Shown: positions 1 to 64,000 of the stretch, one piece after another
How the letters are laid out: each line of letters starts with the position of its first letter
How positions within the stretch are numbered: the first letter of the stretch is position 1
Virus record (IMG/VR): IMGVR_UViG_3300018026_000007
Coordinates: 1 to 64,000 of that record
DNA: 64,000 bases
Source: a virus
Direction: 5' to 3' (one strand)
Program-made: the position numbers and the translations under genes
The notes under the pieces: model-generated
Told to the model about the DNA's origin: nothing
What the model saw: the letters and a program-made list of their open reading frames with translations, nothing else
The model's database searches: none

Positions 1-260
1 GGTCGGACCCGCGAAGGTTGGACCAGTGAAGATTGGACCCGCGAAGGTCGGACCCGCGAAGGTCGGACTCGCGAAGGTCGGACCCGCGAAGGTCAGACCT
101 GCTAAGGTCGGACCCGCGAAGGTTGGACCAGTGAAGGTCGGACTCGCTAAGGGCGGACCCGCGAAGGTTGGACTCGCTAAGGTCGGACCCGCGAAGGTTG
201 GACCCGCGAAGGTCGGACTCGCTAAGGTCGGACCCGCGAAGGTTGGACCAGTGAAGGTTG
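1..260. repeat. 15-bp tandem repeat encoding the pentapeptide units
   Basis: Repeated ggtcggacccgcgaa and variants. Confidence 0.95.
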
Positions 261-367
261 ATGTTTTTTCTTTGTGCGTCAGCAACTGCAGCTTTCATGG
301 AGCCGCCATCATACTCAAACAAAACTGCTCCAAAAACGGATTTGATTTGTATCTTTGTTTTTGCCAT
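1..367 (-). CDS. Pentapeptide-repeat protein (3' end runs off the window)
   Basis: Minus-strand translation MAKTKIQIKSVFGAVLFEYDGGSMKAAVADAQRKNINLHWSNLRGSDLSESDLRGSNLRG...; [S/A][D/N]Lxx repeats; AAGGTG RBS upstream. The + strand AKVGP ORF is its antisense shadow. Confidence 0.9.
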   Translation of the reverse strand, partial: MAKTKIQIKSVFGAVLFEYDGGSMKAAVADAQRKNINLHWSNLRGSDLSESDLRGSNLRGSDLSESNLRGSALSESDLHWSNLRGSDLSRSDLRGSDLRESDLRGSDLRGSNLHWSNLRGSD

Positions 368-389
368 AGTTCACCTTTTTGAATTTAGA

Positions 390-806
390 TTAACGCCGCA
401 CGATGTGCTGGCGCAGAGAGCCGTCCGAATTGTTTTCAAATCGCCCATACCGAAAGCGGTCGCGGACCAGCACGGCGGCGTCGAAATTGGGATCGTAGAT
501 GTTGCCCGAGACTTTGTTCTTGTCCACCTTGCCATAACCCTTGATGCCGTAGATGAAGCCGAACACGATGTGTACCATGAATGCGCCCGAGCCGCCGATG
601 TCCAGCCGCATGTACTTCGCGCCGCAGTGCCCATGAACCTGATCGTTGGGGTGGGTGAATCCGCTGGTGACGTAGTGCTTTTCGTTGTCGGCGGCCTGCC
701 ATTGCGCCATAACCGCCTCAATTCGATCATACTGGGCTTGAGTCAAGCAGGACGGAATGAACCCCGATATTCCGCCCACCTTGGTTGCTGTCTCTGGAAT
801 CGTCAT
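390..806 (-). CDS. Hypothetical protein
   Basis: ATG at 806 follows the conserved GGAGGCAACACAA leader of the repeated promoter cassette. Confidence 0.7.
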   Translation of the reverse strand: MTIPETATKVGGISGFIPSCLTQAQYDRIEAVMAQWQAADNEKHYVTSGFTHPNDQVHGHCGAKYMRLDIGGSGAFMVHIVFGFIYGIKGYGKVDKNKVSGNIYDPNFDAAVLVRDRFRYGRFENNSDGSLRQHIVRR

Positions 807-872
807 TTGTGTTGCCTCCATGTTCGAAGGATACCAAAAGCCCATCCCGAATGCAATAGTACTTTCGTACTG
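807..872 (-). promoter_or_regulatory. Repeated promoter/RBS cassette with GTAC-N4-GTAC operator (859-870)
   Basis: Minus strand TTGCAT-N17-(TGG)TATCCT then CATGGAGGCAAC; related copies near 3596-3685, 8648-8712 and 9923-9990. Confidence 0.8.
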
Positions 873-874
873 AT

Positions 875-1041
875 AAAGGGTGGGACGATACTCCGCGTGT
901 TCGTCACGTCGGGATGCGGTTGAAACGTCCCTAGCTGCAGACCCGAAAGCGACTTGGCCAAGTCGCTTGCGCTGGGTCATGTCCGCATCTCAGCTTGTCG
1001 AAGGGCCTTTCGGGTTACGAGCCCGAGGGTCTTGCTTCAAC
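875..1041 (-). ncRNA. Putative structured ncRNA divergent from the tmRNA gene
   Basis: Promoter TTGCAT(1076-1071)-N17-GAGAAT; nested helices GTTGAAG/CTTCGAC, TCGGG/CCCGA, GATGCGG/CCGCATC, GACCC/GGGTC and a 22-bp palindrome at 947-968. Confidence 0.55.
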
Positions 1042-1047
1042 ACCATC

Positions 1048-1135
1048 ATTCTCTCAAATCAGCGAAAACAATGCAATAGTACTTTAGTACCGAAAGTTCT
1101 TGACAGCGATTCAAGACTTTGTTATCCTAAGTGAG
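1048..1135. promoter_or_regulatory. Divergent promoter pair with central GTAC-TTTA-GTAC operator (1079-1090)
   Basis: Plus: TTGACA 1100-1105, 17 nt, TG-n-TATCCT 1123-1128, overlapped by the GACTTT motif at 1115. Minus: TTGCAT..GAGAAT. Confidence 0.8.
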
Positions 1136-1505
1136 TCGCGTTTAAGCGCGGCATGGTGGAGGCGGGGCTAAGGCCCCAGCCCTTTACGCACGTCAATACT
1201 TGGTGATTGCTCAGATGGACGGGAGTTCAACTCTCCCCGAGTCCACCAAAGTGCAGATATCTCCCTGCCGATAGTGGGGAGGGGCCCGTGTATCTGCACT
1301 TTGTTGGGCTCGACGGGTTTCGACATTTGAGAACAGTGGCCAGGGGCTCGTGCCGTCCTGACAACGACGTAAAAATAGATCAAACCATAAACGCCAAGCG
1401 AAAGCTGGCTCAAGTGATTGCGTTTCCAGGTGTCTTTGCGGTGGCTTCGGCCCGACCGCAAGCCCTAGCGGCGTAGTTGCGGGGAGGGGCCCCAAAAGGG
1501 GCCCT
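1135..1505 (+). ncRNA. ssrA: Circularly permuted (two-piece) tmRNA
   Basis: T-arm GGGAG-TTCAACT-CTCCC (1221-1237) and CGAGTCC-A-CCA (1238-1248) come before the 5' acceptor strand GGGCTCG (1306-1312) and GGTTTCGAC; G3:U70 wobble; P2 ATTTGAG/CTCAGAT; tag frame 1393-1476 AKRKLAQVIAFPGVFAVASARPQALAA*. Confidence 0.92.
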
Positions 1506-1514
1506 TTCATTTTT
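1485..1514 (+). terminator. Intrinsic terminator after tmRNA
   Basis: GGGCCCC-AAAA-GGGGCCC followed by TTTCATTTTT. Confidence 0.8.
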
Positions 1515-1525
1515 AGGAGAGCATC

Positions 1526-1756
1526 ATGACCAGCCATAGGTTTGAAGGATTCACACCGATAGACAGCGGACACCTGGACGGCGCAAAGTACGACCCAATC
1601 GGAAAGAAGCTCACCGTCCGCTTCAAGAACGGGTATACCTACGATGTGCATGGAGTCTCGGCGCAGGACCATCAGGACTTCATGGAAGCACCCAGCCAAG
1701 GCGAGCACTTCCACCAGGTCATCAAGAACAACTACCGCGTCGAACGAGTGAAGTAG
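1526..1756 (+). CDS. KTSC domain protein
   Basis: S..L....YD.....L.VRFKNG.TY....V.......FM.A.S.G..F pattern; AGGAG RBS. Confidence 0.85.
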   Translation: MTSHRFEGFTPIDSGHLDGAKYDPIGKKLTVRFKNGYTYDVHGVSAQDHQDFMEAPSQGEHFHQVIKNNYRVERVK

Positions 1757-1993
1757 CTAGTCGAGAAACCGCTCATCAGCGGGCACATATGGCATCTGTC
1801 GTTCTTCCTCGTCCCGCATGACTTGGCGAGTGGTCGGCGCGGGCTGATATCCTTCCAGCACAGCAGCGAACGAAAATGAAACAACCTGATCGCCGTTCAG
1901 CTTGGACAGGACTTGGGCCAGCCGCTTGCGCATCTGACTGACTGTATAGGTCGGGTCCTTGTGTGAGTCGATGTGAATCGTGAGATTTGCCAT
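1757..1993 (-). CDS. Hypothetical protein
   Basis: GGAGGCAAC RBS; follows the ATPase gene in the operon. Confidence 0.7.
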   Translation of the reverse strand: MANLTIHIDSHKDPTYTVSQMRKRLAQVLSKLNGDQVVSFSFAAVLEGYQPAPTTRQVMRDEEERQMPYVPADERFLD

Positions 1994-2001
1994 GTTGCCT
2001 C

Positions 2002-3042
2002 CTAGTGTTGTTCCAGACTTTGAATGATTTCGTCCAACTCTTGCTTTCCGTCATTCGTAAGATAATACCGATGGCGGTTGCGGAATTCCTTCAGTCGTTC
2101 GATGAGTGGTTGGCTGTTGGGGATAAACCAATGCTTGACGTGCCGAAGCATTGCCTTGACTTTTTCAGGCACCAGAACCCACTTCATGCCCGCCGCCGAC
2201 GCACGTTGAATCTCTTCCTGAGTTGAGACGGGAACCGCCCCAAAGCCGTGGCGGCTCACGAAGTAGTTAAAATGAGCATCAGCGAAACCAGGAGTGGCGT
2301 TAACATGAGATTCAACATACTCAACATCGGGGGCTTCGGACTCCAGCAATTCCGATAAGCGTGCAGAGTGACCAGCGGCGGTCCAGAGCTTGGATGTTTC
2401 CCAGGCCAGGTCAAATCCATCCACCATGCCTCGGTCGCGGTCAAGTTTGATGACATCGGGGCGAAAAGAATAGCCGCATTTGAAACCCTTCACAGTCGTG
2501 ACGTAGAGCCCGCCGGCATAGATGCGACCCGCTTCGCCTTCTTCCTCAAGAATGGTGTTGTCTTCGTCGGGATGGGGGCGAATGTTGGACAGGATAAAGT
2601 CGTGGTCTTCGGGGCGAACCCCCGAAATACGGAAGAACGCGCCCTCGACGGTTTCGGCATCCGCTTCGAAAGAGTCGGTATAGATGTTGAGCACGGTCGC
2701 ATTGAAATTCGAATCGTGCTCTAACACGGGAGCCCAGCATTCTCTACCTGTGCGAATGACGACATCGTGCTTCAGGCGCGTCAGAACCAACAGCGCGAGT
2801 TTATAGCCCTCGCCGAACTTGCCGCGCTGATTCTTATTGTCGCGCTTCGATGTCGTGCCTAGAACCAAAGTGCTAGGGTCGAGCGGTCGTCCTTTGGATG
2901 AGAGGATGAGTGACTGTTCGTTTTCGTAGTAAGCGATAACGGCGTCACCCGCGTCGAGCGCGTTCTGGTAAATCTCGCGGACGGCTTCCCAGAGTCCCCA
3001 GTGCTCGCAGTAGCTCGGTGACAGCGGCAGAGTGAATTTCAT
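2002..3042 (-). CDS. GHKL (HATPase/Hsp90-like) ATP-binding protein
   Basis: N-box EAVREIYQNALDA and G-box GKFGEGYKLALLVL. Confidence 0.75.
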   Translation of the reverse strand: MKFTLPLSPSYCEHWGLWEAVREIYQNALDAGDAVIAYYENEQSLILSSKGRPLDPSTLVLGTTSKRDNKNQRGKFGEGYKLALLVLTRLKHDVVIRTGRECWAPVLEHDSNFNATVLNIYTDSFEADAETVEGAFFRISGVRPEDHDFILSNIRPHPDEDNTILEEEGEAGRIYAGGLYVTTVKGFKCGYSFRPDVIKLDRDRGMVDGFDLAWETSKLWTAAGHSARLSELLESEAPDVEYVESHVNATPGFADAHFNYFVSRHGFGAVPVSTQEEIQRASAAGMKWVLVPEKVKAMLRHVKHWFIPNSQPLIERLKEFRNRHRYYLTNDGKQELDEIIQSLEQH

Positions 3043-3049
3043 ATGGCTC

Positions 3050-3595
3050 CTATGCTAATTGCAGACTATCCATGGCTTCTTGCGCCAGCATACCATCGTT
3101 CTCTTGCAGGTAAACGAAAGCGGACGAGGGCGAGCGGTGCGCCAGGAACTGAGAAACCGCGCCGATGCGCTTCGTCACATCGAAGACGACCATCGCCGCA
3201 CTGTGTCGGAAGACATGCGAGTGAGCATAGCTGCTGTGAATGCCAGCGGCTTCGGCATATTCCTTGAGCTTCAGGTTAAAGTACTGACGCGACAGACCGC
3301 CGAAGATACGGGACTGGCCTTTCGTGGCAGCCAGGGCAACCAGGGGCGTCATGTCGAACGCTGGGTCCGCATCGATATGCAGCGAGTGAGTGACGACGTT
3401 CCCACGCTTCGCGGCGCGAATCATGATGACCCACTTGCCCTCACGCTCGAAGATATCCTCACCGCGTACGTTCAGCACCTGAGAGATTCGCGCACCAGTA
3501 AAAAAGCCGAGCAGCATGGCGAGATGATGAATCTTGTTCGCGGCATGCGCCGTTCGGAAGAGCTTGGCTAGGTCCTGCTTCGCTAGGTATTGCAT
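3050..3595 (-). CDS. Tyrosine recombinase, catalytic domain only
   Basis: TGARISQ (R), AKRG (K), HVFRH (HxxR), LAH and C-terminal Y; only 181 aa. Confidence 0.85.
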   Translation of the reverse strand: MQYLAKQDLAKLFRTAHAANKIHHLAMLLGFFTGARISQVLNVRGEDIFEREGKWVIMIRAAKRGNVVTHSLHIDADPAFDMTPLVALAATKGQSRIFGGLSRQYFNLKLKEYAEAAGIHSSYAHSHVFRHSAAMVVFDVTKRIGAVSQFLAHRSPSSAFVYLQENDGMLAQEAMDSLQLA

Positions 3596-3685
3596 TGGGT
3601 GCCTCCCGTTTACATGCCCAAGATACCAAACCAGCCATGCGGATGCAATAGTACCAACGGTTCATTTTGAGTAGTACGAGAGTAC
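3596..3685 (-). promoter_or_regulatory. Repeated promoter cassette with GTAC-GAGA-GTAC (3674-3685)
   Basis: TTGCAT-N17-TATCTT on the minus strand and GGGAGG RBS. Confidence 0.7.
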
Positions 3686-3895
3686 TATCTACATCGGAGG
3701 GCGAGAGCAGCACCAAGATCATGAAATCCAGGCCGACCGTTGGGTTCTATTCCCATCCGCAGCACCAGAAACCTGGGGAGCCCGTCAAACATGCGGTGCC
3801 AAAGACAATACAAAGTGATGTCCAGTTTGAGGTAGCGGGCGGTGGCTTCCGAAAGGACCGCCCGCTCCCAAGGAGTTGTGACGTGCGTGGTCATC

Positions 3896-4516
3896 TCAGC
3901 GTCGCCCTGCTAGTGCCAGAATTTTCGAGGCATAGCCCGCGTCGCAAGTGTCGCAGCCGACGCCTAGTCCGTTGTACCGCTGGACGCCCGCAGTCATGCC
4001 GTATTGATTGATGAGTCCCGCTTCAATCGTTGCGCCTACGCGGATGTTGGTTTCCCGATTGAGAAGGTTCACGTCGCCCGCGAAGTCGAATTTATCCTTC
4101 CAGACTTTCGGGACAATCTGCATGATGCCGATGGCTCCGCGACTCGACACTGCAAATTGGTTGCAGCCCGACTCGACGCCAATGGTAGCCGCCGCGATGG
4201 CAGGATCGAGCCCCGCATCTATCGCTGCCCGCGCCGTCGAATTGATTAGGTCGGCATCCGCATCGGAGCACCCTTGTGTGCGACCAAAGACTTTGGCCAC
4301 TTCCAGCGGCGCAGTGCGGAATATCGAATACGTGAACGCCTGAGCGGGCGCGCGGGGCGTCTGTCTGCTGGTCACCCACTGCAGAAGTTCCGTCATGCTG
4401 GCCTGGTCGCTGCTCTTTCCGATAGTGGGAAAAGCCAGGACGGCGATCACGGCAAGCTCGATAAGGATTAACAGCAGGCCGATCTTCAGTGTTCGGTTCA
4501 TGGTTTGTGTCTCCAT
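3896..4516 (-). CDS. Lytic transglycosylase (SLT domain) with N-terminal membrane anchor
   Basis: VESG catalytic motif, GAIGIMQ and YN motif; hydrophobic N-terminus; exact start uncertain. Confidence 0.85.
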   Translation of the reverse strand: METQTMNRTLKIGLLLILIELAVIAVLAFPTIGKSSDQASMTELLQWVTSRQTPRAPAQAFTYSIFRTAPLEVAKVFGRTQGCSDADADLINSTARAAIDAGLDPAIAAATIGVESGCNQFAVSSRGAIGIMQIVPKVWKDKFDFAGDVNLLNRETNIRVGATIEAGLINQYGMTAGVQRYNGLGVGCDTCDAGYASKILALAGRR

Positions 4517-4578
4517 GGAAAAGGCTACCAAACCATTGTCGAAAACGCAAGCACTTTTTGGGACAGGTCAAAAAGTTC

Positions 4579-4607
4579 TTGACATATAAAAGGACTGTGT
4601 ATATCCT
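4579..4607 (+). promoter_or_regulatory. Sigma70-type promoter
   Basis: TTGACA-N17-TATCCT. Confidence 0.75.
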
Positions 4608-4699
4608 GGCAAGGTGAATGGACTGGGTGCTGCACGTTCTGTAAAGGTGGAAAGTTCACTGATTAAGGCCACGACAGCACCCACCCACTTAGGAGACAA

Positions 4700-5234
4700 T
4701 ATGCCGCCTAGCATGGGAGACATCGTTATCTATCGGCTGACCCAGAAAGACGCGCAGCAAATCAATCGACGGCGAACAACAGGAGATTCGATCCGTGAGC
4801 GGATCGGGACCCGCATGAATTCTCATACCGAGTACCCCTGTTGGCCGCTCGGGGCCCAGGCGCACATCGGAACACTGGCAAAGCCAGGCATGGACTTCCC
4901 TATGATTGTGGTGAGAGTCTCGGAAGCGGGATACATCAGCGGCCAAGTTTTTCTTGAAGGCAATGACGTGCTGTTCGTGACGCCCGAGTTTGGCGACACG
5001 GATGGAACCTGGCACTGGAAGCCGCAGCCGCTGGTGAACTTGACACAACCGCCCGCCGATCAAGCACAAACGACCTTCACGCCCGTCTGCGCAATCCACA
5101 ACGTCCCGTGCGTTTTACAATCCTATGCGCGCCTGAATATCCCCATGGGAAACGCTTGGATTTGTCCGCGCTGTCAGGAAGCCGCGAAGGAAGTGGTAGA
5201 CCAGATGAAGCCTCGCCGTCCGAATTGTTTTTAG
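4700..5234 (+). CDS. Hypothetical protein with C-terminal Cys motifs
   Basis: AGGAG RBS before MPPSMGD; CAIH..C..CPRC. Confidence 0.65.
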
Positions 5235-5249
5235 TCTAGGAGACCGATC

Positions 5250-5492
5250 ATGAATGAGCAATGTAATAGTTGTGGGTCTTACCAGGATGTTGCGGCGTGC
5301 GCGCACTGTACAGCAACTATGTGTACCCGTTGCATCTACCATCATTCGCATGTCTGCGAAGATAACCAGAAGCGTAAAGCGCGCGGCGAGGGGCCTACGG
5401 TTCGCGAATTGCGAATGCCTGTGCGCCGTCCCGATGTCGTGAGCGATGTGGACCAGGGACTGACTGCTGTTCGCGACTTGTTGGCAGAATAA
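5250..5492 (+). CDS. Small Cys/His-rich zinc-finger protein
   Basis: CxxC, CxxC, CxxC..H..H..C; AGGAG RBS. Confidence 0.65.
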   Translation: MNEQCNSCGSYQDVAACAHCTATMCTRCIYHHSHVCEDNQKRKARGEGPTVRELRMPVRRPDVVSDVDQGLTAVRDLLAE

Positions 5493-5514
5493 AGACTTTT
5501 GGAGCCATACTTGT

Positions 5515-5862
5515 ATGGACACCAAGTACTGTCCGCATTGCAAGCGACCGCTGGGGAGCGAGCAGGAAGAGTACATCCGCTGTTGCTTCTTGTGTCGGCG
5601 GTATGGATTGCTGCTAGGGGTTTGGCCAGAGCAAACAGGAAAGGAAATGAGAATGCACCTTACAGATGAGCAGATTGCAAGGTTGTTCGAGTTGTGCGCG
5701 GAGATTACCGCCGTGCGCAATTCCATCCCAGCGGCCCCTACGGGTTTCAATGTGAGCCTGGAGCGCGCCCGATACTTGCGGAATAGCCTGAGCCAGCACG
5801 ACGCGGCTTTGGCGGAACTGGGGATAATGCTACAAAGCGCGGCGGCGAAGTCCCAGAGCTAG
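5515..5862 (+). CDS. Hypothetical protein, probably leaderless
   Basis: ATG 15 nt after the GACTTT motif at 5494; two CxxC pairs. Confidence 0.5.
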   Translation: MDTKYCPHCKRPLGSEQEEYIRCCFLCRRYGLLLGVWPEQTGKEMRMHLTDEQIARLFELCAEITAVRNSIPAAPTGFNVSLERARYLRNSLSQHDAALAELGIMLQSAAAKSQS

Positions 5863-6928
5863 GTGCGGTGTGCAGGGCTCCGCGAGAGTCGCACGAATCA
5901 ATCGATCCAAAATATACATCGTCTCCATGGGTGCGCCATTCTGCCCAATCTCGTGGTATTTGATGTGGTTTTGGACGCGCTTCAACTTGGCAATGACGCG
6001 CGTCTTTTGATAGTAGGTCACGTTACTTTTCCTCGGTTCTCAGCAACTCTACATATGCGCCATCGTAAAAATCGGCGACGGCGTCGCGCCAATACTCGAT
6101 TGTGTCTTCATCGAGCGATTGGCCATATTGAAATTGGATGCTCACGATTTCTGAGCCTGCGTGGAGACCTGCATCGGGCTCGCCGTCCCAGGCAGCAAAA
6201 AACTTTAAGCGTGTCATAGTTCACCTCGTTCAATCATGTTGGCGGCTTGGTGGCACCGCTGAATCATTGCGTTAAGGCGGACGATCAGTGCGAGCCCGCC
6301 CGACTTTCTGTAGTAGATGTCGGCAACCAGCATTCGCATCCCTTCGATCTTCAACGCGGCGGCCAGCATGGATTCTTTCGTGTGCTGCCGCCAGGCGTGC
6401 CCGATCACCATTTGCGCCATCTCAATCGGCGCATCACCAAAGATGGTGTCCATTAGTTTTCCTCGGATCGGTCGTCGATGAACGGCGCAACGATTTCTGC
6501 ATGGCACGCATCACACCATGCGCCATCTGTGCCGAACGATTCGTACATCTGAGCTTCGGTGATCTGATCGCTGGCGGGCAGTTTGGCTTCTTCACCGCAT
6601 TCGCGGCAGAGAACGGTTCCACTATCCGCTGGGATGTACGCCGCTACTGTGCTGTATTCGGGTCCGAACATTATCGTATCCCATCCTTTCTTTCTTGCAG
6701 GACTTTGCGGAGTACTTCATCCTGCCGTCTTGCTTTTTCAGAGCAGTCACCATACCCGCCAGTCGTGCCGTTATTGTAATGGAATCCGCCACGGGTCCCG
6801 ATGATTAGTTGGTCGCCGTTTGCAGGATTCGTCAGATTGATTCCCAGGCACGGAGACGGAGTATGCTGAAAGCCAAATTCAAAGGCGACTTGCAGCATGC
6901 GATTGACGACAATGTTGCGGTGTGCCAT
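5830..6928 (-). other. Chain of five small translationally coupled hypothetical genes (6671-6928, 6453-6671, 6214-6453, 6023-6217, 5830-6021)
   Basis: TAATG/ATGA stop-start overlaps and RBSs. Confidence 0.65.
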
Positions 6929-7122
6929 TATCGCACCGCCTTCGGCTGCGGGACGTGTTTGACGCTGAAGCACTTCGGTCCAGTGCCTCCGCAGTTCAAA
7001 CACTGGCCACCTGTCGGCCCCCAAGTGATATGGCTCGCCGAGCAGGGCGTTGCCGAGATGGGTAGACTGGCGCGGGCGATATGCGCGCAGCGCGGGCAAT
7101 TGACCAGGGTGATGGTTGACAT
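6928..7122 (-). CDS. Cys-rich small protein; C-terminal part of a gene interrupted by the IS, with start codon supplied by the IS right end
   Basis: MSTITLVNCPRC...CLNC; the ATG lies inside GGGGAGGATGTCAA. Confidence 0.55.
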   Translation of the reverse strand: MSTITLVNCPRCAHIARASLPISATPCSASHITWGPTGGQCLNCGGTGPKCFSVKHVPQPKAVR

Positions 7123-7260
7123 CCTCCCCGCCCCTCGAAGACTCGGGACGGGGATTCCTACTGCTCTCAAGTGCACGATTGCACAAGAGTAGCTTCGGTG
7201 GGTTCCTGACACGACGCCCTTACCTCAGGCGAAGATGACGAGCAGGCTAAAAAGGCTAAT
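7096..7260 (-). ncRNA. Predicted TnpB omegaRNA/reRNA with flanking guide CCATCACCCTGGTCAATTGC
   Basis: Established TnpB biology: scaffold overlaps the tnpB 3' end and right end, and the guide is flanking DNA; 5' boundary approximate. Confidence 0.6.
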
Positions 7261-8412
7261 CCAGCCTCTTTGATGTTGAATGCGCCAACAAAGTCCGCAT
7301 TACCAGACCAGCCGCACTTGACACAAACAAACTTCGCTTGCGTCTTGCGGTTATCCTTGGACGTATGCTTGCACTCGGGACACTTGCGGCTGGTGTTTTG
7401 TGGTGGTACGGCAATTAAGATTCCACCGTTCCACAACATCTTGTATTCCAGTTGACGCCGCAATTCGAAGGGGCTTGCGTCCAGGATTGAGCGGTTGAGC
7501 CCTGATTTCTGGGCAACCTTCTTTCCCGGCTTGTCCTTCGTGCCCTTGCTTGACTTGGACATATTGCTAACTTGCAGGTCTTCGACGAAAACAACGGCGT
7601 GGTTTTTGCTGATGTCTGCCGAGACCTTATGAACGAAATCTTTTCTAATGTTGGCAATCTTGCTGTGCAGTTTGGTGATGCGGGCTTTCGCCTTCTTCCA
7701 GTTTTGGCTAAACTTTTTCTTCTTTGCCAGACGGCGCTGTAGCTTTGCCAACTTTGGCAAGAACTGTTTGAGCGGCTGGCATTGGTCTACGACTAGACCG
7801 TCCGATGCTGTTATGAAGTTGACGACTCCCCAATCCAAGCCGATAGACGACTTGGACGGGTGTTCTGGTACCTTGATTTCTTGTAGTGTGCTGACGCTGA
7901 CGAACCACTTTCCGCAGGACTCGCTAACAGTGGCGTTGCGAATCTGTCCGAGTACATCACGACTGTTGCGATAGCGCACCCAGCCAATCTTCGGCAAACG
8001 AATGCGGCTGTTGACTTGGTCTAGCGTGATGCACTTTGGGTCTGACTCACGATACGAAGTACGCTGTCCCTTCTTGTGGAACTTCGGGAAGTCCGCACGT
8101 TTCTTGAAAAAGTTTTGGTATGCCCTGTCCATATCTACCAAGGATTGCTGCAAGGCGTGCGACGGTGTATCTGAAAGCCAAGGCGTCTCTGACTTCCACA
8201 ATGTAAGCAACTTGTCGAGTTGAAACCGCGTATGCGAACGCTTCGTCAGGTCGTACATTTCCTTCTGGAGTGCCAACGCTTTGTTGTAGATATAGCGCAC
8301 ACTTCCAGCGAAGCGGCGCATCAGCCGCTGCTGTTCGCCGTTAGGCATCAACTCGAATTTGAATGCTTGACGCTTTTCCATTCTTGTATTATACTCTGGT
8401 CTATGGCTAATG
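7116..8412 (-). mobile_element. Non-autonomous IS200/IS605-family element (tnpB only)
   Basis: Right-end hairpin ATCCCCGTCCC...GGGGCGGGGAGGATG ending in TCAA; no tnpA; left junction approximate. Confidence 0.85.
7167..8381 (-). CDS. tnpB: RNA-guided endonuclease TnpB
   Basis: AFKFELMP HTH, RuvC-I GLDWG, RuvC-II VEDL, CPEC/CVKC zinc finger, RuvC-III NAD; TTGACA-17-TATAAT promoter at 8416-8388. Confidence 0.95.
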   Translation of the reverse strand: MEKRQAFKFELMPNGEQQRLMRRFAGSVRYIYNKALALQKEMYDLTKRSHTRFQLDKLLTLWKSETPWLSDTPSHALQQSLVDMDRAYQNFFKKRADFPKFHKKGQRTSYRESDPKCITLDQVNSRIRLPKIGWVRYRNSRDVLGQIRNATVSESCGKWFVSVSTLQEIKVPEHPSKSSIGLDWGVVNFITASDGLVVDQCQPLKQFLPKLAKLQRRLAKKKKFSQNWKKAKARITKLHSKIANIRKDFVHKVSADISKNHAVVFVEDLQVSNMSKSSKGTKDKPGKKVAQKSGLNRSILDASPFELRRQLEYKMLWNGGILIAVPPQNTSRKCPECKHTSKDNRKTQAKFVCVKCGWSGNADFVGAFNIKEAGLAFLACSSSSPEVRASCQEPTEATLVQSCT

Positions 8413-8437
8413 TCAAACTTGTGTTCGTAGATCGACA

Positions 8438-8647
8438 TTATCGTCCCGCCTTGACGCGGACAGTGTTGGACTCGCTGGCGATTCCTGGTGTGCCGTGCGG
8501 GCCGCCCATGTTCAGAACCCAGCCATGGGGTCCGCGCATCACCGCGCGCCCAGTCTTCGCTTTCCATTCCTGCCCATTGCGTCCGATGCCATTGGGAACC
8601 AGGATGGTCACTTTGTCGCCGTGCTTGATGGATTCGACTAAGGTCAT
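8438..8647 (-). CDS. Hypothetical protein
   Basis: Preceded by the conserved GGAGGCAACGCAAATG cassette. Confidence 0.7.
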   Translation of the reverse strand: MTLVESIKHGDKVTILVPNGIGRNGQEWKAKTGRAVMRGPHGWVLNMGGPHGTPGIASESNTVRVKAGR

Positions 8648-8712
8648 TTGCGTTGCCTCCATGACCACAAGGATATCAAACACCTGATTTCGACGCAATA
8701 GTACTAAAGTAC
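8648..8712 (-). promoter_or_regulatory. Repeated promoter cassette with GTAC-TAAA-GTAC (8701-8712)
   Basis: TTGCGT-N17-TATCCT and CATGGAGGCAAC. Confidence 0.75.
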
Positions 8713-9093
8713 CTTTCTGATGGTACCATCGGCACCAGCAACCCAGGTCTCATGCAGGCTCACGACGTAGATCGGCACCTTCATCCTGACCGCCATCCGC
8801 ACGTCTTGTTGGCTGGGCCTCTCATAGCCCGCATCGGGATGCGTGTGTATTACGGCTACGATGTCAGGATCGCAGGCAAAGAACACATCACCACGCACAC
8901 CGCTGGTAAAGTCGGTCGAGTCGCGGCGCACCAGAAGCGCGGACTCGAATGGTAGATGCTTGACGAATGTGTCCTGGTAGATTGCCTTGATTGAATTCGC
9001 GACATCGTAGCGCGCCAGGACCGCATCGGATGGCGCGGCGCGCAGAGAGACAGCGAACAATAGGATCGCGAGAGTTGTGCATATAAGTCGCAT
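8704..9093 (-). CDS. JAB/MPN (JAMM) metalloprotease-like protein with signal peptide
   Basis: E...HTHP-x5-PS-x2-D motif; N-terminal MRLICTTLAILLFAVSLRA. Confidence 0.7.
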   Translation of the reverse strand: MRLICTTLAILLFAVSLRAAPSDAVLARYDVANSIKAIYQDTFVKHLPFESALLVRRDSTDFTSGVRGDVFFACDPDIVAVIHTHPDAGYERPSQQDVRMAVRMKVPIYVVSLHETWVAGADGTIRKVL

Positions 9094-9097
9094 TGGG

Positions 9098-9922
9098 TTA
9101 TGCTCCCAGGAGACGACTCGCGCGTCCCGTAGTCGCCCCAAAGCGGTTTGGCGAGAGATTCACGGCATTCCCAGTGCGCTGGCCTGCGGCAAATCCGTCT
9201 AGATTTCCTCCGCTTGCACTTACGCCGCGCGACTGGCGCGTTTTCCCTTTCAAGAACTCTTCGACTGCGAGCGCATCGCGCTTGATGTGGACGATGGCGT
9301 TTGATGATATCGCAGCTTGTGCCTTCAGGGTCTCTTCGTATCTCGCCAGCAATCGGGTCGCAATGGCTTCGCCAAAACCAGTTTTCCATGACTCGCGGTA
9401 GTCCTTCATCCAGCGAGCGAACGCGGCTTTTGCCCAGGTTGGGATATTCCAATCGGAAATGCTATTGCGGACATTGAATTTTAGAGTCTGGATTTCGCGA
9501 TTTTCGCGCACCGCTTTGCTCACCAATTCTTCGCCCAACTCCACAAGGTAGAGATACAGGATTTTGGCAAGCTGACGATCAGAAGTGCGTCCGACAAAGA
9601 AGAATGCGGTGCCGCGAGACGCGGAGTTATTCACGACATCGCAGGAATTAACTTTTGCGACGGCTTTGGCAATGCGCACACGCCAGTAAACTTTTGTGCG
9701 GGAACCGCCGCCATTGATTTCGTGACCGTCCACACGCTCCCAGTCGATGGGCTCGCCGTCTTCGCGTGCTTGAAAGTCCACTTCGGACATCTCCAGCTTA
9801 TGCGCGGTCAGCAGGTCCTGAACTTTGGCCGCGAATGCTTCAGCTTCGGCGAGATTGCCGATAGACCGAGCACTGCGCTCATGCGCGATCAGCTTGCGGA
9901 GTTTTTCAATGATTGGGTTCAT
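9098..9922 (-). CDS. DUF2786-domain protein
   Basis: IIEKLRKLIA...EAEAFAAKVQDLLTAHKL N-terminus; start set by the promoter cassette. Confidence 0.8.
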   Translation of the reverse strand: MNPIIEKLRKLIAHERSARSIGNLAEAEAFAAKVQDLLTAHKLEMSEVDFQAREDGEPIDWERVDGHEINGGGSRTKVYWRVRIAKAVAKVNSCDVVNNSASRGTAFFFVGRTSDRQLAKILYLYLVELGEELVSKAVRENREIQTLKFNVRNSISDWNIPTWAKAAFARWMKDYRESWKTGFGEAIATRLLARYEETLKAQAAISSNAIVHIKRDALAVEEFLKGKTRQSRGVSASGGNLDGFAAGQRTGNAVNLSPNRFGATTGRASRLLGA

Positions 9923-10030
9923 GTGCGTTGCCTCCATGCTCGAAGGATACCAAAAGCCGCGCAGGATTGCAATAGTACGAAAGTACTGGTACGAATTTTC
10001 TTGACAGAATGGGAAAGCATGATAGAGTGA
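9923..10030. promoter_or_regulatory. Divergent promoters with GTAC-GAAA-GTAC operator (9975-9986)
   Basis: Minus TTGCAA..TATCCT; plus TTGACA 10001-10006 and TAGAGT 10023-10028. Confidence 0.75.
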
Positions 10031-10034
10031 TTGC

Positions 10035-10181
10035 GTGAGTGAATCGCGCGGACCTTTCTGGTCTTGCCCGAAGTGCAAGACAACTTTGGTGACACACGAT
10101 CCCCCAAGCAAGTCGGGGTATTGTACGCGCTGCGAAAAGCTGATTGATCTGGAGACCTGCAAGAAGCGAGAGACTCTATGA
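10035..10181 (+). CDS. 48-aa zinc-ribbon protein (not in ORF track)
   Basis: MSESRGPFWSCPKC...CTRC; GTG 6 nt after the -10; ATGA overlap with the next ORF. Confidence 0.6.
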   Translation: MSESRGPFWSCPKCKTTLVTHDPPSKSGYCTRCEKLIDLETCKKRETL

Positions 10182-10428
10182 AGACGCACGATCCGAGAGA
10201 CCGCATGCGAGCACGCGCCAGAGATTTCGACGGATGTGATATTGAATTCGGTCACGAGCCCGCGCATTTTTTCTCCAAGGTTGTGCGCGAACATCTGCCG
10301 CCCGCGCGTAATTGCGGCGCAAACTCGCAGACAAATCGGCGGACACAAATCAAGACTTTTCCTGCTATAAGTGTAGGCTAACACAGGGATTTAGCGGCAA
10401 AATCGAACCAGACATCGGAGCGGACACA

Positions 10429-10758
10429 ATGACATCGGAAGACCAACTAGGGCTTTTCATTATCGTCATGAACCTGGCAGTCCTGGGTCAATTCTTGGAC
10501 ATCTGGACGACCGCCGTCGCCCTGGCGCACGGGCTGCAGGAAGGCAATCCAATCGCTGCGAAGATCATGGCTAAGATTGGCACCCTCGGCTTCGGACTCA
10601 TCAAAGTTCTTGCCCTGCCCGCCGTTTGTGTTCTCCTGGCAATCACGCAAGGCTGGACCCTGGGCATCATCGTGGCGTCCATTGTTGCGGGTACTGGTTT
10701 CCTGGCGGGCATCCCAAACTATCGGCTGCTCAAGAGCAAAGGCATTCGGCTGCTGTAG
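10429..10758 (+). CDS. DUF5658-like membrane protein
   Basis: LDIWTT...G..EGNP motif with several hydrophobic helices; follows the GACTTT motif at 10354. Confidence 0.65.
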   Translation: MTSEDQLGLFIIVMNLAVLGQFLDIWTTAVALAHGLQEGNPIAAKIMAKIGTLGFGLIKVLALPAVCVLLAITQGWTLGIIVASIVAGTGFLAGIPNYRLLKSKGIRLL

Positions 10759-11101
10759 GCGCGATATGATGACCCTGATTACAGACTTGCGGAAACTGGC
10801 TGCCCAATGGCGTGACCAGACCTGTCTCAACTACGATGGATCGCTGGACAAATGCTGCGGCCACCGAGACTGCGGCACTGCCCGCCGATGTGCAGATGGT
10901 ATTGAGCGGTTGGTCGGCAAAGTAGTCGGAACCGCATTGAATCAATCGAAACGGGGCGACTAAAATGCGAGATCGAATTTTGCTGTGGGTGTTGGTGGCT
11001 ATCATCGTCGGCCAGGCTTGGATGTATAGACAGCAGAGCAAAGTTGTCGCATACCAGCGGGCAGTAATTGTCGTGTTGGCGCGCGACCTGGGATTGATCC
11101 A

Positions 11102-11284
11102 ATGACAAACACAGAATTTGAAAAGCTGATTCGAAGCACACTAGATCAATGCGATCTAGCCGATCTGGCCGACTTCTTGGGAGTTAGCAAGCCGACCATA
11201 GAGCGATGGAGCCGAGGGCAGAATCTGCTGTGCATGAGCCTGCGGGTTCCAATTGTCGCAGCAATAGGGGTGTTTCTGCTATGA
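11102..11284 (+). CDS. XRE/Cro-like helix-turn-helix protein
   Basis: LADLADFLGVSKPTIERWSRG. Confidence 0.75.
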   Translation: MTNTEFEKLIRSTLDQCDLADLADFLGVSKPTIERWSRGQNLLCMSLRVPIVAAIGVFLL

Positions 11285-12482
11285 CTTGGCAAGCACTGAC
11301 AATCGCGATGGTTGGCTTGGGCGCGGGACTCTGCCTGGGCGTTTATCTCGGCATCTGGCTAGAGACCTGGGCATTAGTCACCAAGTTGAAAGACGCTGAT
11401 CGGCTAGATGATTTCCTGGACATCTTGGATTCGATAAAGGACAAGTGATGACGATTCAAATTACCGATGGGCCAAGTTTACTGGACCCGCTTGGGATCGC
11501 TCCAATTCATGTGTTAGGGGCCCTGCCTGGCAATCGGCGAGTAGTTGTGCTGACCGCTAGGACGTGGCGAGTCCGACTGGCCATCTGGTTGTTGCGGGCG
11601 TATGTTAATACGGCAATTGCGAGCGCAAAGTGAGTACAAGCGCATATCTGCGCGGGGTGCCGCCAGGAATAGAAATCTGGGAGCGCATTGGCTTTCGCGG
11701 ACAAGAAGCCGTTTCATGGGAACAATCATTCGACCTTGGCAACCTGGACAGCGACTGAGTACAACGATGCCTGTCTACGTGGGCAGCAGAATCGATTGGA
11801 GAATCCGCCAGTCGAAGACGCGATCTACCTTGCTCGGGTAGCATGGTGTCATCTTCTGCAGTATGGCTTTCCGATACAGTCTGGCGCGCCACGAACGGCT
11901 GCGCTCGGAGGGGCGGATGGACACGCAACACGAACTGAGCATTCTGACTAATGACGGCTGGGTGATTACGCTTCTTGCGGACCAGCCGCTGAGTTTCGAC
12001 GACGCCGTGATATCGTCCATAATTGTCCAGCCGAAGGAAGACTATGCCAAAGGACTCGGGCAGCGTGGCTTTGGACGGCAACGCAGGATGTACCGACTGA
12101 ACCGCAGGGGCGTGGTGGTCTACCAGGATGGAGACGAAATATCGCTGTGAACGCGGCGCGCGGTCGGCACTTCAGATGGGCTGCAGGGCTATTCCAGATG
12201 TGCATCATTCCAAACAACAAACGGGGGGCAACAGTGATCTTTCAGTCCTGCCCGCGATCCAGTAGAGAGAAGGGAGACATACAGACAATGGTAGAGAAGA
12301 TATGGGATGACGATCTTACAGCGGCAGAACGAACGCTATTGTTGCTGGCCGCGTATAAAGGCGAAGCTCGCCGTCTTCAAGGTTATGAGGCAGGAGTATT
12401 GTGGTATCGGCTGCCGTCCGATCTTCGGCGAGCTTTGCGAAACGTGAACTGGGCCATGGTGCTGGATCGCAACGTCGGATGA
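11281..12482 (+). other. Run of small coupled hypothetical genes
   Basis: ATGA/GTGA overlaps and short ORFs; no recognisable motifs. Confidence 0.5.
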
Positions 12483-12711
12483 CTGCGACCCTCGCGTCGG
12501 GTGATTGCGCTCGTCAAATCACGCTGGGGTTCCTCGACGGCAGTCGGTGACAGGTAGGTAGATTTTACGCGAATCGAGTGACGGCAGTTCGGCACTTCGC
12601 GAGCCAAATTTTGGTTGGTGCCGACATTTCGGCACTTCCAAATATGGAATATTCTATGATTTTGCGGATTTGATACAATTTCCCATATATTTGATTCGAA
12701 AGGGAACAACC

Positions 12712-12816
12712 ATGACAGTCTGCAGACAGCCAGTCGAGAAGTTGCAGTTGATTCGAGTCGGCACGAAGGTGTATTTGTGCCGCGGCTGCGGTCAGAAGAT
12801 CGTGCGCATCCGCTAA
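12712..12816 (+). CDS. 34-aa Cys-containing peptide (not in ORF track)
   Basis: AAGGGA RBS; MTVCRQPVEKLQLIRVGTKVYLCRGCGQKIVRIR. Confidence 0.45.
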   Translation: MTVCRQPVEKLQLIRVGTKVYLCRGCGQKIVRIR

Positions 12817-13205
12817 GTCCAACACCGCCATTACATTATTCGGAATCAGTATTTTGGCATAGTCGCGGCGTGTGTGCTAAGTCGTTTGGATTGATGCGAT
12901 GCGCACGCCGCCCGCGCCTGGGCTCGTGATTGGAATGCGATTACTCTGCGCGCCCCGCGCGTCCTGTTGATAACACAAGAGTTAAAAGTATTCTGCGCGT
13001 TTGGCACGCGACGTGTTGTGGTCATCGGCGTGCGGGGCAGCAAGTAGGGGTCCCTTTGAAAACTGATTTTGTAACTTTTCTACCCCGTCAACGTCTCCTG
13101 CTACGCAGAGCTTGATTACCCCCCTATGACTTGTTCCGTTAATGTTGGTTACACATTTTCCTTGACAAATAAAACGGGTTCTGGCAATATGGGTCCCATA
13201 AGCCG

Positions 13206-14579
13206 ATGAGTACTATAGCCAGAGAAATTACCCCAGGTCTCCAAAACCCCGACATGCCTCCAGGTATGCGTAAGACCCGTGTTCTACAGCCTGCGCCAAA
13301 TTATATGAGGCCGAATGGGTATGAGATTAAGGATTTGACTGGCATGGTGTTTGGTCGGCTTACGGCACTCAGATATGAGGGGCGAAGTGATAACGGCAAA
13401 GCTCTTTGGATTTGTCGGTGCTCGTGTGATGGGAACGAGCGCGCGTACCTGGGTCTTCGGATTCGTTCTGGTCATACTACCAGTTGCGGGTGCTATCGGC
13501 AAGAAGTGATGAGAATACGGCAACAAACTCAAGCGGAAATTGGGGCATTAGCAAGAGCCCGCAAGGCAGTCGCGAAATCCAACCAGCCCCTGCTCCGAAA
13601 TCCCGTCGCAATTTATGAATTGACTGATCCCCGAGGGTTGCCGTGGGTTTATGTAGGGGCGTCGGAACATCCCGTCTCTCGGTACAGCAGTCACTGCACG
13701 TCTTCGTCGGCGACGAATTTGAAGATGCAGCGGTGGATTACTGAACTACGAGAGGCGGATTTGAGACCTAATTTTCGGGTTCGGGGTTGGGTGGAGCGAG
13801 AGGCTGCAGGTGATATGGAGTTGCAGGCGATTGCAGAAGCGCGCAGGCAGTTCAAACGCTATTGTCTTAACACAAAGAGAAGTCCTGCATACGGTCGTGT
13901 TCATGAATCAAAGGAGGCACCAAAATCCCCAAAGCCTACATATGGTGTTTGTCGGACAATGGAATGTATCCAGGTAGCTACACATAGCACAGGCTGGTGC
14001 GACTCCTGTTATCGTCTGCGCGAAGCCGTGCGGGATGAAGCGAAAAGACAGGCAGGAAATCCGACCATTGCTCCGCGCGGTAAGGGGACAGGGCTATGTC
14101 ATGATTGTCGGGACCCTATTCCCTTTAATACAAGCCGCTGCGTGAATTGTCGTCGGGATATGGGGGTCCTCGTCTGCCGACCATGCGGGATATGCGGGCG
14201 AGATTTCAAACCATATAGTACACACCCTAATGAAGTATGCTCGGACGCCTGCCGTGAACAACGGAAGAACCCGCTAGGTTTGACGATCCAAGAACGGCGA
14301 AGGATCGGCGCAAAGAAAGCAGCAAAAACTCAGAAAGCCCGAGGTAGTGGTCTCTATAGTCTGTCCTCCGAACAGCGGTCAGCTAATGCAATTAAAGCAA
14401 TAGAACACCAAAGAGAGACTGGTACTGGTTTTTTCGGGCATACAAAAGAACAAAAGGCTGTTTTCGGAAGAAAGGGAGGCATGAGCCGTCAAGCATCAAT
14501 GACGCCCGAGCAAAGGAAATATCTATCACAAAAAGCTCGTGCCTCTCAAATCCATCATTGCAACCAATACTCTACTTAA
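13206..14579 (+). CDS. GIY-YIG homing-endonuclease-like protein with accessory Zn/DNA-binding modules
   Basis: DLTGMVFGRLT...W.C.C.C...SCGC module; IYELTDP...YVGAS...R...H; several CxxC; GRKGG tail. Confidence 0.7.
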   Translation: MSTIAREITPGLQNPDMPPGMRKTRVLQPAPNYMRPNGYEIKDLTGMVFGRLTALRYEGRSDNGKALWICRCSCDGNERAYLGLRIRSGHTTSCGCYRQEVMRIRQQTQAEIGALARARKAVAKSNQPLLRNPVAIYELTDPRGLPWVYVGASEHPVSRYSSHCTSSSATNLKMQRWITELREADLRPNFRVRGWVEREAAGDMELQAIAEARRQFKRYCLNTKRSPAYGRVHESKEAPKSPKPTYGVCRTMECIQVATHSTGWCDSCYRLREAVRDEAKRQAGNPTIAPRGKGTGLCHDCRDPIPFNTSRCVNCRRDMGVLVCRPCGICGRDFKPYSTHPNEVCSDACREQRKNPLGLTIQERRRIGAKKAAKTQKARGSGLYSLSSEQRSANAIKAIEHQRETGTGFFGHTKEQKAVFGRKGGMSRQASMTPEQRKYLSQKARASQIHHCNQYST

Positions 14580-14632
14580 TGTCTGTTACGAATTTCCTTG
14601 ACAAGTTTTCCCGACTCTGGTAATCTCCGCAT

Positions 14633-17600
14633 ATGCTATTTCACCGATGCGACCGACTGTTCTACACGCGGCAGCAAGCGGCGTATCATTTGCATGCGTT
14701 GCATCCTCTGCAGTGTATCAGCGGCTGGCGCGCCGCCACCGAGAAAGAGTACGCTCAGGCACCAGAGCAAGCACTAGAAACCCCGAGTACCTTGGGGAAG
14801 CCTACTACAGAGGAGAAATCGTAATGGGTGACGGATTACAGCGCGCATGGGCCGCGACGCATGGCGTCAAGATCGGCCAGCTTTGGCAGGACAACGATCC
14901 TCGGTACAAGAAGGTTCGAACCCTACGAATCGATGAACTGTGGGTGAATAGTCGCGGAGAGCTTCGAGCCCGCTGCCATGTCTTGGAAACGGGCCGCGCG
15001 GCATTCATTGCTGTCCGCCGATTCAAGCCGACTAGCACGGGGTATCGTCTCGTGAAGGAAGCCCCGCCGTTGTGGCCTCTGGTCGAAGAGACGCTCCCGA
15101 AGGTATTCTAGACGAGTTACTGGGTTCGAATCCCAGCAATGTGGAGCCCCAGCATTGATGACCCAACTGGTGGTTGGGCGCGGCGGTTTGAGTCCGCCAG
15201 GGGCATAAAATTTCAGGAGGTGTCGTAATGGCACAATGGTCTGAAACACGAATCCAAGCGGAGAAGGCTCTGAAGGCAGAGTCCCAGAAGAAACGGCTGG
15301 CATTGATTCTCGCCGAGCGCGCCAAGTTGTTCAAACAATTTCGGGACGGCGGCTGGCAGATCAAGGTATTGAATCCCATCATGCGAGAGTTTGCAGTCCT
15401 GCCCGATGACTTTCCGACAGATGATCCCGACTATCTGGTCAAGATGCCAGGGGCCCATCCCATGCGTATCAGGACCGAAGCCCAGCTTCGTCGGCCGGTG
15501 AAAGGGGTGGTGGCGTGATAGACTACGACAAGACCGCACTTGAGCGGGCAGCCGCCAAGCGGACGCAAAAGAATCTGACCAGGGTTTTGAACTCATTCCT
15601 GGGCGGCTTCAAGTACTCGCCCGCGACTCAATCCCATCCAGACGGCCCGACCAGCACTCGGGGCGAACGGCGGCGCGCGAAGTTGGGGCGAACATGAAGT
15701 GGCAAGCGATGGTTCAACCAATCGGCATATTTCAGGTTCTCGTATTGGTGATTCGGGGCGGCGCATGGGTTTACGAGTACCAACCGATGATGCTGTACCG
15801 CGCCGTCAACGTGCTGGTGAAGGCATGAAGATCGTCGGCATCATGATTGCGCTGGCTCTGTTCGCCGAACTGGCTGGTGAGATCGGCGGCGACTGGGCGG
15901 CGATGGCTGCTCTGTTGTTCGGGGCTGGGATTATTTCCTGGCTCCGCATTCGAAGGGACTCAAGGTGGGGACGATGAGAGAACTGATTGACATCCTGACG
16001 AGCTACGAAGGCGCACTGCAGGACGTTGAAGAAGATCGCTCGGACGAGAATCTCGAAGCTCTGAAGAACGCTCGCGCCGAGTTGTTGGAAGTTCTGCAGG
16101 TCGCCCGCGAGTGGGAGAAGGCAAAATCATGAAATCTATTCCAATTGCGGCAGCAAAACAGATCGCAGAACGCTATGGATACGACCAGGTGATTATCATC
16201 GCCCGCGCTGTCGGCCAGGGCGAGCATGTTACGACGTACGGCAAAGACAAAGCCAACTGCGACGTGGCAGCCCGCATCGGTGATTTCCTGAAATACAAAG
16301 TCATGGGTTGGGTGAAAGACCATTAGAGAGGAATCATGAGCACTGTTCTAAAACCTTGGGTCGAAAACATTCCGTGGAAGCAACAGTCCATTCTGTTCTC
16401 GGGGCTGCGCGGACCCGACAATCAATTCTGCAAGCACATCAAAGCGGTCGGACGCTGGATGCGCTCAGTCTCACAAAACAACGCCGACCCGTCGAAAGAC
16501 TACATGCGGAACGATCCGCTGCCGATATTCGCCGACTTGGACAAGGAACTGGAAAACCAGCCCGCGCATTTCGTCCACCACTTCGCCAGCGCCCTGCGCG
16601 TGATTGCAATTCATCATCCTCAACTCAAAGTACGATCCTATGCTCAGTCGATTCACGACCAGATCGCTATCGAGTTGTTTCACTTCAAACCAGAATCTGA
16701 TTCTGAGTTTTTGTATCGGCACCGAGACAAAGTCGAGCACGACTAGGAGGAACCATGGAGCGAGCAGTCTACAACGAAGAACTCGGGCAGTGGCACCGCG
16801 AAGGCGAGCATCCGTTTGAGGGCGTGACGGCGACTTCGTATCCCGAAGCATTCGAGAAATTGTTCGGGCATCCCGTGCCAATCCCGCCGCCCGTGCGGGA
16901 GCCGCGCAGAAGTCAGGAGGCGTTATGACATCCGAAGAAATCCGAAACATGCACATGGATAATGTGTCAGACGATGGGTTTGAAATAGGTCTAAGGCTGC
17001 AAGAAATCGCATACCAGCTTGCTCTACTCAACGAGACCATCCTACCAATTCTGCAGGAAGAGGCCGCTCAAACTAAGAAGTGGCGAGCCGACCAAGCTGC
17101 CTTCATGAATCGAGACCGAAAATGAAAACCGCAATCTACATCGAAGATGGGCGCACACAATTTGTGTTGACGCCCGAGACCGAGATCGACAAGAAGGTGC
17201 TCACCGAACTTGAGAGCACAAAACTCAAAACGTATCGCGGTCAGTTCTATTCCTGCAAGGGCGGCTGGACCCGATGGGATAATTCGTTCGGGGTGAACAT
17301 CGTCGGGCATGATACAAACATTGACCACAGTCTGATCTTCGTGATTGACAAAGAAACCCCAGGGGCAGAACAGTCATGAGCCGCTTCGAGCAAGTGTTGG
17401 ATGAAGCTGCTGAAAAAGTCGCGTTGATGAAAGAAGTTCGATCACTGACGCCAGAGCAAATCAGGCGAGCTACCGAGATTTTGCGCCTGTTGAAAGCGGG
17501 ACGGCACGTCATCTCGCATGCGCCGAATCACGCGGCCTGGTGCCCCGTCAGCAATGGATGTTGTGAATGCGGATTGGAGAATGTATGATTCAAGAAACTT

Positions 17601-19424
17601 TCGGCATGCTGTTGCGCAATCGCGCGCACTGGGAATTCGAACTGTTCCTGATGCTGCTGTTCGATGGACTGATCGCGGGGATACTCATCCCGCTCGGCCA
17701 CAAGCACTGGAAGCATCATCTTGCCCGCGACGAGCGCGAACGCTGGGCGGGTATAGGGTTATCACATGTTCAAGACCAGATTGCAGCCGAACAAAATGGC
17801 GTCGATCCATTGCCGCCGCTTTGGTCGATGGCGTATCCCAGCCACGTCGCAATCCCAGAGTGTGGCGAGGCGCAAACTCGCGTAGGTTGGTGGTGTACTC
17901 GGGAGATTGGACACGAAGGACCCTGCGCGGCTATCTCGTTTTTGGATTGGGCGGCGCGGAACGGAAGAAACCCCGCCCCCGAGATTTGTACTGGCTGCCA
18001 TGGCACATTCGCATCGGTGTCGGAGTACATCGAGCGTTGTACTGGTTGCGGCCAGGTTCGACAAATGTCGCTGGACGGGACATGGTTCTACTGGGGTGGT
18101 GAAAACCCCGCAAAAAACCATGACGAAACCCTGACCCCGTCCTGAAATCGCATTACAGGTTTTTGACTTTTTATTCTAAAGGTAGGAGCACTCACATGAG
18201 CATGTGGCAGAAGTTCATCCGCTGGTGGAACTGCGAAGACGAGATAGACCTATTGCTGTCGCAGTACGTCCAAGCCCAGCGAAATTTCAACCAGAGCCAG
18301 TTTTTGCTTGAGTCCGCGCCGATGATTGATGCGCCGCTGAGTCCAGTGGATGCGTGTTCGCGATTTGCAGCCATCCGATCCAAGTACGGGTTTATTCATC
18401 CCGCGACAATGAGCAAATACATGGGCTGGATATCGAGAGACGATCATGCCATTTTTCCTGGATCGCCAACCAAGTGGCTCTTGACACCGCTGATGCCAGA
18501 GAATCGGATTCTGATGACACCCATGCCGATGCCGTTTCTGAACGCGGCGAAGAAGTAGCCATGATCGGAACCGACATACTGCAGTGGCGGGGCCCCATTA
18601 CCGTGAGTCGGCGCGCCGATTCTGATGCGATCCCGACGTTACATGAAGTCGATATGCCGTCGAATTGGTTCTACTGGGAACGTCTGATTTTAATTGAGGC
18701 GTTAGAGCGGTGGTTGGAGTCGCTGGAGGCTATCCTATGAGCATCCCACGAATCTTTGTTACTGGCACTCGATTTCGGATCACAGAGCACCCAGGATATC
18801 TCAAAGCGCATCTCAATGGCTGGATGGGCTGGACTTCAGTCTGGGCAACGACAGGCGAAGCCCTGGTGCGACGCATCAAGCAGATCAGGAGTGGCGGCCA
18901 ATGAAAATCAAGAAATACGGCATCGTCATTTTGACGGAAGGTCCCGTGCGCATCGAAGGCTGGCAGGTGGAGTCCGAGCCGAGCGACCCGCCCGATGCAA
19001 AACCTGAGCAACTACTGACTGCGCTTGCCATCGATTGGGCGAAAGCGCGATTGACGGCGGCAACCAACCAAGCGATTCAAGACGCGGTGAAAGAACGCCA
19101 TCGCCAAATACTGGCGGGCTCGATGCCGAAGCTAGTGCAATGAAGTACATCATTCGGCTGAATCCGCGCGCGTTCAATCCGCTCACGCGGAAGGTCATCG
19201 CCGAGCGATTGTGGGAAGTCGAGCAGTGCGCGACGCGAGATAGCGAGAAAGTGATTTGGCACTGCGCGGACATTCGAATTAACTTGACACCGATCCGCGA
19301 GTTGTATACACTACCGAAACCAGGTGAAAAAGTTTGGGAGTGGGAAGGCTTCGGGATTTGCGTTCGCGGGCAAGACAATGCCGTGGAGATCAAGACAGGA
19401 CCCCACGATGCGTCAGGAAACTAG
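14633..19424 (+). other. Array of about 20 small hypothetical genes
   Basis: Tightly packed ORFs with RBSs and overlaps, e.g. 15228-15518, 16336-16746, 17103-17379, 18195-18558, 18901-19143, 19140-19424; promoter TTGACA 14598/TAATCT 14621. Confidence 0.6.
15120..15205 (+). ncRNA. Isolated T-arm plus D-armless tRNA-like element
   Basis: CTGGG-TTCGAAT-CCCAG; then GCCCC..GGGGC-A, CCCAA-CTGGTGG-TTGGG and GGCGG-TTTGAGT-CCGCC. Confidence 0.45.
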
Positions 19425-19433
19425 GAGAAGATT

Positions 19434-20195
19434 ATGAAACGGCTTCTGGCAATGATCGCGGCTCTTCTGTTTGCCATCAACTCTTTTGCGGCAGGTCCGA
19501 TGCGACCGCCCAAGGGATTCGCGGGCCAGGTATACGCGGGCACATTCGTTCTGTACGATGAGTACGAAAATAAGCTCCAGATGCTCTGCACCGCCGCCGC
19601 GTACGAATCGACCCCAGGCGGATATCATTTGCTGACCGCAGGCCATTGCATTCAGGAGACGCCAGCCGAAGTTGCGCTCTTTGTTTCCGAAGAAATCGGC
19701 GGCACCCTCATGCCAGTAACTGTTGTGAAATCCTTCGTGGGAAATGGCATCGACTTTGCGACTCTCGAACTGCGAACCCCAAGGAAGTATCCTGTGTTCT
19801 CGCTCGGGGACGAAAGGGATTTGAGAATTGGCGACGCCACGCTGATGGTAGCCTTCTCGGAAGGTGTTGTGAAACAGTTTGGATACGGTACAGTTGCGTC
19901 TGAACCATTCGTTGAATCTCCCGAGTGCAATGTTGATTGCAGCGGTGACCTCTTTGTTCAAACCTATGGATCGGGCGGGGCGTCTGGGGCGCTCATCTTT
20001 TCAGCCAAGACCCATAAAGTTGTGGGGATATTCCGAGCGATGTTCACCAGTCGTGTTGGCACTACAGGCGCGGTAGTTGAGCCGATTTCAAAGTTTACGA
20101 CCTTTCGCGGTCTGCCAGGGCAGACACGACCGTCGATGAGCGACCTACGCGACCCCGAAGATGATGATCCCGCAGTCACGGAGCCAAAGAAGTAG
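19434..20195 (+). CDS. Secreted trypsin-like serine protease
   Basis: Signal peptide; LTAGHC, DFA and GASG triad motifs. Confidence 0.8.
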   Translation: MKRLLAMIAALLFAINSFAAGPMRPPKGFAGQVYAGTFVLYDEYENKLQMLCTAAAYESTPGGYHLLTAGHCIQETPAEVALFVSEEIGGTLMPVTVVKSFVGNGIDFATLELRTPRKYPVFSLGDERDLRIGDATLMVAFSEGVVKQFGYGTVASEPFVESPECNVDCSGDLFVQTYGSGGASGALIFSAKTHKVVGIFRAMFTSRVGTTGAVVEPISKFTTFRGLPGQTRPSMSDLRDPEDDDPAVTEPKK

Positions 20196-20197
20196 CC

Positions 20198-20509
20198 ATG
20201 GTGTTACTCGACAAAAACCAGACGCTCCAGCCGCCCGAAGGGTATACACTGCGAGCCGTAGCGGCGGACGGCGCGTATTTAAGAGCGACGTATGACAAAA
20301 CGCTGCGACCTCACGTTGTCTCCAAAGTGGTCGTCTACCTAAACGATCAGGGTCGAGAAGTGGCGCGCTCGATTGACGAAACGGACTATTCGGCGTTCGC
20401 GCCCAAACCCGAGCCGCCACCTGCGCCGCGTCGGTTCAGATTTCGCAACGGATTTCTAATCGCCCTCCAGGGCTTACAGGAGATGTTGAAATGTCTAAGC
20501 AAGTCGTGA
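20198..20509 (+). CDS. Hypothetical protein
   Basis: ORF in operon context. Confidence 0.55.
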   Translation: MVLLDKNQTLQPPEGYTLRAVAADGAYLRATYDKTLRPHVVSKVVVYLNDQGREVARSIDETDYSAFAPKPEPPPAPRRFRFRNGFLIALQGLQEMLKCLSKS

Positions 20510-20778
20510 GTCAACGCATGAAGCAAACCTGCGACGGCTGCGGGTCATCGAAAGAATGGGAGTTGGTAGGTGCCGATGCCGACCCGAATATTCTGGCCGA
20601 AATGCAATGCTGGTTTGTCGTCGCTCGTAAGATCGTGAACGATAGAGGCGAGATGGTGGCTTTGAGTGCCGATGCGTGTTCCGTGGCTTGCGTTTCAACG
20701 ATTGCGGAAAAGCTCATGAAGCTGCCAGAGTCCGAACCTGCGGACAAGATCGACCTGGCGTCTTTGCGCATCAACTAA
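20491..20778 (+). CDS. Hypothetical zinc-binding protein
   Basis: CDGC...CSVAC; AGGAG RBS. Confidence 0.6.
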   Translation: MSKQVVSQRMKQTCDGCGSSKEWELVGADADPNILAEMQCWFVVARKIVNDRGEMVALSADACSVACVSTIAEKLMKLPESEPADKIDLASLRIN

Positions 20779-20801
20779 CTTTTCGGTCGGAGCGAACGGA
20801 A

Positions 20802-22400
20802 ATGAGCAAACTGATTCGACATGGCGCGGACGCTCGTGAAGCTCTCTTGCGCGGCGTTGATTTTCTCGCGGATGCGGTGAAGATCACCGAAGGTCCCCGA
20901 GGGCGAAATTGCATTCTGGGGCAGCGGGCCCTGGGTCAATCCCCGAAGGTCACGCGCGATGGTGTGACCGTCTCCAATTACGCCGACCCATCTGACCCGA
21001 CCGAACAACTCGGTGCCGACCTTATCCGCGAAGCCGCACAGAAGACCGATAACGCGGTAGGCGACGGCACCACGGCATCTATCGTCCTGGCTCAGTCCAT
21101 GATTCACGCGGGATTCGACCTGATCGCAAAAGGAGCGAACCCGATGGCGATGGAGCGCGGCATCCACAAAGCCACCGATGCAGTAATCAAACGACTCTGC
21201 GACATGTCCGTTCCCGTCGCAGGGGTAAAGGTCTTCCAGGTCGCCACGGTCTCGGCTCATGGGGACACGGAAATCGGTCGTCTTGTTGCAGACGCGGTCT
21301 ACAAGGCAGGCAAAGAGGGGGTAGTCACCGCCGAGCCGTCATCGACATCGGAAACCTACGTGGAAACCGTCGTCGGGCTCGAACTTGAAAAATCCAATCT
21401 CATCTCGACGGCATTCATCACGCACCCCGAAGACATGAAGGCGGAACTGCACGATTGTCGCATTCTCCTGTGGGAAGGGGTGATTGCCACGGCGAAATCC
21501 GTTGTGCCGCTGTTAAAGCAGGTGAACGACGCGGGCGGTGCGAGTCCTCTTTTGATTATTGCAGGCGGATACGAAGCGGAAGCTCTCGCCTGTATCATCA
21601 AGAACAAGACCGCCCTCGCGCTGCCACTTATCGCTGTCCGCATGGAAGCATACGGCGAACGGCGAAAGGAATTGATGCGCGATATCGCGGCGTTGACGGG
21701 CGGTAAGGCATATACCGAGGACCTGGGTCTGAAGATCGAGAGCATCAAGCTCGCCGAACTCGGCCAGGCACGCAAGGTCATCACGAATATGTCCAAGACT
21801 CAAATCATCGAAGGCCGAGGCAACCAGACTGAATTGATGGGGCGTTTGAACCTCATCACCACGGCTCTGGAAACTGCCGCGCCGATGGAAAAAACGATTC
21901 TGCGCAAGCGATACGCCGCGCTGGTTGGTGGCATCACGGTCATCAAAGTTGGCGGGGTCACCGTGACCGAGATGGAAGAAAAGAAAGACCGTGTCGTGGA
22001 TGCGATGTCTGCAGCAAAGGCAGCAGTTGAGTCGGGCATTGTTTCTGGCGGCGGAATTGCACTACTGCATGCGTCGGGGGTTATCGCGGCGTTGAAACTT
22101 CCCGCCGAAGAGCGCGCAGGGCTTGAAGTTGTTTACACCGCCTGCCGCGCCGTTGCACGCCAGATTGCCGAGAACGCGGGAATCGATGCCGATGGTTTGA
22201 TGAATCAACTGATGGCGACTCCCGATCTTGGCTATAATGCGCTGACAGGTGAATTCGAAAATCTCATCGACTCAGGCATCATCGACCCCTTGGCTGTTGT
22301 CATCGAGTCCCTGAAAAACGCAGCCGCAGTTTCCTGCAGTATCCTGACCATGGGCGCAACCGTGGCAGAGAAAGTGACGGAGAGAATCGCCAATGTCTAA
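20802..22400 (+). CDS. groEL: Chaperonin GroEL (phage-encoded)
   Basis: GPRGRN, VTRDGVTV, GDGTTA, EKKDRVVDA, GIIDP; no GGM tail. Confidence 0.95.
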   Translation: MSKLIRHGADAREALLRGVDFLADAVKITEGPRGRNCILGQRALGQSPKVTRDGVTVSNYADPSDPTEQLGADLIREAAQKTDNAVGDGTTASIVLAQSMIHAGFDLIAKGANPMAMERGIHKATDAVIKRLCDMSVPVAGVKVFQVATVSAHGDTEIGRLVADAVYKAGKEGVVTAEPSSTSETYVETVVGLELEKSNLISTAFITHPEDMKAELHDCRILLWEGVIATAKSVVPLLKQVNDAGGASPLLIIAGGYEAEALACIIKNKTALALPLIAVRMEAYGERRKELMRDIAALTGGKAYTEDLGLKIESIKLAELGQARKVITNMSKTQIIEGRGNQTELMGRLNLITTALETAAPMEKTILRKRYAALVGGITVIKVGGVTVTEMEEKKDRVVDAMSAAKAAVESGIVSGGGIALLHASGVIAALKLPAEERAGLEVVYTACRAVARQIAENAGIDADGLMNQLMATPDLGYNALTGEFENLIDSGIIDPLAVVIESLKNAAAVSCSILTMGATVAEKVTERIANV

Positions 22401-22671
22401 GACCTATCTGGAACCCGCAGGGGATCATTTGCTTGTCGCGGACAGCCCGCGAGAGACAACGCTGGACGGCATTACTCTGCCCGACAATGTGCGCCAGCAA
22501 GAGATGGTGTTCGGTACTGTGGTATTCGTGGGACCCCAAGCTGTCGCCACTAAACCAGAAGACCGCATCTGCTACGGCCCGTATGCGGGCAAGACAGTGG
22601 CAATTGACGGCATGGAGTTTCGCCTTCTGCGCGAAGGCCAGATCGAAGGATACATCCGAAAGACCGACTAA
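22393..22671 (+). CDS. groES: Co-chaperonin GroES
   Basis: LEPAGDHLLV, TLDGITLPD mobile loop, GTVVFVGP, YAG...LLRE. Confidence 0.9.
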   Translation: MSKTYLEPAGDHLLVADSPRETTLDGITLPDNVRQQEMVFGTVVFVGPQAVATKPEDRICYGPYAGKTVAIDGMEFRLLREGQIEGYIRKTD

Positions 22672-22672
22672 C

Positions 22673-23185
22673 ATGACCGACCTATCGAGACGGCTGCCGC
22701 TGGCGGAACTGCAGAACACTCAAGAATATCAGCGGCTGACCCAAAAACAAAAACTGTTTGTCGCCACATACTGCGAAGGCGGCATGGTGGATGGGAACTA
22801 TGATCCTGTCGCAGCCACGCAGACGGCATATGCCTGCAAGACGCTGGAGATTGCCCGTGTCATGTCATACGCGCTGATGTCGAACATCCGCGTGGTTGCA
22901 GTGCTGAATCGGCACTTCAACGCCGAGCCGATTGAAGAATTTTTGGTGCTGCTCGACCGCGCCATCAACAATAAGCATCTCACCCTGGCGCAACTGCAGG
23001 CATTGAAACTCAAGTGTGACATCTTGGGCTACGCGAACCGACTCCCTGGGGCTCCTGGCATTCCGCGCAACGTCATCCCGCCCGACATCGCCGAAGCGTC
23101 GAAGCAAGCGCGCAAGTCGAAGCGCAAGACTCCCGAGAAGCACGCCAAGTCTGAACCCGAACCTTCCTTCGGTCAATACTTTTAA
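22673..23185 (+). CDS. Terminase small subunit-like protein
   Basis: LTQKQKLFVATY...AATQTAY HTH typical of TerS N-termini. Confidence 0.55.
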   Translation: MTDLSRRLPLAELQNTQEYQRLTQKQKLFVATYCEGGMVDGNYDPVAATQTAYACKTLEIARVMSYALMSNIRVVAVLNRHFNAEPIEEFLVLLDRAINNKHLTLAQLQALKLKCDILGYANRLPGAPGIPRNVIPPDIAEASKQARKSKRKTPEKHAKSEPEPSFGQYF

Positions 23186-23206
23186 GACTTTCCTTTCCAT
23201 TTGTGT

Positions 23207-23530
23207 ATGGACACTTTGCCGATTCCTGGACTCGGGATGCTTGGGCAACCGCGCCTGGGCTCTATCTTTGATGAGACGGGTACGCCCGACTCTGGGTATG
23301 AGGAAAACGGCCCATACCACTGTGAAGATTGCGTTCACAAGACGGCCATGGATGAGCCGTTCTGCATTCATCCGCGAGTGGTTGGGGACCATCGACTTCA
23401 GGATCGGCTGGTTTCAATTGATGGCCGTCCTGCAGTGAAAGTTGATATGTGCCACGGCTGTTGCAAGTTTGTGCGGCAGGCGCGAGAAGAAGAGCACGAG
23501 GATAAAGACAATGGCCGAGAAAATGAGTAA
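23207..23530 (+). CDS. Cys-rich hypothetical protein, probably leaderless
   Basis: CEDCVH..FC..CHGCC; ATG 15 nt after GACTTT at 23186. Confidence 0.6.
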   Translation: MDTLPIPGLGMLGQPRLGSIFDETGTPDSGYEENGPYHCEDCVHKTAMDEPFCIHPRVVGDHRLQDRLVSIDGRPAVKVDMCHGCCKFVRQAREEEHEDKDNGRENE

Positions 23531-23675
23531 GGCAGCCGCTTTTCACGAAGTCTTCCACGACAAACCGAGCACGGTCGATACCAGCAAGTCGGCCAAGGGT
23601 CAGCGCAAGCAAATGATCGCCATCGCATTGTCGAAGGCGGGTTTATCAAAGCCAGGGAAGAAAGCCAAGAAATAA
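23511..23675 (+). CDS. Small basic protein (DUF6496-like)
   Basis: KQMIAIALSKAG motif; GAGG RBS. Confidence 0.6.
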   Translation: MAEKMSKAAAFHEVFHDKPSTVDTSKSAKGQRKQMIAIALSKAGLSKPGKKAKK

Positions 23676-23689
23676 TTTGGCCAGGCGCA

Positions 23690-24952
23690 ATGATTTCGTT
23701 CTCCAAACGAACGACGGCAGCCGTCACTGTTTTTGCCTGCATATTTGCGAATAGAGATGCGCTATCCCTGACAACAGATGTCTCTCAAGTCTCTGCCCTG
23801 TCTTTGAATTATGCGCGCTTGAATTGCGTTTACCGCCAGTTGATTCATCAAGACATAGAGCATCAGGCGATAGTTTTGGCACATATCATTGCCAGCGCGC
23901 GCCATGCGATTTGTAAGCTGAATCAAACTGTTCTGGCCATTACGCCGACGCCGCAAACCGCAGTAGCGTTGGCTCTAGTTCAATCCAAAGTCGGAGATGC
24001 ACTCTATGTGATGGCAAGCGCGGAGTTGATGGGGATCGCCACGATAGGAGACAACATGCAAGTTCAAACTTCTCGGGTAGTTCATACCGTTACGACGGAA
24101 GACATCATAAACGGGTTCATCCCCGTGCCCGTTGTGTGGCAGACACCTTTTGCAGACAACAACTACACCGCTGTGTTTGCAGTCCATGATCTCGAGAGTA
24201 CGATTGATTTGAGTGTTGGCGTACTAGATATTCACAATAAGACAGCATCTGGAATGACTGCCGTTGCGTTGTTGGCCGCTGCGTTGCCCCTGGCACAAGG
24301 AACACTCGATGCTCTCGACGTGAACACAAATCAATCGATGGTGTTTGTTGCTCCGCTTTCTACGCTCTATCAGCTTACGTTCTATATCGCGTCGCACAAT
24401 ACTGGGTCTGCGGACCAACTTTTACAATTGAACGCGGTCTACACCGATGGTAGCGGACTAGGTCAGCAATCATTTGCTCCTGTTCTTGGGGCGGTCAATG
24501 GGAATAGCACGCCACTCAACAGCCAAAATTTTTCGATTCCTTTATTTGCCGTCGCGGGGTCTCCCATCGCCATTTCGGCAGTGTTTCTGGCAAAGGTTAC
24601 GGGCACTGTTACAAGCGGGGTATTTGTGCTGGGCGAAGAAGTTAAGCAAGCCAACACGAACGCGACTTCATATTTATTGGGCGGCGGATTCGAATATACA
24701 CCCACTGGCAGTGCTCCGATGTACTTGGATTCTAGCCGTATGACTGGAGCGCCCGACGCCAGTCACGCATGGACTGGGCAGACGAGCGGAGCCATTTACA
24801 CCCCGTCATCCGCGCCAATCGTCTCGCCGTTTGCCTTTGATTTCTCAGTCCGAATTGTGCAGATGCCCAGTAATGCGATCACGGTCGTACCTGGAGACCA
24901 ATTTGAAATAGACGCCATTGGGGTGGCCGACCGCACACCCTGCGGCACATAG
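23690..24952 (+). CDS. Putative virion protein (possible internal start at 24056)
   Basis: Helical N-terminal domain and beta-rich remainder; AGGAG RBS before MQVQT. Confidence 0.6.
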   Translation: MISFSKRTTAAVTVFACIFANRDALSLTTDVSQVSALSLNYARLNCVYRQLIHQDIEHQAIVLAHIIASARHAICKLNQTVLAITPTPQTAVALALVQSKVGDALYVMASAELMGIATIGDNMQVQTSRVVHTVTTEDIINGFIPVPVVWQTPFADNNYTAVFAVHDLESTIDLSVGVLDIHNKTASGMTAVALLAAALPLAQGTLDALDVNTNQSMVFVAPLSTLYQLTFYIASHNTGSADQLLQLNAVYTDGSGLGQQSFAPVLGAVNGNSTPLNSQNFSIPLFAVAGSPIAISAVFLAKVTGTVTSGVFVLGEEVKQANTNATSYLLGGGFEYTPTGSAPMYLDSSRMTGAPDASHAWTGQTSGAIYTPSSAPIVSPFAFDFSVRIVQMPSNAITVVPGDQFEIDAIGVADRTPCGT

Positions 24953-24967
24953 GATTGGAAGACGATC

Positions 24968-25381
24968 ATGCTCGCCGCTCTGCTCGCCACGCGGTCTGTA
25001 TCGCCGCCTCGGGGATTTCGCTACACCAATCGGTTGGTGGCCGAAACAACTACGTTCACCTGCATTACGGTCACCAAGAAAGCGGCATTCATCACCACCA
25101 GTCTGCCGATTCGCCAGCAGTTGAGTGTCTCTATGCCTGGCCAGGAGTCGATTCTTGACCAGTTGAATCGCCAGTTCTACCAGATGATTAACCAGTACGC
25201 GCTGGATGGCACCGACTATCTGAGCGCGCTTATCGCCCAGGTGATCGCAATCGATGTTGTCTTGACCCCCATCCTACAGACCATGCCAGTGGCTCCGCAG
25301 AATGTGCCGTTTTTGATTCGTCTGCAGCGGGAACTGGCACGCGCGCTGGCGGTTCTGCAGTCCCTGGCCGTCCCGATCTAG
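24968..25381 (+). CDS. Hypothetical protein paralogous to the N-terminus of the 23690 ORF
   Basis: LNRQFYQMINQ...APQ vs LNCVYRQLIHQ...TPQ alignment. Confidence 0.6.
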   Translation: MLAALLATRSVSPPRGFRYTNRLVAETTTFTCITVTKKAAFITTSLPIRQQLSVSMPGQESILDQLNRQFYQMINQYALDGTDYLSALIAQVIAIDVVLTPILQTMPVAPQNVPFLIRLQRELARALAVLQSLAVPI

Positions 25382-25426
25382 AACAAGACTTTTCCTTTCA
25401 TAAGTGGAGTCTTGCACTCTACCACC

Positions 25427-28400
25427 TATGTCTACGCCTGCCATCATTGCCGTCACTCCAGGCACAGGGATATTGCTTGACGCCGTGAGCCTGGTTGTCG
25501 GCGCGAATACTGTCGTCCGCGAGACGATGGTAATCGCCGACCCGTCCAATCCTACCCGCTTAGCCAACGTGACGGCGGCTGGTGCGCTGCAGGTTGATGG
25601 GTCCGCAGCGTTGCAGCCTGTCTCGACCATCGGGCAGACGATAGCAGTGACGAACGCGGGTGTTTTCGCCGTTCAGGATTCTGCTGCCGAAGGTTACCTG
25701 GGGACAATCGCAGGAGCCATTTCCGCCAGCACAATGACGGTGACGGGAACAGTCACGGCCAACATCGGAACCACGAACGGGCTGGCTCTGGATTCTTCGC
25801 TCTCAACCATCGACGCGGACATCAAGAGCAACATCACGCTGCATGCTGGAACCAATCTTATTGGCAAAGTAGAAGTCAGCGATGGCACGAATGTGCTGTT
25901 CACTGTGGGCAATCCTGGCTATGTGCAGGGCACCATCAGTATCGGCAGCGGACCCTTTGCTGTCACGCAATCGACTTCGCCGTGGATTGTGGCGGGTGGT
26001 GGTACCGCAGGCTCGCCAGGAACAGCCGTTCTCACGGTTCAGGGTATCAGCGGCGGCCAGGCGGTGCCTGTTAGCGGAACCTTCTATCAAACTACGCAGC
26101 CCGTTTCAATTGCATCGGGGCAGGTCGCGAGCGGGGCATTTGCATCGGGCTCGATTGCTTCGGGAGCTATCGCATCGGGTGCGGCAGTCTCAGGTGCATT
26201 CGCTGACGGGTCTCTTGTTACGCTTGGTGCTGAGTCCGACGCGAAAAATTCCGCAACCGATAATACCGCCGTTACAATCATGTCCGTGTTGAAGGAAATT
26301 AGCTACATGGCGCAGAATCCTGCGGCTGTGTCTGCAACAAACAACATTGCAAACGTATCGGCAGTCGTGAATGCGGCGAATAGCAGTACTTCTGCGCTCA
26401 ATGCGGGCGTATCGTTTACAGGCACTGTGGTTGATTTGATTAGCGTGATGTATACCGCAATTCAAGTTCAACTGTTGACCGATCAAAACGGGATTCTAAA
26501 AATTCAATTCAGCACAGATAACAGCCATTGGGACCATACGGTTTCTGGACTCGTCACTGCAAATGAATCGACCAGCCTAAGCACAGGTATTCATGGTCGC
26601 TACATGCGTGTGATGATGACCAATACATCCGCCAGCAATCAAACATTCTTGCGGCTTCAGACGCTGCTCGTCCCGATTCCCGTTCAGCCTACTATCAAGG
26701 ATTTAGATACAGCGGTCGGCAACGACGACAACGCCATGGTTACACATACCGTAATTACAGGTATAGTGCGCTCGGCTGCCGGGTCCTTTGAGAATGTTGA
26801 GGTTTCTCCATCAGGGGCATTGCTGATAGCAACAGAAGGCTCGGTTCTGGGTGATACTGTAACAACTGCGCGCCGTAACCAAATCGAAATAAATTTTTCT
26901 AGCTCTGATGCGACAGACGCCACACTCATCACTAACACAACGTCTGGTACGGGAGCGATTACACAGGCGAATGGCGAAGCTCTATACTCAACGGGTACGG
27001 GGGCGGCAGGCGAAGCGCAAGGCGTGACAGTTGCCTCCATTCGCTATCGTCCTGCAAACGACATTTACGCAGAATTCACTGCCGCATTTACAACACCTAC
27101 GGATGCAACTGCCGCCAACGACTATCAACGAGTTGGTGTCTATGATACAAACAACGGCTTATTCATTGGATATGAAGGGACCGCATTTGGAGTCACAATT
27201 CGTCGCGCCACGGTCGATACGCGAGTATTATTAGCAAACTTTAATCTGGACCCGCTCGACGGTTCTGCGGATTCTGACTTCACTCGTGCGGGAGTGCCGG
27301 AAGCAGTCGATTTTACAAAATTAAATATATTTCGCATTCGGTTCGCTTGGTTTGGCGCGGGTCCCGTCTTTTTTGATATCTTCACTCCTGATGGCGCATG
27401 GTTGCCGTTTCAGATGGTTCGCAACCCCAATCTCTCAAATACGCCATACATCGCGACCCCGAATCTGCCACTAACGATAGACGCATTCAAAACTTCATCG
27501 GACAGCACCAATCTGCAAATTCGACTCGGCTGCATGGCGGCGGGCGTGACCGAGTCTGCTATTCGTTTGTCCGATCCGATGGTCAACTCTACTCTGGCTA
27601 TTCCTACTCGGTCGATTCTTGTGGGTCAGAATCCTTCCGGGTCGTACACAAACGTGGGGGTGGATGTCACCGGCTCCCTGAGTATCGGCACAATTACCGC
27701 TGAGACGAATTCCGCAACTTCGGCGGCTTGGACTCATGCAACAGCAGGAAATACGACACTGGTCGCATCCGCCATTGGTTTTGCCAACGCGACTTTTGGA
27801 TTCTCTCTGTCTGGGGGTGTCATTGCCAGCGGAGTCATTCAGTTTGAAGGGACGGTTGACGGTACCAATTGGATTGCTCTGTCTGTGGAACCTATCGCTG
27901 GACAGACCAATCCGGTTACGAGCTATAGCCTTGCCGCTGCCGCGAATAACATTTGGCAAACCTTCATAGGCGGACTTTATCAGGTTCGCATCCGCCTGAG
28001 TACAGGCATTTCAATTTCATCCGGTTCTCCGGTTGCAACTGTCTGGATTCGTCCTTCATTTGCGACAACAGAACCCACAGGATTAGTTTTTCAACCAACA
28101 GGCTCTAATCTTCATGTCGTTGTAGATTCTCCGTTGCCTTCTTTAGCCGCTGGTTCTCAAATCATCGGGCAGATCAAACTGGTAGACGGGCCGGGAAGCG
28201 TCAACCAAGCGATGGTAAAGGCTGCATCTACGCAGTCGGCATCCACCGACACCTCGTTAGTTGTTCAGATAAATCCGAACCAGCCAAACCTATCTACAGC
28301 CTTGAACGTGAGCGCAAGCATCGCGGCAGCCCAAACACTGGCGACAGTTACTACCGTCTCTACGGTCACCACAGTAACGAATCCAGTATCAACGCGACCC

Positions 28401-28730
28401 GCGTCACCCACGACATCTACTTGGAGTCAGGCTGCTATTAGTTTCAGCGGCAGCGGTGCAAATATACTTGTGGCGGGCGTGGGTGGTCAGACCGTTCGGA
28501 TTATGCGGCTCTTTATAGTGAATTCGGATGCAGCGACCGCGACAAACATCACCATTCAAGACACAACTCCGACCTCGTTTTCGGGAGCCTTCAGACTGGC
28601 ATCGGGGGGTAGTTGGTCTGGCGATGGCGCTGGTGATCCACTCTACACTACCGCAACAGGCAAGGGATTTCAGTTAAATAGCTCGGTGGCGGTTCAGATT
28701 TCAGGAACGGTGTGGTACACGCAATCCTAA
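25427..28730 (+). CDS. Tail fibre/spike-like protein
   Basis: About 1100 aa, Ser/Thr/Gly/Ala-rich, lectin-like beta domain, ASGAI repeats. Confidence 0.7.
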
Positions 28731-28742
28731 GTTGAGGATTTC

Positions 28743-31421
28743 ATGACGATAGTAATAAACAATCCTGGCGCGAGCGTTCCGCTAACAACATACGGCGATA
28801 CGCTCTATGAAAACGGAACTCCTGCGCCCGCTCGATTGCCTGGAAATATAAACCCGACACGCCGGTATCTCAGCGAACTGGGTGCGTCGGCTCTTACGCC
28901 AACTTTGGTGCAGTCCGCTAAGAACGTCGATGTGACAGGAACGACCCATCTGACGTTTGCACAAGCGTTTTCAAACAACAATACGGCAGGAAACCTTTTG
29001 TTTGTCTCGGTAACGTGGTATGGCGCGGGCTATACCGCGTCGGTTGCGGATTCCCAAGGCAATTCAGGATGGACCCCCGTCGCGGCCAAAGTGACAAACA
29101 CCACGACGACCCAGGCTTTCTACTGCCCGAACTGCAAAGCTGGCGCAAATACGATAACAGTCACTTTTAGTAATTCCTCCGCGTCGTATCAGACACTCAC
29201 CATCGCCGAATTCTCAAATGTCAACACACTGGAGACCGAGGCTCAAACGACTGGAAGCGGCACGACGGCGGCAGGCGGGTCCATCGCCCCTACAGCAACA
29301 ACATCGCTTGTGGTCGGTTATGCTGGCTCGAACATCAACGGGTATAATAGTCCGAGTGCTCCATGGGCTTTGATTGGGAGCGGTGCCAGTTGTGACGGCC
29401 AAGTAGAATATCAAGTGGCTGCTGCGGGCACTTATGCGGCGGCGTTTCCGCTCGTCGGCACTGATTCATGGCAGGGGGGCACCGCCAGTTTTTATTTGGC
29501 TCCAGCGGCATTTGTGCAGGCGACCGATGCTTACGATGGATCGGGCGGTGCCAACACCACTTACAGCAAAGCGTTTGGCTCAAATAACACAGCAGGAAAT
29601 TTGTTGTTTGTTGTCATCTCCTACGAGACGGGTGTTTCGATATCATCCCTATCGGATACGAACGGCAACGCTTATGTGCCGCTGCCCGCTGTCACAAGTT
29701 CCACTCATATTACCCAGACGTTCTATGCTCTGGGGTGTAGAGCGGGAGCCAATACAGTCACGGTTGCATTCTCGGGCGCAGGGGCAACGTATCCCGATTT
29801 GATTATCAGCGAATACTCGGGCGTGAACGCCGTAGGCTCCTATACGACAGCCACGGGAAGCAGCAATGCGCCAGCCAGCGGCAACATCACGGCAGCCCCA
29901 TGGTCTTTAATTTTGGGATATGGCGACGAAGGTTCGTGTAACTGGACGGCAGGAACAAGCTGGACTTTACGCTCAACGGCGGGGAGTCGTCGAAGCGCGC
30001 TGGAAGACCAGTTGAACGTGGCATCGGGAACATATAGCGCGACTTTTTCGATAAACGTCTCGTCATCGTGGAGGGCGGGTATCGTCTGTTTCTACCAGAC
30101 ATTCACAGGAACGGGCGCGCCAGCTTGGTCAACTCCGTCCGCCGCCGATTTAGCCAACGGCACCACAGGATCGGGAGCGGTTGTTTTGGCAACGTCGCCG
30201 ACATTAGTAACGCCCAATATCGGTGCCGCCACGGCGACCACACCAACGGCAGGCGATAGCTCTACCAAAGTCGCCACGACCGCTTTTGTTTCATCGGCGT
30301 CCGCAAATACGCTTAATGTGAATGGTTCGGTGGTGGTGACCCCGTTTGATGTGAACGCCCTAGTGAATGGTAACGGTGTTGGCGGACAGGTGAACGTAAA
30401 TGGGACGCCCGTTGAAACCGCCATTTCATGTATGATCGAGAATCCCGTCAACTTAGTAAATGGGCAGCGGGCCATAGGAACCACCTACTACAACAACACG
30501 GGATTGCCGATGCTTGTGATTGTTTCGGTCTTTTCGGATACGGCGAATGTGGTTTACACGGCGGCGGCTGATAGCAGTGCCAATCCCTCGACGGTCGTTT
30601 ATAAGACCGTAGGAGACAACAACTCATCCTACAACGACGTGTCCTTGACTTTCTTCGTCATGCCTGGACAATTCTACTCGGTGACTGCGAGTGCGGGATC
30701 GACCACAATTGAAGGATGGAGAGAATTCATTTGTCAGCGAGGTGCGATGACCGATAGCGGGGATATCCACACCACTCCAGGTCGTGCGCTCGCCACCGTT
30801 TATCAGAATACTTCAGGAAAAACCATGTTCGTGGTGGCCCAAGTGGCGTCAGTAAACGCGGCTAGTGCGGTGCTGGGTCTCTCTGATTCGTCTCCCGCCC
30901 CGACAAATGTGGTCGATAGTTTTATGCAAAACTCTAGCGGAGCCAACACCGTCACCGTCATCATGATTGTGCCCAACGGGCATTACTATGAAGTGACTGC
31001 GGCATCGGGCTCACTGGCGTTATGGCATGAGTACTCATGGGCTATCTCATGCCAGAAATCGACCGATTTGATTTTGACATCGGGGAGCGGGCAATTGCGA
31101 ACGGGTGCTGGTTCCGCCGCACAGGTAAACACTGGGTCGAGCACATCTACGTTCGGTTCGCAGCAATACTGGCAGAACAATACTCAAGCTGTTCGGTGGG
31201 TTCAAGTGATTACGACGAGCGGCGCAGCGGATAGTTTTTGTCAAATTGCGGCGGGCGACGGAATTCCGCCGTACCAGATTTTGTCGGTTTGCAGGAGACA
31301 TACGGCGGCTAGTTCTCGCCACACGTATGGACCCGTTTTGCCAGGAAAAACGTATGCATTTCTTGATACGACGAACAGTACTTTGACGCAATCCCATTGG
31401 TGGGAGTACCAACTAGGATAG
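28743..31421 (+). CDS. Tail fibre/receptor-binding protein with duplicated domains
   Basis: Two NNTAGNLLFV domains, a GSGAVVLATSPTLVTP/DSSTKVATTAFV shaft, and three R....Y.N.TG-type C-terminal domains. Confidence 0.75.
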   Translation: MTIVINNPGASVPLTTYGDTLYENGTPAPARLPGNINPTRRYLSELGASALTPTLVQSAKNVDVTGTTHLTFAQAFSNNNTAGNLLFVSVTWYGAGYTASVADSQGNSGWTPVAAKVTNTTTTQAFYCPNCKAGANTITVTFSNSSASYQTLTIAEFSNVNTLETEAQTTGSGTTAAGGSIAPTATTSLVVGYAGSNINGYNSPSAPWALIGSGASCDGQVEYQVAAAGTYAAAFPLVGTDSWQGGTASFYLAPAAFVQATDAYDGSGGANTTYSKAFGSNNTAGNLLFVVISYETGVSISSLSDTNGNAYVPLPAVTSSTHITQTFYALGCRAGANTVTVAFSGAGATYPDLIISEYSGVNAVGSYTTATGSSNAPASGNITAAPWSLILGYGDEGSCNWTAGTSWTLRSTAGSRRSALEDQLNVASGTYSATFSINVSSSWRAGIVCFYQTFTGTGAPAWSTPSAADLANGTTGSGAVVLATSPTLVTPNIGAATATTPTAGDSSTKVATTAFVSSASANTLNVNGSVVVTPFDVNALVNGNGVGGQVNVNGTPVETAISCMIENPVNLVNGQRAIGTTYYNNTGLPMLVIVSVFSDTANVVYTAAADSSANPSTVVYKTVGDNNSSYNDVSLTFFVMPGQFYSVTASAGSTTIEGWREFICQRGAMTDSGDIHTTPGRALATVYQNTSGKTMFVVAQVASVNAASAVLGLSDSSPAPTNVVDSFMQNSSGANTVTVIMIVPNGHYYEVTAASGSLALWHEYSWAISCQKSTDLILTSGSGQLRTGAGSAAQVNTGSSTSTFGSQQYWQNNTQAVRWVQVITTSGAADSFCQIAAGDGIPPYQILSVCRRHTAASSRHTYGPVLPGKTYAFLDTTNSTLTQSHWWEYQLG

Positions 31422-31432
31422 GAGAAAATTCG

Positions 31433-31963
31433 ATGGCACAGACAATCAACTGGAGTGGCACAACACCCGCCGCCCCCGCAAACGCAATCAACGTGGCCTG
31501 GCAGAATGACAGCAGCACGCCTCCGAACATTTCGGCGAACGTGCCGAGTGGTGTCGGCGGTGCGGCCAATATCGTTGCCCGTAAAGTTCTTACCGCTCAG
31601 ACGGCGGCGCAGAGTAGCGTTAGCCTTTTGTCGGTGCCGTCCAGCGGAGCGGGATTCTACAAGGTTCACTACGTCGCTACAATCACCACGGCGGCGACGA
31701 CTGGCGCGGCCACCTCTACTTTGGGTGGCTCAGCGGGCTTCCAGTTGGTCTATACCAACGGAAACGGCGACGCTGTCTCCAAAACGACAGTCGGAACCGT
31801 AAACAACTCAACGGCAAACACGACTGGCACATCGATATCGGGGTGTGTCGCCGCCTATTGCTCGGCGTCTTCAACCTTGGCATTCAGTTTTGGCTATGCC
31901 AGCAATACGGCGGCACAGATGGCTTACGATCTTGCAATCTTTGTCGAATTCGTGGGAGCCTAA
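31433..31963 (+). CDS. Putative virion protein
   Basis: AGGAG RBS; Ala/Thr/Ser-rich beta protein. Confidence 0.6.
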   Translation: MAQTINWSGTTPAAPANAINVAWQNDSSTPPNISANVPSGVGGAANIVARKVLTAQTAAQSSVSLLSVPSSGAGFYKVHYVATITTAATTGAATSTLGGSAGFQLVYTNGNGDAVSKTTVGTVNNSTANTTGTSISGCVAAYCSASSTLAFSFGYASNTAAQMAYDLAIFVEFVGA

Positions 31964-32005
31964 TTCTAAAATAAGACTTTCCGTTCCATAGGTAGGAGAA
32001 GGACT

Positions 32006-32371
32006 ATGCCGAACAGTATTGCCGACACTTTGAGCGCGGCGAAGGGCGCGCTTGTTCATGCAAACGCTGCATTTCCGAGCCCATCCACCCCGAAGGCGGC
32101 ACCTGCCGCACCGAAACCAGCGGCCAAAGCCGCACCGTCACTCGGCGAAGAACTAGCTGTCAAAAAGAGCATGGTGGATAAAGCGGTATCCGCGCTGCCG
32201 AAAATGCATGACGGCGGGCCCATCCTCGCGGACGGAGGCTATCAGTTGAAAGCTGGGGAGCATGTCTTGACCGCGCCGCAGGCAAAGATGGCACGCAAGC
32301 ACGCGCTGATGGCTGTTGGACTAAAATCCTTGAGCAAACCAGGCAAGACAAGTTCAAAAAAGAGGGCATAA
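32006..32371 (+). CDS. Basic hypothetical virion protein
   Basis: MHDGG...LKAGEHVL motif; follows GACTTT at 31975. Confidence 0.6.
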   Translation: MPNSIADTLSAAKGALVHANAAFPSPSTPKAAPAAPKPAAKAAPSLGEELAVKKSMVDKAVSALPKMHDGGPILADGGYQLKAGEHVLTAPQAKMARKHALMAVGLKSLSKPGKTSSKKRA

Positions 32372-32373
32372 CA

Positions 32374-32673
32374 ATGAAATCGAATAGCGGACACGAGAAA
32401 GCCCCGCAACCCAAATCGGTTATGGTATTCAAGGGCATCAAGGGGCTCGTCGCTTCGGGACCAGGAACCAAAAAAGCCGTTGTCCATGCGAAGGTGCGCC
32501 CCGAGCAGAACGAGGGTGCAAAAATCCCGCAGGACGCGACGAAGAAAACGCCTACCATGACCGCATCCAAAACGGCCATGAAGACCATGCCGCATGGCAA
32601 GGTCAATGTCTCGTCGAACATTCGACCAGAAGGCGCGATTAAACGCGACGCCGCGAGCGTCGTGAAGCTGTAA
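32374..32673 (+). CDS. Lys-rich hypothetical protein
   Basis: ORF with RBS in the structural region. Confidence 0.55.
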   Translation: MKSNSGHEKAPQPKSVMVFKGIKGLVASGPGTKKAVVHAKVRPEQNEGAKIPQDATKKTPTMTASKTAMKTMPHGKVNVSSNIRPEGAIKRDAASVVKL

Positions 32674-32689
32674 CTAGGGAGAATCTCAT

Positions 32690-33349
32690 ATGGGATCGAT
32701 TAGAACACTCGGGCTTGCCACTGCTGTCACAGGGACGCCGACGCCCGCCGTCTTGGCTGCCGCATACTACACCAGTTCGAATTTGGCAACGCCTGGAGTG
32801 GTGATTGCCGCTGTGTCATTCTCAATCAAGAACAACATCGCAACCATTGTGATGGGCTCTCTGCCGACGAACGGCTACAACGGTCCCAACGGCTATCCGA
32901 CCGCCAACGCGACCACGGGATCGCGGTTCGATCTTCAGTCGGTATCTCCTGCAGCGAATGGCCAGAAGGTTGTTCTGTGGGGCTTCTCAACCGCGACGTA
33001 TTTCAACGGCAAGGTTGTGACGGTTCGGGACTGCGACCCATCCACTCTATCATTCAGTTTTTATTTCAAGCATGCCGATGTCAACAGCACAAACGACACA
33101 GGAAATACCGCGCCAGCCCCCGCCCAGCACTATCGGGCCATTCGGCTCGAATGCGGCCAGTCACTCAGCACCGACCTCATCTATGTCGGTGACGGCAACG
33201 TGTCTTCGACGCAGTATATGGCCTGCTTGTCCCTTGCGGGGCAACTCGCCATCGAGATCGCGTCGGACAACATCCCGCCCGAAGGAATTTGGATTGATAC
33301 CAGCGGGTCGTCATCTAACGACCAAGTCATGGTGACAGTGATTTACTAA
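32690..33349 (+). CDS. Putative virion protein
   Basis: GGGAG RBS; beta-rich. Confidence 0.6.
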   Translation: MGSIRTLGLATAVTGTPTPAVLAAAYYTSSNLATPGVVIAAVSFSIKNNIATIVMGSLPTNGYNGPNGYPTANATTGSRFDLQSVSPAANGQKVVLWGFSTATYFNGKVVTVRDCDPSTLSFSFYFKHADVNSTNDTGNTAPAPAQHYRAIRLECGQSLSTDLIYVGDGNVSSTQYMACLSLAGQLAIEIASDNIPPEGIWIDTSGSSSNDQVMVTVIY

Positions 33350-33366
33350 GTCAGGAAAGATGAGCC

Positions 33367-33726
33367 ATGCCCGTCCTGCATTACTCTATTAGTGGCAATG
33401 TCGGGGTGGCGGCTGCAGGCGCGACGGTAACCCTCTCGGGCGCAGCCAGTGCAACAACGACTGCCGATATTGCAGGGAACTACACGTTCGGCGGTCTTCT
33501 GAATGGCGCGTATTTTATCACACCTGCCCTGGCGGGATTTGTTTTTACCCCACACAGCGCGGCTAGATCGATATCGGGGGCAAATGTCACGGGCGTAAAT
33601 TTCACGCCGTCGCCGATAGTCATACCGCCCGCATCCGTAGTTTTTAAGACAGAAATCTCCGCGCGGATTACCTCGGCGCGCACGGAGCTTGTGGGAACAA
33701 ATTTAGGCACAAGAACCATGAGGTAG
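33367..33726 (+). CDS. Ig/prealbumin-like (carboxypeptidase-regulatory-like) domain protein
   Basis: YSISG.V....GATVTLSG...TTTAD..GNYTF.GL.NG.Y.ITP...G..FTP. Confidence 0.7.
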   Translation: MPVLHYSISGNVGVAAAGATVTLSGAASATTTADIAGNYTFGGLLNGAYFITPALAGFVFTPHSAARSISGANVTGVNFTPSPIVIPPASVVFKTEISARITSARTELVGTNLGTRTMR

Positions 33727-33733
33727 GTGGAGC

Positions 33734-34030
33734 ATGTTACCGTTCGGAGCATGGATACGCAGTGCGTTTTCGGAGTCAGATGGCACGGGGTCTTCGTCAC
33801 GAATTCTCTTTGCGTCCGCAATGGGAATCACGCTTGTCCTGATAATCATCATTTGTGGCGTCCATCTTCGCCAGCACGTCGATACCGTGATAACCAAAGA
33901 GACGTTGGACGGCTTTCGCGATTTCGTTGGCATCGCATGGGGTCCGTACGCAGCCAACAAAATAACTACCGTCGCGACCAGCATATTTGGCAACAAGGGT
34001 GGTGCAGGGGATCAGCCGTCAGAGCACTAG
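33734..34030 (+). CDS. Putative holin / small membrane protein
   Basis: SE.DG.GSSSR motif and two hydrophobic segments. Confidence 0.5.
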   Translation: MLPFGAWIRSAFSESDGTGSSSRILFASAMGITLVLIIIICGVHLRQHVDTVITKETLDGFRDFVGIAWGPYAANKITTVATSIFGNKGGAGDQPSEH

Positions 34031-34057
34031 ACGTTTTTTGATGCGGGAGCAGCCGCC

Positions 34058-35965
34058 ATGTTTGTATTACCTGAAAAAGAACAACCCATTTTTGAGCAGT
34101 ACTGCAGGTCGGTGGACCTGACCAACTTCCCTAAAAAGTTTGTGAAGTCCTTTGAGGGTTTTGACGAAACGACCAGGCAGAAATGGTATCTCGGGCGGTA
34201 TCGGTGTCTGAAGGACCCGCTCTACTTGAGCGGTTATGCCGTTGCCGAAAAAGCGGGAGACGACCATCTGCCTGAGAGTTACAAGCCCATTCTAGGAATG
34301 GATTTTCAGACGGACCCACATGAACTTTTGTTCAAACAGTTTCTGCAGAAACGACCAGGCGAAGGGCTCGTCGTCTCGGACCTAGACACGGTCACCAAAA
34401 AGCGGATGATTCTCTGGCCGCGCGGTATCTTCAAAACGTCCGCCATCATTGTCGATATCGTTCAAACCATTCTGAACTACCCCAATATCCGCATATGCTT
34501 TCTGACGGGCGGCGATCAACTCGCCAAGCGTCAATTGGCGCGCGTAAAGCGTGTCTTTGAGAGACCATCCGAACTGTTCAAGTGGCTGTTTCCTGAATTC
34601 TGTCTGAAGAGTGTTCGAAACAAGAAAATCCAGGACGAGAGTAACCCCCGAGCCTGGTCTGATGAACTCTGCAAGATGGGGACGGCTCATGAATTTACAG
34701 TTCCGTGTCGCACCAACGACACGTTCGCCGAGCCGACCTTTGCAATCTCTACCGCGAAGTCAGTCAAGGCGGGATCGCACTTTGAACTCATCTATATCGA
34801 TGACTTGGTGAACGACCAGAACTATCGCAGCGTCAAAGCCCTTGAAAAATGCTATCAGGATTATCTCGACATCTGCCCTGTGCTCGATCCAGCGGGCTTC
34901 ATCGTCATGACGGGAACTCGCTACTCGTTTGGCGACACATATGAGCGGCTTCAAGACCTAGCCAAAGAAGAAGAGAAGTTGATGGGCCAGACGATCTGGA
35001 AATTCTCCATCCGCGATTGCTGGAGTTGGGGCTGCAAAACCTGCGGGCACTCCAGCGTGTATCACGACACCGACAAAAACATTCTCGAACCCCCATGCAC
35101 CAAGGTTGGATGCCCCTGCAGGGGATTTCAATCGAGTGGTTCGAAGGGGGTGTTGTTCCCGCAGACTCGAACTTTCGATAAACGGGTGATCGGGCACACT
35201 CTGGATTTCTTAGAGGGCGAGCGGATTCGCCTGGGCAACGAATTTTTTGCGAATCAGTATGAAAATAAACCCATCGCGACGGGCGCGCAGACGTTTGATG
35301 AGGTGATGATAGGCGGCCAGACCCTGCACGATCTATCTCAAATCCCGTCCTATCAGCAGTCGTTCACATTCATGGTGGGTGACTTGGCGTATGTGGGGCA
35401 AGATGGACGGGACGACTCCGTGTTGTTCATCTGCAGGAAGTTTCAAGGCCAGATTTTCATCTTCGACTGCGACTTTGGGAACTGGGATGCCGCGCAAGTG
35501 GCCGAACATACGGTCAACAATCTGTTAAAGCATCGCCCTCAGATGATTTATTACGAAAAGTTCAATGGCTGGGAAGCGTACGAGAACATTATCACCGCCC
35601 ATGCAGCCACGCGCGGGATCATGAAGCTCCCGATTCAATGGGAGAAGGGGTCGCAGGCTCCGAAGGCGAAGGTGACTCGCATCGGCGCAGTCAAGGGACC
35701 CTTAATTGCAAAGCGATTGTGGTTCTATGCAGGCATGCCAGGTTATTCGCGGCTCTCCGACCAGTTGGTGAAGTGGCCGAAGCTGGGACGCCACGATGAT
35801 TTTGCCGACTGCGCGGGCATGGTAATGGCTGCACCGACAGGATATCAGCTTGAGACGCCGCCCGAAGTGCTTCTGCCGTCGAATTGGTTGCGTAAGCTCA
35901 ATCAGTCCGAGCCGATAGACGACTCGTACGGCGACAACGGGTGCGGGACAGGCATAGTTTGCTGA
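34058..35965 (+). CDS. terL: Terminase large subunit
   Basis: PRGIFKT Walker A, IYIDD Walker B, GTRY motif III, GDLA and HDDFAD nuclease; inserted CxxC..H..C..CxC module. Confidence 0.9.
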   Translation: MFVLPEKEQPIFEQYCRSVDLTNFPKKFVKSFEGFDETTRQKWYLGRYRCLKDPLYLSGYAVAEKAGDDHLPESYKPILGMDFQTDPHELLFKQFLQKRPGEGLVVSDLDTVTKKRMILWPRGIFKTSAIIVDIVQTILNYPNIRICFLTGGDQLAKRQLARVKRVFERPSELFKWLFPEFCLKSVRNKKIQDESNPRAWSDELCKMGTAHEFTVPCRTNDTFAEPTFAISTAKSVKAGSHFELIYIDDLVNDQNYRSVKALEKCYQDYLDICPVLDPAGFIVMTGTRYSFGDTYERLQDLAKEEEKLMGQTIWKFSIRDCWSWGCKTCGHSSVYHDTDKNILEPPCTKVGCPCRGFQSSGSKGVLFPQTRTFDKRVIGHTLDFLEGERIRLGNEFFANQYENKPIATGAQTFDEVMIGGQTLHDLSQIPSYQQSFTFMVGDLAYVGQDGRDDSVLFICRKFQGQIFIFDCDFGNWDAAQVAEHTVNNLLKHRPQMIYYEKFNGWEAYENIITAHAATRGIMKLPIQWEKGSQAPKAKVTRIGAVKGPLIAKRLWFYAGMPGYSRLSDQLVKWPKLGRHDDFADCAGMVMAAPTGYQLETPPEVLLPSNWLRKLNQSEPIDDSYGDNGCGTGIVC

Positions 35966-35999
35966 AAATAAGACTTTTCGCTCTTAGATGAGACTATTT

Positions 36000-38234
36000 A
36001 TGGCTGATACACCGACAACCGAGATTACAGCTACCAGTCATTTCGAAGATAAAGGTCAAATCCGCGTCCAAGACCTGCCTGGAGCCGTGCCATACGGCGA
36101 GACCGCGCTTCCCATTGGTGCTACAGAGGTTGCCTTCCCCGACCAGGGTCGCTCAGACCTGTCGCTGATGAAGGAAGCGAACCTGAATCGCGAAGAATCC
36201 GAGAATTTTATCGCGACGCGGGGTCTGATCGGGCGTTGGAACATGGCGGAAATCATGTTGCGCGCCTGGGTCGAGCCAATCAAGTGGAAAGGCAGTGAAC
36301 AATTCCGCTCTCACTTGGGCGTGCCCTTGGTTGCAGAGCAATTCTACAGCATTCACAGTGTGGTGAACCAAACGCTGTTCGGCGGCTATCAAGTTTTCAA
36401 AATCGACGCCACTTCTGGCACGCCGCTCGAATGCGCGCTGGCTCAACAGGCCATTCTGAACGCGCAATTGAAAACATGCGGGTACAAGGGCGTTTCCGCG
36501 AAGACCGAGTTTCGCGAAATTACCTACGACGGATTGTTTTATGGGTTCGGGGTTGCGCACTACGGCTGGAAGACAGTCAAAAAGAACATCATCAAGAAAG
36601 TTCCCCGCGTTCATACTCAGACGACCAGTGTCAATGGAAACCTGATTCAAATTCCTACTGAGTCAAAGGACGAAGATGATTTTGTCGAAAAGATTGTCGG
36701 CATTTTGGAAATCAATCAACCCATGCTTGAGCATGTGCCGATTCGCAGATTTCGATATGCGCCCGATCTTCGCCGAGGTGATCCGCGATGCTCAGAGTGG
36801 TGCGGTCGGCTCATTTATGTGACAGGATATGACCTGGACGCCCTTCGTAACACCGAAGGCTGGAATATCCCTACCCGCGCTCAACTCGTCGCACTGACAA
36901 CTCCGCAGATGCAGAGCCAGGCGGCAACCAATCCACTGGAGACGCTTGGTTCCAATACTGGCAATCCCGTCTTTCAGCAGACCACGACGCCACAAAAAGC
37001 GTATCCAGAGAATTACACGGAGCGGACAGCGCATGACCCCCTGATGCGCAAATTCGAAGTCTTCGACTATTGGACTGCAGACCGTCATGCGGTTATTCTT
37101 GGCAAAGAGTACGTGCTGCTGAACGAGACGCACAAATTTGGGCGTCCGCCGTTTCTTGGATTCTGTTTCCGCAATGCGCCCGACTCGGCGCACGGCTACG
37201 GCATCGCATTTTGGCTGACCGATTTCCAGCGCGTCTGCCAGGGCGTCATCAATGCTTTCTTGGATGACATGAACTTGAACTTGATGGGTACCTACACGGC
37301 TCCTGCGGGCACTACGAACAGTGCGCAGGCGCAGTGGATTTTCCCAGGTAAGGTTTTCAAGACCGATGCCGCAGGTAAGGTTGAGCCGATGACGCGCAAC
37401 GCGGTCAATGCTCAAGAGCCGCTCTCGGTAATCGCCCAGATGAAACAATGGGCGGCTTCGATCACAGGGGCGGGGCCGAGTACTCTCGGGGCGGCTCCTG
37501 GTCCGTCTGGCGCGATGCGGACTCCCGCAGGTGCAGAGGCGGTCTCTGGCGGCGAGTCGGTCAAGCTCCAAGACTTGGTGGATGTGATTTCGGAACAGAT
37601 ATTCATTCCGTTCATCGAATTCTGTATCGAGCAGAATCAAAAGCTCAAGCCATCTCAAGTACGCGCGATGCTTTCGCAGGCCCTGGGTGATGCATTCAAG
37701 GCCACGCCGCTCGATATTCTTAACGGTTCTTACCGAGTCGATATTTCTGCGGCGACGAAACTCGCGGCGCGGGAAGCACTGAACAAATACATGGGCGTGC
37801 TGCAGACATTCCTGCAATCGCCAGGCACGGTAGAAAATCTTGCCGTCCAGGCCATGAAGCTCGACTACAACGCCATGTTCGAAGCTCTCTACGATTCCTT
37901 CGGCGTGCCGTACAAGGAAAAGATTATCGTGCCGATGAACGACGAAGACAAGGCGCGCATGGCCGCACAGACACAACAGGCCGCCGCGCAGGGCAAACTG
38001 GCACTGGTGCAGGCGCAAGGTGAAGTGAAGAAAGATGTGGACAACAACCAGGCCGAAAATCGGATGTTGATTGAAACAGGCAAGCACACACTGAAGACGC
38101 ATGGAGCAGACCATCAGGCGAGTATCGACGCGGCGCAGGCGAAAGCCGAAGCCGCGACACCGCAAGCCCAGGGTCTCGACCGAGCCGCGAAGGGTGCGTT
38201 TGCGACGATGGACAAATCAGCTTTCGGGCAGTAA
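36000..38234 (+). CDS. Portal protein
   Basis: Follows terL; about 745 aa; GLFYGFGV, HGYGI, Q..IN..LD motifs; Gln/Ala-rich helical tail like P22/T7-type portals. Confidence 0.8.
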   Translation: MADTPTTEITATSHFEDKGQIRVQDLPGAVPYGETALPIGATEVAFPDQGRSDLSLMKEANLNREESENFIATRGLIGRWNMAEIMLRAWVEPIKWKGSEQFRSHLGVPLVAEQFYSIHSVVNQTLFGGYQVFKIDATSGTPLECALAQQAILNAQLKTCGYKGVSAKTEFREITYDGLFYGFGVAHYGWKTVKKNIIKKVPRVHTQTTSVNGNLIQIPTESKDEDDFVEKIVGILEINQPMLEHVPIRRFRYAPDLRRGDPRCSEWCGRLIYVTGYDLDALRNTEGWNIPTRAQLVALTTPQMQSQAATNPLETLGSNTGNPVFQQTTTPQKAYPENYTERTAHDPLMRKFEVFDYWTADRHAVILGKEYVLLNETHKFGRPPFLGFCFRNAPDSAHGYGIAFWLTDFQRVCQGVINAFLDDMNLNLMGTYTAPAGTTNSAQAQWIFPGKVFKTDAAGKVEPMTRNAVNAQEPLSVIAQMKQWAASITGAGPSTLGAAPGPSGAMRTPAGAEAVSGGESVKLQDLVDVISEQIFIPFIEFCIEQNQKLKPSQVRAMLSQALGDAFKATPLDILNGSYRVDISAATKLAAREALNKYMGVLQTFLQSPGTVENLAVQAMKLDYNAMFEALYDSFGVPYKEKIIVPMNDEDKARMAAQTQQAAAQGKLALVQAQGEVKKDVDNNQAENRMLIETGKHTLKTHGADHQASIDAAQAKAEAATPQAQGLDRAAKGAFATMDKSAFGQ

Positions 38235-38277
38235 TCATGGCCGTGGTAATTAACATGGCCATGGGACGGAGCATAAC

Positions 38278-38700
38278 ATGAGCAGCAATCCCAATCCCAT
38301 CATTGAAGGGGGCTCGCCCTTTCAAACAACCACGACCCCAACAATCGAGCGGGCGAACCGCCTGATGGGCCTTCGCGCGCATCCAGGGTTCGCCGACCTG
38401 GTGCGGATTTCGCAGGAGATGGTGCAAACAGCGGCGGATCAGTGCGCTGATTATCCTGGCTGGGACCCGCTGCAAATCACCGTTCTGAAAGTTCGCATGC
38501 AAGTCGCGAAAGAGCATCATCAACTTCTGTTGGCCCGAGTTAATATGGCAATCGAAGCGGGAGTCGAAGAAGCCCGCGCGTTCGTTTCATCCCTGCCCGC
38601 CGTCTCCCCCGAAGAAGCCGTTAACAATGGAGACCTGGTTCGCCAAAAAGTGCTGGAACAATTCGAAAACATGGAAATGCGGCCAGCAGGGTCATACTAG
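38278..38700 (+). CDS. Hypothetical head-module protein
   Basis: Between portal and scaffold; helical. Confidence 0.6.
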   Translation: MSSNPNPIIEGGSPFQTTTTPTIERANRLMGLRAHPGFADLVRISQEMVQTAADQCADYPGWDPLQITVLKVRMQVAKEHHQLLLARVNMAIEAGVEEARAFVSSLPAVSPEEAVNNGDLVRQKVLEQFENMEMRPAGSY

Positions 38701-38778
38701 ACCAGTTGCTGAAATCTTATTACAAGTTTTTGACTTTCCTTTCCATTAGTGTAAGTTCACTTTAGGGAGCGTCCAGCA

Positions 38779-39855
38779 ATGAGCACTAATCCAGTTGTCC
38801 TGAATCCCGTAGTCATGAATGACGAGTTGGCGAAGGCTGTCCACGGCGCGCTTGACCCCGAAGATATCAAAGCCGCGATTCTGGCAGAAGCGGCCAAACA
38901 GACCACTGCGGCCACGCAGACGGCGGCTGATACTGCGGCACAAAAAGCGGCGGCGGACAAAGCGGCTGCCGATGCCGTTGTAGCCACGGAGCCTTTCAAG
39001 CGCGTGGAAGTGATCGGCGGACGAGAGTTTACATTCGAAGCCGAGAGCGAGCTTGAACTGGAGCGCGCGGTCAACAACGCTTATAAAGTTGCCTACGCGG
39101 TTCAGGAGTCTGCGCCAGTGGCTGCAGCGACCCCTGCCGCCCCTGTGGTGCCACAAAAGACTGCAGAAGAAATTGCAGCAGAGCGCGCAGAGTTGGACCT
39201 GAAGTTTAAGCGCGGAGATATCTCAACAAAAGAATATCTTGAGCAGTCTGGAGCCGTGGCGGATTACTTGGCCAGCCAGGGGATTTCAATCGATAGGCTA
39301 AAGTCCACAGTTGACCAAAACGAAAATACGCAGTATAAACAGTCATGGGAACAAGCCACTGACTCATTTTTGAACAGCACTGCGGGCGCAGATTGGCCAG
39401 GCGGCACAAAGAATCTCAAACTGATCGGCAGAATTATTGCGGCTGATCCGAAATTGGCTGAGGCGGAAGACAAAGTCGCCGCGTTGGCGCAAGCCTATAA
39501 TCAAATGAAAGCGGATGGTACGGTTTTTCCGCCCGAAGACCCCACACTTGTGGATGCAACTCAGACGCCCGCTGCACCCCCCACTCCAGTAGTTGTGCCT
39601 GCAACCCCCGCTCCCGTAGTCGCGGCTCCTGCGGCTCCTGCGCCGCGCGTAGCGGCAACATCGTCTTCTCTCTTCGGAGCAAGTTCAGGCGTAAGCGCAA
39701 ATACCGCCGTGCCAGCAGCAACAACCACCAAAGTGGATGTCCCTTCAAATGCAACACCAGAAGAAATTCTCGATGCGTGGAAAAAGGCACAGGTCGCCGC
39801 AGGAAAAAATCCCGACGACGCTTTCAAAGAGACCTTTTCTGCCCGTCGTGCGTAG
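38779..39855 (+). CDS. Capsid scaffolding protein
   Basis: Ala/Pro-rich and acidic, directly upstream of the capsid gene. Confidence 0.65.
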   Translation: MSTNPVVLNPVVMNDELAKAVHGALDPEDIKAAILAEAAKQTTAATQTAADTAAQKAAADKAAADAVVATEPFKRVEVIGGREFTFEAESELELERAVNNAYKVAYAVQESAPVAAATPAAPVVPQKTAEEIAAERAELDLKFKRGDISTKEYLEQSGAVADYLASQGISIDRLKSTVDQNENTQYKQSWEQATDSFLNSTAGADWPGGTKNLKLIGRIIAADPKLAEAEDKVAALAQAYNQMKADGTVFPPEDPTLVDATQTPAAPPTPVVVPATPAPVVAAPAAPAPRVAATSSSLFGASSGVSANTAVPAATTTKVDVPSNATPEEILDAWKKAQVAAGKNPDDAFKETFSARRA

Positions 39856-39935
39856 GCATTCGAGCGTGCTGGCCACACGCTTTTAGGCGCGTACGGGGAG
39901 TGCAAAGACGCTCCCCACGCAGCCCCTTCCAAAGT

Positions 39936-39964
39936 TTTTGACTTTCCTTTCCTATAGTGTAGGG
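39936..39964 (+). promoter_or_regulatory. Late-promoter-like motif GACTTT-CCTTTCC-TATAGTGTAG (one of 11 copies)
   Basis: Other copies start at 1115, 5494, 10354, 18165, 23186, 25387, 31975, 35972, 38732 and 41959, all just upstream of + strand genes. Confidence 0.75.
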
Positions 39965-40011
39965 ACTTGAATTGAGCAGTTAGCCCATACTGGGCACAAG
40001 GAAATACGACC

Positions 40012-41007
40012 ATGATTTTACCGCCTGGCGTGCAGAGTACGACTCTTGCCGCTTTCCCACAGATCGCATACGACCGAACCGCCATTCTTGAGTGGCAGTT
40101 CAACACTCCGTTCCTGGAAGAGCTTTGCGACTTCCGACCTCTGCCGCGTCGGTCTGGTCGGACGCTCCAGTTCTACGGGCAAACTCCGTATGCTGCCGCG
40201 ACCTACGACCTGTCTGAAGGTATCCCAGGGCCGTCACTCCAGTTGAACCAAGTTTTCAGCGATGCATTCGCCGATGAATACGGCGACTGGATCGGCATTT
40301 CGAACGTCGCACAGCAAATGTTCCTTGCGGACATCACGCTGGACGCGAGTCGCAACCTGTCGTATCGGGGTGCTCTGACGAGCAACCTGATCGCGATTAA
40401 CGGCTTCGAAGCCGCTGCGACCGCTCAGGCTTCCGCCCGCATCGACTTGCTCGACAACGAATTCATGCTTTCCAACACGATTCGGAAGTGCGAGTCCCAG
40501 TTGATGGGCAACGCGGTTCCTGGTCGCGATGGTGGGCTCTATACGTCGGCTCAGCACCCGTACGTTGTGTACGACTTCATGTCGGACAACAGCGCGGGCT
40601 CTGCCGTCGATACGCTGAAGCGATCCGAATCGGGTGCGAATGTCCTGAAGTCGGACATGACGCGCGGCTACACCGTCCTGGAATGGGCGGGCGTCCGCAT
40701 CATCCGTACCCAGACCGTGCCGACCTACACCAACTACCCGTCCACGGGCAAGACTGGTTATGCGTCGTACGTTGTGGGCCGCGAAGCCATGATGGCTTCC
40801 GAGTTGCTGGGCCAGCGCGTTCCGCGCAACCCCAGCTTCAAGGTGAACGTCAAGACCTTCGGCGATAACGACATCGACCTCAGCAACCCCATGTTGCAGA
40901 CACGAGCAATCGTGAGCTACGACTGGTTCCTGGGAGTCGTTGCCCGTCCGAATACGAACAACACTCCTGGCTTCCGCCGAGTGCGCTGCGAAGTCAGCGC
41001 GGTGTAG
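40012..41007 (+). CDS. Major capsid protein (N4-gp56-like, HK97 fold)
   Basis: 331 aa; LP...G.T..F, LSEG.P, EYG.W, HP.V.YD, GVRII motifs; position after scaffold. Confidence 0.85.
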   Translation: MILPPGVQSTTLAAFPQIAYDRTAILEWQFNTPFLEELCDFRPLPRRSGRTLQFYGQTPYAAATYDLSEGIPGPSLQLNQVFSDAFADEYGDWIGISNVAQQMFLADITLDASRNLSYRGALTSNLIAINGFEAAATAQASARIDLLDNEFMLSNTIRKCESQLMGNAVPGRDGGLYTSAQHPYVVYDFMSDNSAGSAVDTLKRSESGANVLKSDMTRGYTVLEWAGVRIIRTQTVPTYTNYPSTGKTGYASYVVGREAMMASELLGQRVPRNPSFKVNVKTFGDNDIDLSNPMLQTRAIVSYDWFLGVVARPNTNNTPGFRRVRCEVSAV

Positions 41008-41075
41008 TCGGGACCTGAAACCAAGATCGGTTTTTGCACGACAAATTCGTAGGTGGGTTGAAATCCCCACCCCGA
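41008..41075 (+). ncRNA. Cloverleaf-like structure immediately after the capsid stop codon
   Basis: TCGGG/CCCGA closing stem; arms AAACC/GGTTT, ACGA/TCGT and GTGGG-TTGAAATC-CCCAC. Confidence 0.4.
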
Positions 41076-41105
41076 GATTTTCTTTGAATTGACAGGAGAA
41101 CTACC

Positions 41106-41717
41106 GTGTCTAACGCTTCAACCATTCGTCGGCAAGTCGCAGGAACCCAGCAATTGACTCTCGCGTCGTTGCTCGGCTCGACAATTACCACAACGGAGAC
41201 CGCGTTCAAGCTGAACGATAACGGTCTGACCTTGACTGGCGGGGGCGTCGTGCCTCTGGCTGCAGGGAACACTGGGCTGTACGCGGGCACTGGCCAGGTT
41301 ATTTGGATTCACGCTGCGGGTACGATTACGGGCGGAACCGCCAGTTCTACCTCGCTGATTCTCAAACTGTACGAAGTTCCTGCGTCTTTGCTGCCCATCG
41401 CCGATACGCTGGCTGGTCAGCAAACCTTCACAAGCTGGAACCTGATTGCCACGTCGGCGCCGGGAGTCCTCAGTTCGGGTGTCACCGCTGGAAACTTCTC
41501 CGTGGACGCTTATGTCCAATTGGACTCGCAGTACAATCTCGACGGTTGGTTCGAATCGCAGGTATTTGCGTCTACGACTGGCGCAAAGACCGCCATCACT
41601 GCAGTCAAGGGTCTGGTCGGCGAAGCGGATTTGAACTTTGCTCTGACCACCACCTTGGGCGGAACCGAAGCGGGCGTTACCGTCAACCTGAACGAATTCG
41701 AACTCTCGCTCGTGTAG
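41106..41717 (+). CDS. Putative capsid-associated/decoration protein
   Basis: AGGAG RBS; beta-rich; follows MCP before a terminator. Confidence 0.55.
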   Translation: MSNASTIRRQVAGTQQLTLASLLGSTITTTETAFKLNDNGLTLTGGGVVPLAAGNTGLYAGTGQVIWIHAAGTITGGTASSTSLILKLYEVPASLLPIADTLAGQQTFTSWNLIATSAPGVLSSGVTAGNFSVDAYVQLDSQYNLDGWFESQVFASTTGAKTAITAVKGLVGEADLNFALTTTLGGTEAGVTVNLNEFELSLV

Positions 41718-41749
41718 TCCTGAGCGAGCAACAATTTCTTGACACCTCC

Positions 41750-41788
41750 ACCCCTCAGCACCAGTATGGCACTGAGGGGTTTTCTTTT
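41750..41788 (+). terminator. Intrinsic terminator
   Basis: ACCCTCAG...CTGAGGGGT stem followed by TTTTCTTTT. Confidence 0.75.
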
Positions 41789-41989
41789 ATGCTGCCGCTT
41801 GATGATGTCGCGTACGATTCCATCTCAATAGAAGAATGGAAAATGAACACGATGTTTGACAGTTTTCTGGACTTTCGTCCCCTGCCGCGCCGATACAAAA
41901 GCATCTGGCGCGTGCTGCATGTGGATGGTTTCGAAGCTGGAAAACCCGTCATGTTCAAGACTTTTTCTTCCATAAGTGAACCTGAATGA
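41789..41989 (+). CDS. 66-aa paralog of the major capsid N-terminal segment
   Basis: VAYDSISIEEWKMNTMFDSFLDFRPLPRR vs MCP IAYDRTAILEWQFNTPFLEELCDFRPLPRR. Confidence 0.7.
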   Translation: MLPLDDVAYDSISIEEWKMNTMFDSFLDFRPLPRRYKSIWRVLHVDGFEAGKPVMFKTFSSISEPE

Positions 41990-41994
41990 ACAGG

Positions 41995-42071
41995 TGCGGA
42001 GTGGAGCAGTCAGGTAGCTCGTCTGCCTCATAAGCAGAAGGTCGCAGGTTCAAATCCTGCCTCCGCAACCA
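41995..42071 (+). tRNA. tRNA-Met(CAT), initiator-type body
   Basis: Cloverleaf TGCGGAG/CTCCGCA, GGAGCAG..GGTAGCTCG D-arm, loop CTCATAA, TTCAAAT, encoded ACCA. Confidence 0.93.
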
Positions 42072-42073
42072 AA

Positions 42074-42149
42074 GCACGAGTAGCTCAGACGGCAGAGCGG
42101 CTGTTTTGTAAACAGCGGGTCGGTGGTTCGATTCCATCCTCGTGCTCCA
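42074..42149 (+). tRNA. tRNA-Thr(TGT)
   Basis: GCACGAG/CTCGTGC, GCTGT-TTTGTAA-ACAGC, TTCGATT, encoded CCA. Confidence 0.93.
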
Positions 42150-42167
42150 AATTTGTGATAGGATAGA

Positions 42168-42785
42168 ATGATGTTCAACATGGACCCATCTCGGACAAAA
42201 ATCGGCTACCTAGTTCGCCATGGTGAGTTGAAGAACATGCGGATTTGGGATGGCTGGGGTGACTTTGATTTGTCCGAAGAAGGCAAACGCCAAGCCGAGA
42301 AGGCTGCGCAGTGGCTTTCATTCGAACATTTCGGTCGCGTGGTTTCATCCGATGTGCCGCGCACGATGCACACCGCGCAATATTTGATGGACTCTGGCTC
42401 GGTTGACTGCCAGTACATGGTGTGCGACCCGAACCTGCGACCATGGAACGTGTCGGATTTTACGGGCAAGGAAAAAACGCCCGAGCGGATCGCTGAATTC
42501 AAGAAGTACATTGATGACCCAACGCTGCCGATCCCTGGCGGCGAGAGTCGCAATCAACTCAAGGATCGCGTGCAAGTCCTGTGGCAGTACTTCATGGCTC
42601 CGTACAAGGGTCTTCCGACCGTGGGATTCATTCACAACTCGGTGCTGAAATCGTTGATGGGAATCGATGACGTGCGAGATGCCGTGTCGCCAGGCGGGAT
42701 CGTCGCCGTTTATATGACCGAAAAGGGCGAGATTGAATTTCAAATCGTAATGGGCGAAGTCAATTTTGAAAAGGGAGTTTCGTAA
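42168..42785 (+). CDS. Histidine phosphatase (phosphoglycerate-mutase family)
   Basis: YLVRHGE, LSEEG..QA, SSD..R...TA, PGGES and H motifs. Confidence 0.9.
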   Translation: MMFNMDPSRTKIGYLVRHGELKNMRIWDGWGDFDLSEEGKRQAEKAAQWLSFEHFGRVVSSDVPRTMHTAQYLMDSGSVDCQYMVCDPNLRPWNVSDFTGKEKTPERIAEFKKYIDDPTLPIPGGESRNQLKDRVQVLWQYFMAPYKGLPTVGFIHNSVLKSLMGIDDVRDAVSPGGIVAVYMTEKGEIEFQIVMGEVNFEKGVS

Positions 42786-43366
42786 TGGCATCCCCAACCC
42801 CGCCGCTTACTGACCTCGCCGCGCCGATTCTCGCGGGCGATCCCATTCTGTCCGACGAGAACCGTGCCGACCTGTGGGACACGTTCCACAGTTCCAAAAG
42901 TCCCGAAGAACTTATTCAGCACCTGCAGCCATTGGTAATCCCCGACGATACCAAGAAGCGGCTGTACGACGCCAAAAGGCAATCGATGCCCGTGGTCGGA
43001 CCGATAGACAAAGTCACAACCGCCATGCAGCAACTGGCTCAGATAGACCCCAAAATACTGGATGTCGCGGAAGCGCATCCGAATGTCCTGAAGGCACTCA
43101 CCAGCGCGGCTACGACCCCCGAAAAAGGGGCTACAGCGACTTCTGGCGCATCGACACCTGCGGGGAAGGGAAAGACACCAGCCGCTGGCTCTGCGCCCGC
43201 CCCTGTCGCCCTACCGCCAAGACCCGATGGTTTAGAGCACATGCCGCCGATTCCTGAAGGTCATAAGCGCGTCCAAGCCAGCGATGGTGGGATTCATGAC
43301 ATCCCCGAAGAGAACTTGCCCAAGGCATTTGAACTGGACCCCCGACTGCATGTAATGAATCCATAG
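42785..43366 (+). CDS. Hypothetical protein
   Basis: TAATG-coupled ORF preceding the giant protein. Confidence 0.65.
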   Translation: MASPTPPLTDLAAPILAGDPILSDENRADLWDTFHSSKSPEELIQHLQPLVIPDDTKKRLYDAKRQSMPVVGPIDKVTTAMQQLAQIDPKILDVAEAHPNVLKALTSAATTPEKGATATSGASTPAGKGKTPAAGSAPAPVALPPRPDGLEHMPPIPEGHKRVQASDGGIHDIPEENLPKAFELDPRLHVMNP

Positions 43367-43375
43367 GGAGCCTTT

Positions 43376-46300
43376 GTGGCCGACGATCAAACACCGACTC
43401 AGACACCTGCTGCGCCGCCCGCCGAACCTGCCGAAGGGGTTCTTCATTCCCTCGCAACTTCGGTTGGTATTGATCCCGAAGCGGTCAAGAGTGCCTGGCG
43501 CACGATTAAGGCGGACCCTGTCCAAGCGGCCAAGGAAATCGGCGGGGCGCAGGTCGATGAGTTTGTCGAAGCCGCCAAACATCCCGTGGGCGCAGCTATG
43601 CTCGCGCTTCATGGTGTTGTAAACTCCATTACTAACCCCGAAGCCCAGGCGCAAGCCAAAGCGCGACTGCACTCGCCAGGCATCATGAATAAGCTGATCG
43701 GGGCTCAAGAGTACCTGACCAGCGGAATTCCGTTTGTTGGTGGTGGGTATGCGAAAGCCGAAGAGCAGGGCGCGCGCGGCAATCTCCCTGGCGCGATAGG
43801 TACAATCGTCGGTACTACGGCTCCGATTTTGGCAGGCGAAGCCGCACGAGTACCAGAAGCCATTCATGAAGCTGGGGCAGAAGCCCGTGCAAGCATGGCC
43901 GCTCGGCATGAAGCGCGCATCGCCGAAGCCAAGACGGGTGACGTTATCACTGTCCGCCCAGACGAACAAACTCTGCCGCCAGCCCCTGCAGAAGCCGCGC
44001 CAGAAGCTAAAGCGGCTGCAGCACCAGAAGCTAAAGTTGCCCCCGAAGGTGGAGTGGTTCCCACTCACATTGATTTCAGCAAGATCGGCGGCATCGAGCG
44101 TCGGGGCCCGACTACCTTTGGTCGCGGTCAGGGCTCGTTTCCCGACACAGTCAACACGACATTTCAAATCATGCGCGAACTCGAAACGCCGACTGGCACC
44201 GCGCCCGAGGCACCTGAGATTCGCACCGAAGGTCCTACGTGGGATCGCATGCATAGCGCGTACGTGGGTGATGAAAAAGTCGGCTCGGTCGGGTATAAAC
44301 TCGATCCCGAAGGCGAAGCCAAGATTTATGGCTCCCAAGTGAAGCCCGAGCTTCGCGGCAAGGGCATCGGCCAGAAGCTCTATCGGTCAGCGATTGAAGA
44401 AGCGCGCAACGCGGGCGCGACTCGCATCATGAGCGATCCGACCCATCTATCGCCCGACGCGGCGCGCGTGTGGGAGCGGCTACAAGGTCGCGGTCTGCCT
44501 GTCGAAAGCATTACACACCCCACGGGCGAGCCAGGGTATCAGATTGATTTCGAGAAACAAGCAGAACCGCCAGCCGCGACGCCCGAGCCTCAGTTCGAGC
44601 AAACTCTTGCCCGTCGTGGTCAACTGCCGAACCAAAAAGTGAATCTGAGCGACGCATATGGTGCCACTGGCAAGTATGTCGGCGGACTGGTGGATTATCG
44701 ACCTCCCGCAGACATGCCTGCCGCCAGCCCGCTGGAAGCAGCGAACAAACTGCATGGCGTGACACACGGTCCAGAACTGTTGCCGATTCCCGAGCATCTA
44801 ATGACGCCTGGCGGAACATCGCATGATACCATCACTCACGAACTGGCGCATGGCGTGGTTGCCGACTTAGTAGGGCTACCCACGGAAGGCGCAGAAGTTT
44901 ACAGTCATTTGCATCCCGTGGCGACGGCGCGGGGGTCCGCCGCGACTATCGACCTCCCGTACCATAAGATTCCAGGCACTAGACAGGATTTTCTCAGCGG
45001 TGATGTGCATTTTCCGCGCCCCGTCCTGGAAGCAACCTGGCCGAAGTTCATTCCGACATATTTGGCTGGTGGCGTGGCGCAAGAACTTGTCCACGGCATT
45101 CCCTTCGAAAAGAATGAGGGAATGTATGGGGACTTGGAAGGGCTGCACCATATTGGCAAGATGATGGGCTTCACGCGCGCCGAAACGCAGGACATGATTA
45201 ACGCAGGCATTCAGCAGACGCGCGACCTATTGAACCATCCCGAGACTCTTGAGATACTCAGGAAATCGGCGGGCGAGCGCGAAGAAGGTCTGCCGAGAAC
45301 GCTGCATGCCAGCGCGGATAAAGTTCAAGATGTTATTCGACAAGTAAGGGAGGCACGACATGAACCAATCATTACTGAAGCTGGGGCTGAACATGGCGCA
45401 GTCCCTGCGGAAGCTGAACCCCGAGCAGCAGGAGCAGGCGCGGAAAAAGATGTACGAGAAGACTACGGGCAAGGAATATCGCCCCGCGCAGAAGCAAGAA
45501 AAGTAGGTGCGGAATACCATCCCGACCTGCAAAAATTGGCAGATCAATTTGGCGTCGATTCCGATGCCGAGAAAATACGAAACGGCGCGTCATTCATCGC
45601 ACCAGACGGAAAGTTCATTCATTTAAGTGGTGGGGCAACACATGACGCAGCGATTGATTGGGCGACGGGGCGGGGAGTCACCAAAGAAGCTCCCGATAAT
45701 CGAGTGGCGTTTTTGCGCGATACGGGTGCAGTTCGCACTCGCTTCACAACTGGCAAAGCAGGCAACCAACTTGCCGTTTCTGTTCCGAAGGCTGGTATTA
45801 CGCCCGAGCAAGTGAATGCTCTCAAACAGGCGGTCGGTCAAGGGCTAGGCCGAAACGGAAATCTCACGATGGAAATCGGAGAGCCAAGCGGAGCGGCGGC
45901 GGGGCCTAAAGAATTTGCCACTCCAAAAGATGTCGAGCCAATGTTGAAACAGATTGGCGCACATCCCGAACAAGCCGTTACCCCGAAGCTAGATGCTCGC
46001 AAGCGCGCCGCCATTCAGAATAACGTCACGCCGATTGAACATACCACAGCAAACGACCTGATGTTCGAGCAGGGGAAGAAAGATTGGGCGGCCCGCGCGG
46101 CAGAGTCTGTCAAGACGGGCGGCTTCACGATTCATCCAGAGACTGGTCATATTCCTGAAGAGGGGCATGTGATTGAAGTGGCACCTGAGCAGCGCAAAGC
46201 GTTGCCAGCCACCCCAACCAAGGAAGACATCGAACAGTTTCATGCAGAGCGCAAGCCGCTGTTCCAACAGCATCCCGAGTTGCATGTGGGCGGCTACGGG

Positions 46301-48949
46301 AATGAATTAAATGTGAGCGCGGTCGGCACACCCGAAGGTGCGAAGCTGGTCGGCAACAAACTGGACCAGGAAGCGGGCTGGGATGCCAAGAATAAAGAAC
46401 TCGTGCCGTATGAAGGTAAAGGTAAACAGACTTCGTTCCCTGGCTATCCGCTTGAGCAGCGACTGAAGGAACTCGGGACGCCAGAAGGTGGCACGATTTC
46501 TCCGATTCTTGAGGCGCGCAAAGCACCAGAAGAGCCGACGCTGCCGCTGTCCCAATTCAAAATCATTGGCGGCAAAGAAGAAGAATTCCAACAGGCAGTG
46601 AAGAACTCCCCGTTCGCGGGCATTAGCAAGCGCGGGCTGACCGTGAACTTGACACGATTCCAGAAGCCAGAACAGAAGGGTGAACAAGCTGGGCGTGGTG
46701 GCGTCTTCTATTTGGGCGGCGAAGGCGGAGCAGGTTACTATGCTCGCAAAACAGTGGGCGGAATGCCTGTGCCATACGGCGGCCCAGAAGAAATGCGCGG
46801 ACGAACTACGTTCCAGAACCCGCTGATTGTGAAGGGTGGATTTGGCGGGCATATGCAAGAAAAAGCCATAGATGCATTATCTGGTGGGGCCAAAACACTG
46901 AGGGGACTTTTCATTGCCGCTCATACTGCAGCACAATTCAAAGCGGGCGATGAACAAGTTCAGGCAATCGCCGATGTATTGAAACAATATGGTGGAAATC
47001 CTCAATCCGCTTATGATATATGGGCGGGGTCAAGAAGCACTCAGCAAATAGCCGCAGCGGTCTACGACCATGTGGTAGGACAAATGGCAAAAGACGCAGG
47101 ACATGATGCCATCATTGGCTACTACAAAAAGCCAGGTGGCGGCTATCGTATTTCGGAAGTCTTCGACCTAACTGCTGAAACATTCCCAGAGAAGTCAGAA
47201 CCCAAGGGTGCGACGACGGTGCTGCAAAAGCATCCGCTTGTAATCGAAGGGACGGGACCTGGCGGACGTACGACGGTCGTCGATTTGGCAAGCGCGTTGA
47301 ACGAATGGTCGCAAGCGGGATTGAAACCCAAGAAGGAAATCAGTGTTGCTCTTGACCGCGCTCGGGCCGAACTACAATATCAATTGGCGCAGGACAACAG
47401 CGGGCTAAACTGGTACAAGTCCGATGTGAAAGACGCCATCGGGCACCTGCAGGCAAATGGATTCCCTGAGTTGAAAGACCCTGTCCAGGACAAACTATTC
47501 CGCGTTCTGTGGGGAGTCACTTCGTACGGCGTTGACCCCGATGTCAATCTGACTTCGGCGGCGGAAGCCTGGAAGCAATACAAGGAAACTGGCAAGATTC
47601 CGCTCAAGGCGGACGCGAAAACTAACTGGCCTGGCTACAGCGGCATCAAGGGTAGCATCACGCTCTTGAACAAACTGATCGACGAGAAGGGCGAACAGGG
47701 CGCGGTCGATTGGCTGCTCTCGAAGCATCCCGTGAGCGAGATTCGCGAACAGAAATTGAAGACCCATGAAGTTCATGGTGTAGCTGGAAAAGCGGGCGAA
47801 GAAAAATATGGAGCCTTTATCTTCGGTCCCAAAGGCGGACCATACACACTCAGTCTGCAGGGTATTACTGACCACACGACCGTTGACGTGTGGGGCGCGC
47901 GCATGATTCGTCGTTGGACTGGCACGCTGACGCCCGAGAGCATGATCCAGCCCGTGACGCCAGGAGAGGCGCGGAAGTTTCATCAGGTAGTTGAGAACGT
48001 CGGCAAAGAGTTTGGACTTGACACGTCGGATGTCCAGGCGGTACTATGGGGGTACGAGCACGATCTATACGAAGCTCACGGCGCGGGCGAAGCCGCGAAG
48101 AGTTACAAGGGAGCAGCAGAAAAATATGTCACAAGACAAAAAGAAGGAAACACCCGAGACTTCATCCGAGAGCAATCAGGTCTTTTCGCCGAAAAATATG
48201 CAAGACCGATGGAACAAGCTCAAGGCGGCAGGGAAAGTGCCCCCGCTGGCGGACCTGCTGAAAGTCGTACAGAAGGGCTGATGGAGGGTCTCTCCCGTCT
48301 CGGCAAGCCCGCTGAACCAAGCGAAGCTGCCGAGCCCGAAGAGGGCGATACTTCCTTTCAGTTTGGCGCGAATGTTCTCAAGGGCTTGGAAAAACCTGGC
48401 TCCGCAGCCAAGAAGCCCATCCCAACAAAACTCAAGCAAACCAAGACGGTCGCGGATAATATGAACGATCCCGACACCCGTTTCAATGCTGCCCGTCATG
48501 AGGCAGCGCACGCCGTCATTAGCGAAGCACTGAATCCTGGCTCTGTCAACATGACTGGACTCACGGCTGGTGGTGGCGTGACCGACATCCAGCCGCCCGC
48601 TGGAAAGCAAACCGTGGGTCAACTCTCGCCCGACGAGGTTCGCAATATGATCGCCACGTCGTACGCGGGTGGTCTCTCGGAACAGGGCGGCACGACCGCG
48701 CGGCATGCGAGCGGCGATGTGGCAGCACGAGCCCAGGTCCTGGCGGGCAGGGGAACAGCGGCATTTGGGCAGGCTCCTGAACTGCAGGCGGAAGCGCGGG
48801 CCCGTGTGAATGCGTTGCTGGCTGATCCTGCGGTGCAACAGCACATCAACACGTTGACGACACACATCACGACCAAGGGAAAGCTCTCGGGTGATGAAGT
48901 CCGCGCGATTTTGAAGGGGCAAACGCAGTCCTTGACACCCGTGCGGTAA
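43376..48949 (+). CDS. 1857-aa multi-domain (polyvalent) protein, probably virion-delivered
   Basis: GNAT motif A VKPELRGKGIGQKLY; two zincin domains HELAH..LAGG..E..GD and HEAAH..YAGG..E..GD; a domain with NWY...GPK...TVDVW..R...QAVLW resembling helix-hairpin-helix glycosylase-like folds. Confidence 0.75.
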   Translation: MADDQTPTQTPAAPPAEPAEGVLHSLATSVGIDPEAVKSAWRTIKADPVQAAKEIGGAQVDEFVEAAKHPVGAAMLALHGVVNSITNPEAQAQAKARLHSPGIMNKLIGAQEYLTSGIPFVGGGYAKAEEQGARGNLPGAIGTIVGTTAPILAGEAARVPEAIHEAGAEARASMAARHEARIAEAKTGDVITVRPDEQTLPPAPAEAAPEAKAAAAPEAKVAPEGGVVPTHIDFSKIGGIERRGPTTFGRGQGSFPDTVNTTFQIMRELETPTGTAPEAPEIRTEGPTWDRMHSAYVGDEKVGSVGYKLDPEGEAKIYGSQVKPELRGKGIGQKLYRSAIEEARNAGATRIMSDPTHLSPDAARVWERLQGRGLPVESITHPTGEPGYQIDFEKQAEPPAATPEPQFEQTLARRGQLPNQKVNLSDAYGATGKYVGGLVDYRPPADMPAASPLEAANKLHGVTHGPELLPIPEHLMTPGGTSHDTITHELAHGVVADLVGLPTEGAEVYSHLHPVATARGSAATIDLPYHKIPGTRQDFLSGDVHFPRPVLEATWPKFIPTYLAGGVAQELVHGIPFEKNEGMYGDLEGLHHIGKMMGFTRAETQDMINAGIQQTRDLLNHPETLEILRKSAGEREEGLPRTLHASADKVQDVIRQVREARHEPIITEAGAEHGAVPAEAEPRAAGAGAEKDVREDYGQGISPRAEARKVGAEYHPDLQKLADQFGVDSDAEKIRNGASFIAPDGKFIHLSGGATHDAAIDWATGRGVTKEAPDNRVAFLRDTGAVRTRFTTGKAGNQLAVSVPKAGITPEQVNALKQAVGQGLGRNGNLTMEIGEPSGAAAGPKEFATPKDVEPMLKQIGAHPEQAVTPKLDARKRAAIQNNVTPIEHTTANDLMFEQGKKDWAARAAESVKTGGFTIHPETGHIPEEGHVIEVAPEQRKALPATPTKEDIEQFHAERKPLFQQHPELHVGGYGNELNVSAVGTPEGAKLVGNKLDQEAGWDAKNKELVPYEGKGKQTSFPGYPLEQRLKELGTPEGGTISPILEARKAPEEPTLPLSQFKIIGGKEEEFQQAVKNSPFAGISKRGLTVNLTRFQKPEQKGEQAGRGGVFYLGGEGGAGYYARKTVGGMPVPYGGPEEMRGRTTFQNPLIVKGGFGGHMQEKAIDALSGGAKTLRGLFIAAHTAAQFKAGDEQVQAIADVLKQYGGNPQSAYDIWAGSRSTQQIAAAVYDHVVGQMAKDAGHDAIIGYYKKPGGGYRISEVFDLTAETFPEKSEPKGATTVLQKHPLVIEGTGPGGRTTVVDLASALNEWSQAGLKPKKEISVALDRARAELQYQLAQDNSGLNWYKSDVKDAIGHLQANGFPELKDPVQDKLFRVLWGVTSYGVDPDVNLTSAAEAWKQYKETGKIPLKADAKTNWPGYSGIKGSITLLNKLIDEKGEQGAVDWLLSKHPVSEIREQKLKTHEVHGVAGKAGEEKYGAFIFGPKGGPYTLSLQGITDHTTVDVWGARMIRRWTGTLTPESMIQPVTPGEARKFHQVVENVGKEFGLDTSDVQAVLWGYEHDLYEAHGAGEAAKSYKGAAEKYVTRQKEGNTRDFIREQSGLFAEKYARPMEQAQGGRESAPAGGPAESRTEGLMEGLSRLGKPAEPSEAAEPEEGDTSFQFGANVLKGLEKPGSAAKKPIPTKLKQTKTVADNMNDPDTRFNAARHEAAHAVISEALNPGSVNMTGLTAGGGVTDIQPPAGKQTVGQLSPDEVRNMIATSYAGGLSEQGGTTARHASGDVAARAQVLAGRGTAAFGQAPELQAEARARVNALLADPAVQQHINTLTTHITTKGKLSGDEVRAILKGQTQSLTPVR
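45360..45506 (+). CDS. Nested +1-frame 48-aa ORF inside the giant gene
   Basis: AAGGGAGG SD 6 nt before ATG; MNQSLLKLGLNMAQSLRKLNPEQQEQARKKMYEKTTGKEYRPAQKQEK. Confidence 0.55.
   Translation: MNQSLLKLGLNMAQSLRKLNPEQQEQARKKMYEKTTGKEYRPAQKQEK
48126..48281 (+). CDS. Nested +1-frame 51-aa ORF inside the giant gene
   Basis: MSQDKKKE...MQDRWNKLKAAGKVPPLADLLKVVQKG; AGGGAG upstream with long spacing. Confidence 0.45.
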   Translation: MSQDKKKETPETSSESNQVFSPKNMQDRWNKLKAAGKVPPLADLLKVVQKG

Positions 48950-48966
48950 GCGTGTAACATAGGGGT

Positions 48967-49212
48967 ATGTTCGACCACGTCCTGCTGGTCTTACTTCTCC
49001 TAGCCGACATCCTGTGCTGGTATGAAGCGCGGCGGTCGGGCAATGTCATGCAACTCTATTTTAGGGAGCGGCATCGATGGTACGCAGCGAGAGCCAAAAA
49101 GACCGAGCCAAAGACCTCCGAATCCAGCGTAAATTTGGCATCACTCTCGCCGACCGTAACGAGCGAGCCCGCCAACAAGACGGCAAATGCAAAATCTGCG
49201 GTGGTCCCCTAG
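48967..49212 (+). CDS. Small membrane protein, leaderless
   Basis: TTGACA 48932/TAACAT 48955, ATG 6 nt later; N-terminal TM helix. Confidence 0.55.
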   Translation: MFDHVLLVLLLLADILCWYEARRSGNVMQLYFRERHRWYAARAKKTEPKTSESSVNLASLSPTVTSEPANKTANAKSAVVP

Positions 49213-49544
49213 ATGCGCATGGGCACCCGTGTGTGGATCACTTCCATTTTAAGGTGTGCGCGACCAGGCAAACCGATCCCCATATGATCGCTATGGGTTT
49301 GAAATGGTTCGCCCAAGGTTGCGACGAACAGCGCAAAGTTGTTTTTTCGAAACACGCGCGCACCAAAGCGGCAGCAATCGCAGGTGTGAAAAAAGAAATG
49401 ATGCCGCAGTCGATTCGAGGAATTCTGTGCGGGAAGTGCAACTACGGGTTGGGATACATCGAGCGATTTTTCGATGCAGCGGCGCATCCAGAAAATTTGC
49501 AGCCCGTGATGGATTATCTCTTTGCTCGACTAAAAAAGTCTTGA
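49077..49544 (+). CDS. Endonuclease VII-like (His-Me finger) nuclease
   Basis: KFGIT...Q.GKCKIC...VDH.H...IRGILC..CN.GLG. Confidence 0.85.
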   Translation: MVRSESQKDRAKDLRIQRKFGITLADRNERARQQDGKCKICGGPLDAHGHPCVDHFHFKVCATRQTDPHMIAMGLKWFAQGCDEQRKVVFSKHARTKAAAIAGVKKEMMPQSIRGILCGKCNYGLGYIERFFDAAAHPENLQPVMDYLFARLKKS

Positions 49545-49587
49545 CATTGGGCTAGTACTGCCGCACTATATAGACCTGGAGACTAAA

Positions 49588-50328
49588 ATGTCCGATACAC
49601 CTGCCATGTCCTTCCTGAAAACCCATGAACGTCTAATTATTATTGTTTTGAGCTTGTTGGCCAGTCTGTATTTTGTGCATCGCGGCTTGAACGCCTGGGA
49701 AGCTCACGACCAGCGAACCGACATCTTGGCTCATGCCAAGCTCCAAGCGGACACCGATGCCGTCAAACAGATTGCGGCGGATAATGCGAAAGCTGCCGCC
49801 CAATACCAGACTCTCGCGACCCAACTCGCCGCTGCAAACAAGGCACTGGCGAACGCGCAGGCTACACGCAACGCCGTGACGCAAACTCAACAAGCCGCCG
49901 ACCGAACACTCCCCCCGAATGAACTGGGCAAACGATGGGCAGCTTTGTTGAATGCTGCGCCTGAGTCCATTCAAGTCGAGCCTGGGGGTAAGGGTATTCC
50001 CGATGCATTGTTGGTGACACCCGCAGCGGCGATAGAAACGGTCGTGCAACTCGAAAGTGTGCCGACTCTGCAGGCCGACCTGAAGGACGAACAGACCATC
50101 GCCACCAATCAGACAACGCAACTCACGAGCCTGGCATCCATTAACGTCGGGCTGAATAAGCAAATCGATGCACTGAACATCGAGAATGTCGCGGCAGCAA
50201 ATGCATGCACTGACGACAAAAATTTACTGAAGGCGCAGGCACGCAAATCCAAGCTGCATTGGTTCGAAGCGGGCGTTGTTGTTGGGTTCATCGGACGCCA
50301 AATAATCAAGACTTATACTGGCTTTTAA
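49588..50328 (+). CDS. Membrane-anchored coiled-coil protein (spanin-like)
   Basis: N-terminal TM, Ala/Gln coiled coil, C-terminal hydrophobic segment. Confidence 0.5.
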   Translation: MSDTPAMSFLKTHERLIIIVLSLLASLYFVHRGLNAWEAHDQRTDILAHAKLQADTDAVKQIAADNAKAAAQYQTLATQLAAANKALANAQATRNAVTQTQQAADRTLPPNELGKRWAALLNAAPESIQVEPGGKGIPDALLVTPAAAIETVVQLESVPTLQADLKDEQTIATNQTTQLTSLASINVGLNKQIDALNIENVAAANACTDDKNLLKAQARKSKLHWFEAGVVVGFIGRQIIKTYTGF

Positions 50329-50336
50329 GGGGGCTT

Positions 50337-50642
50337 ATGCCGCTACCTGCGGGTTTCAGAGTGAACGGGGCGAAAGTCTTGTCCACAAATCAGATGCCGA
50401 TCCCTCCAATGGTTCAGAAAATCATCGCGTTTCTTGATAAGTTGCCGTTCGGTGATATCGTGACGACTATGGAACTTGGAGAGCAGATGGGCCTGTCACC
50501 ATCAGGCTCTCAACTCCGACATCCCATTCTGCGAGACTACCGCGAGAAGGTTGACCAGAAACTGTTCTGGGGCAGCACAAAGAGCATTGCAAAGTTGCGT
50601 GCGCAGTTGACAGAACCCGAGGAAACCAATGGCGAAAATTAA
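50337..50642 (+). CDS. Hypothetical protein
   Basis: AAGGGGG RBS; overlaps the start of the next gene. Confidence 0.55.
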   Translation: MPLPAGFRVNGAKVLSTNQMPIPPMVQKIIAFLDKLPFGDIVTTMELGEQMGLSPSGSQLRHPILRDYREKVDQKLFWGSTKSIAKLRAQLTEPEETNGEN

Positions 50643-51684
50643 GGATGTAGTGGCAAAAGCAAAACCCGTCTCCGAAAAGGCAAAAGTTGATCTTGCTCTG
50701 CAGGCGTTGCGGGACAAGCGTGAAGGGAAAGAAGTCCAAATCCATGCGCTGCAGGAGAAAGTGGTGCAACTCGAAACTGAGTTGCATACGATTACCGACT
50801 TCCGCCAGTTAACTCCCCAGGCATCCGAGATTCACCCCCACGTATCGACGGGCACGAGCGAATCGGCAGCGGTCGCGGTATGGTCCGACCACCACAATGA
50901 AGAGAAAGTGGACCCAGGTCAAGTCAGCGGCAAGAATGAATTCAATCTCGAAATCTATGACCGCCGATTCTCCCAGTTGGTTCATGGTACGTTGGCGTGG
51001 CTGGGCATCGAGCAACAAAAAACAAATATCCACACTCTGGTCATTGCACTACTGGGCGACTTTTTCAACAACAACATTCACGAAGACGCGGCTGAGTCCA
51101 ATCTTCTCGCGCCAATGGATGCGGCGTACAATGCGCAGAATCACTTGATCGGCGGCATCGATTACATTCTGGCGCACACCCCAAAAGACCTGGAGCTTCT
51201 CGTTGTCTGCCACAGCGGCAATCACGCGCGGACAACAAAGAAACAGCGCATCGCAACCGAAGCGGGAAACTCGCTGGAAAACTACATGTACTACGTGATG
51301 CGGGACCACTACAAAGACAACCCGCGCATAAAATTCCAGGTCGCGACTGGCTATCACTCGTATGTCACCTTCTTCGACAAGTATGTGGTGCGGTTCCACC
51401 ATGGACACCAGATTAACTACCAGGGAGGCGTTGGAGGCATAACCATCCCCGTGAACAAGGCCATCGCGCAGTGGAACAAAGCGCGGGTCGCGAATCTCGA
51501 CGTGTTCGGCCACTTCCACACCAAATTTGACGGCGGAAATTTCATTTGCAACGGTAGCCTGATCGGCTATAATGCTTACGCTGTTTCGATCAAGGCATCG
51601 TTTGAGAAGCCGAGCCAAACTATCTTCCTTGTGAACAAAAAGTTCATGGAGAAGACGATGACTGCACCAATTTTCCTTGAGTAG
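50629..51684 (+). CDS. Calcineurin-like metallophosphoesterase
   Basis: SDHH, LGD, GNH, HHGH and GHFH motifs. Confidence 0.8.
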   Translation: MAKIKDVVAKAKPVSEKAKVDLALQALRDKREGKEVQIHALQEKVVQLETELHTITDFRQLTPQASEIHPHVSTGTSESAAVAVWSDHHNEEKVDPGQVSGKNEFNLEIYDRRFSQLVHGTLAWLGIEQQKTNIHTLVIALLGDFFNNNIHEDAAESNLLAPMDAAYNAQNHLIGGIDYILAHTPKDLELLVVCHSGNHARTTKKQRIATEAGNSLENYMYYVMRDHYKDNPRIKFQVATGYHSYVTFFDKYVVRFHHGHQINYQGGVGGITIPVNKAIAQWNKARVANLDVFGHFHTKFDGGNFICNGSLIGYNAYAVSIKASFEKPSQTIFLVNKKFMEKTMTAPIFLE

Positions 51685-51705
51685 TCGCCCAGTTCGGAGG
51701 CATCC

Positions 51706-52722
51706 GTGAGCAGCAAAGACGAAGTGTCTACAAATCTATCTGACGTGGTCGCAGGCATCGAAAAGCAACACGGCAAGGGTTCTATCATGATGCTGGGCAG
51801 CAAGGAATTTGTGCCCATCGATGTGATCCCCACGTCATCGCTGGCTCTCGACGAAGCTCTGGGCGTCGGCGGGCTTCCACGCGGGCGCGTTGTTGAAATC
51901 TACGGGCCCGAGTCGGGCGGCAAGACCACTCTGGCACTCCACATCATCGCCGAAGCGCAAAAACTCGGCGGTAAGGCAGCCTTCGTAGACGCCGAGCATG
52001 CCCTGGACCCAGTCTACGCTCGCAAGCTGGGCGTCGATGTTGACCACCTGCTGGTGTCTCAGCCCGATAACGGAGAACAGGCACTGGAAATCACAGAGTC
52101 CTTGATTCAGTCGGGCAAAATCGCCATCATCGTGGTTGATTCGGTGGCGGCCCTAGTGCCGAAGGCCGAACTTGAAGGCGATATGGGTGATCCGCAGATG
52201 GGACTTCAGGCGCGCCTGATGTCACAAGCTCTGCGCAAGCTCACGGGCATCACGAATCAGACCAAGACGGTGCTGATTTTCATCAATCAGATTCGCGAAA
52301 AGATCGGCGTGATGTTCGGCAATCCCGAGACAACGACGGGCGGGCGCGCTCTGAAGTTTTATGCATCCGTCCGCCTAGATATCCGCAAGATCGGGGTCAT
52401 CAAAGATGGCGACAAGGTGATTGGTGCCGACACCCGTATCAAAGTTGTCAAGAATAAAGTTGCCAGCCCATTTCGTGAAGCGGAAGTCCGCATCCTGTAT
52501 GGGTACGGCATCTCGCACGAGACTGATTTGCTGCGCCTGGGCGAGCAGCATAAGGTTCTCGAAAAGAGCGGCACTTGGTTTTCATATAGGGACGAGCGAC
52601 TGGGACAAGGGGAAGAAAGAGCCCGTTTGTTTTTGGTCGAACATCCCGAAGTCGCGGGCAAGATTGAAACAGAACTGCGCAAGCTAATCTTCAAAAACGA
52701 GGTGAAAGATGTCTCAAAGTGA
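51706..52722 (+). CDS. recA: Recombinase RecA
   Basis: [45 protein letters not shown]. Confidence 0.97.
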
Positions 52723-53164
52723 AAAAGCAACGTATTTTGTTTCCAGCGGAAACTCTGGCCCGATAATCGCGCCTGGGCATATAATCGCGCCTGGGCATAT
52801 AATCTGCGTTACAAATCCGCTTCTGCCTGCCGACCCCCAAGAACGGAAGCAGATTCCGATAGGGACAGGAGTGCTGGACTATTTCCCAGCCGCTCTGGCC
52901 GAAGTCGCCAAGGTCTCGTTTCATGGCAACCAGCAGCATAATCCTGGCGAGCCGCTACATTGGGCGCGCGGGAAGAGCACCGACCAGGCCGATACCATTG
53001 TCCGCCACTACCTGGAGCGTGGCAAGATCGATACTGATGGCATGCGGCACTCCGCGAAGCTCGCATGGCGTGCCCTGGCCTTGCTGCAACTCGAACTCGA
53101 AGCCGAAGGCGCGCCTATTGCGCGTGGTGCCAAGCTCCCAGACGTTAAAGTGGAGGGGAAATAA
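52709..53164 (+). CDS. dATP/dGTP diphosphohydrolase-like (DUF5664)
   Basis: [26 protein letters not shown]...RH...H.A..AWRALA. Confidence 0.75.
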
Positions 53165-53610
53165 TGAGCACTCTTAGCGACCGTTTCATTACTGCCTTTG
53201 AAGATTTTCAAGCCGAAGCGGCGACCATTAACCAGAAAAACGGGTTCACCAATCAAGATTCCCGTCTCAGACAACTACAAGCCTACCTCATTGGCCTGGA
53301 TCGATGTGAATTTCTTCCGCTTCTAGAGCAATATGAGAACGCCCGCATTGGTTTGAAGCTGGCTCTTGTCACGAGTGAACTCAGCGAAGCCCTCGAAGCA
53401 GTCAGGACAAACGCGGAGGCGGACGATCATATCCCTGACTTCACAGCAGAAGAGGCCGAGATTGCTGACGCCGTGATCCGTCTCATGAACTACGCCACCG
53501 ACCGCAAGTTGCGACTAGCGGACGCCATCGTGGCGAAGAATGAGTACAACCGCAATCGTCCCGACCACCGCCCAGAAAATCGTGCGTTCCCCCACGGCAA
53601 AAAATTCTAA
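53164..53610 (+). CDS. MazG-like nucleotide pyrophosphohydrolase
   Basis: SELSEALEA...EIADAVIR...K.EYN..R..HGKKF. Confidence 0.8.
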   Translation: MSTLSDRFITAFEDFQAEAATINQKNGFTNQDSRLRQLQAYLIGLDRCEFLPLLEQYENARIGLKLALVTSELSEALEAVRTNAEADDHIPDFTAEEAEIADAVIRLMNYATDRKLRLADAIVAKNEYNRNRPDHRPENRAFPHGKKF

Positions 53611-53615
53611 CGGAG

Positions 53616-54050
53616 ATGACCATGAAACCATTGAAAGTCTATTTGGCTGCGCCGTATTTAATGAAGGACGAGATTCAAGCGCGGGCAGAAGAACTGCGCG
53701 CGAGCGGGATCGTTGTCACGTCCAGTTGGCTCACCGAGCCGCATGCTCCGAGCACGCAAATGGCTGACATCACTCCCGAGCAGCACCGCACCTACGCCAT
53801 TCAGGACATGAAAGACGTGCGTGCAGCGGATATCCTGGTCTTTTGGACCGATCCGACCAAAACAATCATCCGCGCGGGGCGGCATGTCGAATTCGGTGTT
53901 GCGCTCGGCATCGGGCTCACGCGCAAGATACCGATCTTCGTTGTAGGTACCGAGTATGAGAACATCTTTCACTACATGCCCCAGGTCACGCATTTCGACT
54001 CGTGGGAGAAGGTGAAGGACCTGCTGTGCGCGATGGCAGTTCCCGCATAG
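53616..54050 (+). CDS. Nucleoside 2-deoxyribosyltransferase-like protein
   Basis: KVYLAAP...D..DV..ADILV...GRHVEFGVA. Confidence 0.8.
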   Translation: MTMKPLKVYLAAPYLMKDEIQARAEELRASGIVVTSSWLTEPHAPSTQMADITPEQHRTYAIQDMKDVRAADILVFWTDPTKTIIRAGRHVEFGVALGIGLTRKIPIFVVGTEYENIFHYMPQVTHFDSWEKVKDLLCAMAVPA

Positions 54051-54058
54051 GACATTCT

Positions 54059-56329
54059 GTGGCCTATCAAGTTCTTTATGCCGACTACGAAACCTTCTCC
54101 CTCATTGACCTGAAGGAAGTTGGTCTCGATAACTACGCCAAGCATCCGTCTACTGGGATATCGATGCTGGCGTGGGCTCTGGACGACGAAGAGATTGAAG
54201 TGTGGCTGCCGCACCAGGGCCCCATGCCTGAGAAGTTGTTCAACGCGCTGTACGATCACAAAATCATCAAAGTGGCGTGGCATGCTGCGTTTGAACGCGC
54301 GATCACGAAATATGTTCTCCCCCGATACGTCGGGGATTGGCCTGCCCCGCCGATATCGGAATTCCGCGACCCCATTGTCTTGGCACATGCGCTCTCTCTC
54401 CCAGGGCATCTGAAAGACGTAGCTGAAATTCTTCGGATGAAAAATCAGAAAGACCCGCGCGGCGAAGAATTGGTTCATATGTTTTGCAACCCCGTTAGCC
54501 AGGGTGGGGAGATGACGCTGTTCGGTATTGCGCCACCACTCTTTCGCACCCATGAGAGCCATCCACGCGAGTTTGCAGAATACATCGAGTACTGCAGACA
54601 GGATGTGCGCGCCGAGCGAGACTTGTGGCATCGATTGCGCAAGATCGCACTCCCCGAACGCGAGTGGCGGGGATGGCTGTTAGACCAAAAAATCAATATC
54701 TTCGGCATCCCTATACGCCGCGACCTTGCCGAGAAAGGGCTGCGGCTGGCTCTGCGCTTCATTAAGGATCAGCGGGACCTGCTGAAAGAGGCGACGGGGC
54801 TGGAGAATCCCAACTCTGACGTGCAAATGAAAGAGTGGGTCGCCGCGCGCGGGTACAAATGGAACTCGCTGCGGGCCCCGACCGTCAAAGCAGAAATCGA
54901 TAATCCCGCGTCCCCCATTACCCCAGAGTGCCGTGCGGCATTAAAGTTGCGTTCTTCTGCCCGTAAGTCATCATACACAAAGATTGAAAAGCTCCTGGCA
55001 TTACTCTCGGCGGATGACCGTCTGCGCTACCAGTTCCGCTATATGGGCGCGCCCCGCACGGGGCGCTGGGCGAGTGGCGGCGGGGAAGACACATCGATGC
55101 AGGTTCAGAATCTCCCTCGGGGCGAGAAAGCGGTCAAGAAAAAATTAGCCCTGGCACTCGATCTTCTGGACCGCGAAGACTACGATGGGATTATCCGAGA
55201 ATTTACGAACACTCCGAATCCCAAAGACTCAATCACGGTCGTCGAATTCGTTATTACGCTGTTGCGGTCGCTCTTCCAAGCGACGCCTGGGAAAGTCTTT
55301 CACGTCGCCGACAAGAACGCCATTGAAAATCGCGTCCTGGGGTGGGCATCTGGCTGCCAGAAAATCCTTGATGTTTTCAGGCAAGGTCGCTGCCCCTATA
55401 TGTCATTTGGGGTTGAACTGTACGGGATTCCGTACGAAGAGTGGATCAAAATCGACGAGCACGGCAATCACAAACCGAAAAATGCCGAATTTGAAGAGCG
55501 ACGCCAAAACTCAAAGCCGCCTGTGCTCGGCGGCGGGTATGGTCTGGGCGGCGGCGAGATGTATTTCAATGAATACGGCGACGAAGTGCGCGGCGGGCTA
55601 TGGGGTTATGCTTTGTCCGTCTGCGGCGTTGACATGCCCAAAGAATTGGCTCATAAAGCCGTGAAGATTTTGCGCGACGCCTGGCCAGAAGTCGTCCAGT
55701 TCTGGACGGACTTGGAAGAAGCCTTCAAGCAGGTTTTCAAGCATGGCGGCGTCATCAAAGTCGGTGAAGTGACCTGGGACAAAAAGGCAAAGGAATGGGT
55801 TGAGCATCCGACCAAAGGCAAGCAATGTGTCATTACGTTTCGGCGTAAAAAAATGGAAGATGGCGGCTACATGATTCAGATGGTGCTGCCATCGGGACGC
55901 GCGCTCCACTATCTCAATGTCTCGCTCGAAGAAGAAAAGCGCACCAGCCAGAAGACGGGCCAGCCGTACACGGCGTACACGATCTATTACGACGGCATCG
56001 AGCACAGTGCGATACAGGGTGCAGACGGCAAGAACATTAAGAAACGGCACAAGTGGGGGCGGGTCAAGACGTACGGCGGGAAGCTCTGCGAGAACGCGGT
56101 GCAGGCAATCTCGCGCGACGATCTCCTGAACAGCATGTTCCTGGCCGACGAGATGGGCTTTAATATCTGGGGATTGTTCCACGACGAAATCGCGACGGAA
56201 GATAACGACGACCCCTTCGGGCTGCGGCTCGATGACTTGATCTGGTGCATGACGCAGGTGCCTGACTGGGCCCCTGGTTTGATTTTAGGCGCGGAAGGGT
56301 ACACCAGCCAGGTTTACAAGAAAGGCTAA
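54059..56329 (+). CDS. polA: Family A DNA polymerase
   Basis: Exo DYET, TGRWAS, motif A ADKNAIENR, motif B RQNSKPPVLGGGYG, motif C HDE. Confidence 0.92.
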   Translation: MAYQVLYADYETFSLIDLKEVGLDNYAKHPSTGISMLAWALDDEEIEVWLPHQGPMPEKLFNALYDHKIIKVAWHAAFERAITKYVLPRYVGDWPAPPISEFRDPIVLAHALSLPGHLKDVAEILRMKNQKDPRGEELVHMFCNPVSQGGEMTLFGIAPPLFRTHESHPREFAEYIEYCRQDVRAERDLWHRLRKIALPEREWRGWLLDQKINIFGIPIRRDLAEKGLRLALRFIKDQRDLLKEATGLENPNSDVQMKEWVAARGYKWNSLRAPTVKAEIDNPASPITPECRAALKLRSSARKSSYTKIEKLLALLSADDRLRYQFRYMGAPRTGRWASGGGEDTSMQVQNLPRGEKAVKKKLALALDLLDREDYDGIIREFTNTPNPKDSITVVEFVITLLRSLFQATPGKVFHVADKNAIENRVLGWASGCQKILDVFRQGRCPYMSFGVELYGIPYEEWIKIDEHGNHKPKNAEFEERRQNSKPPVLGGGYGLGGGEMYFNEYGDEVRGGLWGYALSVCGVDMPKELAHKAVKILRDAWPEVVQFWTDLEEAFKQVFKHGGVIKVGEVTWDKKAKEWVEHPTKGKQCVITFRRKKMEDGGYMIQMVLPSGRALHYLNVSLEEEKRTSQKTGQPYTAYTIYYDGIEHSAIQGADGKNIKKRHKWGRVKTYGGKLCENAVQAISRDDLLNSMFLADEMGFNIWGLFHDEIATEDNDDPFGLRLDDLIWCMTQVPDWAPGLILGAEGYTSQVYKKG

Positions 56330-56333
56330 ACCA

Positions 56334-56543
56334 ATGAATTGGGATGCGTACGAAAAGAAAGTGGTAAAGCAAATCGACGGACATTGGTGCAATGACTGGG
56401 ATGGACTGGCAGTTAGTGCTTGGACCTACGAGTATGATTGCTGCGCCGATTTCAAAAAGACTCTGTTGGGGAGAGTAATCAATCAATTCGTGATGTGGCG
56501 CTTTTCCTTCGGCTGGTGGTGGTATATCGGACGGCGGCAATAA
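56334..56543 (+). CDS. Hypothetical protein
   Basis: HWC.DWDGL...E..CC motif. Confidence 0.55.
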   Translation: MNWDAYEKKVVKQIDGHWCNDWDGLAVSAWTYEYDCCADFKKTLLGRVINQFVMWRFSFGWWWYIGRRQ

Positions 56544-56550
56544 AAAGTTC

Positions 56551-56579
56551 TTGACAATGCAATGGTACTTTTGTACTAT
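56551..56579 (+). promoter_or_regulatory. Promoter with GTAC-TTTT-GTAC operator overlapping the -10
   Basis: TTGACA-N17-TACTAT; operator at 56565-56576. Confidence 0.8.
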
Positions 56580-56585
56580 AGGTGA

Positions 56586-57818
56586 GTGAGCAGTACCGAC
56601 TCATTTCTTGACATGGCCCGAAAAGAGGTAGTCGCTGCGGGCGGCGAGTGGGATGGTTTGCAAATTCCATTCGGGGAATCTGATCCTACTCCCGCCACGA
56701 TTCATTTTTATCATCGCCCGACAAGTCGGCACTTAACGGTATCTGCGAATTTATTGATTGATACCCGAGACTGGGTTGCACAACAAATTCAAGAAGCGAT
56801 TACAGGGAAAAAGGTTCCTAATAGGAGAAGTTCTATGACACTGCGCGAGAAGCTGATTCAGGTTTACGAAGAGATTGACCACATTGAAAAGCTGGGGACG
56901 AATAGCAAGCAAAATTACTCGTACGTGCGCGCCGCCGACATGGTTCGCGCCGTGCGCAAGACCCTTCTGAAGCTCAAGGTCTATGCCGAAATCAACATGG
57001 TCAATGAGCGGCAGTATACCATCGCCCGAGCGAAAGATGTGAATGCCCCTTTCAACGCCGTCGATGTACGTTGCACTATCGTGTTTCATGACGCCGAGTC
57101 GGAAGAGATGCTGACTTCTAGCGGTCTCGGGACTGGCGCGGATACGGGCGACAAAGCCATCTACAAGGCCCAGACGGGCGCAATCAAGTACGCGCTACGA
57201 AATAGCTTCCTAGTGCCCGATGAAGCGGACCCAGAAGCCGATCCAGTTGTGGATGGCGCGCCAGAGCCCGAAGGCTACTCTCCAGCCGAGCCCCCTGACT
57301 TCCAGGATGCCCGCCACGCGGCTCCGCGCGCTCCAGCCGCCGCTGCCGCCCCAGCGCAGCGGGTTTTGGAGACGACCGATGTCCCTTTAGGGCCCGCCCA
57401 GCCCGAGAATGCTCCTGCCTCGGCTGGGCCCAGCCAGCCTGTCCCCTCCACGGGGACTCAACAATCATCTGGTGCGGCACCTGCGGCTGCCCCGTCGCAG
57501 ATGAAGAATGCACAGGCTGCGGCTGACGACACACTGCCGACCGAAGAAGAACTGACGCAGTATCGCAAGGCGTTCAGCACCCTGGGCGACGACTTGACGG
57601 CCAAGGGGAAACTGAAGTCCAGCAAGGGGCTGCCCGTCAATCGCAAACTGCTGGCATTCTTGCTGTTCATCACTGGCGCGGCGGAAGCCAAGAGCATCAC
57701 GAAGGCGCAATGGGATGATTTCTTCCAGCGCGTGGATCACGTCAAGGGCTTGGAAGACGGTTTGGTTGGTCTCGCCAAGCTGGTGAACAAGGCCAACGGA
57801 GTTGAAGAGAAGAAGTAA
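56586..57818 (+). CDS. ERF-family single-strand annealing protein (second start at 56835)
   Basis: YSYVRAAD, G.GADTGDKAIYKAQTGAIKYAL; AGGAG RBS before 56835. Confidence 0.85.
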   Translation: MSSTDSFLDMARKEVVAAGGEWDGLQIPFGESDPTPATIHFYHRPTSRHLTVSANLLIDTRDWVAQQIQEAITGKKVPNRRSSMTLREKLIQVYEEIDHIEKLGTNSKQNYSYVRAADMVRAVRKTLLKLKVYAEINMVNERQYTIARAKDVNAPFNAVDVRCTIVFHDAESEEMLTSSGLGTGADTGDKAIYKAQTGAIKYALRNSFLVPDEADPEADPVVDGAPEPEGYSPAEPPDFQDARHAAPRAPAAAAAPAQRVLETTDVPLGPAQPENAPASAGPSQPVPSTGTQQSSGAAPAAAPSQMKNAQAAADDTLPTEEELTQYRKAFSTLGDDLTAKGKLKSSKGLPVNRKLLAFLLFITGAAEAKSITKAQWDDFFQRVDHVKGLEDGLVGLAKLVNKANGVEEKK

Positions 57819-57860
57819 CGTCACGGCTCGCAAGAGCAAACTCAAAAAGGAAGGTGTAGC

Positions 57861-58307
57861 ATGGCAATGTCAGTGAACAAGGCAATCGTAATCGGTCGGC
57901 TCGGGAAAGACCCCGAAGTCCGTTTTACAGGAAGCGGCGCGGCGGTGGCGAGTTTCAGTCTCGCAACCGACGAGTCGTACAAGAACAAGGACGGCGAAAA
58001 GGTTCAGAAGACAGAGTGGCACAATCTTGTTGTCTGGGGAAACTCCGTCGAAGCGTTCGTTCAGAAATATCTCCACAAGGGCGACCTGATCTACGCCGAA
58101 GGCAAACTGCAGACCCGATCCTGGGATGACAAAGACGGCAACAAGCGATACACGACCGAAATCAATGTGACCGACATCAAAAAGCTGTCCGATGCGAGCG
58201 GCGAGAAGCAAAACCCCGCGCAGAATCGCCAGGCCAGCAAGCCAGCGGCTCGACCCGCGTCGCGCCCCACAGCCCAGCCCGTTGACGACGACGATATCCC
58301 GTTCTAG
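57861..58307 (+). CDS. ssb: Single-stranded DNA-binding protein
   Basis: SVNKAIVIGRLGKDPE, TEWHN, DDDIPF tail. Confidence 0.96.
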   Translation: MAMSVNKAIVIGRLGKDPEVRFTGSGAAVASFSLATDESYKNKDGEKVQKTEWHNLVVWGNSVEAFVQKYLHKGDLIYAEGKLQTRSWDDKDGNKRYTTEINVTDIKKLSDASGEKQNPAQNRQASKPAARPASRPTAQPVDDDDIPF

Positions 58308-58313
58308 CGAGAT

Positions 58314-58408
58314 TGAAGCAGCCCTAGTGACCAAGCGGAGCTATAGGGAAGCAACCTGACACGGGGCTCGTACGGCTGACCACAGAGATGCCTACCGTGG
58401 CTGCTTCA
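58314..58408 (+). ncRNA. Structured intergenic RNA candidate
   Basis: 10-bp closing helix TGAAGCAGCC/GGCTGCTTCA with internal hairpins. Confidence 0.4.
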
Positions 58409-58409
58409 T

Positions 58410-58462
58410 GGGGCGGTGTAAAGGGCCGACCTGATAAATCGGACTCCAGCACCGCCTCTCCA
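58410..58462 (+). ncRNA. Armless mini-tRNA-like element with Ile(GAT)-type loop and CCA
   Basis: GGGGCGGTG/CACCGCCTC stem plus TCCA; inner CCGAC-CTGATAA-ATCGG. Confidence 0.5.
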
Positions 58463-58478
58463 ATTTCTGAGGTGATTC

Positions 58479-58649
58479 ATGCTTCGTGATATTTTGCGGC
58501 TTGTCTGGGCTGGTCTCTGGCAAGGCTTCGGGGTAGAGTTGTCTTTCTTTGTGCTCTGGGTTGGCTGGCACTTCCTTCACGGGAAGGTGGCACACAAGCT
58601 CGACCCAGAGCACTGGTTTCACCGCATTCATGACTACTTCGCGAATTGA
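58479..58649 (+). CDS. 56-aa Trp/His-rich membrane peptide (not in ORF track)
   Basis: GAGGTG RBS; MLRDILRLVWAGLWQGFGVELSFFVLWVGWHFLHGKVAHKLDPEHWFHRIHDYFAN. Confidence 0.6.
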   Translation: MLRDILRLVWAGLWQGFGVELSFFVLWVGWHFLHGKVAHKLDPEHWFHRIHDYFAN

Positions 58650-58655
58650 GGCCCC

Positions 58656-60236
58656 ATGCTGGAGTTGAATCCAGATCAACAGCGGGTTGTTACGGACTAC
58701 CGAGGCGCGCGGTCGGTGATCGCGTGTCCTGGCTCGGGTAAAACAGCCACCATGACCGCTTTAATTAACAAGTTGATCGATTCTGGTGTCTCCCCATCTG
58801 AAATCCGCGCAGTGACGTTTTCGAAAGAGATGTCATCTGCCCTAGAGAAACGGGCAGGTGTGAAGGGCGTCGTATCCACCTTCCATAGCCTGGGCTATCT
58901 GATTTGTTCCGAGACTGAACGCAAACCCGTCGATCCCGAGTTACGGCACCGACTGATGTGCAAGCTCGTGCGCAAGTATCATCTGGATTACAAGGAACTG
59001 GATGGCTTCATCGCACGCATGCGGCGCAACAACATTTCGCCAGACGAAGCCGTGAACGGCATGAACGATTTTGATTACGGCATGGCGCGAGGGTACGCGG
59101 AATACGAGCAGACCCGCGCAACCGAAGGCTGGATGGACTTCGATTCCATGTTGGCCGATTCTGTGCAATCACTAGAAAATGCACAAACTCGTGCAAGGTG
59201 GTCTCCGAAGTATTTGATTGTCGATGAAGCCCAAGACACGGACGACCTGCAGTGGCGCATGATGCAACTGATGGCCGAGAAGCATGGAAACATTACAGTA
59301 GTCGGGGACCCAGGACAGGCGATTTACAGTTTTCGTGGCGCGAAGCCTGACAACATCACGAACTTTCAGCAGTGGTTTCCGCAAGGTAAATACTATTACT
59401 TGGGGCGCAATTACCGCAGCACACAAACGATAGTACAGTTCATCCGAGAGAACGCGCCGCCTGGTACCCCGAAAGAGTTGCTAGATCGAATGGTGGCCGC
59501 CCGCAAAGATGTAGGCACGCCTATTGGCTTGCGGATGTACTGGACAGACGATGCCGAAGCTGAGTCCGCGTTGAAACTTTCGCAGCGGGACCCACTTAAC
59601 AGCATCATTCTTGCCCGCACGAACCGCATGGTTGGATTGCTGGAGCGGCTGTGCGCGCGGTATAATCTTCGATATCATTTGCTGGGCAAGTCGGGATTCT
59701 GGAAACAGAACGAAATCCGCAAAGCCATCGAAGCCCTGAAACAGTATCCCTTGATTTCGACCGAAGCTGGATTGAATTTAACCATACCAGGAGTCGAAAA
59801 ACACTACGCTGTTGAAGATCGTACGGAGCGCGACAACGACGCCCTGGAAAACCTGAAGACACTGCAATTGATCGGAAAAGATTTTCGGATGGCGAAGGAT
59901 TTTGTCGTCTACGCGAACAAGATGATGCATCGACGCAACGACCCGCGCGGCGTGTCAATCTCCACGGTTCACCAGGCGAAGGGCGGTGAGTGGAAGAATG
60001 TTTACATCATCGGTGCGAACGCCAAGGGCTTCCCGCACGCTAAGGGCGATCCGATGGAAGAGCGAAGAATTTGGTTCGTGGCAATCAGTCGGCCAATCGA
60101 CATGCTGCGCATTTCGTTCGCAGGAACACCGTCGCCGTACCTACGGCGATATCTAAACGACGAAATTTTGGACAAGTTGCGCGAGAAGGCAACAGAAGTT
60201 GACCACCTACAGGAACAGGCGAACCTTTTTTCTTGA
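58656..60236 (+). CDS. UvrD/Rep SF1 helicase
   Basis: PGSGKT, TFHSL, VDEAQD, VGDPGQAIYSFRGA, NYRS, TVHQAKGGEW. Confidence 0.93.
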   Translation: MLELNPDQQRVVTDYRGARSVIACPGSGKTATMTALINKLIDSGVSPSEIRAVTFSKEMSSALEKRAGVKGVVSTFHSLGYLICSETERKPVDPELRHRLMCKLVRKYHLDYKELDGFIARMRRNNISPDEAVNGMNDFDYGMARGYAEYEQTRATEGWMDFDSMLADSVQSLENAQTRARWSPKYLIVDEAQDTDDLQWRMMQLMAEKHGNITVVGDPGQAIYSFRGAKPDNITNFQQWFPQGKYYYLGRNYRSTQTIVQFIRENAPPGTPKELLDRMVAARKDVGTPIGLRMYWTDDAEAESALKLSQRDPLNSIILARTNRMVGLLERLCARYNLRYHLLGKSGFWKQNEIRKAIEALKQYPLISTEAGLNLTIPGVEKHYAVEDRTERDNDALENLKTLQLIGKDFRMAKDFVVYANKMMHRRNDPRGVSISTVHQAKGGEWKNVYIIGANAKGFPHAKGDPMEERRIWFVAISRPIDMLRISFAGTPSPYLRRYLNDEILDKLREKATEVDHLQEQANLFS

Positions 60237-60260
60237 CATTCTCCAGTACTTTAGTACTAT
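60233..60260 (+). promoter_or_regulatory. Promoter with GTAC-TTTA-GTAC operator overlapping the -10
   Basis: TTGACA-N16-TACTAT; operator at 60246-60257. Confidence 0.75.
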
Positions 60261-60305
60261 TGACGCCAGAGAACAGAAGAAGTAAGATGGGCGTGGCTAA
60301 AGAGC

Positions 60306-61445
60306 ATGAGCAGCATGAAACCGCACTTGTACATCAACAGTAAGGGGTACTTCGTCACCCGCCATAGTTATAGCGGGTCCGACTCGTTCACCTACTGCGC
60401 CCGCAAGTACTATCTGGAGCGCGTGCAGGGTTGGACCGAAAAAATCCAACGGTCGTCTACACACTTCGGCACCGCGCTGGAGAAGGCCATCACATTCTGG
60501 CACCAGCACCGCCAGGACACGGCGGCGGCTGTCGCGGAATTTGTGCGGCTCTGGGCCGCGCACAACGACAAGCCGTACACGTATTCCAAGACGGACAAGG
60601 ACTGGAACAACCTGAATCTGAACGGCCAGGACCTGGTGCGTCTCTACGCTATCCGCTATCCGACGTTTCCATACGTCGTGAACAATCCCATGGACTTTCA
60701 GGTCGAGACCAACTTTGAGGTGTTTCCAGACACGAAGTTGGCTGGGATTGAATTCACATCCTACATTGATGTGGTGGTGACTGACAAAGCCACGGGCGAG
60801 CCTGAGATTGTTGATATGAAGACATCGGGCGACGATGTGCCTGAATTTACGGTGCTGGACCCACAGCTTCGCAGCTATGCGTGGGTGAAATGGCGTCCCG
60901 AAGACACCAGCAAGCTCGTCGCGTTCTTGTGGTTCCGCAAGATGGGGCGGTCTATTTCTCGGGGCGACACGGTTACATTCCTGGAGCCCTACGCCGACCT
61001 GCAGCCTGGTGATAACGCCATCGTGTTGGCGAAGGATGAATTCGGCATCTGGGTTACACAGAACCAGCGTGTCGTTGATGAAATGGACGCGCAATTCGTC
61101 GGCGAGAGCAAGGCGGTAAAGGCGGCGCGCCAGCAATACATCGAGGCAAACGCCAAGCATGCGCCCGAGCGGGTCATCACCAAGCAGCGTGTACAATTCA
61201 AATCGGCGGTCATCACAAAAGAAAGCGCGGAAGATATCGGACGCAAGATCAAGCGCGACATCGTGAACATCGTGCGGGCAAACGAGAACGAAGACTGGGC
61301 CATGAATTCTGGGGTCCGATTTCCGAATGAGCGGTGCCCGAACTGCCCGATGCGGGGCATCTGCGCTAATCGTCCCGAGTTGCGGGACATGCTTCTGGTT
61401 CGCAAGCAAGAAGATGAGCTTGACTTCGGTAAAGAATCGGAGTAG
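60306..61445 (+). CDS. PD-(D/E)XK exonuclease, Cas4/AddB-like
   Basis: SYS...CARKY, IDVV...VDMKT, QLRSY, CPNCPMRGIC Fe-S motif. Confidence 0.85.
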   Translation: MSSMKPHLYINSKGYFVTRHSYSGSDSFTYCARKYYLERVQGWTEKIQRSSTHFGTALEKAITFWHQHRQDTAAAVAEFVRLWAAHNDKPYTYSKTDKDWNNLNLNGQDLVRLYAIRYPTFPYVVNNPMDFQVETNFEVFPDTKLAGIEFTSYIDVVVTDKATGEPEIVDMKTSGDDVPEFTVLDPQLRSYAWVKWRPEDTSKLVAFLWFRKMGRSISRGDTVTFLEPYADLQPGDNAIVLAKDEFGIWVTQNQRVVDEMDAQFVGESKAVKAARQQYIEANAKHAPERVITKQRVQFKSAVITKESAEDIGRKIKRDIVNIVRANENEDWAMNSGVRFPNERCPNCPMRGICANRPELRDMLLVRKQEDELDFGKESE

Positions 61446-61456
61446 TCTACACTCTC

Positions 61457-63289
61457 ATGCTCGAAAATATCCCTGCGATACTCAAGCAGTATCCGAATTG
61501 GGTCGTCTGGAAGTCTGTCGTCCGCGATGGTAAGGCGACCAAAATTCCCTTCGATGCCAAGACTGGCAGCATGGCGAAATCCAATGACGCCATGACCTGG
61601 GCAACATTCGAACAAGCCATCAAAACTGGGGACGTGCTGGAAGGCTCCGACTACAACGGTGTGGGATTCGAACTGCATGGAACTTCGATAGTTGGGATCG
61701 ATTTCGACAACGCCATCAATCATAAAGGTGTCATTGATCCATACGTGTTGGAGATTCTGAGCTTATTGGGGGACCCATACACAGAAAAATCCCCGAGCGG
61801 GACAGGGCTTCATGCTTTTGTAGATTGCGCCGCGTTGCCCGAGGGCGGCAGAAAATTATCACAGGCGCACAGCGGAATTGAAATATATCACGGTCAAGAG
61901 GGCGGTCGCTATTTCACAATGACTGGGGAAAAGGTGCTCGGCGACGGAATCCCAAAAATCGCGGACATCACACTGCCGTATCTCCTGATAACCCAGAACA
62001 AAGATAAAAAGTTCAAATCCGCATGGCTGGGAGATACATCACTGTTTAACGGCGACGACTCCAGTGCGGATTTCTATCTATTGACTCGGCTTGCCGCGCT
62101 CACACAAAACAACCCGCTGAAAATGGAATCATTCTTTAGTGTGTCCAAGCCAGGGCATCGGGAGAAATGGCACAACCGAAAAGATTATCGTGAGCGATCC
62201 ATCAAAGCGGCTATTGGCACCAATCTTACTGGTAAGCCTGTGTCAGTATCTGCCGCGATTGAATTTCACACCCCTGCGCGCCCTGATCCAGATGGGGAAT
62301 ATGTGATTGCACCTATGGCTGGTCAAGATGATGGATGGTTCCCTCTTGGCGACATCAGTCTGATTGGTGGAGCCAGCGGTACGGGAAAGACAACGTGGAT
62401 TTTTGAAATGCTGCACAAACAGAAGCAAGGCTACCCCATACACGATCACCGCACTCATGGATATTTGTTTCAAGTTCTGGCATACGACCGAGGCAGGAAT
62501 GCGTTCGCCCGCACGATGCGGCGATTGAACCTGCTTCCATCGGATATACCTACGACGCCGCTACCGCTTGCTTTCGGCACCGAGGCAGTGCAAAGCGTCA
62601 TCAATGAAATCGAAAAGATGAATCCAACCCCCAACATCATCTTCATTGAGGGGCTGGATATGCTTCTCGACGACGCCAACAAAAAATCAGTCGTTTCCCC
62701 CTTCATGCGCCAACTACAAGAAACGGCAGCCCACTTCCATATAGCCTTAATTTGTAGCGTCGGGGCTCCTAAGACCAAGCGCGGGGAAGATTACGCAGCC
62801 AAGCGCGACAAACTGTCAGGCAGCGAAGCCTGGGGCCGCAATTGTGAAACCGTCTGCGTTCTGGAATTCGCGGAGGATGATGACGGCACCGCGCCACAGA
62901 GAATTTTGACGATCCTTCCACGAAACGCCCCTGCTGAGAAGTTCACGCTGCAGTTTGAGGGTGGGCGTTTGGTGCCCGTTCAGGCAACAGAAGACCCGAA
63001 ACAGGACCCTGGCGGGCGGCCACCTGAATCACTTCAGAAAGCCATCAATTTCCTTGAGCGCGAGCTTCAAGATGGGCCGCGCCTGGGCAAAGAAATCATC
63101 GTTCTTGCACGGGATTTGGAAAACATCAGTCGTGCGACTCTCTATCGGGCCGCCGAGGTTGCACACGTTCAAAAGGATGTTCGCATAGCGGGAAAATTGT
63201 GTTGGAAACTTACCCCTATGAACGAAACCAACGATCCACAAGAGGACGAAGAGGCGGGGCCGACCAGCACGGAGTTTAAGTATGAGTGA
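61457..63289 (+). CDS. Primase-polymerase/AAA helicase fusion
   Basis: WVVW...KIP, GIDFD, EKSPSGTGLH, RYFTMTG; GASGTGKTT. Confidence 0.85.
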   Translation: MLENIPAILKQYPNWVVWKSVVRDGKATKIPFDAKTGSMAKSNDAMTWATFEQAIKTGDVLEGSDYNGVGFELHGTSIVGIDFDNAINHKGVIDPYVLEILSLLGDPYTEKSPSGTGLHAFVDCAALPEGGRKLSQAHSGIEIYHGQEGGRYFTMTGEKVLGDGIPKIADITLPYLLITQNKDKKFKSAWLGDTSLFNGDDSSADFYLLTRLAALTQNNPLKMESFFSVSKPGHREKWHNRKDYRERSIKAAIGTNLTGKPVSVSAAIEFHTPARPDPDGEYVIAPMAGQDDGWFPLGDISLIGGASGTGKTTWIFEMLHKQKQGYPIHDHRTHGYLFQVLAYDRGRNAFARTMRRLNLLPSDIPTTPLPLAFGTEAVQSVINEIEKMNPTPNIIFIEGLDMLLDDANKKSVVSPFMRQLQETAAHFHIALICSVGAPKTKRGEDYAAKRDKLSGSEAWGRNCETVCVLEFAEDDDGTAPQRILTILPRNAPAEKFTLQFEGGRLVPVQATEDPKQDPGGRPPESLQKAINFLERELQDGPRLGKEIIVLARDLENISRATLYRAAEVAHVQKDVRIAGKLCWKLTPMNETNDPQEDEEAGPTSTEFKYE

Positions 63290-63387
63290 GTGTGAGCGCA
63301 ACCCCCTGCCTTCAGGCATGGGGTCAAGCGAGTAGTTTGCACAAAGAAACCTATTGCAATAGGTAGCGGAGACTGGTATAATGCATC

Positions 63388-63786
63388 ATGCTCGAAGGAT
63401 ACAAGTCAAACAACAACGTCGTGTACTCCAGCAAATATCACGTCGTCTGGTGCCCGAAGTATCGACGCGAGGTGCTGGATGGTCCGATAGCGAGACGATG
63501 CGAACAGGTCCTGCGACAGACATGCAAGAAGTATCGAGCCGAAATCATCGCCTTAGAGATTATGCCCGACCACGTACATCTGCTGGTCGAAGTGGACCCA
63601 CAATTTGGGATACATCGACTTGTCAAAAATCTCAAAGGTGTGTCGTCGCATACACTGCGCAAAGAATTTGCCAGTTTGGTTTCACGTCTGCCGACGCTCT
63701 GGACAAATTCGTATTTCGTTTCGACAGTCGGTGGTGCTCCGCTTTCAGTGATTAAACAGTACGTTGAAAATCAGAAGAACGTCTGA
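63388..63786 (+). CDS. tnpA: IS200/IS605 Y1 transposase
   Basis: YHVVWCPKYRR, DHVHLL (HUH), LW..SYF, YVENQ. Confidence 0.96.
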   Translation: MLEGYKSNNNVVYSSKYHVVWCPKYRREVLDGPIARRCEQVLRQTCKKYRAEIIALEIMPDHVHLLVEVDPQFGIHRLVKNLKGVSSHTLRKEFASLVSRLPTLWTNSYFVSTVGGAPLSVIKQYVENQKNV

Positions 63787-64000
63787 TGATTCAAGCGCAA
63801 CTCAAACTTCGGCTCAACACCAAACAGGATGCCATTCTGACGGGCTGGCTGTGGAACCTCACGGGTGTGTGGAACTGGGCGGTCAAGAAAATAGAATTGG
63901 ATGCGAAGGATAAGATTTTCTACTCCCCGAAAGAATTTCACAATCTGCTGGCAGGGCACAGCGAAAAGATGGAGATTCCCAGCCACACCCTGCAGGGCAT
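63786..64000 (+). CDS. tnpB: TnpB N-terminus (partial)
   Basis: TGATG overlap with tnpA; MIQAQLKLRLNTKQDAILTGWLWNLTGVWNWA... Confidence 0.8.
   Translation, partial: MIQAQLKLRLNTKQDAILTGWLWNLTGVWNWAVKKIELDAKDKIFYSPKEFHNLLAGHSEKMEIPSHTLQG

Follow-up and report, generated by a model that had tools for sequence, protein, structure and literature searches.

What kind of gene is it when the 3' end of a tmRNA lies upstream of its 5' end on a viral contig, and whose gene is it? The question is raised by a locus near the start of a 74.9-kb IMG/VR record, which is linear and about 75% complete and whose first 64 kb (referred to as the window) form the whole stretch of DNA analyzed here. We conclude that it is a functional phage two-piece tmRNA gene, to which we give a probability of roughly 85%, and that this gene is a divergent new branch of the known phage two-piece tmRNAs, not a new kind.

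Architecture of the gene

ARAGORN and the Rfam model tmRNA_permuted (RF04321) both call a circularly permuted tmRNA on the plus strand, at about positions 1135–1509. ARAGORN, a check proposed by an earlier, sequence-only reading of this DNA, places the permuted tmRNA at 1156–1567 with a 27-codon tag ending in ALAA; RF04321 matches the gene over model positions 1–213 with 71.1 bits (E = 1e-11), above the gathering threshold of 47 bits. The coordinates given by the sequence-only reading, its 7-bp acceptor stem with a G3:U70 pair and its stem-closed intervening segment of 57 nt all hold, and ARAGORN returned the same 27-residue tag, ending in ALAA after ATAAAC-GCC, that this reading had described.

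The acceptor piece starts with a 5' leader (1135–1187) whose sequence is weakly kept among relatives and which folds at −29.1 kcal/mol, with two predicted hairpins at about 1135–1152 and 1161–1181; from the position of the promoter, transcription would start near 1135. The core of the piece (1188–1248), all helices of which are 100% paired in the four known members with compensatory changes, comprises (i) one strand of the connector helix P2 (1188–1192, 1201–1204, 1211–1213 and 1215–1217); (ii) the T-arm (1221–1237); (iii) the 3' strand of the acceptor stem (1238–1244), followed by the discriminator A1245 and an encoded CCA (1246–1248), so that the end reads CGAGTCC-A-CCA. The 7-bp acceptor stem pairs this strand with GGGCTCG (1306–1312), G1308:U1242 being the G3:U70 pair. 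Between the two pieces lies the presumably excised intervening segment (1249–1305, 57 nt), a hairpin whose 12-bp closing helix (1248–1259 with 1291–1302) stacks on the acceptor stem and takes the A of CCA into its first pair; U1305 occupies position −1 of the presumed RNase P site.

The 5' part of the coding piece (1306–1392) contains the 5' strand of the acceptor stem (1306–1312, with G3 being G1308), a D-loop analogue, GGGTTTCGAC (1315–1324), the partner strands of P2 (1324–1353) and a hairpin at the position of PK1 (1354–1369), which is 87.5% paired in the four members; a candidate second PK1 stem, UGA with UCA, is invariant across them, which lends it no comparative support. A conserved single-stranded resume context, ATCAAACCATAAAC, which reads CATAAAC-GCC, precedes the tag reading frame (1393–1476). 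The latter opens with the resume codon GCC, runs for 27 codons to ALAA and stops at TAG (1474–1476); its 3' half includes a conserved, helix-5-like hairpin (1438–1459). The gene closes with an intrinsic terminator (1483–1514), made of an 11-bp GC-rich stem (1483–1508) and a T-run, which is also the 3' terminal hairpin of the coding piece and has its counterpart in the hairpin that ends the beta_tmRNA model. The tag frame is part of an 89-codon ORF (1207–1476), which we do not regard as protein-coding: among relatives, the part that is open ahead of the tag spans 27 to 62 codons and begins after different stops.

Promoter and operator-like boxes

A promoter and a terminator of its own had been assigned to the gene beforehand, and scans found both. 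The promoter (1093–1128, plus strand) is of the sigma-70 type, with 10 of 12 matches in the consensus scan: TTGACA-17-TATCCT at 1100–1128, with a TG-extended −10 element (TATCCT, 1123–1128) and a 17-nt spacer. The −35 element belongs to an extended 13-nt block, AAAGTTCTTGACA (1093–1105), three exact copies of which are present in the window (1093, 4572 and 56544) versus 0.09 expected; the full record has further copies at 67529 and about 69464. A palindromic box of putative operator function, GCAATAGTAC-nnnn-GTAC, immediately precedes the −35 element (1070–1090, plus strand) and recurs at 850, 8692, 9966, 56556 and 60237. Copies of this box adjoin or overlap TTCTTGACA −35 elements. The boxes look like the operator set of a phage repressor or activator controlling early genes, the tmRNA gene included.

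A four-member family with a conserved structure

The proposal to search viral metagenomes for homologs was taken up with pattern scans that covered IMG/VR, JGI metagenomes and 185,579 species, each represented by one genome. They yielded four distinct permuted family members: the window gene (also on metagenome contig L115), L003 (identical to L006 and L116), L004 (identical to L008 and L117) and L009. The contigs that carry them are all viral or metagenomic; no bacterial genome in these scans had a member. The three relatives score 81.1, 63.4 and 57.1 bits on RF04321, for a threshold of 47 bits. A family-specific 50-nt pattern had no match in the 185,579 species genomes, the exact 32-mer spanning the T-arm and acceptor had none in IMG/VR, and a sensitive blastn search of the gene against 50,697 GenBank phage records returned none either. 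A resume-region pattern gave six matches in the species genomes, which we set aside as chance: no tRNA-like domain lies near them, and neither Rfam nor ARAGORN calls a gene there.

In all four members, every pair of the acceptor, T and P2 helices can form (100%) and G3:U70 is invariant; 14 pairs of these helices are doubly compensated, 5 of them in the acceptor and T stems. Over the whole annotated structure, 21 pairs show double compensatory changes and 89.6% of positions pair, versus 29–47% when the partners are slid by 1–3 columns, and none of 500 shuffles reaches the observed value. The structure thus exceeds chance; with four sequences and a structure that was derived from a single one, these covariation statistics give an indication, not a final measure. 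The intervening segments range from 57 to 90 nt, and in each member the closing helix is built from unrelated sequence and directly prolongs the acceptor stem. The U at −1 is present in all four members; CCA is fully encoded in two, and the other two have ACC-C.

The gene belongs to the phage

The record encodes a terminase, a portal, a DNA polymerase, a helicase, GroEL and RecA. The tmRNA gene lies 1.1 kb from the contig end, an integrase-family ORF (3050–3595, minus strand) is found 1.5 kb from it, and tmRNA genes are classic integration sites (PMC11915505), all of which would fit the host's own ssrA at the edge (att site) of an integrated prophage, swept into a 'viral' contig. The surroundings of the gene in related phages speak against this. 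The neighbor protein (2002–3042) retrieves related phage contigs of 97 kb and 77–78 kb (L003 and L004), in which a permuted tmRNA gene has the same position, tens of kb away from either end, and in which the proteins on both sides of it are conserved at 44–86% identity. Moreover, L115, which is the same phage (99.8% identity over 4.5 kb), runs about 2.1 kb further left, into a pentapeptide-repeat gene and then further phage-like or ORFan genes. Three more observations oppose a host origin: (i) the promoter has motifs found across the phage, one of them in the left flank at 850; (ii) the record has no second copy of any tmRNA fragment; (iii) the 50-nt family pattern is absent from the species genomes scanned, and the candidate hosts examined carry only one-piece tmRNAs. 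An origin as a host ssrA gene at a prophage edge is so improbable that we consider it effectively refuted. Because its flanks are syntenic, because L115 extends the left flank and because its promoter motifs are common across the phage, the tmRNA gene is phage-borne, and the phage-encoded, circularly permuted two-piece tmRNA of the sequence-only reading is borne out by ARAGORN, RF04321 and these flanks.

The very start of the record (window positions 1–367, minus strand; L115:1647–2495) is a tandem array with a 15-nt period that encodes the pentapeptide-repeat protein (Pfam PF00805, 198 bits, with PHROG matches), and this repeat probably broke the assembly there. On the other side, the gene of a KTSC-domain protein (1526–1756, plus strand), syntenic in all relatives at 63–68% identity, starts 17 nt past the tmRNA terminator and is downstream of the tmRNA in all four phages.

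The integrase-family ORF also bears on a second possibility, namely that the main use of the tmRNA-like sequence is to provide attP-type homology through which the phage integrates into a host tmRNA gene, as phages that integrate into ssrA carry ssrA fragments (PMC9004378). The encoded protein has 181 residues and consists of a tyrosine-recombinase catalytic domain only (PF00589 positions 2–170 of 172); it is not a fragment, since its full length is kept at 58–86% identity in all relatives. Besides this catalytic-domain-only recombinase, the possibility is countered by the gene itself, which is complete instead of being a 3' fragment, is permuted when host genes are not, and is about 49% identical to Acidobacteriota tmRNAs in comparable segments; no integrated copies were found next to bacterial tmRNA genes in the 185,579 species genomes. 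We therefore consider an attP role very improbable.

No match to SmpB (PF01668) was detected on the 74.9-kb record or in the relatives that are 97–98% complete, so that the absence of smpB first remarked for the window extends to the whole record. Supply of SmpB by the host is usual for phage tmRNAs and is no bar to tmRNA membership.

The probable host and its tmRNAs

The RecA of the phage (51706–52722), which had been described as Acidobacteriota-like, is indeed closest to that phylum: it is 70–75% identical to RecA of Terriglobia, Acidoferrales and other Acidobacteriota, versus about 63–67% for other phyla. An IS-type transposase (7167–8567, minus strand; PHROG 506, 372 bits) is 74–77% identical to multi-copy elements of soil Acidobacteriota MAGs, and DNA of the phage was found in many metagenomes of peat and wetland; no RNA run was among the sequencing runs listed as containing the sequence. 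RecA similarity, IS element and habitat point to Acidobacteriota as the likely host. Inserted in the phage as it is, the transposase is a useful host marker. A search for TerL relatives in bacterial genomes found none, leaving no integrated relative for host assignment.

The soil Acidobacteriota MAGs that carry the IS element have one-piece tmRNAs (164–181 bits on RF00023) and no permuted tmRNA. In a set of 151 Acidobacteriota genomes, RF04321 gave five matches above cut-off (49.6–58 bits; loci L054–L058, in genomes G126, G102, G090, G063 and G080, respectively), none of which is a permuted tmRNA. At L054, L056 and L057, a tRNA-Asp gene lies 11–12 nt upstream of an ordinary one-piece tmRNA gene; at L055, only tRNAs are called; L058 holds only a standard tmRNA. 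The unpublished genome G029 enters only the 151-genome tally, and its match is weak (30.7 bits). The tags read at these loci have 8–10 residues, e.g. ANNNLALAA. Such RF04321 false positives, which arise when a tRNA gene lies right beside a standard tmRNA gene, matter for annotation pipelines. The phylum table of the 2025 tmRNA database lists five 'Permuted (beta)' entries in Acidobacteriota (PMC11915505), and the artefact might bear on the few 'permuted' entries of non-proteobacterial phyla.

Relationship to the known two-piece tmRNAs

The sequence-only reading had only one-piece tmRNAs known in phages, which is wrong. Buchholz et al. (2022, PMC9004378) counted 53 two-piece tmRNAs, for the most part in aquatic phages, among 402 isolate phage genomes that carry a tmRNA, and described one in the OM43 phage Melnitz; pelagimyophages have them as well (PMC9004378). 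The 2025 tmRNA database, which introduced RF04321, holds 79 phage sequences and 11,946 permuted ones (PMC11915505). In addition, one pattern scan returned 30 further IMG/VR contigs with a permuted junction on which ARAGORN calls permuted tmRNAs. A sample of these viral genes, which included genes with tags of 26–30 residues, proved of solid beta type (93–171 bits on beta_tmRNA), bacterial beta-type genes scoring 169–296 bits. Like the Melnitz and pelagimyophage genes and those of IMG/VR contigs L074–L107, the present gene is a complete permuted ssrA inside a phage, with an early-type promoter and no integration role. It also shares a long tag with several of the IMG/VR genes (L077, L081, L090, L097, L102 and L104, with 26–30 residues). 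Those phages, Melnitz and the pelagimyophages included, are, however, marine or freshwater phages with a GC content of 0.3–0.45, versus peat and 0.54 here. Their tmRNAs score as bona fide alpha or beta (93–171 bits) and group with a host lineage, whereas the peat family falls below every lineage cut-off and forms its own clade. Unlike the comparison phage group, the peat family has no riboswitch, and its probable host phylum has one-piece tmRNAs only in the genomes examined.

The Infernal check against the lineage models gave a divided answer. The match to the permuted model RF04321, given above, is clear, but none of the three lineages takes up the gene: alpha_tmRNA (RF01849, gathering threshold 50 bits) gave no match at E ≤ 10, cyano_tmRNA (RF01851, 70 bits) gave 26.4 bits over the tRNA-like domain only, and beta_tmRNA (RF01850, 84 bits) aligned end to end, from 1140–1509 to model positions 1–331, at 51.5–52.5 bits, which is below threshold. 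Relatives scored 70.7 and 37.1 bits on the beta model, and one relative fell below the reporting level of E = 1e-5. The lineage-specific Rfam models therefore miss the peat branch.

The betaproteobacterial two-piece tmRNA, reportedly described by Sharkady and Williams in 2004 (via PMC3985003 and PMC11915505), is a close match in layout. Both RNAs have (i) a leader of about 50 nt followed by P2, the T-arm, CCA and a short stem-closed intervening segment, in collinear order; (ii) the acceptor strand, P2, the PK1-position hairpin and CAUAAA-GCC, with the tag directly after it and then a terminal GC hairpin ending in UCA. They differ in sequence, with 48–50% identity in comparable segments and a position of the phage family outside the beta-type clade (support 99/90), in the tag (27 codons versus about 10) and in the 3' strand of P2, which is UUACGCNCGUAGAA here, as in standard tmRNAs, and UGGUUGUAA in the beta type. 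The likeness of this P2 motif to that of standard tmRNAs argues only against membership of the crown beta type. With Acidobacteriota one-piece tmRNAs (RF00023), the gene shares G3:U70, a similar P2 motif (UACGC..GUAGAA) and a tag ending in ALAA; the host genes are, however, unpermuted, with a full pseudoknot region (340–380 nt), tags of 8–10 residues and about 49% identity to the phage gene, and the phage family does not nest among them. As in the alpha two-piece tmRNA of the Caulobacter type (RF01849; Keiler et al. 2000, via PMC3985003), a permuted gene would give rise to an acceptor piece and a coding piece. Two-piece coding pieces typically have PK1 and PK2 (PMC3985003), whereas here the tag is followed by the terminator hairpin only.

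To place the family, we built a maximum-likelihood tree from the segments that do not depend on the permutation (from the 5' strand of the acceptor stem up to the resume codon, and from the 3' strand of P2 up to CCA) of 50 tmRNAs, over 163 columns. In these segments, the family is 43–50% identical to every reference group. The family forms its own clade (100/97), and a single node links it to the permuted clade (99/90) and the standard clade (86/89), so that this short, unrooted tree with rough support values is a three-way star, in which the family is nested neither in the beta type nor in Acidobacteriota. Being unrooted and short, the tree neither shows nor excludes an independent permutation. 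Its deep branches are unreliable, since the alpha-type L106 is nested inside the viral beta-type group. L106 scores 57.7 bits on the alpha model (cut-off 50 bits), yet pairs with L105 (100/93) in that group; it is either a borderline or mosaic form or misplaced by the short alignment.

The sequence-only reading had suggested an independent permutation event. The family lies beyond the cut-offs of all three lineages and beyond both the beta-type and the standard clades, yet on an unrooted three-way star an independent permutation is no more than possible. In its strongest form, the four-member phage-only family would be a fourth, independently permuted two-piece lineage, which arose in, or is maintained solely by, Acidobacteriota phages and whose long tag is tuned to phage needs. 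That the family fails the three lineage models, lies outside the beta-type clade and has a standard-like P2 motif speaks for a fourth lineage; the end-to-end collinearity with the beta model and the unrooted tree speak against it, and we hold it to be a tentative proposal with clearly less than an even chance of being right. The placement of the gene as a divergent branch of the known phage two-piece tmRNAs broadens the range of these RNAs, which had been that of aquatic phages of Proteobacteria and Cyanobacteria, to phages of peat soil whose hosts are probably Acidobacteriota. The interest of the branch lies in its mismatch with the tmRNA form of the probable host, in its position outside the three curated lineages and in its conserved long tag.

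Proposed mechanism

The following course of events is proposed from the anatomy of the gene and from precedent, the Caulobacter two-piece tmRNA being functional and its precursor presumably being a substrate of RNase P and tRNase Z (PMC3985003). Transcription from the phage-type sigma-70 promoter, with its phage-shared −35 block and operator-like box, would yield a precursor of about 375 nt, in which the acceptor stem would continue into the closing helix of the intervening segment. Host tRNA-processing enzymes would then free the two pieces, RNase P probably cutting between the conserved U at −1 and G1306, and the acceptor piece being trimmed at its 3' end, and its CCA repaired if incomplete, to end at CCA1248. 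The two products, of about 114 nt (acceptor piece) and about 200 nt (coding piece), would stay paired through the acceptor stem (7 bp) and the P2 helices (15 bp). Charging by host AlaRS is expected to occur through G3:U70. As the phage encodes no SmpB, we propose that host SmpB would deliver the charged RNA to stalled ribosomes; with no SmpB in the phage or its near-complete relatives, function would depend on the host protein accepting a divergent tRNA-like domain. Translation would resume at GCC 1393 and add a tag of 28 residues (the charged Ala plus 27 encoded residues) ending in ALAA, a putative protease-targeting end that is also found on the tags of the candidate hosts. The likely benefit to the phage is extra ribosome-rescue capacity during infection.

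The contrast between the phage form (permuted, 28-residue tag) and the host form (one-piece, 9–11 residues including the charged Ala) provides a clean test system. It opens two questions, namely whether a phage tmRNA works with the SmpB and AlaRS of a foreign host and what the conserved long tag adds.

Selection on the tag frame

The tag frame is 24–27 codons long across the four members. In 9 of 28 codon columns the residue is kept with different codons, and the variation affects position 3 in 25 columns, versus 16 for position 1 and 14 for position 2. Such wobble-dominated variation shows that the frame is under selection. The tags share the pattern xK-x-(K/T)-(L/M)-A-(Q/K)-V-(I/V/L)-x-F ... 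R ... A-(L/M)-A-A.

Selection on the frame weighs against a different role for the RNA, that of a decoy competing with host tmRNA for SmpB, AlaRS or ribosomes. There is precedent for an inhibitory phage RNA of this kind: mycobacteriophage DS6A has a tmRNA-like RNA that lacks a CDS and is reported to inhibit host trans-translation (PMC11915505). Moreover, the phage brings no SmpB, and its tRNA-like domain is divergent, as would suit a decoy. A pure decoy would, however, have no need of a full resume context, of a tag of conserved length with an A(L/M)AA end or of wobble variation, and the DS6A form has no CDS at all; we thus deem a decoy improbable.

If the gene makes a working tmRNA, its long, partly basic tag may do more than mark proteins for ClpXP-type degradation, for instance through recognition by a phage or host adaptor or by redirecting products. 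The N-terminal tag motif is kept at the residue level with synonymous codon changes, and the tag is wholly unlike the AN(N/D)xLALAA of candidate hosts, both of which would fit such an extra role. Against it, the C-terminal A(L/M)AA degron is kept, the conserved 5' part of the frame overlaps the RNA-constrained resume region, no adaptor gene was identified, and long tags are common in other phage two-piece tmRNAs. An additional role of the tag is unlikely in our view, if somewhat less so than a decoy, and the earlier suggestion that the tag reroutes stalled products is unsupported speculation, given the canonical A(L/M)AA end that it has in common with the tags of candidate hosts.

Tags of 26–30 residues were read on nine of the aquatic, low-GC viral contigs (L077, L081, L089, L090, L092, L094, L097, L102 and L104); it appears that phage two-piece tmRNAs repeatedly have long tags. 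Three of these contigs (L077, L089 and L097) were scored against Rfam and are bona fide beta type. One group of long tags among the aquatic viral contigs starts with A(K/N)(A/T)STGEVTVS.

Follow-up and report, generated by a model that had tools for sequence, protein, structure and literature searches.

An undescribed family of small phage proteins with capsid-like arms around an almost invariant core, represented by a 66-codon gene behind the capsid operon of a peat-soil phage

Few triggers of bacterial abortive-infection systems are as common as capsid proteins, which are targeted as well by assembly hijackers that satellites encode. The Gol peptide of the T4 protein gp23 activates the Lit protease, and the SaPI1 protein CpmB, encoded by a satellite, mimics the C-terminus of the phage 80alpha scaffolding protein to redirect capsid size. 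For a tail protein, one report (PMC11087589) describes a phage protein, DSAD1, that competes with the tail-tube protein for the defence sensor DSR2.

The DNA analysed here (the window) comprises 64,000 nucleotides, positions 1 to 64,000 of the IMG/VR record IMGVR_UViG_3300018026_000007, a 74.9-kb viral record that is ~75% complete and derives from a peat-soil phage. The window holds genes for an SU10-like portal (35988-38231), a scaffold-like protein (38779-39852) and a giant 1857-aa protein, and a 66-codon gene lies directly past its capsid operon. The features of this region are listed below.

40012 to 41007, plus strand: gene of the major capsid protein (MCP), 331 aa, N4-gp56 family, HK97 fold, assigned by PHROG 1357, JGI names and a structure model
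41106 to 41717, plus strand: 203-aa gene, the last of the capsid operon, 5' of the terminator and conserved in relatives
41736 to 41767, plus strand: promoter-like element TTCTTGACA-N17-CAGTAT, overlapping the terminator
41750 to 41788, plus strand: terminator-like hairpin and T-run, with a 9-bp stem in which 41750-41758 pair with 41772-41780
41789 to 41989, plus strand: 66-aa gene of the putative capsid-arm-mimic family (ATG at 41789, TGA at 41987-41989)
41995 to 42149, plus strand: tRNA-Met(CAT) and tRNA-Thr(TGT), beginning 6 nt past the stop codon of the 66-codon gene

The MCP matched PHROG 1357 ('major head protein'), and its homologues were named 'N4-gp56 family major capsid protein' by JGI. 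Its AF2 model (pLDDT 77.6, pTM 0.74) had the full HK97 fold and matched the capsid proteins of Pan3, GP4 and N4. The small-protein family contains copies of two MCP segments, residues 18-62 and 248-267; in the model, the first includes a pair of short helices (23-28 and 33-38), a strand (40-44), a loop and a second strand (52-56). The only cue to the host was an Acidobacteriota MAG contig carrying the MCP; among cultured phages, those of Tunturiibacter are closest, with an MCP ~27% identical.

An earlier note, made from the letters of the window, had aligned the 66-aa ORF with MCP residues ~18-47, and this match was reproduced. Residues 7-35 of the small protein and 18-47 of the MCP encoded in the same window were identical at 17 of 30 positions with one gap (BLASTP, E 6e-10), and the Smith-Waterman score of the pair was reached by none of 200 shuffles. 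Eleven of the 17 identical residues were encoded by different codons. The stretch DFRPLPRR does not differ between the proteins, and 5 of its 8 codons carry synonymous differences, exactly as had been noted. Because synonymous sites differ in the window and in genome G001, the match was not ascribed to recent gene conversion from the MCP gene. The protein is divided as follows.

Residues 7-35: similar to MCP 18-47
Residues 36-49 (YKSIWRVLHVDGFE): family core
Residues 50-58: weakly similar to MCP 49-56

Capsid-like flanks were thus present on both sides of the core, the N flank being strong and the C flank weak in the window protein and supported family-wide. The sequence similarity to the MCP family covers the N-arm part only, and the complete HK97 fold (E-loop, spine helix, P- and A-domains) is not present. 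Having 66 aa and no HK97 body, the small protein is regarded as derived from the MCP family and not as a member of it. As an AF2 monomer, it gave no confident fold (two short helices, pLDDT 65.6, pTM 0.27).

The reading frame at 41789..41989 is a genuine protein-coding gene of an undescribed small phage protein family, which amounts to ~25 clusters of small proteins and >25 metagenomic loci. Most members have ~47-120 aa and a few are longer. A phmmer search of 1.84 billion representative proteins gave 28 matches, of which 25 were genuine small homologues (54-183 aa); P0005, P0022 and P0028 were discarded as low-complexity repeat artefacts. Pattern scans added 6 viral and 29 metagenomic loci. 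Genomic context was taken only from loci L064-L112, not from the proteins P0001-P0027. No described family was matched in Pfam, PHROGs v4 or PDB sequences (best E 0.076, CopC), the ESM Atlas gave no usable match, and no homologue was found in 50,697 deposited phage genomes (tblastn with the window protein and L084). A genome contig scan for the family also returned no match.

The core, Y-x-S-x-W-R-x-L-H-[VI]-D-G-F-E, comprises 14 residues and is almost invariant across the family. It is carried by window residues 36-49 with the invariant W, R, H, D and F, and WRxLH[VI]DGF is a clean search signature for such genes. Invariant positions in alignment A1 were P33, W40, R41, H44, D46 and F48; R30, P31, Y36, S38, L43, G47 and E49 were nearly so. 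An independent profile, A3, retrieved the 66-aa ORF in the window's own genome at E 2.3e-10. In most family ORFs, an ATG preceded by a Shine-Dalgarno sequence (SD) was located 33-45 codons 5' of the core.

Selection on the protein was evident at two levels. In seven of the eight family pairs with finite dS, dN/dS (Nei-Gojobori) was 0.05-0.31, and it was 0.58 in the pair L094/L098. The best relative at the DNA level, L026, encodes a protein 55% identical to that of the window; pN for this comparison was 0.30 and pS 0.87, which is saturated. Within the core, the invariant residues use every synonymous codon, including both the Ser and both the Leu codon families, so the constraint acts on the peptide and not on DNA or RNA. 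A DNA- or RNA-level basis of the core (intron, homing site or structured RNA) had been considered because the capsid genes of relatives carry inserts, and it was rejected on the same codon usage. An intein was rejected as well, the core having only 14 aa and being carried by no MCP. The view that the ORF is under purifying selection and is not a decaying duplicate thus held, given the conserved family, the dN/dS values mostly well below 1 and the protein-level constraint on the core.

Constraint lapses in some genomes, as indicated by three copies. At L065 (9989-10114 and upstream, in G001), there is an in-frame TGA where L084 has Arg, a difference of one change (CGA to TGA), and this copy is either a pseudogene or a sequencing error. 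The copy in G007 is divergent and has a changed core (WRVLDIDEF). P0001, the closest homologue at 98% identity with the window protein, carries Thr in place of the Pro found at position 33 in all 26 A1 sequences.

Two family genes were found in tandem at L076 (994-1134 and 1635-1859) and at L092 (614-763 and 763-981). The first gene of these tandems is short (47-50 aa), and a CxH...CxxCH N-terminus replaces the capsid-like arms. Some members bear Cys-rich tails, for which zinc-ribbon matches were below threshold.

The relationship to the capsid protein was also recovered with profiles. When A1 was compared with A2, an alignment of 25 diverse MCPs, hhalign paired family positions 8-63 with MCP 19-62 (95.9%, E 5.7e-9), the core appearing as a 13-residue insert after PRR and the family tail 'KxIQFF' falling on MCP 'RTLQFYG'. 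Since the insert lies after PRR, between two strands of the MCP model, the core would be placed in the loop of the N-arm hairpin; this picture is based on hhalign and the secondary structure of the MCP model, the AF2 monomer of the small protein itself being poor. Members are laid out as N-arm helices, a strand (DFRPL), the core, and a strand like RTLQFYG. After the core, L089 has LPRRSGRQLQFF, which is identical to MCP LPRRSGRTLQFY at 10 of 12 positions. Many members start with a copy of the MCP P-domain strand 248-267 (GYxxYVxGxxA). In the subfamily aligned in A3 (16 sequences), this start reads M..Y-x-T-Y-[VI]-x-G-x-x-A and pairs with MCP 249-267, GYASYVVGREAMMASELLG (hhalign 72%, E 3.3e-5); L098 at 1409-1633 is an example of such a long-type member. 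Through the P-strand segment, the A3 profile search found the MCP gene in six of six genomes, with E of 3.5e-4 to 8e-3 per genome.

Two capsid types were distinguished: type A, the MCP of the window, and type B, the MCP of G001, which is only 26% identical to the former. The window protein matched the type-A MCP at E 6e-10 and the type-B MCP at E 0.18. L084 behaved in the opposite way. Its residues 20-72 matched residues 23-61 of the type-B N-arm (E 2e-6), the alignment opening a gap of 14 residues precisely at the core, whereas against the type-A MCP there was no N-arm match and only the P-strand was recovered (E 0.015). In the type-B comparison, LFDKELI is identical, PFHMGNIRYFFQY corresponds to PLHMGINRTFFQY, and GYRTYICG to GYRTYVFG. 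The same type-B behaviour was shown by L065 (in G001) and L086, both close to L084. The shuffle table was split likewise, with L082, L086 and L094 assigned to type B and ~25 members to type A. In the cognate pair of G001, identical residues again use different codons, so the resemblance is kept at the protein level and does not reflect recent gene conversion. From these comparisons, the capsid-like flanks follow the capsid lineage of the source phage group while the core stays constant. The tracking is imperfect: L069 lies in G002, which has a type-B MCP, and its P-strand copy, YRTYVVGREAML, is nearer to type A.

The hairpin at 41750-41780 is followed by TTTCTTTT, and the folded 86-nt stretch had an MFE of -26.2 kcal/mol (z -2.4). 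Together, the hairpin and the T-run make a convincing predicted intrinsic terminator that would end the MCP/203-aa operon. In L001 and L026, the 203-aa gene likewise has an equivalent terminator behind it, and in L001 a separate promoter (TTGACC-N17-TATGAT) comes after that terminator. The SD of the 66-codon gene, GAGGGG, was placed by the earlier note in the 3' arm of the terminator, and it is there, at 41774-41779, 9 nt before the ATG.

The earlier note had concluded that the protein would be made only by read-through and at low level. This is probably wrong, as an enriched promoter motif overlaps the terminator. TTC-TTGACA is located at 41736-41744 and is followed by a 17-nt spacer and CAGTAT at 41762-41767, with a predicted start at ~41774-41775. 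In the window, 11 copies of TYCTTGACA were counted where 1.08 were expected, and none of 100 shuffles reached 11; a longer pattern that includes the A and T of the -10 hexamer occurs 3 times against 0.02 expected. Ten of the 11 sites are on the coding strand, and most lie just 5' of genes, including that of the permuted tmRNA (1156-1567).

1097, 4576, 9998, 13159, 14595, 41736, 48929, 56548, 56605 and 60230, plus strand: TYCTTGACA sites
52446, minus strand: TYCTTGACA site

A generic promoter and terminator scan called neither the hairpin nor the promoter. The hairpin was missed by the consensus scan because its loop exceeds 8 nt, and the promoter because its -10 hexamer, CAGTAT, is weak. A transcript starting near 41774 would not contain the 5' arm of the hairpin, so the SD would be free in it and paired in read-through transcripts. 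We infer that the 66-codon gene has its own sigma-70-type promoter, embedded in the terminator of the capsid operon. No terminator of its own was found between the gene and the tRNAs, and tRNA-Met and tRNA-Thr are presumably co-transcribed with it from one promoter. The Rfam search over 41600-42250 found no RNA family beyond the two tRNAs. Another promoter-like pair, aagtttTTGACTttcctttcc, is found at 38730, ahead of the scaffold-like gene, and at 39938, ahead of the MCP gene. As judged from the nucleotide sequence, an ORF of 66 codons that follows a terminator can turn out to be genuine and to have a predicted promoter to itself.

The distribution of the gene was irregular. Among 62 IMG/VR relatives with MCPs of 75-97% amino acid identity and only 65-75% DNA identity outside the MCP, none had the small gene at the site used in the window. 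In L026, it sits between the histidine phosphatase gene and the next gene, and its start and stop overlap both neighbours. In the window and in L026, the position is within the late or structural module, near the MCP, scaffold-like and portal genes. In G004 and G005, the gene is ~70 kb from the MCP; in L066, L077, L079 and L083, it lies in tight same-strand arrays of small ORFs, in a region syntenic to window 5.8-14.6 kb; and in L082 and L088, it is near tail-region genes. The A3 profile search detected no copy in G006 and G008, which are 97% complete and have MCPs 90-96% identical to that of the window. The earlier note had held that absence from relatives would speak against the gene; taken to the letter, this applies to some genomes such as these two, and it marks the gene as accessory, not as spurious. 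It is an accessory, mobile gene that is sometimes duplicated or fused to zinc-ribbon-like tails. Over 41650-41948, contigs from four further peat/wetland DNA runs were identical to the window, which places the phage, unaltered in this stretch, in at least these four additional metagenomes.

Between the 203-aa gene and the histidine phosphatase gene (41106-41717 / 42168-43366 in the window) lies a junction that is hypervariable among relatives, ranging from 135 bp to >2 kb, and its tRNA sets vary (Met and Thr in the window; Ala, Met, Gly and Thr in L026). The early-looking region of the window encodes, at 7167-8567 on the minus strand, a TnpB-like protein (OrfB_IS605, Cas12f1-like TNB and HTH domains), and this region is the site of the family copy in several relatives. 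Inserts were also seen in the MCP genes. At L045 (6080-6300; also in L048), an insert of ~220 nt with in-frame stops follows MCP codon 27 directly (between ..AILE and WQFN..), inside the segment copied by the small-protein family. It had no Rfam match in L045 and, from its sequence, may be a small intron-like element. In G002, a terminally repeated phage of 111.5 kb, the type-B MCP gene (L103/L104) is split into four collinear pieces by inserts of roughly 630, 740 and 200 nt. ORFs with HNH motifs flank the MCP gene in L026 (5496-5915 and 7004-7432), and both are absent from the window. Judging from these sequences, the phage group seems to have hot spots for intervening sequences in its capsid genes.

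The arrangement of the family suggests capsid-arm mimicry as a mechanism. The small protein, for which no autonomous fold is predicted, probably takes its structure on a partner. Its capsid-like arms would imitate the N-arm hairpin and, in the long forms, also the P-domain strand, and they may dock at the site of that hairpin or on whatever recognises it, be it a neighbouring subunit, the scaffold or a host capsid sensor. As the arms track the lineage, they probably contact something lineage-specific (the capsid protein, the scaffold or its sensor). The core is constant across capsid types that are 26% identical, so it probably contacts something conserved across phage lineages, and the invariant core would thus engage such a partner. 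A role in counter-defence or competition would then mean that the protein titrates a factor by which the capsid arm is recognised. Being accessory, mobile, sometimes duplicated or fused, and usually placed among small early-looking genes, the gene is somewhat likelier to serve in counter-defence or competition than in core assembly. The earlier note had proposed a decoy or inhibitor, or a modulator of assembly or size, and either may be right. Taken together, the reading of a real family gene with its own promoter, capsid-arm mimicry and an accessory role in counter-defence or competition is regarded as evenly poised between right and wrong. Its most specific form, in which an invariant effector loop is held on co-evolving, capsid-copied arms and acts as a decoy or blocker for host immune sensors, or for rival elements, by which the nascent capsid N-arm is recognised, is offered tentatively and is on its own rather unlikely. 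As a role, counter-defence or competition is ranked first, followed by an assembly modulator (slightly less likely), a signal on a packaged protein, and an inter-phage weapon.

The strongest competing explanation is a late-expressed capsid assembly or maturation factor that occupies the N-arm docking site on subunits or scaffold, as a chaperone, timer or size modulator. It agrees with the position of the gene within the structural module in the window and L026, with the inter-subunit contacts that the copied N-arm, first E-loop strand and P-domain strand make in HK97-fold capsids, and with the lineage-following flanks, which fit direct contact with capsid or scaffold. However, no copy was detected in the 97%-complete G006 and G008, and in G004, G005, L066, L077, L079 and L083 the gene is ~70 kb from the MCP or among early-looking genes. 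Tandem duplicates and zinc-ribbon fusions exist, and a mimic should disrupt assembly as readily as assist it. An assembly factor is therefore a possible but doubtful explanation.

By analogy with the capsid-targeting sequence of T4, the capsid-arm copy could be a capsid-targeting signal on a packaged internal protein, the core of which would act in the next host after ejection. The protein is small, its capsid-like segment might attach to the scaffold or to the inside of the capsid, and in the window and L026 the gene lies upstream of the one for the giant 1857-aa protein, which is putatively ejected, but most copies are in early-looking arrays, a timing unsuited to packaging, and this explanation is considered improbable. 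Placed about as low is an inter-phage weapon, a dominant-negative capsid fragment that would spoil the assembly of co-infecting related phages. The accessory, mobile distribution would suit it, as would L069, which carries a P-strand copy nearer to type A in a genome with a type-B MCP, whereas most copies match the capsid protein of their own lineage and would harm the carrier too, and no immunity mechanism is evident; it is judged improbable as well. A non-functional remnant, either a decaying 5' duplicate of the capsid gene or a recombined foreign fragment with an ORF open by chance, could draw on the synonymous differences that a fragment of a diverged capsid gene would also show, on the insertions and HNH genes for which the capsid genes of the group are hot spots and on the nonsense codon in one relative, but it is effectively excluded by the conservation of the family: the core, absent from every MCP, is the most conserved part across ~50 homologues at different sites, dN/dS lies well under 1 in most pairs, the start codons and their SDs have been conserved, and the copy is identical in four further metagenomes.

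With capsid-arm mimicry in an accessory role as the preferred reading, a family of lineage-following N-arm copies with a constant core would be a new way to manage the recognition or assembly of a phage's own capsid. If the decoy form were true, no earlier anti-defence protein would be known to consist of parts of the trigger that it protects. Whatever its function, the family offers a natural example of an accessory gene that evolves in concert with a core structural gene, and a two-part model of lineage-specific arms and a constant core.

No described family with such an architecture was found, and both the family and its lineage-tracking capsid mimicry appear to be new. The nearest relative by sequence is the N-arm of the N4-gp56 MCP, which is alike over MCP ~18-62, with the P-strand copy of 248-267 added in many of the small proteins. 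The MCP has 331 aa and the small protein 66; the latter contains no E-loop tip, spine helix or A-domain and so could form no capsomer, and it has its own 14-residue core, found in no MCP, in a separate, mobile gene. CpmB and P4 Sid would be analogous in that a small protein imitates a piece of the assembly machinery and competes for a binding site. They are satellite-encoded and mimic or replace the scaffold, whereas the protein described here comes from the phage and copies the capsid protein. Gol resembles it as a ~30-residue stretch of a major capsid protein that serves as a recognisable module, but Gol lies within the capsid protein, has no gene of its own and sets off defence; no decoy version of it is known. 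DSAD1 would be a functional analogue if the small protein titrates a putative sensor of structural proteins. To our knowledge, DSAD1 has not been reported to be derived from the trigger with which it competes, whereas the arms of the small protein are homologous to the putative trigger. In layout, the gene comes closest to phage morons: its predicted own promoter, its place just 3' of the terminator of an operon, its sporadic occurrence and its changing location in a hypervariable junction with tRNAs and HNH genes would be shared with them. Morons are defined by this layout and not by sequence, whereas the present family is specifically related to a core structural gene.
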